60,073 nucleotides of DNA from Dimargaris cristalligena. Taxonomy: Eukaryota. The notes beneath the pieces are model-generated. The model was not told the DNA's origin and ran no database searches. It saw only the letters and a program-made list of their open reading frames with translations. Of the stretch, positions 1-60,073 are shown piece after piece (positions within the stretch are counted from its first letter, which is position 1; each line of letters starts with the position of its first letter). A program made the position numbers and the translations under genes. The stretch is taken from assembly GCA_003614675.1 (NCBI GenBank), contig ML002245.1, forward strand, positions 1 to 60,073, read 5' to 3'.

Positions 1-1974
1 CAGGGGCAGGGGCAGGGGCTCATTCACTTGTCAGGGGCGTACTTCCGATAAGTGCGAAAAATAGATAAAAAATAAAAGTAGGTAAAAAATGTGGTAGGTT
101 CACCACACCAGGCAACATAACCCACCTTTATTTTATGTACATGGCTTTCTATATTTGTTGGATTACCAGAAATTATGTGCTACTTGTGAAGAATGGCAGA
201 ATGCCACTTAAGGTCCTTTTCTTAATAATAGCAGGACAAAATACCAAAATCTGTATGTTGCCTACTTACTCTTACAGACACTACATCCAAGCTCCCTTAA
301 AGGCACATGCTAGTACATTTACTACCCATTACATCCCATTTGTCCATTAAAGTAAAAATAATTAGATGATATTGCCTAGATTAACTACTCTTAGTCCATC
401 AAGAGTCCTAAGGATAGGCTTCTAATGGTAGGTGGGGCTTAGGCTTGGCCAAGCAGTCTACTAGTGCCAGGTACAGGCATGGTACTACTGATAAAGGCTG
501 TGTACAGGTATAGGTAAGGGATGTGTAGTAGGTATACTTACTAGTTAGTATGAAGGGAGTGAGCATATATAGAGGCTATTGGGGGTAAACTAGGGGTAAG
601 AATAAGCTAAGGAATCTAACTAGACCCAATGGGGCCCATTTAGGTATATATGGGGATGACTTTAGATGGTGGTCCCAAGGAAAGAATACTACTAAGATTA
701 TGATATAGCTAAATGGGCCACCCAGATAGTCATAGGTATCCAGAAGCCTCTGAAGGCAAATGGAAGAGTCTTTAGATTAGTGCTTAAGTGATTAGTACAA
801 AGGGATAGAGTTTAGAAGGGGAAGGGTTATATAATATAGGGTGATCCCATAGTACTGGGGGTGACTATGGGAAGGTTAATATGGTGCTATAAGGCCTAAT
901 AGGGATAGATACTATAGTGTCTAGATTAAGGCAGATTAGATAGTCTGATAGATACTTCACCAAAATGTAGTATTGCCTTAAAATATACTCTCACCACAGT
1001 CAGCAGAGATAGGCTACAGGAGACTACTGCTTTATTATAGCAAGGGATAATACTTAGCCACTGCATATGTCCATATATTCATTCATGGCATCTGTAATGG
1101 GGCAGAGGATTTGAGAATATAACTAAATGGAGATGGGTTAGATAGTTGGTATAGCAACTCTTGAACAGCACTGCCCTTTGAAAAATGCAATAGTCAACAA
1201 GTTAGTGAAAGCCTATTGATGCAACCCCCCATCTGGTATACTAACCATAGGCCTATTGTCAACTAGCATAACCTTCATGCATTAGTTATTTTGAAAAATA
1301 TATCCTGATGGGTCTATTATTCTCTCCTGTTTCTGGCCAATTATGTAGGTATATTTGGTTATTCTTTGTCCTCCCATTTTAACCACTTATACTGCTCCAT
1401 GCTAACTACACTGTTCAATAAAACTAGCCACCTAGAGTCACCTGCCATTCTCTAACTGCTTTCTTCTCTTCCACCCAGTTTTATGGATGTCTTTAGTAGT
1501 TCCAACCCAATGGGTTTCACTAGGACTACATTTTTAAACTATGTAGTCTTAGCCCATTGATTAAATAATGTGAGTTAACTACAATGTATCACTGCTCTCT
1601 TTTGGATGTTTTTTTTATAACTAGCAGCATTTCCTATAGTCACTTCATTGAAAAGGCCTGCCTACTTTATTGGCATATATATACTACTGTTGTGCAGAAT
1701 AGTCTGTGGCATTGTGGCTGGACTATTGCCTGGCTTGCTACTTACATTAGGTATGGTTGTACCATAGAACCTTCCTTATAGGAACAACCACATACAGTGG
1801 TTAATATACAGTTGTGGCTTAGTTACAACCAAAATCAGTATAACACTTCCACCAAAAAAAAATATGAAAAAAATGCCTGTAACATCTGGTCTCCACCTGA
1901 TATAGACAACATAAAACAGTCCTAGCTGCTGGCATATCTATTATCCCAATGTGCCCATTATAGAAAACCCAGTC
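1..1974 (-). mobile_element. Degenerate, CpG-free repeat; probable Ty3/gypsy LTR-retrotransposon gag/protease relic
   Basis: I found no CG dinucleotide between 57 and 1974, and there are abundant TA/TAG/TG/CA and stops in all frames. Broken minus-strand peptides ('YLINGLR..FKNVVLVKP' near 1500-1570; 'ADCG' near 1000; 'TLPFAFRGFWIPMTIWVAHLA..YSFLGTT' near 670-770) loosely resemble gag followed by aspartic protease. The family assignment is inference. Confidence 0.45.
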
Positions 1975-2743
1975 CGCCATGACCATCCTATTGAACCACT
2001 TAATGGCCATTCAATATAAGTTGCCATGTTGGCCTACTCTGCGTCGTGATTGGCCAATATATACATACAGAGCCTATTCTTAATGCTGAGCTCTACCATC
2101 ATAGTATTTCCCATGAATGTATTATGATCCGCCTTAGGTTTCCATTTCAAGCCATTAGGTTACCATAAGTATACGCAATTGTAATGGATTGCCCTTCTTT
2201 TTTTTTTTTTAGAAAACCGCAATACCTCTTCAGACCCATCCTACTCATTCAGACTATTAATCGTTAGGCGGATTTGGGCTAATGGCTGACTTGGCCAATC
2301 CGGCAGATGTGGGTAAAAGCAGCCAAGTCTCAGTACGCATAAACTGGGGATCTATTCTGAAGATTATTCACGCCGTTTTGGTAGCGCTCAATGTGCCGTA
2401 CGTCATGCCAGGTATTTTTTAAAAGATCAGCCACGTTAACATTAAATCTCCATAGTTATCCCAACCACTACCTAAGTATATAACAACCGTATGTCCTCTC
2501 CTCACGGCAGGGGGCCAAATGCCATTATATATACATGAAGTCAACTATAGAAATTATCACCATTTCTTTTTTACATGTTTTTTGATAGTCGGTATTCCAT
2601 TTTCTCTATACACCAATCTTTGTAACATATTATATTAATACACTCTGTATATTAGTTGATTAAATACATATATTTATAATTATTAAGTATTAGTCCATTG
2701 TTTATCTGTATATCCTCTTGCATCCTTCCCGGCAGCATATAAA

Positions 2744-3866
2744 ATGAGGGGGGTGGTCAATTGGGGCCGTCTGACCATTCTAATTCTGGATATACTATTT
2801 ATTGGATTTGCTAATTCAACGAAGACCATGATATTCGGCGACGTAATCCTCATAGACCCGAGTCTTATAGACATTAAACAGAACCTCACCACTTCCACCA
2901 TAGCCAGCTCGACCATGACGTTTCAACTTCAAGACGATGATCGAGTATCACAGGGGGTAAGGGCTGAATCACAGTTTATTCGCAACCTTCCACCTATTTC
3001 TATGAATCAATACAATAACATACCAGTCGTTTCTGGTAGGCATGTATTTTTATGAATATATGTTCGATTCTTTACCATCAACTGCTGTACGACAATGTCT
3101 ACTCTCGATATGTCTCGAAACTGTGATTGGCGGGCCGACTCATTTACTTTTTCACATTTAATGGTACATGCTACATCTCACTTATTCCAACCCTTAGGGT
3201 ATTATGATGGCGATCGACGACCTGGAGAAGAATCGACTGACGACCGTCAAATACGTAGTTCTAGTTAAGCAAACCAATAGTACAGTAGGCACCACCCTAC
3301 CGGTGGATCTACTGCAAGCCATCGACCTCTTCGTTGTCTACCAGTCCGACAACAGCAACAGATGTTGGGAACTGGGGTACAATTCCCAGGTTCCATGTCT
3401 AGTTATTCCTTACCTACAGGGAATTCAACTAGCCGCTATGCTCAGTACCCTCTACAACCAACGGCTGGCGTGGACCGATGTGACGCATCAGTTCCCCGGC
3501 TGGGCCAATCTCACTATCCCCACCGGGGCTCTCAACGCGACGGCTCTGACGGACCCATCGTTACTTCGCCGCCTTTTTGTGCGGATTCAAGTCACACCGG
3601 ATGATGAAGTAACCGATCCGAATAATGGGACCGGCCAGACTTTGAACATTGTCGCTGGCGCAATCGCGAGTGTCGTAGGGCTAATTCTACTCGCCAGTTG
3701 TTTGTGGCTATGTAAAACAGTCCACCACCAAAGAAGACTAGAGGAGTCGTCGCAGAGGGATCCCAAGAAGGAACAGGAAGGGTATAGTCAAAGAACCTCA
3801 CAAAGCAACACTACTATGGCATTGTCCACCTCTACGATCAACAGCAAATTTTACATTAAATCTTAG
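2744..3866 (+). CDS. Signal peptide + PA-like ectodomain + single TM helix protein (paralog A), ~293 aa, 2 exons
   Basis: Exons 2744-2956 and 3198-3866 (GTAAGG...CTTAG, phase 0) join in frame. It has a hydrophobic N-terminus and a TM segment 'IVAGAIASVVGLILLASCLWL' followed by basic residues, and is clearly homologous to 5094-6254. Confidence 0.8.
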
Positions 3867-5093
3867 TACTATTGGTACTATATAAATTGGCCTGTGGTGT
3901 ATCCTGTGTTTTATTAACGCTTTTATAAAAAATGCTAATGGGTGTTATGAAACCAGTTTATTAGATTAGGCAGGATGGTTCTAGTTTTAGGGAGCTACGC
4001 CGAAGGGGCAGATCTCTGCATAGGTCATTTTGAGATGCTTTGAAATACCCTGCTAGACCAAGGAGGAGGAGGGGGTGGATTTTCGCTATTACCGAGCATG
4101 GAATTCGGTTCAATTTGGTTGGTTCTGGCTAATTATTCGGCGAAAGCTCCCACATTTGCTGAAAACACTCCGTCCAGGAAACATACTTAATATGGGTGAA
4201 ATTCGGCTCAGCAGTATGAGGTTTTAAATGATGTGTGTATATGATAATACCCGGGAGAATTCTTTTTAACCGGTAGTTTCTGCCTCGTCAGGGGGATTTT
4301 TCGTTATCCAGTCCAGTTGAACCCCTCTCATGTGAACAGAACCTCCATACTCTAAGTGGCCCTGCCAGCACCAAGAATATGCTATTCCTCACCCAGACGA
4401 ATACATTATCATGTAACAGTTCCCCTATTGCCTCCCTAAATAAAAGCAATCAATCGCTTTGCTTTTGCGTTCAGCTAGAATTTTTAATAAAACTACAACA
4501 AGTCAGATTTTCTGGTAGTTCCCCGTATCTATCCTAGACTGGCGCATTAAACTCTCGTTTTACAAAGTGATTGTCCAACGCTTCACGATTATCCTAAATG
4601 GCGAAAAATGGCCCAAACCACGCCAATACGACTATTAAATCAAATAGGCCACAGTCAGTTTGGGTAAACAATAAAGACGTTTCCACTCCTGCTCACAAGG
4701 GAAGATCATCGTTTCACTCCAGGAATGTACACGCTTTTTCCAACCCATCACTGGGATTGTCAAAAAGGCCCATAAAAAAGCTGCTCGGACGAAGAAGCCG
4801 TTTCCGAAATATATGCCAGTCAATTGGCATTCCCCTCTTCACATCCTTATTCTGGACCATTATCCCTTAGTGTGAATATGTATGCTGCTCTTGACGGCGC
4901 CTTCTTGTCTAATGATTTATATTTCAACCAGTTATTATAATTCGGCTCCTAGAGGCCTACTTTTAGTGATGTTTTAATATCGGAATATCGAATTTACTAC
5001 AGTATCCAATTGTTTGCGTATACGATTTGTTTTTGTTTTTTCGGGTTTTGGTCAACCCAGTTTGCTCTTACTTTCCAGTCGGACAAATCCGCC

Positions 5094-6254
5094 ATGCCAT
5101 CGCCACCCAATCGATATTTTTTTATCGGCCTTATTCTCGTTTTACTTCACATTAACTTCGTCACCTGTACTGATACAACCCTATTCGGGGATGTTGTTCG
5201 GCTAAACCCCAACTCCAAGGACATTGTCCTGAACCTAACCACCTCAGTCGTTGCCAATACGACCTTGACTGTTCGCCTTGATAGTGACATACGATTACCC
5301 GAAGGAGTAAGTACGACATACAGCTGTTGCGAACGTTTAGTAGATTTTCTTGATGCTCTTTACAGACTTAGAAATTATTACAATATCATGGGTGCATTGG
5401 AGATGATGGCACGCAGCCCTACCCCAACTCCCTGCTAGAATAAGTAATATGCCCACGAATCATAAAGCTAACCCATCATTTATATTTACCCCATTATATA
5501 TGTGCCCATTTATGTCAATTTACACCACACCTTCTTCTTAACCAAGGGGCTTTTGCTTAAGTTTGAGGATTTTACTAGTCACAGTTTGATCCCTGAAGCC
5601 AAGTATGTCGTCCTGGTCGAGGAAATTAACGGTAAGGCGACCTATCCGCCTTCAGCCAGTCACCTCAAACAAGTCAACCTGTTCGTCGTCTACCAGTCGG
5701 GCGATAATAACCAATGCCGCGACATTGGCGTCTTCGCCAATTGCCCGTGCGTCGTGATTCCGTACCAGCAGGGAACCCACTTGGCAGCACTAGCAGATAC
5801 CCTTTCGGACCCGCAAATACCGTGGGCTGAAGTCACCGACCGATACCCCGATCTGGTGGTAGTCCCCGACGGAGGTCTGGCGAACTCCACCACCACCCCC
5901 CCTTGGAGTGATTCGAACTTGGACCGCCGGCTGTTCGTTAGGGCCCGGGTCATGGAGCACGGCCAAGCGGTCTCGACCACCGCCACTTCCAACCACACCC
6001 TGGCTATTGTGGCGGGCACGGTCTCGGGTGTGGTGGGATTGCTACTAATTGTTGTGGGCTGGTGTCTATTTAAAACGATCCGTCGGCAGCAAAGTTTGCG
6101 GAAAACGGCTCCGAAACAGCCCCGGGGGTACCGGCAGCACACGTTTTTGGATATGCCACCCATAACCACTGGCTCACAAATCGGATTGGAAAGTGTGGTA
6201 GACCCCGACGACATTAAGATTTCGGAATCTTATTCGATGAAAACTAATCATTAG
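5094..6254 (+). CDS. Signal peptide + PA-like ectodomain + single TM helix protein (paralog B), ~306 aa, 2 exons
   Basis: Exons 5094-5306 and 5547-6254 (GTAAGT...CAAG, phase 0). It shares FGDV, NLTTS, KYVVLV, LFVVYQS, PCxVIPYxQG, RRLFVR and TLxIVAG with paralog A. TM segment 'IVAGTVSGVVGLLLIVVGWCLF'. Confidence 0.8.
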
Positions 6255-7203
6255 TTATTTGTTGAACCATAATTTTTTTCTTTTGTGATATTCGAGATGG
6301 TGCGGCTCACTATATGATTATTACTATTATTATCGATTATTTAATAATGCTGTATGATATTAGACTATCAGTATTGTGATTTTGTGGACTTTGGCTGGAC
6401 TGGCCGGGGTCGCCTGGCATAAAGGTAGTAACCAGTTTTGTGTGTAGATTGTAGCTGTCGCGGCAATGAACACTGCTTCTGCGACTTTTGATCAGCAGTG
6501 TGACAGTAAATGGGCCAACTAATGGTTATCTCAACTTATGAATACTTCGCAATATTTATTATATAGCCCCTGTAGAGTCGAGGAGGTGTGGCAGCTGGTC
6601 AGGAGGGCACCCGTGATTCCGAAACCAGATGGCATTGTCCATCAGCAGGAGTATAGAGTAAGCGAAAGCGGGCTATTGTGGTTCCCAGTTCGCATGACTG
6701 ACCTGTAAACAAGGATAGATGCTCCGGATCTTAACCATAGGGGTCAATATTAAATACCAGCCATGGCCAACCTAGCACGTCAAGTAATTTTTGATCCCCC
6801 CTTTACTGGTGCTTTTTATCTTTTCTGTCTACTGACACTGATTTTTTCTATTAATGATAGGTTCTTCTACCATTGACCTTGTACTACGCGTATCTCCTTA
6901 ATTTAATACAAGCGACTGAAATGGGTATAAGTAAGGTATTGCACCGCTATCGAGCCAAAGGTATATAACACAAGCATCAATTTTTCCTGTTCGTGACAGT
7001 CCAATTTTTATCGGCTGCTTTCTCAATCCCTATTACACTTCTTTAACCACAGACAAACCTATATATCTCCCGCTATCCTTCACATATTTGCCAATCTAAG
7101 TCAGTCACTTTATTGGCCAACCCATTAGCCGCCACTCCACCGTAAGGTCAGGTAGCGAATCACTAACCACTGCCTCCTGCTCCCCAGGCTTAGCCCTACT
7201 ACT

Positions 7204-8545
7204 ATGGCTTTTTCAGCCCTCCCATGACTGGGGCCACCGACTCATTCGCCATCTCGACAACCAAGACCAACTCCGCCTCGCCCGGGTTTGCCATGCCCTC
7301 AGGCCGGCCATCACCGCCTCGTACCAATTCTCCGTCGTCCACCTGGGTGACATTCCCCTCCAACCCCCGGCCCTGACCCGGTTTATCACCCGGTACCGAC
7401 CGAGTCTACATAGCCTATTCATTCGCCTCCCGGAACCATCCCCTAGCATACCGCCGTATGCCTGGTTAAGGGCCGTGTGCCGACTGTTTAGTGAAGTGGG
7501 CCGTCTCGACCATGTGGACTGGTACTTACGCCGACCCGCGAGCTGGCCGGCGGTGGCCCGTTGTTTGGAACACCTGGCCCCGGCGTCCCCCCGGCGCTTG
7601 ACGATCCACTTGGTCAGCCTGGACCAGCAGCAACCCCTGGAGACGCTCCCTTCCTATGCGGACCTAGTCAGGCATTATTTTACCGAGGCCCTCTATGCCC
7701 GATTGGCCCGCATCCGGTCGATCGAACTTTATGTGGAAGGACGGTCCCCCACGGCAACGGATACGACGGACCAGATGCTCCAGATGCTGGCCCCTTTTTC
7801 CGGGATGCGGGAATTGCGCCTTTATTTGCCCGAACCGGACGACCGTATTTGCCAGGAGCTCCGGAACCGGTACCCTCATTTAACCCGCCTAGCCCTATAC
7901 GACAGTCTATGGAATTTTACCCTCCTTTTAACTATACAACCGCGTCGGTTCTCCCGGTTGGTGTCACTCAAACTATCATGCGGTAGCGATGAGGCCCAGT
8001 GCCAAGCTTTGGGAGACCTTGTAGCGACCGACTACCCACATTTGCGGCATTTGGAACTGGATTTTCCTTTCGAACCCGAGACCCTTTCTGCCGGTCAAAA
8101 ATCGCAGTTGAGGCGTCTCTATGACCAGCCATGGCCCCAGATTAACTCACTCGCTTTTGCCAAAGATTTCCCAGTCATGGATCAGATTATTGCCGGGATA
8201 GGCACCCTCATAGTTCGTAATTTCCCCCGACTCCGCAACTTCTCCATGATCCATTTCCAGGGACCTTTAAATGATTATGCGCTCATCCTGAACAATTGCC
8301 ATAAACTCAAATCGTTTGATGTTCTCGATTTCGAAGGGTTCTTTCTCCCAAAAATACTGCTTTATACTTTTCACAATACTTCCCTTTCCCGGGTTGACCT
8401 ACATTACTCAGACTGTGGCCGGGGTGACCTGGAAAGACTCAAACGGCGCGTACCTAATCTCCAAGAAGTGTGTGCACGACCTCGCGATCCCCAAACTATA
8501 AGCGACTTCCAGGTGAAATACCCGCACATTTATCTTATTACTTAA
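7204..8545 (+). CDS. F-box / leucine-rich-repeat (RNI-like) protein with an apparent frameshift near 7221-7224 (assembly error or pseudogene)
   Basis: ATG 7204 gives MAFSALP then TGA. The +1 frame continues HDWGHRLIRHLDNQDQLRLARVCHAL (F-box-like) without stops into ORF 7475-8545, which carries LRR-like LxxLxL units (LRELRL-type, LRHLEL, LRNFSM, LKSFDV, LQEVCA). Confidence 0.7.
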
Positions 8546-9064
8546 GGAGGTCCTAGACTTGGCAGATGTATATAAATGGCGATGGATAAATATGGTTCCC
8601 GAATGAGCTCAATAAATCCAGGAATTGCATTTTGAAAACCAAAATTATAAGAAACTATATAACATAACACCCAATGGTAGAGAAGGTGGTTTATTTCCTA
8701 GAATGGCGAACCGGTTAAGGTCGAGTAAAATAATAAAAATGGAGGCAGAGATGGGTCAAACTACATTTGAAGCTGTGATCTTGGTATGGTAGATGTGTTT
8801 CTTATCTTATCTTTTAATTCTTATTTTAAAAAAAAAAGATATAGAAAATAACGTAAAACCATGGCCGAGAGAATATATAGATTAATACAGCGGGTGCCTG
8901 ATGATGATATTGAGGAAAGTCGAGGCAGGGTATGGCTTTCTCTCCACCAAAGAGTTACACACTTTCCCATTTGATGCCGACCAGGATAACCGAGTAGCAC
9001 AGTTCAGAGGGATAACTAATAAAATAACCCAAACAAAAAAACCATATTCGTAGTGTACACCCAA

Positions 9065-10360
9065 TTAAGCCCCGCGGTTGCGAGACTCATCGGCGTACTG
9101 CCAGTGCAGCTCGTCGACGTCGGTAAGGCTGATGAATTCCCAACCTTCTTTGTTGATGTGGTAGACTGAGAGTGGTGGTGGTGAAAGGGGTAGGTAATTC
9201 AATGAAAAGGTAGAATGGGAGTTAGCCAGGCTATACGACCGTATGGTGGGGGGGCTCCAGGTGGCCTGATTAGCTGACTATGAAACTACATATATATATA
9301 TGGGGGGAGAGGCGGCCCCGTTTAATAGAGTTTAGGTATACTGAGATTAGAATACCGAATAAACCAACTATATAGAACAGCAAAAGAGGGTACTTACTTC
9401 GTACATAACCACCGGAGTAGGCATCCCGGTGGGTGGCGTGGTAGATGGATCGTTTGCCCAAATCAATGGCATCGGCCTTATTCATTTCGTGATCATAGCC
9501 GGTATCCAGCACACCGTACGCGAACGTCGCACCGGATCCCACCGAGAACAAATTCCCCTTGAGGCGGGTGCCGTCGTTATCCACGTAAAACAGGTTCGGG
9601 CCGGTCTTATCCCACCCGCTCACCATGGTACCCATGGACAAACCCATGCCCTTGTAGGAATACACCATGTTGGCCAAGAGCTTCGAGGCCGCGGCCACGG
9701 AAATGCGTTCTTTGTTGCGGAGCTCATAGAGGCGGCAGCGACGGCCCAGTTCGCGTTCCCAGAAGAAACAGTCGGCCGCACCACCGGCCATGGTACCCAG
9801 CAGGTAGGGGTTAATCTCAATGACTTTTTTGACGGATTGGGAGGCGATGACGGAACCCTGGGTGGCCCGCGAATCGACGGCTACTACCACACCGCCGGCG
9901 TACTTGAAGGCCAGAGTGGTCGTGCCATGGGCTAGCTTGATGAGGTTGTCGTTGTCGGATTTGACATCGGTGTAGGTGTTCAAGAAGTCGATGGGCTGGG
10001 GTAGAGTAATAGGATGAGGGGGGGGTGATGGGATTGGTTTTAGGGTTAGATCACATACCCTTCTCATTAGATAGACGCTTTAGAAAGACCCGGTCTATTC
10101 AGGTCATACTGAAAATACCTATATTTGGACACGCCCGCGGGTCCACTAAATAAGCCGAACTTGAAGATAGTCACAATATAAGGGGTGCCTAGCAACGGGG
10201 AGTAAGTTGGAATGCGACTTACGTTCTCGGCGTTGGGCAGATCGAATGAGAGGCTATCGAACTGCTTCGCAGCATCGCGGGCCAGGAAGTTACCGGGGGT
10301 CAGCTCAGCCCCGTAGCCGGTAGGCTCCGAAGTGTATTGGGCGACGATTTCGCTCAGCAT
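9065..10360 (-). CDS. PRE2: 20S proteasome subunit beta5 (chymotrypsin-like), ~278 aa, 3 exons
   Basis: Exons 10360-10223, 9995-9398 and 9165-9065. Propeptide cleavage site HG|TTTLAF, plus [23 protein letters not shown] and [11 protein letters not shown] motifs. Confidence 0.97.
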
Positions 10361-11090
10361 TGTTCCCTGGTTATGTTTGTGGGGTTGGATAAAGGACGGT
10401 CACTGAAACTAGTGAATAAACGGGAGATGCGGCACGAAGGATGGAGTGTTATAGTGTATGGGAATGGGCGGATTGATAGAAGCGGAAATGGAATAGTAGA
10501 AGATTAATGAACGAGGCCGAGTCAACCTACCGTGCGAGATGGCGATAAAGTGGAGGCAGAGTGTGGTTGGCTGAGTAAGCGGAGCTGGATATGGGTGCCT
10601 CTTGTCCTCTCTTTGAACTCACCCTATACCTATAGTCAATGCGTCCACATCCGACAACTCCCAAGCTAGGCGGAGGTGATGGTGGTGGAATGGAATAGGC
10701 GGTGTGGGAGAGGAGAATACATTGGCGGGGAAGGTATTACCCTCTCCTCTATACTCATGAGCCAGTCAGGTGACTTGGTATTAATGAAGGGGGAAAGGAA
10801 GGAGGCCACCATGATGTCTGACTAATGGGGGGGAATGCTACTCTCCCCCCCGCATACGCATAGAGCACTCTGCGCAGTTTGAATCGCCCAGCGAGAGCGA
10901 TCGTCAGTCTAAGCCGGGAGGCCCTGCTTGACGAACAGCCTTGCATCTGTGTTTCCATCCCCCGAAGTTCATTTCCGTTTATCCCTTGACTTTCCAATAA
11001 GCTACTACATTGCTTTCGGGCTTCCTGATACTTACTTATTCCCCCTCCAGTCCTCTCCCTTACCCAGCGGCCACCGCCATCTAGCCCAAC

Positions 11091-12149
11091 ATGGACGCCA
11101 TGCATGTGCGACCCTCCACTCATCCTACTTCGCAGGCCAAGGAGGCCGCCTTCTCTCCCTATGAAGATCACGGCGGGTAAGTCACACCCTCCATCCACCC
11201 GTAGTCTTACACCGCAAACCCAGCCTTGTACTCGAAAATCGGCCGCTACTCCTTCAACACACCATATGCCTATAAACGAACTACTCTAAAGCAATAGCCC
11301 TCTCTATTTATATTATTACCACCAACCTATTGATTTATAGCACGAACCTGGCCATTGCTGGACCAGACTACTGCCTCCTGGCCAGTGATACCCGTCAGAG
11401 CAACGGATACAACATCAATACTCGATTTGCGCCCAAGACCTTCAAGCTGTAAGTGCACCCATCCTTCCCTGAACCTTCCCTGGGTTTGTATAACATCCCC
11501 TTCGCTACTCCCCTCTCCAGACATACTACATGAATTCGCTATACGGTATGGATATAGATACGGGACGAGCACTAACCTCGATTACATATTCATACCCTGC
11601 CTCTCACATTTATCTTCTCCCAGCTCCAACAAATCCGTGCTGGCCACCGCCGGTTGCCAGCCTGACTGCGCCATGGTCACCACCCGCGTTAAGCAAAGCA
11701 TGCTGACCTACAAACACAACCACAATAAGGAAATGTCCACCTCGGCCATCGCCCAGATGTTGTCCATCATGCTGTACCAGCGGCGCTTCTTCCCGTACTA
11801 CGACTTCAACATCCTCGGCGGTCTGGACGAAGACGGCAAGGGCTGCGTGTACAGCTACGACGCCGTAGGTTCCTACGAACGGGTCCCTTGCAGTGCCTTT
11901 GGGTCCGCGTCGGCCCTGATCCAGCCCTTCCTGGATAACCAGGTGCGCAACAAGAACCAACTGGGTAAACCCAAAGTGACCGAATTCGAACCCGTCACCC
12001 CTTTGCCGCTGGCCGAGGCCCTCCGCATTTGCAAGGACTCCTTCACGTCGGCTACCGAACGGGATATTTACACCGGTGATTATTTACAAATCTTCATCAT
12101 TACCCGGGAGGGCGTCGAGGAACAGATTCACGAGCTCAAGAAGGATTAG
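11091..12149 (+). CDS. PRE7: 20S proteasome subunit beta6, ~239 aa, 3 exons
   Basis: Exons 11091-11176, 11341-11448 and 11624-12149. Motifs FSPYEDHGGT, LASDTRQS, LYQRRFFPYY, QPFLDNQV, SATERDIYTGD and C-terminal LKKD. Confidence 0.95.
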
Positions 12150-13911
12150 AGCGTGGTTCGGCGGACTGATTCGGAACTAAAGGGGGGAAGGGAGGGTATC
12201 ACGTACGAGACTTCTCGTCCTCATGATGGTATTTACGACGCATCCCCCTTGACTCGAGGTCCACTCGCTTTTCATTTACACTTTATTGCTATTATAACTA
12301 TTGTCATACTGTCCCTCCGCATTCCTCCTGCTGTGACTTCTTCTATACTCCCCATTGTACTCTGTATTTCTGTTTTTCTTAGCCGAAATATTACCACTGC
12401 GCTTGCCTGCAATTTACTAAATACCCCCTTTTAAAATCCAACTGAGATAAAATGAAGGAGCTTGGTAGGTGATACATTAGTATGGGAGAGGCTCGATCTC
12501 GTTGTAGAGTGAAGAAATCCGCTGGATGAGAAATGGCGGTGAGTTATATTAGTTGAAGATACGTTGACTAAAACCCCTCACTAGGATCCAAGTCCGATGA
12601 TACCAGCTGTCAAGTCGAGGTAGCCAGACCTCCGAAAAATAAACAGGGCTTTCGGGATATTTATTAGTCCATCTAAGAAGTTGAGGTATGGTTAAAAGCA
12701 TAGGAGGGAGGTAAACTGAACTTCCCAAAGTGTACCTAGTTTAGGAATATCCAAGAAATTACTGCTTTGTGACTGGGGGGGGCTGCCACGTCAGGAAAAT
12801 GGGGAAGTGTATATAAATAGGTAAGCATGACAAATAGATGGTGTCTGCACTGCTTAGCATACAATACATATAGATGAAATTTAACACAATCTTTCAAGAA
12901 TTGCAATAATTTTCGAAAAGCCTAATTAGTGAGGAGACTGGGGGCCTAACCAGTACAACCCGGCTCATTAAGCGAATATTTCACTATGGAGCCGAGTTGA
13001 ATTTCTTCGCCATGAAGAGCGGAGAAGATAAAATGAATAGGCTAATAAATGTTTCACGACCAAGTCCGTGTAATGGAAACAGGAGGCTAATAGCCAATTA
13101 TGTGGAATAGAGCTGGTCATATAATAGACCCACTCTCTCTGTTATTGAATTATAAACCATCTGTGATACGCTAACATGACTCCTTCGAATTTAAATTCAA
13201 GAAATTACCTATTAGACGAAATATTCACATTGGGCCACAAACCATTATCTTAAAATACTTTACCTGTTGATTCTACAATGGTATACTACTTCGTTGAGCA
13301 GAGGACCCCCCCCTTCAATCGAAAGGGGCATCCGAACATTCATCCACAACCATCAATTTTGAGGCAGCATCTCCTCACTAAACCATAAACACACTAAGCA
13401 TACCAGACAATGGCCGGGAAATCAAACCTGTATTGAGGAAGGTAACGGAAAGCCAAAAAAGTTGGAAAAAAAAAATGGACCACGAGTCACCAAACCCGTC
13501 AACCACGGAGCATCGAGGGTGGGATAGGGGAGATATTGGTTAGACAAGGGTGAACAAAGTGAGCGGAGGGGATGTTGATTGAAAAATTGATTTGAGGGAG
13601 GGTGTGTTTCTTGTATAGAAAATTGACTGTTTATAGAAGGGACAGGGAGGGGGAGGAGGGGCGTAATTGGGGGTTATAATGGACAAAGGCGCGGGAAAGA
13701 GTGGAAGTGAAGAACCTTGAGGAAGTTTACATGTTAATCTATAATAGATTAGTTAGGAAAGGGGAGGTTTTGGTTATACACCGCGCCCAAGAACATCCAA
13801 ATGAAAAAAAGACTCAAGGAAAAGAGACAACTCACTCATACACCTAGCCCACCCGACATCTCAGAAGTTGATGTTAAGAGGGGGAATGAGGGGAGAGGAG
13901 TGTCGGTAGAT

Positions 13912-14706
13912 TTAGAAGCGTTGCTTGTCGGCAGCCTTGGCCAGGAAATCGGTGTGTTCCTGGTAGGGGTCCATGGAGAACTTAGTCTTACCCCACAGGT
14001 CGGGAGTGAGGAAAGAGTAGGTGTTGCCAATGGCGACGAAAGTAGCCTTCACAAAGTTTCCTAGGGTACGGGTGGAACCACGGGACGAGGTGTAGCAGTC
14101 GGAGATACCGGCGAGCTGCAGAAGCTTCTTGGGCACGGGGGCGGCGACGATGCCGGTACCACGGGGAGCGGGGACCAGGCGGGTCAGGACGGAACCGCAC
14201 TTACCGGTGACCTTGACGGGCACGGTGTGGGGCTCACCCAGGTTGGTACCCCAGTAACCACGGCGGACGGGGATGACACTGAGCTTGGCCAGGATGATGG
14301 CACCGCGGATGGCGGTGGCGACTTCCTTGGCGCACTTGACGCCGAGACCGACGTGACCATCGCTGTCACCAATGACGACGAAAGCCTTGAAGCGGGTACG
14401 CTGACCGGCACGGGTCTGCTTCTGGACGGGCATGATCTTCATGACTTCGTCCTTGAGTTGGGGGAGGAAGAAATCCACAATTTGGTATTCCTTGACGGGC
14501 AGAGAGAAGAGGTAAATTTGCTCCATGGACTTGATCTTGCCTTCCTTGACAAGACGTCCGAGCTTGGTCACGGGGACCCAATCCTTTTCTTCATCTTTAC
14601 GTCCACGGCGGGGGGCACCACGACCACGGCCGCGACCACCACGTCCACGACCGCGACCAAAACCACCACGTCCACCACGAATATCGGCCGGAGCTGCGTC
14701 AGCCAT
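13912..14706 (-). CDS. RPS2: 40S ribosomal protein S2 (uS5), 264 aa
   Basis: RGG-rich N-terminus, [30 protein letters not shown] and [13 protein letters not shown]. The CDS is uninterrupted. Confidence 0.99.
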
Positions 14707-14709
14707 TTG

Positions 14710-15160
14710 CTATAGTTGGAACAAGAGGGGCAGGTGGGGATGCATGTGCGCAGAGGAACAGGGTTAGTAATAAAGTAAGATAAAAAGGTTGACTCCGGTG
14801 TAGAGGAGAGATAAGGGTAAAAGGATAAGGGAAAGGGGAACAACCGGTCAGAATAAACTACTTTATGACAGCCGGACACAAGAACCATAGGAGAGCCCCC
14901 AGCCGAAAGATCGACCAGGGCGTCCGCGTGACACCCGTTGAGTGTAATACAAAGATGGGTGGGACTGGGGTATACGCGAAGGCCAGATCGCCGAGATACT
15001 TTGCGCGCAAGCCTAGCGGGAAGAAGGTAGGAATACTCAATCAAGGTGCAGACTCCAACCGGCGGCAAAACATCAACACGCGCAGTCTACCACCCTTTCC
15101 ACATAACTGTCGCCGTATGACCGGAAAAGCAGAACGATAAACGACGAGGTATCTACTAAC
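14710..15160 (-). other. 5'-UTR intron of RPS2
   Basis: On the minus strand: donor GTTAGT at 15160, canonical branch TACTAAC at 14769-14763, pyrimidine tract, and TAG acceptor ending at 14710, 3 nt before the ATG. The donor position is less certain than the acceptor. Confidence 0.7.
14844..15124 (-). ncRNA. Candidate structured intronic RNA element (unassigned)
   Basis: Five nested or adjacent helices read by eye, closed by a perfect 7-bp terminal stem CCGGUCA/UGACCGG. G-U pairs favour the minus (sense) strand. Confidence 0.45.
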
Positions 15161-17999
15161 CGAGACCGCACTACTATCCAATAGCGGAAATATAGGGCTC
15201 CTACGGCTATGTCCACGTTCGCCGTATACCAATCTCAGAGAGATCCTACTGCACATTCCGATCCCGGATGGACTTGGATCAACAGGAGGGAAATTGCAAA
15301 TGAATTCTTGTGCGGCGAGGGAAGAACCGAAGTCAGCTTGGACAACATACCGAGGACCAAAGCTGCGTTTTACTCCTTGGGGAAGGTGACCCCAGGTTAA
15401 CGATTCATATATATATAAACGACAATTATAACAACATCCTCCAACGCGGTAGAGATTCGATAGGGAGATTCAGAGAACCCCATCTGCGCTTGACATTCGA
15501 GAGACGTTACGATGACTCCATACCCCCCTAATAATATATATAAATATATTATATATACGGGTTGCTCGACGGCAATATATCCATGAATAATAACCGGAGG
15601 CAGAGACAGGTCATGGCCAACACCATAGTGAGATGAGGCTAGGGATGGGCAAGGGCAAGGCCAAGGAAAAGCGAATCCTTGGGATCCTAGGTCGCTTCAA
15701 CGGGATCGGAACATGTCGGGAATGTCAGGATCGTAACCGCGAAGGGGATCGGCTCATGGCGAGATTAAGTGGGCCCATCCGACGAAACGAATCTACTCGG
15801 AGTTATGCAGGGGGAAATAGCAGTCGACAGGTTTCCCCTTCCGTATGGGTCATACGGACTCCCGTCTTGGGTGGGTGGATGGATGGACGCCTCCGCCGTT
15901 CGTCTGTTCGGGGCAAAGTATCGTCGAAGATCCCGGCCCCGCACCCACTAGGGGGATGGATGGATGGATGGATAGGTCGCGTTGTTGGGCGGTGGACTTA
16001 CATATACTGTCAGATTTATAGAGGGGTGACTATAAGGAAAAAATGAGGAAAGAAGGAAGGACCTCGGTTATGCAGACATTAAGCCAACTTAACCATGGGG
16101 GCCTTCAAAGGGGAGGGCCCAAATAGTATCTGCGCGTCTCCCACCATGCTGGGCGAGCGAGCGTGTGCTGTGGATATTAACCATTCATTCATCCATGCAT
16201 ACATTCGGGTGGTGGGGTGGGACCATTGGGAATCCCAACCTCCCGGAAAATATACCATCAACCTAATCTAGGCCCCCCTCATCCAATGGCCAAGTCGGAT
16301 TAGGATCATGGCCCACTCTGTCAGTCTGCTTGGTCCACACTATAGCCCCAGCCCACTAATGGGTGGAATGTAGAGGAAGTATAGGTTAGAGGTGTCTTTT
16401 TTTCACCTTGGCTGGAACAACGCACAAGCCTGTTTTTTTCCAACCCATCTGCTGCTATTGACTCACGTGAACGGTCGGTTGGTGGGGGATGTTTCAGGCC
16501 TTGTGCACCTTTTCCTCTCCTTATCCGCTGCCATTAAATCAAGCCTCACTTCCGCTGCTCTATGCGTACATGATGTTTATGTTTATGCCTTGTAGAGGGC
16601 GGCCCACCCAAGGAGAGGGAGGAGAACAAGTCCACCGCTGTTTCGTTTGACATGGGTGTGCTTCCTTCGAGCCCTACAAAAGTATTCGTTCGGGACCATT
16701 TAAACTTTGGCGGTGCTTAACCCCTCCCCAAAACCGGGAGTCAAAGCATCTGGCAATCCTTTCTAGGCGCATATACGCCCTTTCTTTGCGACTTTGTCTA
16801 CTGCCGATGGATATTAATAGACCCGCATTTCGCCGGCAAGGGGTTATTCTATTTCTAAAGTATCGACTTTCCTCTGCCTTACCCTGTTTATCTTAACGGA
16901 ATGGCTAGACCATGGAGTCCCAGGCTGGCGATAGGATAAGGTAAGGCCAGGGGGGAACAAAAGGAGGTTGGGATTCACCCCACAACTCGAACCATACCAA
17001 CAAAACTAAACTAAAACAACTCTACAGAGCACAGAGCTACAGCAGGCGCCAAACTAACCCAAAGGGGTGGCGAAATAGGATTGACCAAGAAGCAGCAATC
17101 CAGAGAACGGACGGCAGGGAGGAGATAGGTAATGGCGTATTACTAATAACCAGTGTGAAATAAGGGGCCTTGGGGTTAAAGAGATTGGGCAGTTATGAGA
17201 GCGAGAGTGTGCGTGTCACTATCACTCCGCCCCTCCCCTTCATGACGTTAGCGATACATACCATACCGCCGTATATATCTTGGGTAACCATGACGACCTT
17301 GGCATGGCAATATCCAACCCGTCGCAAGCAGCACCCCTTACGCCTCCCGGTTACTCTCGAACGAACGGGTAGATGCTGACTAGCCAACTGCTCCAGTTCG
17401 AATACTATAACGTTCATTACCTTGCCCATGCTGGGGGCTCTCTCCCCGTAAACGTCGAATGATCGGCTCTCCATCTAGCTCTCAATGATTTAAATAACTA
17501 CCGGGATTCGCACCATTATGCAGTATCGGTACAGGGGGGGAGAGGTGTCGATGAGAATGCCATTTAATCTATGTGACAATCGCGGCTTCTAAGTTGCCTC
17601 TGCTCATTTACACCGCACTGCTGCTGCCGCCGAAAGGGTCACAAAGAGCGGATGAATGCTAATCCGCCTCTTTCGGTTCTCCAAGACTCTCGCTGTAGCC
17701 TACGCCCCTCCTTTCGTCTCTTCTATACATATAATCCGCTCCCCTCCGCCTCCCCGTCAACCTAACCATTCATTTTATTCACTCTTATTCTAGTTCATTC
17801 GCCTATTGGTCAGAGCCTAACCCCCCGCAGCACCCCTGTGCCCTCCTCCTCTTGTACAACTCAACTCAACCCTCACTTCAGCAGCATATACCCGTTTTAC
17901 CTGCATACAACCCCGCTGAATACAACAAACTCTCTCTTGTGTTCTCCCCTTTATTCTACCCCTTCTTTCTTCTCATATTATTAGACAACCCTTTCCACC

Positions 18000-19520
18000 A
18001 TGGCCAGTATCACTAAACGCTTCCGCCGGCCGTCCCGCGGCAACTACCAGGTCCTCGAAAGCGGTGACGGAATCCCCAATCCCTCGGCGTCTCTGACCCA
18101 GCGCATTGCCTTCCCCCTGGCCCAGGCCCCCGTTACTCTGAGCCCCTCCTCCAGCAACCACAGCCTCGAAGGCCCCTCCGCCGGCCGCCGGGGCCCACCT
18201 CGCATGACCAGCTCCAAGTCCGTCAACGTGCTCAACCGTGGGATGAGCAAGACCAAGTCGGCCTACCGAACCTCCAAAACCTCGCATAAATTAGCGTTAT
18301 TCCCCGACGAGGCCGAGGAGCAGCCGGGTCAGGTACTCAGCAGCTTCTACGGCGGTGACGACGTATACAACCAGCTGAACCAGCTCACCAACGAGGACCG
18401 CACCTCCCACCTCATTGACGCCGAACGCTGGCGCAAACTCCGTCGGGATACCCTGCCTCGCGTCACCGCTTACTGCACCGCTACTTCCTACGACCTCAAG
18501 GCCGTGTTCCGCTACCTGCAGTCGCGCAAGGAGTCGCGCCAGTCCGCCCCCAAATTGATGGACGAGTGCCTGTACTCCCCCTTCACGTTCAAACAGCGGA
18601 GTATCCCCATTGGCAACCCAACCTCGACAAGGAACGCTGAGTGTGACAATTTGGTCGACCTGTCCCCGTCCACTACCCCCCGCGAGGGCCTTAAATTGTC
18701 CACCTCAGTGACCTACGATACCATGTCCCCCGAAATGGCCGCTCGTAAGGACAGCGGTACCGACAACCAGAGCGACTACTTTGATCTCATCAAGGACCAC
18801 CTCACCAGCGAGGTGTTTGTCTTTGACTACGGTGTCATCGTCTTCTGGGCCATGACCCAGGAGGAGGAGAAGCAAACCCTGCGGGAACTCCGGCGGTTTG
18901 AGGTCGAGTCCCTGGATGCCATTGACATTGAAATCGAGGAATTCAATTTGTATTATAACCCCAACTTCCCCCCTATGATTTACAACGACGTCATTCGCCT
19001 GCGCCACCCCCGCAACTATATGGTCAAGATGGCCATCTCCCACGCGATTGCTCAGTCCGTCAAACTGACCTTGTACGAGGATCTGGTCGAAGATACCATC
19101 AACGACACCAATCACATTCCCCAGTTGATGGCCAAATCCGGCCGGGTCAAGATGTCCCGCTCGGCTATCATCAAAAAGATTGGTCAGCTGTTTATCATGC
19201 GCATCAACGTCAACCTGGTCAGTAATATTCTCGATACGCCCGAGATTTTCTGGTCCGAACCGTCCCTCCAGCCCCTCTACGACGCCATCCGCGGTTATTT
19301 GGAAATTTCCCAGCGTGCCGAAATCATGAACCACCGCGTGAGTGTCATCAGTGACCTCTTGGACATGTTGCGTGAACACCTCAACGGAAACCACGGCGAG
19401 TTCCTCGAATGGATCGTGATTATCCTGATTTGTATCGAGGTTGCCATTGGTCTGGTCACCATCTACTTCGAGTCCCAAAACCTGAGCCACAACACCGCCA
19501 GGACTTCGATTATGGGGTAG
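18000..19520 (+). CDS. RMD1: RMD1 / DUF155 family protein, 506 aa, intronless
   Basis: Motifs PRVTAYCTA.SY, VFVFDYGVIVFW, ISHAIAQSVKL, NLVSNILDTPEIFW and YLEISQR, with C-terminal TM 'LEWIVIILICIEV'. Confidence 0.93.
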   Translation: MASITKRFRRPSRGNYQVLESGDGIPNPSASLTQRIAFPLAQAPVTLSPSSSNHSLEGPSAGRRGPPRMTSSKSVNVLNRGMSKTKSAYRTSKTSHKLALFPDEAEEQPGQVLSSFYGGDDVYNQLNQLTNEDRTSHLIDAERWRKLRRDTLPRVTAYCTATSYDLKAVFRYLQSRKESRQSAPKLMDECLYSPFTFKQRSIPIGNPTSTRNAECDNLVDLSPSTTPREGLKLSTSVTYDTMSPEMAARKDSGTDNQSDYFDLIKDHLTSEVFVFDYGVIVFWAMTQEEEKQTLRELRRFEVESLDAIDIEIEEFNLYYNPNFPPMIYNDVIRLRHPRNYMVKMAISHAIAQSVKLTLYEDLVEDTINDTNHIPQLMAKSGRVKMSRSAIIKKIGQLFIMRINVNLVSNILDTPEIFWSEPSLQPLYDAIRGYLEISQRAEIMNHRVSVISDLLDMLREHLNGNHGEFLEWIVIILICIEVAIGLVTIYFESQNLSHNTARTSIMG

Positions 19521-21845
19521 AGAGTACCTCATCCCCTCGACCAAGTAAAGTAGATGCTTACTCCAGCTGGACCGATATTTAGATGCCCCCCTCCCCATTT
19601 ATAGAACACCGGGGTGTGTGAATAATATACGCTTCTGTAATTATTAGACTGTGTTCCACTTTGCTTTTTCCACTTGTACTTTTCCTACATTTATCGATTT
19701 CCTCGCATCATTCCCTCTCCCTCTCCCTTTCTCTTACTATTATTATTTTTATACATTTAGTTCTGCCTAGCTGATATCAGCGCACAATTTAGATGCTGGC
19801 GGACTCCCGTTTACCACCCTCTCCCTTTAACCTCACTGGATATCCGGGCCATCCTGTCCTTAATTTTTGTATTTTATACATCTGTCGCTGGCAACCTTGC
19901 CCATATGACACTTTTTTAAAATTCGCATTAAATTTTACTATGACCCTAGCAAATGGAAACGCCTTTACTACCTACCACTGGTGGAGAGAGACACCGTCGA
20001 TGCCAATGGCTAAAGAAGGCCACATCCACCCAAAGTCTATAGCTGAAACCCCGGTTAGCCAGTAAAAATACGCCTAGGCCCAACTGTGATATGGGGGCGG
20101 TTTTTTTTAGAGAGTAAAAATTTTAAAACAGATGGCGGGGGAATATTCTGGATATTCGGCGATTAAGTGGTAGGGGAGTGAATAGGAGGAATCCAGAATA
20201 GTTGCTAATCAGCCCTCGCCCTTACTCGCAGATAATAAACGCAAGCCGCTGTGGTTAGAAGAAGGGGATTGCCGTTGCCCCACTGGGTCCCATGGTTAGG
20301 GGATATATTTGGTGGTCATCATTATTCGAGAGGCAGAGTCCCCAATCCCAGTCGCGGCTAATTCCATCACTGTTTACGCGTTTGACTTGCGGGAGTTGTA
20401 TGGATCGGTGGGTCAGTGTATAGAAACTAGACGGGACAAAACGTAAACTCGGGGAAAAAGTGCCCACCGCAAACGACTATTGGCCTACTCTCTCAGTTGA
20501 TCTACTCTTCCACCCGGCCTGATACCCCATTTCTATTTAACCAGATTAAAGGAGATGCTTCTGGTAAAGCCCAAAGTCCACCGATGGATGAAAAACCACG
20601 ACCACGGGTGGTGTTGGTGAGTAAAATAAGGGCGGGTCTATACAACAGGCTGGATATCGCCCTTATGGTTAGATCCAACCATCAACTATTTGCTAACCAG
20701 GTTTTTCGATGCATAAAAAAATACATATCTAGGTAGCAAATCATAAATACAGGTGAATTAATTGACCCATTATTGTTGGTTGACTATAGGAGGGTTGATA
20801 AATTGCTAATGAGTCCCGTGATTCGATATTTAGAGATTGAATTTATACTTATAAGCAAAGAAATCGACTTTGATTATAGATCGATTGTTGTTTCACTCGG
20901 CATTAAAACCCCTTAAAGAAATCAAAATACTAATGTAATAATGTTTAATTGTCCACCTAACTAACCGACGTTGTGGTACCCATGTGCAATAGATAATCAT
21001 CCTTTGGATCGAATCTAAACGGATAGAACGGGTCTGGTAACCCTAAAATTCACCCCTGCACCCATCCCCATGTTTTTCTCCAACCAACCCAGGTAAGGTT
21101 ACATGGGCTGATTCATTCCAAGTGGAGTTGTGCATGGCACGTTTTAAAAACCAACACATTACATTTATCTAGTTTCAACAAGCATGTACCCGGTGGTCGC
21201 ATCATAATTCCTAATCTCTGATAAATATAGCAGGATTGCCCCCAATTTATCATTGGCTTGGCAGTCTAGGACTTCCGCGACTACACCGATAGTTATATTT
21301 CAATGTGTTTTGGATGTATACGTTATTATATCATATAATCAAACTCCGGAGATGAATGTTAGTTGATCAGATCAGTGATTGACCAATTTCAGGCCATATC
21401 CCATTAGGTTGGTAACGACGCAGTAACAATTTCACATGTGATATTATGGCCATATCTGCCCGACCCCCCCTTTTTAACTAGGCTTCCGGGGTAATTGTTA
21501 AGTACATTTGGTTCATATAAGTTTAATGTAAAGGTAATACTGATTTTGTTAAATATATCGGATTAGTTACATTTCTACCACAGTTCATCAATAAATCGGT
21601 AGCTTAGTGAATGTATACTATTCCACCAGCCCCCCCTGTATATAAAATGAATGGTCGTATCGCTTATCTCTAACCCTACCCCGCCGTTACTATTTAACCA
21701 TTACTCAATACTGACTTGCCCAATTAATCTTTCCCAACTGTAGAAGACAAGTCGAATCACCATTCATTATTTTGTCTAGAATCCTGCCGTAGTTATTGGT
21801 ACACCGCTTAACCCCCTAGGCGTACTTACTATAAACGCATCTAGT

Positions 21846-22221
21846 ATGAACCTATACGTTCAGACATTTGACGGTGAAATGAAATCGTTGGAAAAAGACC
21901 GTAAGTATGGTTTCTCTATTAAGGGGAAAATGCCCCGATTATAATCTCGGATATGTCAGTGGGATAAAACAATTAGACCGGCGCGAATGACACACTAATG
22001 CAGACTTTCCCTAACGAGAGTTGTTTTAGTGGTATTTCCAATGCTATACTGCTTTCTTAGGGCAGGTCGAATATGCAGAACACGAAAATTGTTACGTTCG
22101 ATTTATGGCCAAAGTCAAGGCAACCAATTACTTTTATAGGACCGTCACCTTTGTTGACCACAACGGATTTGAGACGACCTTTAAAGCCTACTCTATTATA
22201 TTCCGTTACGTCGATAACTGA
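21846..22221 (+). CDS. Possible small orphan protein, ~71 aa, 2 exons
   Basis: ATG 21846, strong donor GTAAGT at 21901, acceptor TTCTTAG at 22060. The product is MNLYVQTFDGEMKSLEKDRQVEYAEHENCYVRFMAKVKATNYFYRTVTFVDHNGFETTFKAYSIIFRYVDN*. TATATAAA lies at ~21639 upstream. An alternative acceptor exists at 22029. Confidence 0.4.
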
Positions 22222-24116
22222 GCTCTACAATACCCGACAAACCACCTTTTTTCACAAGGCAAATTATTATCGATAATCTCCCCCCCCTACTAAGTATCTG
22301 ATGTCTATTTTACTTCCATAAATTATTTAGGAGGTAAAAGTCAATATTTTTCCTATCTCAGAAAATCGGGTTGTGCATTAATGTTGTAATCCGGGACTTG
22401 CTGTAGCTGAAGCTCGTCACCACTTAGGAAAAAGTACAATTGTGGCCCCAGTACTATGTGATTCTAGGTAACTAGCACAATAATACCAATAAATGAAACT
22501 CACCTAACTTTAATATACAGCAATGAGGTAGCCCCATGCACAGGTCTCAAATACCTGATGGGAGGCATCCTTGCAGCCTCAAGCAAACCAGTACCTTGTT
22601 TATTTTTATATTAAAAAAATAAATAATTGAATGTAATGAAGAATCTGCAAAAAGGTTGTTGCACCAACTATTCCCAAGTGGTCACCCACCTCAGTACTAA
22701 ATTGGCTTACACGTACTTAACTGCGCAGATCTAACGGGATACGGTGCTAACACGCGAATATGGCCACAACCGAAAATTTATAGATTTGTCATTTTATAAA
22801 CGTATACATCCGCTCTTCGGTATTAAAAATGTGGCAGAATCTGACCAGGGTCATATAACCTCGAGGCGGAGTGTAGAACTGGGCAGTACTCGAAAATCTA
22901 TTATATTCCGTACCTTTAAAGTAAGTGTTGAAGTCCTCTTTGGTTCATACGTAACTACAGAGGTATCCCCGAATTTCGTTTCTCGTCTCTCTAAAAACCT
23001 CTCATATATTGGTTCCTTGAATCTAAGGCTTATTCAGGTTTTTTCATAATATACCGATTAATTGGAACTATTGGTTTCATGGCTACAGTGGATGTGTGTA
23101 TAGAGTAGCTGTATAATCATCCCGCAGTAGGCAATGGCTTATTAACCCGAAAGGTCAAATGTGTAAAATGGCGTGAAAGTGTAATAGTCCATGTCACTCA
23201 AATATGTTTCATCTATTAGTTAACCCCCGCCTATGCCGTCTTCACCCCCTTCTTGGTATAGCAGAGGTCTGCCTTGCGACCATATTACGTGCGTTTATCC
23301 AGGGACATGCCCTAATCCAACATTGCGAATATCCCGAGAAGGTTGCTCGTGCCTAGGCGACTTTTCGTAGCGCCTAGCGAGATTGTTGGGTAGATATGAA
23401 TGGCGCGACAGTACTTTCAATTCCCATATGAAACAACGAACACCTCCGACTTTCGACAATTACCACGACCCGCTACTCCGACATCCATCATTCCCAGACC
23501 CTAACCGCCGCACCTATGCTCAACCGTGTAACGGATGGGCAACCGTGACCATTAAAATGAGGATTGCCGGGAAAATCCCTCAACGAAATTGCCGGCAATC
23601 CCCACCCTCGCTTTCAACCACCATAAATACTCTAATAACTATGTCCTCCACATTACTTTAGGGGTTTCCGGGGTATTTTTTTTTTCAGTGTCGCAAATGG
23701 TTAAATTTGTATTGTGGGAGGAGGTTGGCGTCTTTCCCAATCATTCACCTGATTCGGAGAAAGTGTGACTAACGTCGTACGAGAGGTGGAATAGGGAGTG
23801 AGTATTGGAGAGAGGAAACGAGTGACTGCTTACTATTGATGGTTATGATGACCTACGACGCCCCGCACTTGACCTCAGCTAACCAACCATGCCCGTCGAG
23901 TTATAATAACCGCCCGATAGCCCGCTAAAGTTATTCTTGGACTGTCATTAATTTGCTACACTTGGCAACTTTAACTATACCAACTTATACTACTCGTTCT
24001 TTTCCCCAAATTTACTCCACATTTCTCACCTTTGTATATCTTGCTCGCCTCAATCGACCTCCACCGTACCCGCTATATTCGTTCCACCCCACTCCGCATT
24101 GTCTTCACTCCACACC

Positions 24117-24884
24117 ATGGACCCTGGTCTACCTAACCCCAACCCGTTGACGCCCTTTTGGCTGGAGCATAACCCTCTCAAGACGCATCGTACCACGCCC
24201 CACCTGCCATCCGAAGCCGACGTGGTGATTATCGGCAGCGGTATTGCGGGTGCTTCGGTGGCCTGGCATCTGCTCCGCCTTGCCGAGGAACGGGCGGCCG
24301 GGGTCCCCGCCCCCCGGGTGGTCGTTCTCGAAGCCCGTGAAACCTGCTCCGGCGCTACCGGCCGGAACGGCGGCCATATTATTCCCCTGCACTGCCGGTA
24401 CTTTAACGAACGGGTCCGTAGCGACGGTTTTGCTACCACGGCCCAAATCACCCGGTTCGAACACCGCACCTTAGAGCAGCTCCAGGCGCTGGTAAAGAAG
24501 TATAACATTGATTGTGAATGGCGGCTGAACGGTTGTGTTTTGGGAGCGCAGACGGAAATGGAATGGACAACGTTGCAGGCGGACTGGCGGGCGATGCAGC
24601 AGGCGGGTATCGGGATTCCAGCGGAAGTGTGGGACCGGGAACAGTGCCAAAAGGTGAGTTACGTCGCTTGAGGTCGAAAATGACCCGGGAGGTCAGGGAA
24701 CCACGTATGCCTATAGTATTCTTATACGAGGGTGCCAGATAATACATTAGGGTGTATGGTAGAAACGGAAACGAGGCCATTTCTTGAGATCCATTTTTTC
24801 AACTGGTTCTCTATAATCCCGTACTATTTTTACCCTGGGGCGTATACTACTATTAACCAACACCTGTTCTAAAAACCTATATGC

Positions 24885-24919
<35 letters not shown>

Positions 24920-25880
24920 GACCTAGAATTACCAATCGGATGCTTTTATCGGTGCCATTAAAATCCCGGGGTGCCAACTGTGGCCCGCCAAGTTAGTTTG
25001 GGGCATTGTCGAACTCGCCCTCGCCAAGGGCCTTAATCTTCAAACGTACACTCCCGTCACCAGTGTGACCCCCCAACCCACCACCACCACTACGTCGTCG
25101 CCCGTACCCCAATGGCTAGTCACCACGCCTAGAGGTAACCTCCGAACCACCTACGTCATTCACTGCACCAACGCCTGGGCCGGCCACCTCCTCCCCGCCC
25201 TGGCCCCCCTTATCCGACCCATTCGGGCCCAGGTGATTGCCACCGAACGGTTCACGACCCCCCGACTCTGGTCGTTCGGGACGAGTTTCAACCACGGTTT
25301 CGACTACGGTATGCAACGCCCCGACCGTATGGTCATTTTCGGCGGGATGCGGTATTCTACGCCCAGCATGGAAGTGGACCAGTCGGACGATGGTCAGGTC
25401 AACCCCGCCATTGACCGGGCCCTCCGGTCGGCCCTTCTCCGAGTTGGATCCCGGGCCTTTGCTTCCGCTCCCGCCTCTCCCCCTTCATCAGCTTCTTCTT
25501 ATTCCTATGCGTCTTCTTTCCGGGGGGAAACCCCTCTAGTGGTAGCAAAGAGTTGGACCGGTATCATGGGGTTCAGTTCGGACTATTTGCCGTGGGTGGG
25601 TCCCTTGGCGGAATTCCAATCGGATCTGTCGAATCAGTTTATTTGTGCGGGGTTTAGTGGGGACGGTATGCCCCGGGCATATCAGTGTGCGGATATCGTG
25701 GCCCGTATGGTCCTGAACCAGCATTTCGGAAAAGAAGGAAGGGCGTTTGCCACGGGTGATTTAATCGAGACTTTCCGACCCGCTGCCCGGGTGGGCCAGA
25801 CCGGGAAGAAGTGGGATATCTTGGGTAGTGACCGGCAGGCTCTGCTTGAAATTGGTATTGAAGTACCCAGTAAGCTGTAG
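24117..25880 (+). CDS. FAD-dependent oxidoreductase (DAO / PuuB-like family), ~496 aa, 2 exons
   Basis: Exons 24117-24653 and 24927-25880. Rossmann motif DVVIIGSGIAG, LEARETCSGATGRNGGH, HCTNAW, WTGIMGFSSDYLPWVG and AGFSGDGM. Confidence 0.92.
24885..24919. repeat. (TTA)n microsatellite just upstream of the intron acceptor
   Basis: About 11 perfect TTA units ending 7 nt before the AG at 24926. Confidence 0.9.
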
Positions 25881-26718
25881 CCGGGCGTTTATCGAACGTT
25901 AAATGGACGAAGTACTGGTTGCTAATGGGAGAAGTTCATTTAGGCTGTATAGCGAAAAATCCATTGGATGAGGCCAATATTACTAGTTAAAAGCTATTCT
26001 CACATATATTCCCTCATATATATATTATGTAAAACCTTATACAGCTGGTTTGGATTTCACCCTAATGGAAGCCGAAAACCGCGGGTTTGTTTACTCGGGT
26101 TATGGATATTACAAACTAAGCGTCATTTGGGACCTTTGTGGCGCCGTGTAAGCCGGCTACATGTGTAGACATACATCCGAATTGTGATCTAACCTCCAGT
26201 GGGTCGTCGTGGGACTTCCAAATGCGTACGCCACTGACTTTCCAGCCATGCTACGCCGACTGGATAGTAGCAAACTAGTAAATAAGTCATTAATAAACCA
26301 GCTCTGATTACAAGGGTAACCAAGCCAGTTGGACTCATAAACGAGGTATTTAGCGTAGAGCTCGGGGTACCGGTGCTGTTTGAGTAGAGTTGGAAAAAAA
26401 GCAACCGTTCTTTTTCGTGAGGGCCAGAAAGTGCCTTCGCGAAGTTTAGAGGGGTTGGATTGGAAAACTGAATCCACTCGCTGAGCACATTCCACATTTT
26501 CCTAACCTCCATGGCACACTCCAATTCCGACTGGTTATATTAGACAATTTACAGACTTTATTCATTCCCTGTACCCCACCATTTCACCCTAATTTCTGAT
26601 TGGCCCCCACCACGTTCATTCGCCGACATTAGACATCTGTTCCCATCTACTCAAATCGGGGCCATACCACGTACCACCGTTGGCTATTACATATAAATTG
26701 AAATTTACACTTTCCACC

Positions 26719-28303
26719 ATGGTCCAATTTGCCGTCATTTGCGCCAGTAACCAGAATCGGAGTATGGAGGGTCATCATGTCCTCAATCAGCGTGGCTTCG
26801 ACGTTCATTCCTACGGGACAGGCAGTATGGTGCGACTACCCGGCGCATCAGCCGATAACCCCAACGTCTTTGACTTTGGTACCCCCTATACTGAAATATA
26901 CGCCAAATTGAAAGCCCGGGATAGTGAATTGTAAGTGTCCCAGCCTATTTTCAGCCGAATACCGCGCCTCCTTCACAATCGCGTGTAACCCCCTCCCCCC
27001 CATATATGTAGCACCCTTCATTATGGGGCCCACTACTTCCAAGTGACGACTAAAGACCGATCTAAATTCACCAAGGTAGGGCCAGTAATGCCCTAAACTA
27101 GAGGCCACCTCGGCCACACACACTTACATACATACCCATTAGGTCATGCTAGTTAATCCGGGCCTGCCTGTCACTGATGGCCGCTAATCAATACTCATTA
27201 ATTTACCCGCCAATTATGTACACGCCTCGACCGACATGAATAACAGGTACACCCGGAACGGCCTCTTGTCGATGCTGGACCGCAATCAGAAGATCAAACT
27301 GGCGCCTGAACGCTTCCAGGATTCACAGATTACCTTTGATGTAATCATTACCTGCGAAGAACGGTGCTTCGATGCCGTCTGTGAAGGTAAACTACACGGG
27401 ATAGGGAGCGGCATATACTCCTCCTCTCCCACACCTACCCTCCCATTTGCCCTTCACCCATACCCCCCTGTACAGATGCACTAAACACGTGTAGGGATTT
27501 AACATCCTATCACCTTCCACCCACGCATCTATATCGTGAACCCCAGTCGCTGCATCTGGATATTGATTCGCACTGGGAAGGGAAAAGAGATAACCGAAAG
27601 TAAGGGGGTTGGGTTGGGTATGATGTACCCATACCTCCTTGGTGGTCTACAGCTATTTTTTTAAGCAGGCCTACAGACGGTTATTCTAACCTTCTAGCCC
27701 GACTCGGGTTAAATTTTGGCATTACATTATTACTATGGAACCCCCTTTACGTCTCGTCTACCCATGCCCCCTAGAACTTACTAGCCGGGGATCCCCGTTC
27801 TGCAAGCGGGTCCACGTTATCAATGTGGCCATTAACGATAATCACAAGGATGCATCAATCGGTGGGAAAGTCATTCTGGAACTGGCCGAAAAGGTAGGCA
27901 ATCTATGTACAGGGCAAAATTTGGCCCATCGACTGCAACGGGTTCTATTATTTGTGGGTTAGATCCGCCGGTTTCCTCTCCCGCCCTCATGACCAGGTGG
28001 GCTTGTATATATCCGGACTTGGCTTTAGCTTGGCATGAAAGTGTGTGGGGAGGGTGCCAGTATAATGGAAGAGCGTTCTTTTGGAAGGCCAAATGTTTAA
28101 ACCGATGACTAATCCCCCGCCCCGACCAATTGTGTGACTGTTCCTGCTTGGCCCATACCTATCTATACGTATTATCATCCCCCTTACCTCTTTTGTTGTA
28201 GATGGAGGCTGCAGAAGACCTGGATCAAGAAATTGAGCCCATTGTGGAAAAGGTACAGGCCCAGACTCCCCATTCCTTGCTATATTCCGTCTGTTACTAT
28301 TAA
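26719..28303 (+). CDS. SSU72: RNA polymerase II CTD phosphatase Ssu72, ~190 aa, 4 exons
   Basis: Exons 26719-26930, 27247-27386, 27775-27893 and 28202-28303. CX5R motif [13 protein letters not shown], plus [25 protein letters not shown] and INDNHKDA. Confidence 0.95.
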
Positions 28304-31117
28304 TCGGCATTGTGTCAGATATAAATCCACTGTAAAAACTTGAGCTCCGAGTACCCTGGATTACTATTTTATTTTAAGTTTGGTCCAAGGTATTTCTCAC
28401 ACCACGAGACAGGGGAGAGGGGGATGGTGGCCAATGTCGAACAATGCGGTTTATATGGAAGGGGTGGTCATTTGAGTGCGGCGGCTCGGCGTGGGACGGC
28501 GCTATTACCTTAGGCCCAGGGTGAGGGGACATTGTGACATTCCATGATTATTCGTTCCGGTCCGCTGGTGGAGTTAGGCCCCTCCCTGGCCTTAAGCGCG
28601 ATACCCACGCCCCGGGTCGGCTTTACTACCCTATAACCTAAAGTGGGTTGACGTCCAAGGGCGATGGTGCATTCCAGACGTGGTTCAGCTGACTCACACG
28701 ACCATTCTCCCCCCGTTTGACCCACAGCCATGTCCCTGGAACTTGGACACTTCTAACCTGCCAAACTATAGACCGCTAGGTGGGTGGCTGGATTGGGTTG
28801 GGGTGTGTTGTGTGTGCAACTATTGCAATATACTATAATGCCGGGTTGTCGAAAATGCAAGGAGGAGGAATAGGAAGTGCCCCTCCCGGCCTTCGCTTTA
28901 CCCTGTGCATTTGCTTATTCGGGGAGTGTATGGCTCTCCAAACATCAGCAGCACCCAACCTCAAGTGCCAACGTTGCCCCACCTGTCTGTTTTTAGTATT
29001 ATTATATTGTTTATTGCAGCCCTTCACTATGTTATGTTAAAAAAGGGACCGGTAGTCAGGGGATATGAGGAAAAAAAAGATCCGCCAAGTAACCTCTCCG
29101 ACATTGCTGCTGTACTAACCAGCCTATGTATTACTCACCCATCCAAGCCTCCTCCCCCTGGTTTCTTTAGCCTTTGGTCTAGCAAGATAGACCCGGCTGT
29201 TTAAAGAGGCGGGTTTCTTTAGGCTGGTTTATATTTTCTAGTTACCCTAGCACGCTGTTTTTATTTTTGAATCCCGAGGACATGGAGGACGAAGGGTATT
29301 CAATATACCCCCCATCCCAATACCTTTGAATTCTAAAATAAAAGGCCCTGGTAGTGTTAGGACTACGCCCCACCGGAAATAGCGGAGGGAAACATCTATT
29401 TTTATCCCGTGGCGGATTATATCTGAATACTGGATGTTTCAAAGATTACAATGGGGCCGTCGTCTCAGCTGACCGATAGACATCAAAGAAAGGACAAGCC
29501 CTTCGATAGCATCGGTTCATCCATCCAGTGCCCGCCGCCCCCATTTTTATCGCTGTGCTATTTTTGGACCACATCTCCCTGTTAATTGTTCATGTGGACT
29601 TACTACAGTACCCCCAGATCCCAAGCCCCCTCCACCTCCCATCTATATTGGCAATGTATTTGGCGACTGTGGGGGTTGTATTGGAAGGTAAATGAGTATG
29701 GGAGAGAAGGTGAGAGGAGAAGAGAGGTGAGGAGGGAAGGGGGGATGACGGCGTTGAGTAAAATTGAGAAGAATAGAGTAGATCAGCCGACGGCGAGAAA
29801 AATGCGAAATGGTCTAATAATAGTACGGAGGGGGACTATCCCGAGTCATTGGGGGAGTAATCATAGAACAAAGGAACCAAGGGTGAGCGAAAAGGACCGG
29901 AGGAAGGAGAAGAGAAGGGAAAAGGAAAGAGTAGGCGAGGGGGAGATGGGGGGGGGGGGAAAGGTATCACATGGAATATATTATTAAATTAAGCGCAACC
30001 ACCACTATTGAATGATTCAAATTGATTTTCGGCATGAAACGGGCATGATTGCGGAAGATAGGGAGAGGGGAAATGAAAGAAACTCCTTGCCATGATCGGT
30101 TAAAAATAGGTTATGGAAAATCAGCCCAGCCATAGCCGAAATAGAGGCACTTCAAGAACTTTTTTTAAATCAGTTAATCTACGGGATATCACACGCTGAT
30201 CCTTGGGCTAGGAAATCTAAATGAAAAGTCCGCCGGCGTCCTAGGGTAATCCGGGGCCATTGCACCTGGGGGTTGAAGAACCGCCTGGTTTAAATTACGA
30301 TTACTTGACGACACTGCAGTAGCCTCATCACCTCTATACTTGCTATTCGCCACCATCCCGAAGTAATAATCATAATACTAATAAAAGAAATGATAGTGAT
30401 TCGGTAAAGGAACGAATAGGAGAGAACAACCACGCCATTAATCGGACACCGCTGTACATTCTAGAGAGAGCCACTGACCACTGACTGGCCTATCCATTTA
30501 TTTAGTATACACGTTCACTCTCGCGAACTTGGCACAGTCTGAGCCTCACAGCCGGCTATGAAATTAGGATATATGGCGAAAACACTTCATATTTCTGGAT
30601 GATGAGCCTCGGTAGAGAGTGCTTCTTTGATATTAGCGCAGGACTATTCTCCTTCGTTGGAAGGAGTTGTTTGACGTTTGCTCAGTGTGGTTTCAGGTCG
30701 CAGATGCAGCGCGCCGAAGGACACCGCTTGGATTACCCCTCCCTTGGAATCATCCATAACAATAACACAATAGCCCTCGGATTTGCAGTGGCTTTCTAGC
30801 AGTGGGTCCATGACGGAGCGAGCACAGTAGAGCACTAACGGGCTCAGTCGTGGCGGGGGTGGGGGAGTAGTGGTAGGGTAGATGTGCGTGCGCGTATATG
30901 TGTATGTGGAATAGGGGAGCTTGACACCCACAGCCAAACTAGCTGGGTTACATGCAGATTCAGGTGTATGAGAGGGTAAATGGGAGAGCCGGACTGTATG
31001 AGTGGGGGGAGGTAGTCAGTGAGAAGCCAGAGACATTTTCCCTCACCCCACGGGGAGACGGCCAATCCCTTTCTCCTGGATCTACCATGTTATTCCATAC
31101 TAAAATATAATAAATGT

Positions 31118-31142
31118 TATATATATATATATATATATATAT
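31118..31142. repeat. (TA)n microsatellite
   Basis: About 12 TA units. Confidence 0.9.
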
Positions 31143-33757
31143 TCAAGTGTAATCAATAATACACACTCGGCAGTGGCACCTTGAGGAGCCGTTGGGCATG
31201 GATTTCATTACCATTTTCATTTTCATATAGATATACATTTTTTTCATTGGACATTAAGTTGGCACCCCGTCCATCATTGGAAATGACAACGGCCTGCGTT
31301 GTTTTGATTTGATTTCTCGTTAGGCTGTCAACTCGCCATGTCCAGTTTCTGAAGACGACAGGGATCCCTTCTCAGGATAGACAGAGAACGACGAGGGTGA
31401 TTCGCCAAATATTTACCGAGAGTTCCCGTCGCTACGTAAAGAGAGAGAGAGAGAGAGATATCGAGAAGGCTTCGCCCAGCGGTAGCTTCGATTGGCGAAG
31501 GAGGAGGGCAAGTCGAACGAACCCATTGGTGGGTTAACCCTGCCAATATATTGCTAGCCCCTGGCAAAATCATAACAACTATTGCCCTATTCTGGTCTGT
31601 TTTGGTTATTTCCTAGCGCAGCTGTCCAAACCAAAATTAAGATCAGCTGGCGGAGTTATCCGTAGGGCAGCGGCCCTGACTGCCGGGCCTTGCATTAGTT
31701 GGAAGTCAAACGGAAAAGGCGGATCCGACCCATTGACGTACACCCGCACAGAGACAAGTCAACCGCAGGATGCAAAAATATTGGGATCGCTGCACCTTTA
31801 TTACGGATACCGCACACAATTAGCCACCCCCCCCCCCCCTTTGTCGCTGTGGGGGAAAGGTCGCGGTTCTGTATTTTATTCATGAAGCACAAAGGCTGTT
31901 CATATTCTAGACTCACCCCTTCGACTACTACTAATACTAATACGCTCCTTAGTATTGGGGACGGAGAGTGCATGAGATCATTAGCAATTAAGGGGGAATA
32001 GACGAGTGAACTGAACTGAACGGAGCCGAAATGCAATAAAATGAAGTGGAGAAGGAATAAGGCTGCTTGTGACCGTATGCGCCAGATACTTTGGCGCCAA
32101 TTGAGCAGCCGTCGCGGCAGCTGAATCTGCAGGAGATAATGAAGAGAAAGTGGCTGCTGGTGACCCTCACACTGCGGGAAGGGTGCCGGAAGGAGCACTC
32201 CGTTGGGTTTTTTCAGAACCAGTGGTTAGAATACTGGGCTGGGACCACCCACCCCTCAACAATTCCATATGAGCCAATTCCCGAAATAGAGCCCAGCTTA
32301 GGGCCAGAGTGTGTATATGCGGGGAAAATAAACTAGCTGCATTCATGCGGCTGGCCTGTACATATAAAGCCCGGGCGTTGGCCTGTCCTCGTTTTTCCCT
32401 GTTCTATTGCCTACCACCACCCTTGATTATTAGTATCGGTACTTACGACTCCTTCCCCTGCTATTTCCACTACTACTACTTCCATTATTATTATTACTAC
32501 TACTCTTATTAATTCGTTGTTCGACTCCATCGGCCACCACGTATCCATCTGCTTCGTCTTCGTATTCGTTTTTGCAGTTTAATTCTCCATCGTTCGTCAT
32601 TTGAGAAAGTCCTGATTGTCCACCCCCCATCGACTATCCCGCATACATTGTTCTCTTCGAAAACAAAGGTATTTAACTGATCCACCCTCCGTATTTGCGC
32701 TCCCCACTTCTCTCTCTCTCTCTCCTTCTCTCCTCTTCACTGCGTGGTTTGATTGTACCTAGTCCTATTGTCCCTCTTCCCCCTTCCTCACCAATTATTC
32801 ACCCCCCGCACTGTGTCACCTGTACAACCTATTGCTTTTAGGGAACACCTTTCCTTCGCCAAGCCTTCTTCGTATCTTTTTCCCATTCCACAAGGTAAGC
32901 CCCGCTCCAGCCTGCCCTGTTCGCCATGTAGAGGCCTTTTTCTTTTCATTTCAATATCATCAATCCATACAACCTCAGGCAGTGGTGGTTCTTAATTCAC
33001 TTTCCTCTCTATCCAAATCCTTTATTATTGAGGGGTGGGGTTAAAAGAGAGGACCCCTTGTATTGCGGGGCGGCCAAGGAAAGAGCCAATGATGGTAAAT
33101 AAATATATGCAGTTTACTAACTGCATATATTCAGTCCTTTCGCCACCCCTGGAATAACCATCTGCTGCAGCTACTCCGTGCTCATGGCCCGATTGAGCGA
33201 ATGCCAAAATTGGAGTATATGCCAACCATATCCCCTATTTTGTTGTGATGGATGTGGAGAGAGAAAGGGAGGGGGGCATGGTAAATACCTACAATTGGGC
33301 TCTCTGCCTAGGGAGATTGGTTTTCCGTCCACTCTATCTATTTGCGGCCCACAGTCATATCGGGTGCCGGATAATAGCAAGGATTGCCCCTGTGAATTAC
33401 CACTGCCGATTGTCTGCGCAACCCGATGCCTATCCCTCTCCTTCCCTTGCTCTTCCTTTTGATTGGGATGTTTTTTGGACATGTAGCCCTCAGGATTGCC
33501 CCATTCATATATATACTTCGGTCCATGGCCGCCTCACTCCATCGCTTGACCTATTTGGTTTTACTCCCTATTATTGCAGTGAAACTCCCTTGACTCCAAT
33601 ATCTGTTTTTTTTGTTATATACCTATGTAGAGAAAGTAGTTAGTTTCTGTCCTTATTCGTTTCCGTAACTCACCAACTCATCAATCCCTCTATTTCACTT
33701 TATACACATATCGGTGCTATCTATTCCGCACTGCGCTACCTCCTACCCTATCTCATA

Positions 33758-34579
33758 ATGACAGTCAAAATGACCTTCGCTGGCCTGTTCACATCTTGCC
33801 TGGGCTACGTCCCCAACATGGACCAAAGGGGCCTTCCCTCTTCTCTCCCTCACAAGCGGAAGCGTTCGTCGCGGAACTCCAAACATAATGTGCGCAAGCT
33901 GGTTATCAGTGCCCCTACCAACTTCCGGGTAAATGTCTAATATTTTGTTGAGTTCATTTCTTATTGCAGTCCCTCTGTGCTATTATTTAACAAATGGGGG
34001 AGATGGTGGATCTTCACCACCATCTGCTTTTTGGCACATCCATCCCCTCCAAATTTACGCTCACATATTTTGCTTAACCGATGATCCCTCCCCCCCGCTG
34101 TTGGTCACGCTATCACCGCCTATAAGCACTGCTATTTTTTTATATTAACGAATCATAATGTCCATGTATTCTATATTTCTGCCGATGTCATATACCTTGT
34201 ATCTAGCATACCACTCATATGGGTAAGTAACTGATACATCGCCTCTCTTATTCAAATTTGCATCTAGGGAGAGTATCCACCTATTCGAGATACATTATCA
34301 ATCGTATTTCCCAACTGGTATTGACCTATTTGAATGTCTCCCCTTGGCTTTTGCTTATAATCATTAGGTATTGGTGGCTTGAGTACCGTAGCGCCCCAGG
34401 AAATGACCCATGGGTACGAATCGATCCCCAATAACCCCCACGACGACCTCTCCTTTTCCCCGCCTCTTTACCCTTGTAAACGGATGTCCTTACGACCTTC
34501 ATTGGGTTCGTCATCAATCGATCTCCCTGCTTCACACATGACTTACAAAGTACCCCAACAACCGCTCAACCTCTATTGA
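33758..34579 (+). CDS. Small CRIB-motif protein (SPEC/CDC42SE-like Cdc42/Rac effector), ~132 aa, 3 exons including a 16-nt microexon
   Basis: Exons 33758-33928, 34207-34222 and 34368-34579 join in frame to give ...KRKRSSRNSKHNVRKLVISAPTNFR|HTTHMG|IGG..., a complete CRIB consensus (ISxPxxFxHxxHxG). Confidence 0.85.
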
Positions 34580-36296
34580 GTTACTAAACTCCCCGCCCTT
34601 CTACTACTTTTATACCTCCCTGGCCCAACCAGATAGCTCGTCTCTCTCTCTACCCCTGGATAGGCTATTTACCGCGCGTATCTTTTCATTCCCAGCTGCA
34701 CTTCCAGTTTACCCTTCATCTCTATTACTTTTATAGTATCCATTATCTTATCCCTATATTTTGCGGATCAATCGCCTTGTATTATTTATACCCCTCTTCT
34801 CTTTATTCGACTCGTTTGTTATTCACGGCCATGTCTAGTACCACGAAATTATGAGGCCGGACCTCACTTCTATCTGCACACCTCCCCCGCGGACGCAATC
34901 TTCAACCACTACCTATCCATTTTTTAACCTTCTACCGTTACTGGCATCTGGTTCTTCTACCCCCCCCCCTCACCAAACTTTATTACATACCATAATGCAT
35001 CCGAAATGCCCTCCCCATTCACCTACCCCTTCTCACTTTATCTGATCCCACGAAGCATCTGTATGTAATTATTCCAATAAACCTCAATATGTTGCTAATC
35101 CCATTGCCCCAACCCTTCTACATAAAATGAAGGGTTTATGTGCTGGAGTTGATTGACCCATGGTCCGACCATTATTGTGTTTAAGCGTGAGAGAGTGCTT
35201 TGGAAACAATGGTCAACATGTCAGTTGCCATTCAGTAAAATAATATCTCATGTTCCGATTTATTTCAGGTGTACCCACGCACAACCACCACTTCATCGAC
35301 AATACCGGCGCAAATCCCGGTATAACAACAGTTACCTGTTGACGCTACACTGCGCCAAAAATAATCCCGGACAGGGTAAATCAGGGAAATGGGGGGTAGG
35401 TCAAGGGATTTTGATGTTACATAGCTAAGTGTACTTGTGGTCTCGATCAAGGAAAATGTTTACCCTAGAGTTACAAAGCACATGGGTGAAGTTCAGCTTG
35501 GTTGTATAAGGTTTTAACCGATATGTGTATGGGAAAATTGGTGGGATGTTTATTTTCAACCAGTAGTACCTGCCTCATCAAATGGATTTTTCGTTATACA
35601 GCTTGGATGAACTTCTCCCACATGGATCTATATTTAGACATCGCACGCAGTAAACCCCCACAGGCGTGGGGGGGGTACGATAGAGAGTAGGGTAAAGGCC
35701 AAGAAGATTTAATGGTAATTAAAGTAGTTCTCCGCCCTGGCTGGGCAATAATACATGTGTTGGTCAGACTAGGCCAGTGATTCAGTTGGCAAGTGTGTGA
35801 GGAGGAGGGGTGGAATGGGGTGGGGGCAGTAATATATATATATTGAAAAGCTGGATTCGAAAAGAAAATACGAATAATAGGGTAGCCCTAATGATTGGGG
35901 GATATAATAACGAGGGTCAAGTCAAGAAGAATATAAAAGAAAATGAAAGGGTTCAACAGACATAGAATAAAAAAAAATAGCGTATGGAGTGTAACAGAGA
36001 GAAGGGCTACATTGTGTAGTGGTGAGTTAGACGTAATAAAAGGGCAGGTGAGTGAGAGTATTGGGAATTATAGAGTACGAAGGGGTTGGCGCGGTTAATG
36101 CCGGATGGTTAGGGGAGGAGGGTAAGTAAAGTATCATGGGGTCTGTCTATAATCGTTGATTATTTTCTTGGATCGCGAGGGTAGAATTGCATGATGGTCA
36201 TCACCATTTAATATGTAGAGGTCCCACTGGCAACGACGTTCCTTTCTGGTTCACCCCCCCGCCTCTTCCATTGTGGGGTTTGGTCGTTGTCGTCGT

Positions 36297-37794
36297 CTAT
36301 ACGGCCATACTCGCCCGAAGTTCTTCGAGTTCATCCTCTTCCTCCTTGCTGATTGACTGGTGCTTGTTGGTAATCTTGGTAGGGGCTGTCAGATGGAAGG
36401 AAATCAAAAAAAAATAAAGGAGGAGATGTGGGTATCATATATACCGAATTAATACACGGTTAAAAGGAAGAAAAGTGAGAGGTTAGAATAAAAATATTTA
36501 TATTAGTGACATATCCATAACCTGCCTATTAAAACTAGAGCAGGATTTAGTTGGTTTCCTAATGTATAATAATACCATATTAATAAGCAGTAACTTACCG
36601 GGCTCGGAAACGGCCACCTGTGGGGTTCGCACAGGCGGGTTTTCGGCATTAAGCAACTGTGAGTCGAGTTCGGCTTGTTCAAGCAACTCCAGTTCGTGAT
36701 TGAGTTCTTCCTCATCGAGATCAGTGCCGAATACGTTGGGCTGGGAAATGACTTCTGAGACCTCGTTGGCCAGGTCCATTTGTTCGCGAATCTCGTCCAT
36801 GGTGGCATCGACCTTGTCGGTATTCCTAATGGTGGAAGGGTATTAGTATAAATTAGATATTATAGTGGATATATATATATATATAGGTGATTACTGCGTT
36901 TAGTATACATGGTAAAATTGACCGAGTAGTTTGGCTAAACCGATGGCATTAAGTGGCGGACTGACTGGTGAGCATGGGTTGTGGCGCACTCAACAATTAT
37001 ACCATGAAAATCATTAAAAAAACAATCGGATTACGTACAGGTCCTTGTGGATAGTCTTCATGGCCTCAGCACCAGTGCGCATGGCATTCATGGTCTCCAG
37101 GTTGATATTGGCGCTTTCAATGGTCAGCACTTGGGTTTCGAGGGTTAGCCGAGAGCCCGCGATTTTTTCGATTTCAGCTTCATACTGCTTTTTCCGCTTG
37201 AGAGCGGCCAGAGCGGCTAAGAGGGGATATAATAGAGTAACCGTAGTATTTAGTAGAATAGATGGAGATACACATGGATAGGTTAGCTGGGATGCATGAA
37301 GACAGTAAGGGTAATTCCCGGAAATAAATATATGAATACGCTAGGGCTAGCACCCAGCAGCGACTTGGCAATACCAGGGAGGTGAGTAGTCTCATTCATT
37401 AGCTACCGACGATTCCCCCATTTGGGGGTATACTCGAGAGGGGAATCAGATGGGAGGGGGTAGGGTCAGCCGATGGGGATTACCAGGGCCACCCTAAACC
37501 ATCGATATATAGAGGGTGTGCATATAAAGGAATTCTAACCTCCCCCCATGTCGCTCGGGAATCCTCCACCTCCTATCGGCCCTGTTTTCTTTTTTTAAAA
37601 AATAATAATAAAATAACCTTTGACGTACCTCGCTTGTTCGTGGTGGCATTGAGCTTGGCGGCCTTGAGTTCATTATCGATACGAGTTTGGAGGAATGCCT
37701 CACGTTTCTCCAACATCAGCAAGTTCTCCCGAATCTTGACGATGGCGTCTTTGGGGGAAGCCTTGGGCTTCGAGCCGAAAAATAGTTTCATCAT
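36297..37794 (-). CDS. SNF7: ESCRT-III subunit Snf7/Vps32 (CHMP4), ~219 aa, 4 exons
   Basis: Exons 37794-37629, 37216-37039, 36825-36599 and 36385-36297. Motifs PKDAIVKIRE..MLEKRE, ALAALKRKKQYE, KVDATMDEIREQ, DEEEL and C-terminal EELRASMA. Confidence 0.95.
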
Positions 37795-38088
37795 TGTGTG
37801 GGGAGGGGGGTGGTTGTATGCGACTACTAGACCGAGAGGGGGGGACTGGGGCGATGTATATAAGAATGTTCTAGTATGATAAGGTAGAGTAGGGGAGCGA
37901 AGCTGCGCCTCAGAAGAGAATAATGACAAAGTGGAGAATAGTTAAGGAAGGACAAAATAGGCGAATGGGAGAGGTGTGCTGGTAAAAGGGAAAAGGGGTC
38001 TCACAGTACAGTAGGAAAGGAAAGGAAGAAGAGAGGCACTAGAGGCGAGGTTGGGAATGGCACGGGGCCCAGAAAAGAAGGGTATATG

Positions 38089-38091
<3 letters not shown>

Positions 38092-38119
<28 letters not shown>
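38092..38119. repeat. (CT)n microsatellite upstream of SNF7
   Basis: 14 CT units. Confidence 0.9.
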
Positions 38120-38122
<3 letters not shown>

Positions 38123-38953
38123 ATTTATATATTACAACAGGGGTGATGGGTAGGAGAGAGTACTGAAGGTACAGCTAATATAGTGTGGTTGGCCCGGGGA
38201 AAATATAGAATAATATAAATATATATAATCTCTAAAGGTAAGAAGGAGGTATTGTGTGGTAATAGAGTATGCTGGGGTGCTAAAGGAACACACTACTATT
38301 TTGCCAAGTATTATTATTATCACACCAAAAACCTTGTTTTATCCTGTTGGTAAGGCCTGGAAAAGTCGCCCCTCTCTCACAAGTTGAATGGGAGAGAGGG
38401 GGGAAATTGTGTTCCCCCGCCCACCAACTTTCAGATGACAGATGTGGGGGGCTGCGTTCCCCCGCCCTCACATATTTCCTATACATTCCGTGCGCTGTCT
38501 GCATGACCAAGGCGTGACCAATGAATGGGTATTTTCTTTACTGAATAGCCTCAAAAATATCCCCATTTATGGTTTCCTTCAAATCCATAGTGGCTCTTGT
38601 ATTATTTAACTTATAGAAAAGGTGCGCCATCTTACCCCGAAAGGGCCAACCAACTGGAATAATTCTTTAACAGCAAACCACATATATTTAGTTACGAAGT
38701 AAGTAGTGGGGGGGGGGGGTCAACGCTTAAGCGACGAATTTTATAGAAAACCAGCTCGCTAATTAGGAGACGGATTTATTGCGATTAATGTTGATTGATA
38801 GGTGTGTTATAGAAGTGCTAACGAATACGCTACAATTAAGTCCACTTATTCAAATAAAATATACAGCATTCCATTCCACAGGGAAGACGCAGTGATAGTA
38901 ATGATGGTGTGTAAACCAATCGATCCGTGGGGAAAATATTCCCCAATTTCATC

Positions 38954-40325
38954 CTAAAATATGTTTTGGTGCACCCGACTTTCGTCACCGGGTACTTTAT
39001 GGTCCGCCATATTGGGCTTGAGCTCGTACACCGTAAGCAGAGGTTCGTCGCGCAGCTAAATCGGCATTAGATTATAAGATTGGATATACGATCAGTCAGT
39101 AATAGTTCCACACATTAAGCAAGTCTATACATGAATATATAAACAGTGTACTCTTTCAATGGCTGATCCGTCATCAACCCAGTGAAGACGCTGCTGAATT
39201 GACAGGGGGTAGAAGTGATAGAACGCAGATGGTGACTATTAAGAGCATGTTCAGTAATCAGAAAACCGTAATTACCTCCGTCCATTCGCCCGTAAGGCCA
39301 ATATACTGCAGTCGGGTGGTGTCTTCGCCAAAGTTCTCAGGGAAATACAGGGTCAAACTCCGAACGTTTCCGAACTTCGTGATCCGGGTGTGGTATTCCA
39401 CCACATCTTTACCGGAATCCTCAATTAGATCCCATTCCTGGGTGCAGGTGCGATCCTCGACATTGTCGAAGTCAATGTCATCGGAGTTGATAAACCTATA
39501 GGCCGTTGGGGGAGATGGAGTATTAGTGAATTACCGACATGGCCCAGCAGTATCGAGTATTATAATTGAAGGTGTTAGATAAATATTCGGACTGCCCGGC
39601 GAATTAGGTGTTTGTAGCTGCGCCCCATCAGTCGAAATTATAAGCGAATCTATCAATGAATCGGGGTTTTATGCCGACCAATGTTCAATCCACCAAAGTA
39701 CTCGGAACGTTCGTTTGGCAAGTGTGGGCGGAGGGGGGGAGGTGGTCCTCTACTTACACTTTGAGTTTGGCAGGCGACTGGGCGCCGGGTCCACCGATGA
39801 GCAAGATGGATTTGATTTTGGCCATGCCGGTTAGACTATCCCAGTAATCGTCGGAAATTGCGGTGCAGTTTATATTATCAAAAATCGCCCATGCGCGGGT
39901 AATTTTAGTGATGAACCATGGTTAGTGTCTACTATATAATACCTCTTTCATAGTGTAGAGTCCCCAAGGGACGCCGCGTAGGAAGGAGGGTGGGTAAAAT
40001 ACAACCGAGCGCAGGGAAGGGGGACTTACGGAATGAAAACGATCAGTTGCTCGTCGCAGTCGCTTTCCAAACACGGGGTGCGCTCTTTACGCTGGTGCCA
40101 CGGTTTGATGATCCCCTTAGCTGCGCCGGTATCACTTTCGTTGTACCCGCGGACGTTGTCAATGTCGATTTTACTGTACAGGGAGTCTTTGAGGGCGGGT
40201 TCGAGATCATGACTGTGGTCGTGGTCGTGGTCATGGCCATGCCCATGTCCGTGGCTATGACTATGGCCACGGGAGCCCGAGGGCTGGTAGTCGCTCGGAC
40301 CGGCTTCACCCTGACAGGAACTCAT
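38954..40325 (-). CDS. PITHD1: PITH domain-containing protein 1, ~231 aa, 4 exons
   Basis: Exons 40325-40030, 39835-39758, 39495-39276 and 39055-38954. His-rich N-terminus, SLYSKID, LESDCDEQL, EYHTRITKF, YIGLTGEW and VYELKPNMADHK. Confidence 0.9.
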
Positions 40326-41352
40326 TAGCGAAATAAGTGGCGGGGGTGGGAGACTCGAGGGAGAAGAAGGCGGGTGGGTGGGGGGTATTGGCGTAGGTTT
40401 TATCGGCCAAGTCAAAATAGGAATATGTTAACCGAGTAAAAAATCCAATGAATAGACTGAATGGCCAAAATGGGAAATGTGCTATATAAATGGTGGAATG
40501 AAGAGTATCGAAGTTCTGCTGAAAGAGCAAACTACAATACAAGAAGGAGTGAGTTAAATGAGTAGTATGAGTTTAAGGTTCATGTGAGTTAAGGAAAGTA
40601 AAGTTTGGGTTGTCCCTTCCAATTCAACCCTATACCTCCAATTATCATTCCCATTCCCGTTCTCTTCTTTCCCAGGGCCTACACCACCAGACCAGCTCAA
40701 ATTCAACTTGGGTTAGGTGTGTGGATGCTAACATCATGTAGACCGTGGCTACTACTACTTTACTATAAAGACTTGCGTTACGCGGGTCTTATTGGTAAGG
40801 TTCGAAGCTGCTGGAGAGGATTGGTGGTCCGCAAGCGTATTTAATTTGTATGAATTGCGCCAACCGCGCACATTAATAGTCCAGTGACGTGGATCAAACT
40901 ATACTTGTCAGGAATAATAGGCCCTATCCTATGTGCCATTCTCCCTGGTATAGCTTGTATTTATGAAGCTATTTTCCTAAGGAAAACAGCTGACTTGGAG
41001 CTGTATTCTGAAAAGATTTATTGAATATCCACATTATATTATGTAGTCTATAGTACGGCGGGGTACTGCTATGACTCTCCTCCCCTCATTCTTTGGTTCA
41101 AAAATTCGAAATAGTTGTTAGAAGGGGAGGGGGCTCTTCCAAGTAGTATTCGCGACTTCTAAAATGCCATACGATGGTGCATGTCACTTCTGTGGGGTCG
41201 ATCATAGAGGACTTGTGAATTAAGAGTGGTTGGTGGTGGGCCTTTCCGTAGTTGTACCGCTAGAAACCACCAGCCCATAATAAACCTACGCACCCTCCCT
41301 TTTCTCCTAGTATATCTATCTCATCTAACCCTCCTCTCTCCTCCTCCGTTAT

Positions 41353-43179
41353 CTACAACCGACTTTTAATCCACGACGTCCATTTCGACTTCTGCTTCTG
41401 TTCCTGTTCCTGTTCGTCCATGACCGCCAGGGCCATTCCCATAATTTCCTGGAACGCCGCCGCATAAGTCTGGGCCTGGGCCGACGACGCCTGCTTTTTG
41501 GCCACCCGGGCCGCAATCCCCTGGGTAATTACCGCCAGCCGGAAAAACCCAAACGCCACATTAAAGGACCAATGGTCCCGCACGGCGGGGAGGTGGGTCA
41601 AGGCCGTATACTGGTCAATCAACTCCCCCTCGGTCGGCAGGTCTTTGGTCCCCGCTTCAGCAGTGTTGGAGGAAGGGGGAGCATTCCGGTAGCCGCGCAG
41701 GAAAGCGGGACCAGTGCGGTAATCACAGCGGTAAGGTTGGAGCAAGTTGGCCAAGTCGGAGAGGGGATGACCGAGGGTCGATAATTCCCAGTCGAGAATG
41801 CCAATGATGCGCGGTTCGGTGGGGTGAAACACGAGGTTATCCATTTTGAAATCACCGTGCACTAGCGTGGTGGCGTCGGGACCGGAATGTGCGAGCATCC
41901 AGTCAATGAATTCGGTGAGGCGGTGTAAATCACCCACGGACTGGCCGGGGTGGCGGGGATCCGGGACCCGGCCTTGGACGCGGGACAGTTTGGCGAGCGA
42001 TTGCAGTTGGCGTTCGTAAAAATGGGCGGGGCGCCCGTAATCGCTGAGTCCGATGGCCCGGTAGTCGACCCGGTGGAATTTGGCTAAAGTGCGGACGGCT
42101 TCACGCCAGTACAACCCGCGTTCGGCCGATGGAATAGTAGGGAGATGAAAGTCGCTGAAAATGCGGCCTTCGAGGAACTCCATAACCTATTAGATAAATG
42201 AATGAATAAGTGAATGCATAGGAGAGGGGGGAGACAAATACAGCCACGATGGAGTTAATTAAAGGGCTCACCAACGAATACCTATAATTATTGAAAATGG
42301 CCGTATTAAAACCCCAATCTACTGGATGTGATTTTTAGGCCCTGCAGCCAACTTGATATATAAAATGGGCATTTACATAGAACGGGGTACCGATCACGCC
42401 AATATCTTCGCATAAGCAATACACCTTGGGCACGGGCACGTCGGTATGTTGGCCCAGGGCACTCAAAATCCGGTATTCCCGCTCGATGGCATGGGCGCTC
42501 TTGGTCAACAGGGTGCCGGCCGGCTTCTTGCGGAGCACGTACTTGCGGTCGCTGGCGTCCTGGATCAAGTAGGTGGGGTTGCTTTGGCCAAGGTTGAACT
42601 GCCGGATTGCCAACGGGGCGCGCATTTGGCGGACCTGACTGGCCAGGTAGGCTTCGAGAGGGCGGAGGTCGATTTCATGGCTGAAAGGGTATAAGATGAG
42701 ATGAGGTGAAACGAGGTGGTGGGGGTTAGGGAGAATTAACGGCCAGTATGAGGAACATGAAGTTCGTAGTTAGCACCTGGTCGTGTCAGTAAAGATGTTC
42801 CAACGTTTGTGAATAAAATAATATACCCCAGCTAACCCATATGTGGGAGGGTTATTCGGGTGGCCAACTGGTGGAGGCGCTTATAAAATAGAAGCATAGT
42901 TTGGTGAGACTGTCTTATAGGCGCTCTACTGGCGGTATTAATTGGGCTAACACGGGGCAGGGGGGTATAGTCCTGGAAATGCCTAGTGGAAAACCCCGCT
43001 TCGGAAGGCTAAGAAATGAGGTAGTGGTCGCCTATTCCTGGGAGTACTGGAGGGCCAATTCCAGTGGGGGGAACTCTCACATTTACCATATCCCAGGAAC
43101 CCTTCTTACCCCACCCCACGTACACCATTGGGGAAACTTACCCCGCTCGAACCGAAGAGGTGGTTTGTCCGTCGACCAT
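41353..43179 (-). CDS. APH/choline-kinase-like phosphotransferase resembling the ACAD10/11 kinase domain, stand-alone, with C-terminal PTS1 (SRL); ~391 aa, 3 exons
   Basis: Exons 43179-43142, 42680-42377 and 42186-41353. Motifs [33 protein letters not shown] and [14 protein letters not shown]; it ends in SRL*. Confidence 0.92.
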
Positions 43180-45039
43180 GGTGGTTTAGTTGAACACTAA
43201 GGGTTAAGAACTGAGGTAGTTGAGCGCTTTTGGAGGGGGTTAAGGAGGAGGAAACGTATAGTCAAACGGGGTCTGAACAAAAAGTAGGAATTCAAGAATA
43301 AGTTAAGACTAAGAAACAGGGAGGGAATGAGTGAGTAGAGATAGTCAGGGGGAAGATACTTCCTTAGTGGAAAAGAGCAGCCTAGTAAGTAGTAGCCCAT
43401 AAGAATTTCACGGGCTAAATAACCGAGGCTTCTTCTTTTGGTATCGCCTACCCCTCTTATTAGAAGAGGAGGGAGGGGAATGGTGCGTACGGCTCTCTGA
43501 CCAACAGAGAGTGTACCCTCTCCCTCGCCTTACTTGGTTTGCTGTGACTGGCAGAATAAAGTACTGTGAAAATAAGCCGGGCCGAGCGGTGGTGGTAGTG
43601 AACCCTCCTCTCTCCTCTCATCTCTCTTATTATTTGGTTACTTACTACATAGCCAGAAAAATACACTAGGAGAGAGTTGATAATTGGCTGCTCGGCGGTT
43701 CGGAGGGAACTCGACAGCAGGGCCTGTGATGCGGGGGATTGTCAATAAGTAGGAGAAATAGTAATAATACTGGATTTGGTAACCGCGTCCCTTTCATGTG
43801 ATGTGGTTGCCATGGTATGCTCGCTAATAACCGCGAGATTCGAGATGTCGGCGGAATATGTCTCCTATCCTAGCAATAACCAGATAAAATTTCATACCCC
43901 ATTTTATATAACCGGTTTGGTACTCCCTCCCTCATTTACTATTATACTGCAACTATGACCACTCACTACTCCGTGTGGTTGTTCGTCTTCGAGGTGACAG
44001 GCAGTGATACATTACAAAATAAAAGCCGAGCAGGGTAGTAGGTCCTGGCCACTCCTTTGTATTCCCCGATCGGATTGATTCCAGAGGATGGCTACTGATT
44101 GCGGTAAAACAGAATGAGAGAGAGAGAGAGAGAGAGTGCATGCTATCGTATGTAAACAGGAGACATGATCTAAAAGTCGAAGTACCTCACATAGCTTGTA
44201 CCGAGACTGCTCGACAATGATTAACATCTTCATATCCCGCCCATCCCTCTCCAGTCGATTGCTTTCCTTAATTCATACCATAGCCCTAAGACTATCATCT
44301 CTCCTGCCTACTCGTTAAGCCCTCGTATTCTTTACAAACAGGAGACGGCGGCACTGTGCAATGGGGTGGGAAAGGGGGGGGGGTATATGAACACAAACCC
44401 AAGTTTTATGTTAAACTATTAATAATTACGTAAAGCCCTTTAAACCGCAGCCCTACATAGACTAAAGCGGATCAGTCAATACCAACCGGTTTTCCAAAGA
44501 AGACTGTCCCGAGAGGGTTTCTAGGGTCCCATCTTTGAGGCCACTAATAAGCATGTGTAATTCCGTGGAAAATATCTGTAGCAAATTGCATTGGCCCAAT
44601 AACATACACATACACACCCCCATTCGCAAACGTGTACCTCTCATCATACAGAGGTGTGCAAATACTGCTGAATACTAGAAAGGCCATTGCAATTTAAACT
44701 GATAATGGGACCTGGCGGTAGCCATGCCAAAAATAGAGTTAGTGTCAGATTTCTCTTGGTCGACCGGTCCAATACTGCGTGGCACTATCACTATACAAGA
44801 GTGGTGGTAAATATGGACCTTGGGCTATATCCGGTATGACATCAATTCTTCGATCCTGCTGCAGCCATTCACCGGGTGATGGTCCATATAAAAACCAGGA
44901 TCAATAGCCCTCGCGGGACCTCATCTCTACCCTCCATTAATTATTGTGCTTTTCCGTCTGTTCTAGTAAATCATCGCACCGGATTACACTTCCACCACCC
45001 GCACCCATCCCCTCTCCAATTACCCCCACCACTTTACCA

Positions 45040-47193
45040 ATGCCGCTCTTGGCCCGTCTCCTCCAAACCACCTGGTTCATCGGGTGTGATATCTGGCTCG
45101 GCCTCACCCTAATCTTGCACTGCGCCGGCACCATTTGGTCCTACTTTACCTGCGGTCCCCGCCGGCCCACCTGGGACCTCAAAGTCGCCCTTATCCATAC
45201 CTTTATACACCACTCCTTCACGTCCAGCCTAAAAGTCGGTATCCACTACGCCCGTCGCAACCAACGAGACCTAGCGGTATCACCTCGGGTGGGGATCAAC
45301 TACCCGATTAATCCCTGGACGCTGGAGGAATCCGAGGTGCGGGCTATCCCAGGGTTGGTCAAAGCCCTTGAACCCATATCCCAACTCCTCCGCCCCACTA
45401 CCACTAACTCTTTTAAAAAAGCATCATCAGCACCAACCAATGTGGCCTTTGAGGACCATATCCTCCCCGCCGAGTGGGTGGTCCATCGGGAAGTTCAGGG
45501 TCGGATGGCGGCCCGAATGACTACTCACAAGCACCAGTCCAATGCTAATTCCTTGGGCCACCTGGGCCCGTTATTTCCCGCGGAACCCATCATGCTGTAC
45601 CTCCACGGCGGCGGGTTCGTAATGGGTGGTTTCGGGGGCCATCGCCCCCTGATTTGCGAACTGTCGAAACAAATTGGTCGGCATATCTTTAGTAAGTTGA
45701 ATATCACCTTTAATACACTAGAAACCCCCCCACTATCATTGTACGGGGTGGGATTATAATCCGCCTATAACACTAAGGGCCACTTGGCGGTTACTGTGCC
45801 CCAGCTGGATGAATGAGGGAACCAAAGCCACGGATGGGGCACGGTCATACATGTCGATGTATCCACGCACTTTTGGGTGGAAATTATATATAATTCATTC
45901 AGCTCTGTATTCATATTTCTAAATCTATATATTCAAATGTGGTGGCGTGCCTACCTTACTCGCTGTTTCTCGCACGCTGAAGCCATTGACTATCGGTTAG
46001 CCCCCGAACACCGGTTTCCGTGCGCCCTAGTGGATGTCATTTACACGTACCTGAAACTGGTGGCAACCCCTACCCAAGGTGGCCTGGGGTTTAATGCTGA
46101 CCGGATTATTTTAGCCGGTGATAGCGCCGGGGGTACCTTAAGTGAGTTAATTGGTTAGATAATCCCAAAATTTTGTAAAGGTATGGCTCCGCAGATACTG
46201 AAGTAACCGCCAATTACCACCGTTTTGAAGGAGAGTTAGAGATCCGCTCATAACCACATATTAACTCACCATTGTTTTTTTCTGGTAATTATCATGACTC
46301 AAATATGCCGCCGGATTGGGGTGATTTAGTCGTAACTACTATGCTATTCCTCCGGGACCACAATTTGCCGTTGCCCCAGGGCGTCATTTTACTATCGGTA
46401 AGTCCTCTGTATCGTTTCGGTTACCTTCCCTCTAAAAGGATCTTGACCCCTACGCTTAGATTATTAGTAGCATTATTTTCATTTGACCACCCTTCGTCGC
46501 TAATCTTCTATTATACTAACCCAGTGTATTGTTTCCCTATCACCCACCCGTATAATATATATAGCCTTGGCTGGACTTAACCTGCACGACGCCTAGCTGG
46601 ACCCAACATATTCCTTTTGATTTTCTCGGCCCCGTGTTCATCACCGATCCCCTGTTCAACCCGGCCCTCAGTTACGCATCCCCCGACGCTTCCTATGTCG
46701 GCCACCTACCGTATATCACCCACCCGTACGTTTCACCGCTCACCCCCATGCCTACTACCACTACCACTACCCCGACCGATCCGCCCACTTCTTTTCATAA
46801 CCTTCCGCCTATTTTAATCCAAGGGGACGAGCCGAACAAATGGCAGACGATTTCGTACGGTTCGCCCATTGCCTAAACCATACTCCCGGGGCCCAATTTG
46901 AGCTCGATTTATACCCCGATATGTTCCATGTATTCCAACTCCTTTTTTGCGTAGGGGTTCCGGTTGCCCAGGCGGCTTTGGAACGCATTCAACATTTCGT
47001 GGACCGATTGGATCGAGGGGAAAAGGTGGTGGTGAAGGGAAAAAAGGAAGAAAAGGAGGAGGAGAAATGCTCAGAAGGTATTGGACCTGGGGATGGAGAG
47101 GTTCGTGGTGAGAATAATCTCTATAATGAAAAATGGACAATGGAATTTCTTCACCCTAATTCGCAGTTGGGCCAAGCCACTACTCCCGCTTAA
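45040..47193 (+). CDS. HSL-family alpha/beta hydrolase (esterase/lipase) with a 1-nt frameshift at 46823-46826
   Basis: Exons 45040-45691, 45983-46141, 46330-46397 and 46565-47193. Motifs YLHGGGF, IDYRLAPEH, AGDSAGG, SPWLD, LPPILIQ and YPDMFHVFQ. Adding one G to the G4 run restores a ~502-aa frame. Confidence 0.85.
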
Positions 47194-47774
47194 TTATCCA
47201 GCCCCATTTGGGAATATATTGGCACCCCTTCACATGACAATACTATCGTCGATACACTTGGTTCGCATGGTACACCCTTAGTTGTAAGGTATTTCTCACA
47301 TCAATAAAGTAAGCACAATTTTCTTAAGACAACATTCGGATTAACCATGTTTGCGGCATTTAGACTAAGCCGGCATATTATATCTATTGTTCTCCTTTTA
47401 AGATACTGAAGTACTTGTATTAAATAAAGTAGATGGAGGTGGGAAGTTGATTTACTCAGTAACATTATTGCGACCAAAAGATTGAACCGAAAAGATGGGA
47501 GTAATAACAAGGGATTATATTGAGTATTTTATAGTGGATAAGGGGAGGAATCGCCATAGACCGGGGACAGATTAGTGAATAAAATGACCAAAAGTGCTCA
47601 AGTCACAGAACCAAAATATTGATTTTTAAAACCATTCAGCTGGATCTGAAATACCATATACAAGGAGGCGGTGTGAAGAAGGGGGAAAATGTGAAGTTGG
47701 ATTCACCCCACCATTACTTCACAAAAGCATTATATATATATGGGTGTGCTTCTTTCATTCACAGATTCCAGTAA

Positions 47775-49301
47775 TTAGTAGTAAATCACGTAATTATCCA
47801 GATAGTCTCCTCCACCCATATAGGAATCGTAAGGTTCCATAGGTGGGGTGCGGGCCCGCAGCTGGTCCGAAAAGTAGCTGCCCCATTTATTCATGTAGGT
47901 ACAGTAATCGGTATTGGCGAATTCCGAGGGGCCGGCTTGGATGAATGGGTGGTTCAGGGCATCGGTACTACTGATACGTTCTTCGGGATCGGCCAGGAGC
48001 ATGGAACGCAGCAGGTCAATAGCGTCGTAGATGACTTTGGGCACGCTCGATGAGCTACCGACATGGGGAATATCATGGGAAGAGTAGTCCCAACTGGAGG
48101 CAAGTGGGGAAAAGTACGAGTTACTCGAGCGTTCCGGCCGGAGCGAAAGAATATCCTCCAGCTGGGAGACGATTTGGTCGGTGGTGGTGGTTCGCACCAT
48201 TGACCCACCCAGATACCGCAGGTCGACGGAGGGGAAATAGTCCTCCAGCATCATCCCCAATACCACACCCACGCTATACATGTCCGCCTTGGGACCCGTG
48301 CCGGTACCCGCCAACACTTCAGGGGCCACAAAGCCGGGGGTACCGCAGGAGGGTAAGCATTGTCCAGCGGAACACTTCGAGGCCAGCCCAAAATCAATGA
48401 GCACCAGGTTATCGTTGCCGTCGGACATGAGGTTGGCCGGATTAATGTCCAGGTGGGTAATGTGTTTGTGGTGCACTCCGACGAGAGCCGTCAGGAGCTG
48501 TTTGATAATCCGCTGGATTTCCCGCAAGTCCCGGTGGAAGACGTGGATCTTTTTAACCACGGGTAAAACGAGGACCCGGTTCCCGGAGTCGTCCACGAAG
48601 GAGTCCTCGAGGTGGAGCACGTTCGGGAGGGCCTTGAGTTGTTCCAAGATGTGGTACTCCCGGTCGCCCAACATACGATCAGGGACCGTTTTAAATGCCA
48701 GGGGAGTAAAGTCATGCGACCGAATGCCGAATTCGACCTTGGACAGATCGGTCGAGATTTTGGGGATACGGTCATTGATCAAATAGCGCCGCTCCCCCTT
48801 GGCCGGGTGGTGCTCGCAGGGAGCCACGTACATATCATCATCCTCATCCACGTGAATGATGGGGGAGTTGCGACGGGTGTGTATTGAAGCGTTTGATTCG
48901 AAGCCGGACGTTTCACTCTGGCCCGTCTCGGTACCCTCACTGCAGGTCTCGGACGCATCCGAACCCCGGTGGTATCGAGGGTGGGCACCGGCTGAGGCGG
49001 CGGCAGCGTGCAGCGCCATTTGCTGGTAGTCCTTACCGGAGATATGGGAGATGGTGCGGTATTTCAGAAAATCGGCTTCATGGCCATGCTGTTGGGCCTG
49101 ATCGGCTGAATCCATGATTACCCCGTAAAGGTGCTTCCAGATACAGTTTTGCTCCTGGTCGGCGATGGATAAGCGACGACGCAGGCGACGGGGCGGGATC
49201 GGTTCAGGGGGTTCTGACGCGGAGTCACTGGACGTCGTATCAGCCGCAGAGCCCGACAAGGAGCACGGCGAGGGGTTAGAAAGGGTAAAACCACGCGACA
49301 T
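47775..49301 (-). CDS. Atypical Ser/Thr protein kinase, ~508 aa, intronless
   Basis: ATG 49301 (MSRGFTL). Kinase motifs LAFK, HLDINPAN, LIDFGLA, CGTPGFVAPE, ADMYSVG and DPEERIS..ALNHPF. No recognisable GxGxxG loop. Confidence 0.88.
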   Translation of the reverse strand: MSRGFTLSNPSPCSLSGSAADTTSSDSASEPPEPIPPRRLRRRLSIADQEQNCIWKHLYGVIMDSADQAQQHGHEADFLKYRTISHISGKDYQQMALHAAAASAGAHPRYHRGSDASETCSEGTETGQSETSGFESNASIHTRRNSPIIHVDEDDDMYVAPCEHHPAKGERRYLINDRIPKISTDLSKVEFGIRSHDFTPLAFKTVPDRMLGDREYHILEQLKALPNVLHLEDSFVDDSGNRVLVLPVVKKIHVFHRDLREIQRIIKQLLTALVGVHHKHITHLDINPANLMSDGNDNLVLIDFGLASKCSAGQCLPSCGTPGFVAPEVLAGTGTGPKADMYSVGVVLGMMLEDYFPSVDLRYLGGSMVRTTTTDQIVSQLEDILSLRPERSSNSYFSPLASSWDYSSHDIPHVGSSSSVPKVIYDAIDLLRSMLLADPEERISSTDALNHPFIQAGPSEFANTDYCTYMNKWGSYFSDQLRARTPPMEPYDSYMGGGDYLDNYVIYY

Positions 49302-52300
49302 GACTGTAAAAAAATAAATAAGACGAGTAATAAAAAAGGGTGTGATTAAGGGTAGTGATAGAGCGGTTGACCAATAAAGCACGTCACAGTACAGTGGGTG
49401 TAGGTGTGACAAGAGAACAGTAGTAGTAGAACTATCAAAAGCAGCGCACCGGTTCAAAGGCCGTCAAAATTCGTGACGAATAGTAGAATTACAAAGGAGT
49501 AGAGAGAGAGAGAGAGGGGGGGTGGTAGCTACGACGAATGGAGGGACCAAGAGGGAGACAGAAATGAATTAAGGTATAATACAAGATATAAGGGAGGTCG
49601 AGAGAAAGAGGTATAGGGGGTGGGACTCGGTGTATCCTAGAGTGGAGAGTTTGGCTGAAGACGTTCGGAACAATAGACGAGGGAGAGTCGAATGAACAGG
49701 GGGTTATAGTTCGACAGGTTTAGACAAAGACGTCAAAGCGGAATAGTGATGTATGAGGGGGACCAAGGGTTGGAGGTAGTAGCACTTTGAAGTGACTCGC
49801 AGTGCCATGTCAAGTCAAGGGACGGGAACAAGCGACAATAGATAGGGGTTGATAAGGATAGGGAGATAAGCCGGATGACCGAAACAATGGCGGGGGAATT
49901 AAGGGAGGAGAGAGGGGAGCGGGTGAGACACTATAAATATGCGTATATGTAAACGATAAGGAGGGGGGCGGGTGGCTGATAAAGTAAAGACTAGTCAAGG
50001 ACCACGGTATATAAGACACTGGGTGTGTGAGAGGGTTCAGGTTTATACTAGTATCGTATAGGTAGATAGGTAAGTAAGCAGTTGGAGGCGGCGTTAAATT
50101 GGGCTAGAGAACTTTAACGCCGTAAGGGGCTGGGTGTGTGACACTAAGGGGGACGGAATGAGGGGGCTGCTTCGTAGGTGGACAGGATCGGCGTGGCACA
50201 AAAATTAAGGCGGAGTGGTAGTAGTGTAGAAGAAATGGAGGAATCTAAGGACTAGAGATCTATTAATGTAAAGAAACGCGGTTCGGTTTTGTCACCAAGT
50301 GAGTCAACGGCTATATAGGTTTGGTTGGGTTTGGGATATGTTGCTGATAAAAAGGGTGAATGAGTGTGTGTATCGCGCGGATATTACCGGAAGGAAAGCT
50401 CAGGAATCTGTCCGTAGCAACTCGAAAACGCCCAGTAATTTAGGGGTTGGAGAGGGGGGTGTATGAATAATAGGTCAAATCTACCACAATCAAAAGAGTG
50501 TGCGGCCAGGGAAATGCGAGTTAATAAACCACGCTAGACCAACAGGGAAAAGGGGTTGGTTTTATAGCCCGCGGCCTCCACCCAACCCTGAGTGGTCGGA
50601 AGTAATAGGGAGAGAAGAGAATTATGCGCATATTACCAGGGCTGTATTATATAATAGGGGAAGGGGATGTGTGATAGGAGGAGGAGGATTGTATGCGCAG
50701 GTAGCCCAAAATGAGGGGAGACAAAATAGGACAAGTGCCAATTAGGCCTGATGAAGCATGGAGATAAGCCATGATGATGGGCACAGTAGGGGGGAGAGAG
50801 GGCCCACGGCCGCCTCTTTTTCACCCTTTTCCGCTTTCTTTACCCCCTCCCCTTTTCCTTCTCGCACCTAATACGTGCCGGGCCCAGCCAATCACCACCA
50901 CAACGAATAGTGGGGGCCGATAAAGATGATGAAAGTGAAGACCACCGCCATTATTACTACTTTCCCTCCGAACGAATTAGATTTTACAGACAGGTACCCG
51001 CAATTATTGGGCGCCTCGAATTACGGGCGCTTAATCGATTACAGCGGCGGTGGGGTGGACGGGAGGGGGGGGTTCGTGAAGGAGTATATAGAAAGAGAGA
51101 GAGACACACACACAGAAGGAGCTGAAGGTGTTTAAACAGCGATAGTGGGCCATCTGGTTCCACCGCCCAAAATAGAAACATCGAGTAGTAAGGGTAAATG
51201 GACGGAAGTGAGAGAGAGGAGAACGTGCCTTTGCCCGGTTCGGATGGTTAGCCAATCGGATGAAGGCGATAACCAAAAGATGATAACCGAGATAGGGGCC
51301 CTGGATGAGGTGGGAAATAGCTTGACTGTGATGTATGTATGCATACATGCATACAAACACCCCCCCTTCTTTCACTATATTGTATGGTTATGGGCGTGTA
51401 TCCGCCCTGAAAACCCGCCCACCTGTTATTTACGTCGACCATCTCGCCTTTATCTGCCTGGTGGGCTTTAAATACATATACAACCTCTGGTGTGTCCAGC
51501 ATGAATAAATCGGTGGATGAATGCGGTTCTCAGGTGGGCTATGAATAAGTTGTTCGCCCCAGTTTGGTAGGGTTGTTCCGGCTTTCTCGCCTATATGTAT
51601 CATTCCTTGGCGTGGAACTTCCTCCCGATTGTTACACAGCCATCTAACTATTTTTAACCCCACCCTTCTCATTAGAAACACATACTGCATTGCCGTTCTA
51701 TTGTCTTACCCGTTCCGCCCTATTGTAATCTTATTCTTCTTTTATCCCCCCTATTATCCAAGAGAAGGTTCGTTATATACCCACAGCTATGGGTTGCCCG
51801 CTCAGACGGACTGCATCACGCTGGAACGACTTGCATGAATTGGCTCTCTCTCTCTCCTAGCCGGCGGGGGAGTGTGAAATCCGCGAAAACCGAGGCGTGT
51901 CCATCCACATTAAACATGGCCGGTCGGGTGGTATATAGGTAAGGGGGGGGGAAATATAATCGGACTTCCCCACCCATAAGTGCTAATCCTGGTCGCTGAG
52001 CTGGTTGCTTTGGTATGGCTTCTCTTGGGTCAGCCCGATATGGCCGATTAAACCCAAATTGACACTCAGGACAGCAGCACGCCACCAGGTGAAAATGGAT
52101 GGGTGGGCTCCGCCCTCAAACATTATACAGGTGGTCATATGGATTATAGCCCCTTAGGTAACCAGTTTGGCTCCACAGTCCATTCGCGTTCCCATTGTCA
52201 TTGGATACGGGATTCTTATCGCGCCATGTTTGGAGTGATCCATAATCACAACTACTCTTTGTGGGAGGAGGAAGTTGCCCAACCCACTTCTTAATCTATT

Positions 52301-55300
52301 TAGCTATGGTCGGCTTCGTTTGACTTGGGCCGTTGGTGTCTCTGGCTTATGTCTAGCAGACACACCACCCCTTTCTTCAGTTATTCATCGACCGCCGCCA
52401 TGGGGAATGGTTTGTGCACTCCAAGAGTAACAGCCGCGGTAAGGGGTATTGTCTAATACATCCATAGATTCGGCCCGATTGGGGATTTCACTCCTGACCC
52501 CCCAACAAGGACATATGCAGAGAAGAATCTATGCACACCTGTTCCATCGCCCCCAAAATGGAAATCGATATTATCTATTATCCAGTCCCCAAGGTCAGGT
52601 TGGCACGTCTAGCTGGTAAATGAAGAGTGGAGTGATGCTGGGGTATGGCGATCTGTATCAAGGGGAAAGGGAGAGAGAAAGATAAGTGGGGAACAGCTGG
52701 ATTCCTCTCCCTCTCTCTTTCCCTTCGTATTTGCTCCGTATCCGGTGTCCTTTGATTGACCAGTTCTTTAGATGGTTTCGCGATACGGGTTCACCCGAAC
52801 CAATGGCTGCTCTCCAGGCCCATGTGACGGGTGTGGTTTGGTTTAATAATCACCTATCTCTTTAATTGTATATATATATATATATATCCGATCCTATACC
52901 AAAATGTACCTCTGGGAAAATAGCGCGTGTGCATGCTTTAGGGGGCCTGGGGATGGGGATAGGGCAGTAGTTGTAGTCGAACGAGAGAAGAGTGCGACCC
53001 ACCTTTCCCCGCTGACCACTCCGCATCGCTGGGGCCTTTCTATGCCAGGTAGATCGTATTGCTCTTATACTATCAATCAATGAACTCAAAAGGTGTAAAC
53101 AGGGGGAATTACGTTGGATACGATCATGGATCCCAACCCATTGGTGAACTTATGTAAATTAAGAAGAGAGTGTGGGATAAATATACAGACTATCTTCTAC
53201 CTGGTTCGGGGGGGGGGGGTGAATGAAAAGCCGGTCAACACCATTCGACCTTCCACCCTCCTTATCGCCCAATTATTCTATAATCCCTAAAAACACCAAC
53301 CACAACGAAGGTACATTGTATGTTGTGCGCCCTGCCTGACCCCTATAATGCCATCACAGTTTATCCCACACTTTCCAATCATTTGTACCCCCCCCCTCCG
53401 TGCCACTCTAGAAGGACCCAGCCAGACAAGGTCTACCAGTCGGGTTTGTTGTTATAAGTCGCGGGTAGCTTCAGTTAGCGGCATTTCTACCATATTAAAA
53501 TCCGACTGGCTAGGTCAACTATGCCAATGAGATATATATTTAATAATGAGTGGCAACAATCATCTATTACCCGAACCGACTGTATTGATGGTTTTGCACC
53601 AGTCTCCGCCGTTCTCTTCCACCCGACTTTTCTGTTTGGCCCAGTGATGGTGAATGGGTTAGGCAATACTCCCATAAAATAGATCTACCAGGTAGTTCAT
53701 AATGCGTAGTATTACGCACGCCCTCCTCCTCTATTCACCAACTCGCAAGGCATTCTAGATTAATTACAGCCCGTCAATTGACCTCACAATATTGCTACTA
53801 TATGCAAATTTGAGGTAAACATCGCCGCCATATGCATTGTCCGATTGTTATGTATATTAAAAAAATGACAGTATCCATCCTACAAAAGAACCTGATTGAA
53901 TATATTCGGCCGTCTCACCCGATCGGCTGGGAATGGGGAGGGCATCCTCTCTTTTACCGGACCATACCGATTAATTAACCATGTACTTCGGTTCAAGAGT
54001 CCCCACCCCAACTTTCTCTCAGCTGGACGACCTGACAGGGCGTATAACTCCTTCGGCCGGGTGGCCTTAGCCATTTACTGTTAATTGGTTGGTCTAAGCT
54101 CACATTCCATATCACCATCATAGTTCTTAACCATAATACATATATAGTGTCCCTGTGATTACATTATTATGCTGATTCAACCTACCGTCAATGTCCGCTG
54201 TCAGACTCGCATACATAATTATGCCGGAAGGGTTGAAAATAGAGGCAGTACTTTACATTCCAGTGTATTGTCACTTTGGAAAAACCAGCTGAGCACTTCT
54301 GAAGTGGAGAGGGAGGGGGTGGATAGCTGGGGATGTAATGTGGCCAAACCAAGTCAGTTTAGTTTGGTTGCCCGGATCGAACACCATTATCCAGGGGTGC
54401 ACCCCAATAAGCAAATCCGGTAGAATACAGACACCTCACACATAGTGTAAGTGGCATCAGAGTGAGTCCATTTCAGACGCTTTAAGGCACTTTCTTGTTT
54501 CGGCCGAGACCCACCGGATTCCGTGCTGGCCAGGCTGTCCTGGTCAGGTAAAATACAGTACATATTACAGAGTACACCAAAGACGGTTGGATAGTGGGGG
54601 TGACGTACGTCTACGTTATTAGGATCATAAGTAATACAACTAAAGTGACTATGATCAACTAGGCTATTATAACATGAATGCTCCTGTTAGAAATTTATGT
54701 ATTGACTTATTCAGCAGTATAGATTGAGTACCCCATGGGGCTAACTGGATTGGATATTCCCAGTGGGACCTTTTATTGATGAAACTATACAGCCGAGGAT
54801 GTGTAAGTTTAAAGCAATTCGACACCCTTTTAGTAACCCAATGGGCCTGAAAAGGTCGCGTGGTCCACCGTTTACCCTAAATGCCCAAACCTCCCCACAA
54901 GTGAATTACACTATACATATATATATATATAAAGACTAGTACAGCGCCATATCGATAGCAAGCCATTACCATCGCTTCGCTTCACTCTAGTACAGTAACT
55001 GCATTGTTAATATGCCACCTTACTAAAGAGTACGACTCTAGCCGCGTCAAATCTTTTACATAATGCGAAGATTCGGAATATATAAATACGTATATACCCT
55101 TCGTTGGAACAACGTGCCTGTCCAACCGAGGTGGCGCCCGTACTTTTCCATATGCCTGTCCCCTCCATTTACGTTAGCAATGGTTATTATGCTTAAGACC
55201 AATGTGGGAGTTTTATTAAACTAAATGGAGAGGACGGATATCTCATTAAAACCATGCCATCTACGGGCCGAACTGGGATCCCAGTAACCTTTTTTGCAAC

Positions 55301-57371
55301 GTATACCGATGGGCGGAATGGGTGTTTATAGAAATATGCCGGTTTTGAATCAATATTTTGTTAGAGCTACTCCCATTCTAGTATCCGGAACTGTATCTCG
55401 AACCACTACTACCCAAATTTATGCTCCGGTTATTGGGGCTGACCTTAATTCCATCACTAATCTCATTACTCGTACCTCTATCCATTAGAATATATAACCC
55501 AATCTTTTTGGTATTGTTGGTCGAATCAGACATGTTAGATATAGGAGTTGGCGTGCAGATGTTAGAGAAAAGTCCGTATTCCCTAAATTCATATAGCACA
55601 GCCATTTCATAATACTACTAGGTGCGATGGGGTATTTATTGGCCGTGTAGGTTAACTATGGGTCAAGGTAAATGCTATCGGTAGTCCGTGGCTATTTAAT
55701 GGGTACCGAAGTCAGACAAAACCGTTCATTCGGGCTAGGCTGGTTAATGCTGTCTTATTATTGCCCCATAGGTTTTCAGCCAACCAGCATTACCACTAGG
55801 CAATATCCGGCTATATTAAAGGATCGCATCCCATTATATAGCTGAATTACTTGACATAAAGTTTAACCACAGAAGAAAAAACGCACCCAAATTATATAAA
55901 ACCAATCTTCACGTATACTCTCCCTACCAGTCTTTAATAACCCTTAAAAATAGGGATGTACGTATTAAAATGACACAACCAGTCAAGCGAGCCGAGTTAA
56001 TCAGTGGCGGATCCATACCTGTCGTATTGTCTGTTACACATTAATTTTAATTTATCCGGCTGCAAAGAATGCCCCCTCCCAACTCGCCCATTTGTATTCT
56101 ATTCCGTCCCTTCAGCAGATCTGTTGAATGGCTCCCATATCCCTGAATTGTATAAGGTCACAGAGAAGAGAGGGGCGATTCATATATACGGTCTTTTTGT
56201 AAAGGTAGCCAGCCCCTCTAATTAGTCGTCGTAGCCGAGCAATGGTGGATATGAGGATCTATAGTGTCCATCGGATTATAATCAATTTATATAAGCATGT
56301 CCATCCGAAGGTGTAAAAATAGAGTAATAAAGGAAGGTGGAGGAGATCCATTATTATTTGCCCCCTGGTGGGACATTAGACATAAAAAGTCCTAGTAAAG
56401 CGAATATATAGGCCAGGGTGCGCCTGTGGTGGGATACTATCGGAACTGGTCAGCCGCCACGGCATTCCCCACACCCTAGTGGATATGTCGCTTTTTAATA
56501 TCTCTAAAACTACTTTTTCTCGACCGCTACTCTGAATTATCTTCGCTTTACCCTAGCTAGGGCTTGCTCACGGATTCGGCCATTAGGCTATCAGGTATAT
56601 ACACATTGGTGGATGGGTTTAATCATCTATTTTCTATGAAATGTACCCCCGCTATTATTCGTATTACACTAATAGATGGCCAATGGTAGTTCATGGTCTG
56701 ATCAGCGCCATATTAATAACCAGCGCCTGTTCAATACTAGAAAAGATCGCCATTAGGGCCAGCGAAACGGCGAAAGCATAACCGCCCTCATTGCATTTAT
56801 CGCTTTTTAATATATCCGAAATTAAAAATTCCATTGTTTTACTAATCTCCTCGAAAATCACTTAATTGTCACCTTTACAACATTTCTTTGTCAGTACTGC
56901 TCATCAAGGAAAAGCCCATTATAATGTAAATAGTGGTGTGTTCTTGAAGGTAAATTTAATGGGGAGGAGGAGAACGTAGGACGTAGAAACGAGCGAACGG
57001 GACATGGGGTATGTCAGCAAGTGCACATCACCTCCACCGCTTACTTTTATAACTCCCATTGCATTCATTACTAGAGGCATTACAAAAGACAGCCACACAA
57101 TGAATCATTAACGAATAGGAAAATCCACAAAAAAAAAAGAGGGTGAGATGGGAAGGGGCGCGCGCGGGCTTGCTTAACCACCAATTGTGGGCATGGACAG
57201 TTAAGGGACACACATATCGATCAACTATCCCACCTTCGTTGTCCCCAAAATGAGAATTTATTTACACGATTTTCGGATTGTAGATGTCGCCCAGGCAGAC
57301 CTCTAGCTACAGGGAGTACGGGGGAGGGGAGGGTATTTACTATCGCCCTTGCCAAACCATTACTACGTCAT

Positions 57372-59411
57372 CTAAAGAGGAGAAGGTACGCGGATGAAAC
57401 TCTGGAGAAAAGCAGTTAGAGGTTTCACCTGGGCCGGCGATGCAGGGACGAAATGTCTAATATGTGTCAAATAGAAACCATAAATATGGGGATTAGTAGT
57501 TAGTTACACGCACACCTTCAGTGAACTTCGCCCGGGCGCTATATCCAGTCTAAATATAATATGTAAATAAAATAGGTGGCGAGCTTACCCTCCCGGATGG
57601 TACAACAGCTCCGGGTTCTTGAATGCATGACTGAGATTTTCACTCCGTTCTAAACATAAAATCACAAAGTTAATATAGACAATATGGTATGGTGAGACTG
57701 GGTTATTGCTTCATAACAACGGTAAATACAGGTCTCGTACCATCAATTAGGTCGGTAAATAACTATACCGCCGAGAAGAATGTGTAAAACGACACGGATA
57801 TGGCGCCTGTGGCCGAGAATAGAGCGGGGGCGGAAAAGACATTCCGGTAATCCGGGATTTGGGCTCTCATTGCCGCCTACCTGGAGCAATAATCACATCA
57901 CTTTGACCAATAACATGTAGAGAGGGGATCTCAACCGCCTCAGGTTGGTACAGTTGGGCGAGTTCCTTAACGTTAACCTGAAATCCACCATATAAGATAA
58001 CGAAACGGGGGAGTAGGCTGGGGTCGGAAACCTGGAAGTGGAAGTCGCTCGACGGGGCCACTCCCTTGAGGGCGGTTTTTTTTTGATCGGCTATAATAAG
58101 CAGCACAATGGCGACGATTGCAGCGCCTAGTATACGGGGATACGAGTAGGTAGGTAATAAGCCACGTCGTAACCCCCGAAAGTAAAAAAAAAAGTCGAAA
58201 TTGGTTAGTATCACGGTCGTGGACCACCTCGACTGACATCAACTGGTAACATTTTTACCCCTTAGTTAGCTATACACATAACTGTAAAGCAATTCATATA
58301 TGGATTAATAGCTGGACCGGGAAACTAACCTTGCGAAAAGCCGAGAATGCCGTCGAAAGGTCCCTGTATGGTTGAAATTCAAATGATGTCAACGTCCCAA
58401 AATAAAGCATTAGACCCGGTCGTGGCTCCATATAGGGCCTGGTTACGCAGTATTAAGGAAGCACCCTAAGCATATTGGGACGCTAGCCCATAATAATCAT
58501 CGGAAAATGAAGGAACTTACCATAGTTTCTAGGGCATACTTGATCGTATCTAGACACTTTTGAAGGTCGTGTAGACGATGGCCAGAGGCATCATTCGTAA
58601 CCCGAAACCAGCCCAACTTAGGTTCCTCTGGCAAACGAAAGGCCATTCATGTCGTGATGTTCAACATAATATATATATATATTAGTGGCGATTCACAAGT
58701 AAGTAGGCGGCATGAATCATATTATATCGATAATTCCGAATTAAAATCAATGGAGCATTCCACGTTGTAGCCATTATACATATTCTACAGTAGGATATGC
58801 GGTATGGATGTTATCAGCTAGGTTTTTTATGACTTTACAAATCGAGAATTAGCTTCTCGTATAATACTCACCTTTAACAGCCCCATCGCTGGCATTGTCC
58901 CTGGGCTCGTCCGAGGGGGACGCATGGGACAACTCCACGGGAAGCGGTGAGGAAATATACTCTATAGGGATTAATAAATAGGGAGAGTGTGGGTACGTCC
59001 ATTAGAAACAGCTCCGAAGGGATAGCAATTAATCGTCGCATATGTAGTCCTTATTTTTGGTAAACAACCCCCCTCTATACTACTAATAATCGGGCAAACT
59101 CCTCTTAATAAGGCAGGACAGAAGGTCCCCGGGTTTTTGGGGGACACTACTTATTCTTCTTCACAAAAATACCTTTGAATAAAAAAACCGGCCCGGCTTA
59201 ACTCAGCAGGTTGGGCTTGCTAATAAAAAAAAAGACTGGTTGCAGGATGAAGTCGGTGAGCAGAGCCAATGGGTAAGTAATTCATATATGCCTTACCGAA
59301 CTCGGCGACCTGCTTAAGACCCTTGCGAAGGGAACCCGTTTTGGCTCGGAAGACGGGTCCGCTCTGGACATAGCCGTGCAGACAGAGAATGCGAAGTTTA
59401 CCGTTGGTCAT
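57372..59411 (-). CDS. FSH1: FSH1/OVCA2-family serine hydrolase, ~245 aa, 7 exons
   Basis: Exons 59411-59297, 58961-58872, 58627-58521, 58363-58330, 58126-57881, 57649-57589 and 57456-57372. Motifs ILCLHGYVQSG, GPFDGILGFSQGA, PSLHVIGQSD and HPGGHFVP. Confidence 0.93.
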
Positions 59412-60073
59412 GGTGGATGAATAAGAATCGAATAAATAGTTTATAAGCGGAGGAAAGGGAATTCAAGCAGTTTGAGTGTGAGTCAATGGAATGGGGCAAT
59501 GTGAGGGGGTGCGTAAGGGGTGGGTGACTCGTCCAATAAGATAGGGCGTTAAACGACCATCAATGGGCGTAATAGATTATGTATGGCTGGGAAGAGGAGC
59601 ACTTTAGACACTAAGAAACTGACATCAACTAGACCATTTTTATACACAGCCAATGGCCTGTTATGGTCACAATTAATACCACAAGGTAATATAGCCTGAT
59701 AACCTTATTAGGGCCAACTGGAGCAGTCTCAGTCTAGTGGGAAAAACTAACCAACTAAGGGAAACGCACACTCGGTGGGGACAATTCTTATCCAATCTTC
59801 AGATAGGGACAACTAGGGCAACCAGGGATCACACAGGGATCCTTCTAGTATACAGCAGATAAGGCACAATGAATGGGCTTGGGCCGAATGAATGATAGGA
59901 ATAGAATAAGACCAGTGGATCGAAATAACTAACTGGTAGACTTATACTTAGTGTCAAAAAACTGCCTGTTTATTAGGAGAATACCCGACAGGTATTTATA
60001 TGAAAATGTAATAAAAAAGGCCACCAATATTGGTGGCTCTGAGAGTACTAAGTCTGGGGATATGCCCCAGACT

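Follow-up and report, generated by a model that had tools for sequence, protein, structure and literature searches.

A small, probably lipid-anchored CRIB-only protein of Dimargaris cristalligena, its family in Kickxellomycotina, and the 16-nt exon encoding its CRIB histidines

Does the plus strand of a 60,073-nt contig of Dimargaris cristalligena (Kickxellomycotina, Dimargaritales), the whole of which is called the window here, carry a genuine gene for a very small Cdc42 effector, and is this effector related to the animal SPEC/CDC42SE proteins, as the initial annotation of the DNA had proposed? Animals (SPEC), yeasts (Gic), and plants (RIC) possess small adaptors with a CRIB as their only domain, and in the literature searched none of this kind is described for early-diverging fungi. 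Our analysis makes it likely that the CRIB locus is a genuine, stand-alone gene of three exons, encoding a disordered, small CRIB-only protein that belongs to a Kickxellomycotina family. As judged from its sequence, the D. cristalligena gene would join a known kind, namely small membrane-tethered CRIB-only effectors that are probably lipid-anchored.

The first exon (33758–33928, plus strand like all features of this gene) comprises 57 codons, ends in phase 0, and bears both candidate ATGs, the Cys motif, the basic patch, and the first half of the CRIB. The first ATG of its open frame is located at 33758, and its translation ends with VISAPTNFR. Intron 1 (33929–34206; 278 nt, GTAAAT...CTAG, phase 0) falls within the CRIB, where it separates Phe-Arg from the first His, and has GT-AG splice sites (donor CGG/GTAAAT, acceptor TCTAG/C). 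It is followed by a microexon of 16 nt (34207–34222), which encodes His58-Thr-Thr-His61-Met and contributes the first base of the Gly63 codon. Intron 2 (34223–34367; 145 nt, GTAAGT...TTAG, phase 1), also of the GT-AG type (donor TGG/GTAAGT, acceptor ATTAG/G), separates the microexon from exon 3 (34368–34579), which supplies the remainder of Gly63, continues with IGGLSTVAPQ and the C-terminal half of the protein, and closes with a TGA stop codon at 34577–34579. Joining the three exons by script yielded 399 nt and a protein of 132 amino acids, and all coordinates and motifs of the three-exon model given in the initial annotation were reproduced in this spliced translation. A possible second start codon (33770–33772), corresponding to Met5, occurs in a CAAAATG context and would give rise to a product of 128 amino acids. 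Met5 is invariant in an alignment of four Dimargaritales sequences, and the aligned start is used by four of the five Dimargaritales models; the ATG at 33770 may therefore be the real start, in which case the protein would comprise 128 amino acids.

The six frames of the whole window contain just four copies of the pattern HxxH[VILMC]G, one of which is the microexon, situated on the same strand as the ISAPTNFR half and 278 nt downstream of it. Between exons 1 and 3 there are eight candidate internal exons that are flanked by AG and GT, restore the frame, and are free of stop codons, and among these eight the conserved residues HTTH[MC]G, which are invariant in all five Dimargaritales proteins, are encoded by 34207–34222 only. 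Both conserved CRIB histidines thus reside inside the microexon, which reads HTTHM plus one base, as had been claimed before. Likewise, the prediction that skipping of this exon would shift the frame and remove the CRIB is borne out by computation: the skipped product consists of 61 amino acids, proceeds from NFR through four extra codons (VLVA) to a stop, and contains no CRIB histidines. In the unspliced frame, a stop follows residue 60.

A search with exon 1 alone led to a public protein of 132 amino acids (P0003) that is letter-identical to the spliced product and is catalogued as KAJ1988960.1 (H4R33_002232), RKP39772.1 (BJ085DRAFT_27813), and UniRef100_A0A4Q0A314, the last one under the name "CRIB domain-containing protein". 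The gene had been thought to be hidden and easily missed by gene callers, yet the same model is present in KAJ1988960.1 and in RKP39772.1, which we take, judging by the locus tags, to stem from two different annotation efforts. According to the published procedure, no transcriptomes were used for the low-coverage genomes of Kickxellomycotina, which were annotated by Funannotate on the basis of Augustus, GeneMark, and alignments of SwissProt proteins (PMC9866270), and for this reason the H4R33 model is regarded as an ab initio call. As models obtained ab initio and without RNA are concerned, agreement among them is not evidence for expression; the splicing of the CRIB gene seems to be supported by sequence logic and by the homologues. 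The gene codes for an unstudied family member that is listed in public catalogues.

A Snf7 (ESCRT-III) gene (36498–37792, minus strand), recognized by Pfam Snf7 matches of 2e-14 and 1.9e-15 on two exons, is separate from the CRIB gene, is convergent with it, and forms its 3' boundary. The introns of the Snf7 gene have about 200–415 nt, with GTACGT or GTAAGT donors and TAG acceptors, and in view of this similarity the introns of the CRIB gene look typical of the genome. Aligned homologues of the CRIB protein terminate at the column of the D. cristalligena stop, and since they end flush there and the next downstream gene is the convergent Snf7, no further exon on the plus strand is needed. The initial annotation had pointed out that additional downstream exons might turn the protein into one of the PAK/WASP type. 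This was checked, and such exons are excluded by the ends of the homologues and by the Snf7 gene; with no other Pfam domain being detected, a larger PAK/WASP gene of which the locus would be a part was ruled out.

The N-terminal hydrophobic segment with a Cys that had been noticed earlier is present as LFTSCLG (residues 10–16; 33785–33805), and the motif [LF][LF][STL][SA]C[LF]G is found in 21 of 21 family members. Its Cys14 is a candidate S-acylation site, and from the motif we infer that acylation would take place at this residue. The polybasic patch was equally confirmed: KRKRSSRNSKHNVRK (residues 33–47; 33854–33898) lies within a stretch of 22 residues preceding the CRIB which contains eight K/R and no D/E. 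KRKR is invariant in the alignment of four Dimargaritales sequences and also exists in the fifth member, from Dispira. ISAPTNFR (residues 50–57; 33905–33928), which forms the first CRIB half, is situated within the match to the PBD profile (residues 50–66). The CRIB consensus is I-S-x-P-x(2-4)-F-x-H-x-x-H-V-G, and in ISAPTNFRHTTHMG all of the fixed positions are kept, save that Met replaces Val. The earlier description of a perfect CRIB is thus to be amended, as the motif is present and near-canonical but not perfect. In the C-terminal half, the motif SPPLYPCKRMSLRP (residues 93–106; 34457–34498) is conserved in Dimargaritales, with S93, P94, L96, P98, C99, K100, R101, S103, and P106 being invariant in the four-sequence alignment. 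It includes K-R-x-S, which we take to be a site of the basophilic-kinase type, and one may guess that SPxL[YH]PCKR[IML]S, which is specific to Dimargaritales, is a basophilic-kinase or docking site.

An HMM search with the spliced protein, which had been suggested together with the initial annotation, gave a score of 23.4 bits for Pfam PBD (PF00786), above the cut-off of 21.3, for residues 50–66. PBD is the sole Pfam match, in agreement with the earlier view that neither a kinase nor any other domain is present, and PBD matches are obtained for 19 of the 21 family members. The match covers profile positions 2–18 of 59, i.e., the CRIB core alone and not a full GTPase-binding domain, and the affinity for the GTPase may therefore be low. 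A profile from the four Dimargaritales sequences, searched against the PDB, matched 14 chains at E values up to 10, all of which are CRIB chains of N-WASP or PAK, the best having an E value of 0.017 (N-WASP 6uhc_H), followed by PAK4 5upk_A (0.032) and PAK1 1e0a_B (0.049). When P0003 was modelled by AlphaFold2 with the family alignment, a mean pLDDT of 55 and a pTM of 0.13 were obtained, and the sole helix comprised four residues (8–11); P0003 is therefore predicted to be intrinsically disordered, as expected of a CRIB-type protein. No helix after the CRIB occurs in this low-confidence model. For Coemansia P0017, AlphaFold2 places a helix (residues 68–83) straight after the CRIB, which is the best-scoring part of a model of low overall confidence. 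The structural rows of the Atlas, for the whole protein as well as for residues 5–72, all have TM values below 0.5, and since the query model is disordered, they were given no weight.

How far does the family extend? In total, 21 homologues were collected, all of them from Kickxellomycotina (in motif counts, 5 from Dimargaritales and 16 from Kickxellales). Identity to P0003 holds over the full length in the four other Dimargaritales species and amounts to 54% for Tieghemiomyces parasiticus (P0004, 129 aa), 47% for Dispira parvispora (P0008, 132 aa), 37–39% for Dimargaris verticillata (P0005, 132 aa), and 37% for Dimargaris xerosporica (P0006, 143 aa). A phmmer search of P0003 against 1.84 billion representatives produced 11 hits at E values up to 0.001. 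Three of them are from Dimargaritales, and a fourth, Coemansia reversa P0016, matches at E 4.4e-4 over residues 8–68, from the Cys motif through the CRIB. Six of the other seven are repeated-CRIB proteins matching only at the CRIB, and those of non-fungal origin with a source name are from the crustaceans Homarus and Chionoecetes; P0014, a protein of 1254 amino acids without a CRIB, matches only to residues 6–29 of the query. A search with the family profile added proteins of 66–118 amino acids from Coemansia, Linderina, and Kickxella, and those members from the same genera that had not been part of the profile were recovered at E values from 4.5e-9 to 2.6e-5. Neither the phmmer search with P0003 nor the search with the family profile, both of limited reach, found members outside of Kickxellomycotina, and a restriction of the family to this group, as suggested by sequence searches, is provisional.

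In the alignment of all 21 sequences, C14, G16, K47, I50, P53, and F56 are invariant, and L10, F11, S13, N55, H58, T59, H61, and G63 are conserved to at least 90%; the CRIB is complete in 19 of the 21 members. The two orders differ at several points. Fourteen of the 16 Kickxellales proteins and none of the five from Dimargaritales start with Met-Gly followed by LF[ST][SA]C, and this kind of N-terminus is of the myristoylation-plus-palmitoylation type. The 22 residues preceding the CRIB contain 8–9 K/R in Dimargaritales, whereas this region is more weakly basic in Kickxellales (3–5 K/R). Lengths of 128–132 amino acids in Dimargaritales compare with 66–118 in models from Kickxellales, among which the shortest are partial or probably misread. 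It might also be observed that the absence in Dimargaritales of the Gly2 needed for myristoylation speaks against firm anchoring, a single Cys providing a weaker anchor. A scan of metagenomes with the family profile gave 206 pattern matches and six confirmed loci, four of which are PAK kinases while two represent the same small CRIB ORF (L003/L004); in this environmental ORF the CRIB is uninterrupted. DNA from a relative within Kickxellomycotina was not among the six loci.

For the animal proteins SPEC1 and SPEC2, an architecture of two N-terminal Cys residues, a basic region that precedes the CRIB and binds phosphoinositides, the CRIB itself, and a helical C-terminal region is described, together with sizes of 79 and 84 amino acids and with a requirement of the helical region after the CRIB for efficient binding (PMC6406378). 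The combination of membrane and GTPase recognition in SPEC1/2 is also documented elsewhere (PMC8847673). The initial annotation had equated Cys, basic patch, and CRIB in a tiny protein with the SPEC layout; this agrees with that description of SPEC1/2, and the layout is kept across 21 Kickxellomycotina proteins (PMC6406378). Shared features are the make-up of a tiny CRIB-only protein without a catalytic or any other domain and the same order of hydrophobic Cys-bearing N-terminus, basic region, and CRIB; for Kickxellales members, a predicted helix after the CRIB (Coemansia P0017, low-confidence model) might be added. Differences exist as well. C14 is the one Cys that all 21 family members share, and no second Cys adjoins it, in contrast to the two described for SPEC; the 128–132 amino acids of the Dimargaritales protein contrast with the 79 and 84 given there. 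In addition, the Dimargaritales proteins possess a long C-terminal half with a conserved motif of its own, Kickxellales members display the myristoylation-type Met-Gly start, and the low-confidence D. cristalligena model is devoid of a helix after the CRIB. The lack of a post-CRIB helix in this model counts against the reading of the D. cristalligena protein proposed below, as SPEC requires such a region to bind efficiently (PMC6406378).

No SPEC protein is among the 11 phmmer hits of P0003 obtained with 1.84 billion representatives at E values up to 0.001, nor did this search reveal a link to SPEC at the sequence level beyond the CRIB. In the Atlas feature search, for which scores below a reliability bar of 0.9 are a lead only by the tool's own statement, the whole protein had a CDC42 small effector cluster in third place overall (0.84, 180 shared features, below the bar). 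With residues 5–72, an unnamed cluster of 60-aa proteins, 16% of whose members carry PBD, occupied rank 1; among the named clusters, the CDC42 small effector cluster took rank 2 (0.88, 185 features) and a cluster called "C4S2C protein (Fragment)", which we take to be of the SPEC type, rank 3 (0.88, 197 features), both below the bar. Around the histidines, the CRIB of SPEC would seem to resemble that of Kickxellales closely, which provides a lead.

Other CRIB proteins resemble the D. cristalligena protein in part. Gic1 and Gic2 are fungal non-kinase Cdc42 effectors too, but they have more than 300 amino acids, several times the length of the protein studied here, their C-terminal regions engage septins and the exocyst, and they are not known to have an N-terminal lipidation motif; with 132 amino acids, length alone argues against membership in the Gic group. 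What Gic proteins have in common with the D. cristalligena protein is a polybasic region together with a CRIB, and for yeast Gic2 it is described that the polybasic region adjoining the CRIB binds PI(4,5)P2, so that membrane and Cdc42 are detected in coincidence (PMC6449940). With PAK and WASP proteins the CRIB core I-S-x-P-x-x-F-x-H-x-x-H-x-G is shared, but the D. cristalligena protein has no kinase, WH1, or VCA domain, and it continues with G-I-G-G after the second His, in contrast to G-[FW]-D in the N-WASP, PAK4, and PAK1 chains. Plant RIC proteins are small CRIB-only adaptors without other domains as well, and a RIC4 cluster provided the top structural row of the Atlas for residues 5–72 (TM 0.42, under the bar). 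They belong, however, to the plant lineage and have no sequence link past the CRIB, and we know of no conserved N-terminal Cys motif in them.

The likeness to SPEC is real in layout, and both homology and convergence are entertained as its cause. A genuine orthology between the family and animal SPEC/CDC42SE, under which an ancestral opisthokont effector, as inferred in the initial annotation, would have been kept in Kickxellomycotina and lost in Dikarya, seems unlikely to us. The same order of elements, the predicted post-CRIB helix in Kickxellales, and the positions of the CDC42 small effector cluster in the Atlas (third overall with 0.84, second among named clusters with 0.88 for residues 5–72) would favour it, but every Atlas score stays below 0.9, SPEC is absent from the 11 phmmer hits, among which the repeated-CRIB proteins match at the CRIB only, and one conserved Cys and 128–132 amino acids in the family are opposed to two Cys and 79 or 84 amino acids in the published SPEC description considered. 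Moreover, plant RICs constitute another small CRIB-only group, and no members were seen outside of Kickxellomycotina in searches of limited reach. As the elements shared with SPEC are all short linear motifs, which can arise convergently, convergence is a serious alternative. The combined proposal that a SPEC orthologue was kept in Kickxellomycotina and lost in Dikarya, that the intron splitting the CRIB is old, and that the 16-nt exon of Dimargaris can be skipped in order to stop Cdc42 binding is, taken as a whole, distinctly unlikely. A derivation of the family from a larger fungal CRIB protein, Gic-like or resembling the N-terminus of PAK, by truncation or duplication and with no relation to SPEC, also appears rather unlikely. 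The polybasic region right before the CRIB would fit such an origin, this being the arrangement of Gic2 too (PMC6449940), and so would the finding that in four of six metagenome loci, which encode PAK N-termini, KLVISPPSNF is preceded by a basic stretch, as well as the confinement of the family to one fungal subphylum in the searches made. Against it, Pfam, PDB-profile, and phmmer searches gave no resemblance to PAK or Gic beyond the CRIB, and nothing comparable to the N-terminal Cys motif was seen in the metagenomic PAK loci.

At the level of the gene itself, could the 16-nt exon be spliced alternatively and function as an on/off switch, its inclusion generating a Cdc42 binder and its skipping a 61-aa product or a target for NMD? 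The exon has a length that three does not divide, the frame ends four codons after a skip, and a precedent might be seen in a glucose-regulated microexon of 20 nt in Trichoderma virens that reportedly encodes key residues of a DNA-binding domain (PMC11121469). This case, Xlr2, is similar in that a fungal microexon of about 20 nt bears key residues of a functional motif, but its regulation was demonstrated by RNA-seq and isoform tests, whereas the Dimargaris exon is known from its sequence and probably is constitutive (PMC11121469). We consider a switch very unlikely in Dimargaris, as both flanking introns have canonical, strong sites, the microexon residues are invariant in Dimargaritales, fitting constitutive inclusion, regulated microexons usually are multiples of three according to the same report (PMC11121469), and the skipped product would probably simply be degraded. 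Constitutive inclusion of the 16-nt exon is most likely, since the splice sites are strong, the encoded residues are invariant, and its length would break the frame. It is extremely improbable that the whole gene model is an artefact of annotation, in which gene callers would have pieced together an unexpressed ORF that arose by chance. The ab initio annotation of low-coverage genomes (PMC9866270) would be compatible with this, but four other Dimargaritales species conserve the full-length protein (37–54% identity) with its motifs and coincident ends, the model is identical in both public records, and the second half of the CRIB is placed exactly between splice signals and in the correct frame. 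A chance ORF was rejected on the basis of the conservation in homologues and of the fit of this CRIB half to splice signals and frame.

If the locus is regarded as a genuine gene for a small CRIB-only effector, the following mode of action might be envisaged. The N-terminal Cys motif would be lipidated, by S-acylation in Dimargaritales and by an N-myristoyl-Gly combined with an S-acyl-Cys in Kickxellales, and the basic patch would bind acidic phosphoinositides, bringing the protein to the plasma membrane. There, the CRIB would capture GTP-bound Cdc42/Rac, which might result in local buffering or scaffolding of polarity signalling. The lipidatable N-terminus, the basic patch, and the CRIB would together act as a coincidence detector for membrane and active GTPase, by analogy with the logic of animal SPEC/CDC42SE and of the polybasic and CRIB module of Gic2, and SPxL[YH]PCKR[IML]S in the C-terminal half might serve for docking or be phosphorylated. 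With a conserved family of lipid-anchored mini-CRIB proteins, models of how Cdc42 drives hyphal polarity in Kickxellomycotina would gain a component. The family would also constitute a test case for whether SPEC-type effectors are older than the split between animals and fungi or have arisen repeatedly from short motifs.

In some relatives, public models deviate at the position of intron 1. The Coemansia models P0037 and P0038 keep IGAPSNFV and miss the His half, and their break coincides exactly with the protein position of the Dimargaris intron 1; in P0016 and P0030 the divergence begins some 20 residues further on with Asp-Val-Ser, which would fit read-through of a GTnAGn donor. A phase-0 intron after NF[RV] might thus be common to Kickxellomycotina. 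In Coemansia the His half of the CRIB presumably sits on a small exon too, which we infer to comprise some 20 codons, compared with the 16 nt in Dimargaris. Gene callers would seem to mishandle the His-bearing exon sometimes in these relatives, so that the earlier expectation that they miss this exon does not apply to D. cristalligena, where it is annotated, but holds to some extent for relatives. Real variation rather than annotation error could also account for the two of 21 models without the His half. For annotation, the lesson is that two of the 21 public models of this family are without exactly the histidine half of the CRIB.

The public protein models of four Kickxellales members of the small CRIB-only family, from Coemansia spp. 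and Kickxella, were compared at the protein level. In P0037 and P0038 the CRIB motif breaks off after IGAPSNFV, precisely its histidine-bearing half being missing, and P0016 and P0030 diverge about 20 residues further on with an Asp-Val-Ser stretch that resembles read-through of a splice donor. The loss in the first pair and the divergence in the second suggest that small exons are mis-annotated in these models, and that the intron position is common to the family genes of Dimargaris and of these relatives.

A C-terminal Cys closes 13 of the 21 family proteins (alignment A3), mostly as ...VG[VM]AC and in two Dimargaris species as ...MC; the D. cristalligena protein ends in ...LNLY, without this residue. 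This Cys may offer an additional site for lipidation or serve as some other kind of signal.

A CRIB-only ORF encoding about 100 aa lies on a metagenome contig with a GC content of 35% (L003:2850-3250; identical sequence in L004:914-1216). It includes ...RDVRKLVISAPSNFCHLQHVGYD... and has an uninterrupted CRIB motif. A GTGAGT...CAG intron links it to a short upstream exon beginning Met-Gly, and the N-terminal Cys is absent. This ORF may encode another small CRIB protein of eukaryotic origin. The best non-fungal phmmer matches of the D. cristalligena protein (P0009-P0013 and P0015) are long proteins with 3-8 repeats of a CRIB motif (...MIGPPTNFQHV.HVG...), an architecture that is not known to have been described; two carry crustacean source names (Homarus, Chionoecetes) and one more comes from Logan assemblies.

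Upstream of the CRIB gene, window positions 28000-33700 (~5.7 kb) hold only short open frames, and none of the four tested had a Pfam match. Further upstream lies an exon matching Ssu72 (27188-27484, + strand; 9.5e-21). Downstream, a convergent Snf7/ESCRT-III gene (36498-37792, - strand) contains at least three introns of ~200-415 nt, with GTACGT or GTAAGT donors and TAG acceptors, and is followed by exons matching a PITH domain (40029-40427, - strand; 4.4e-16) and an APH-family phosphotransferase (41356-42186, - strand; 1.3e-27).
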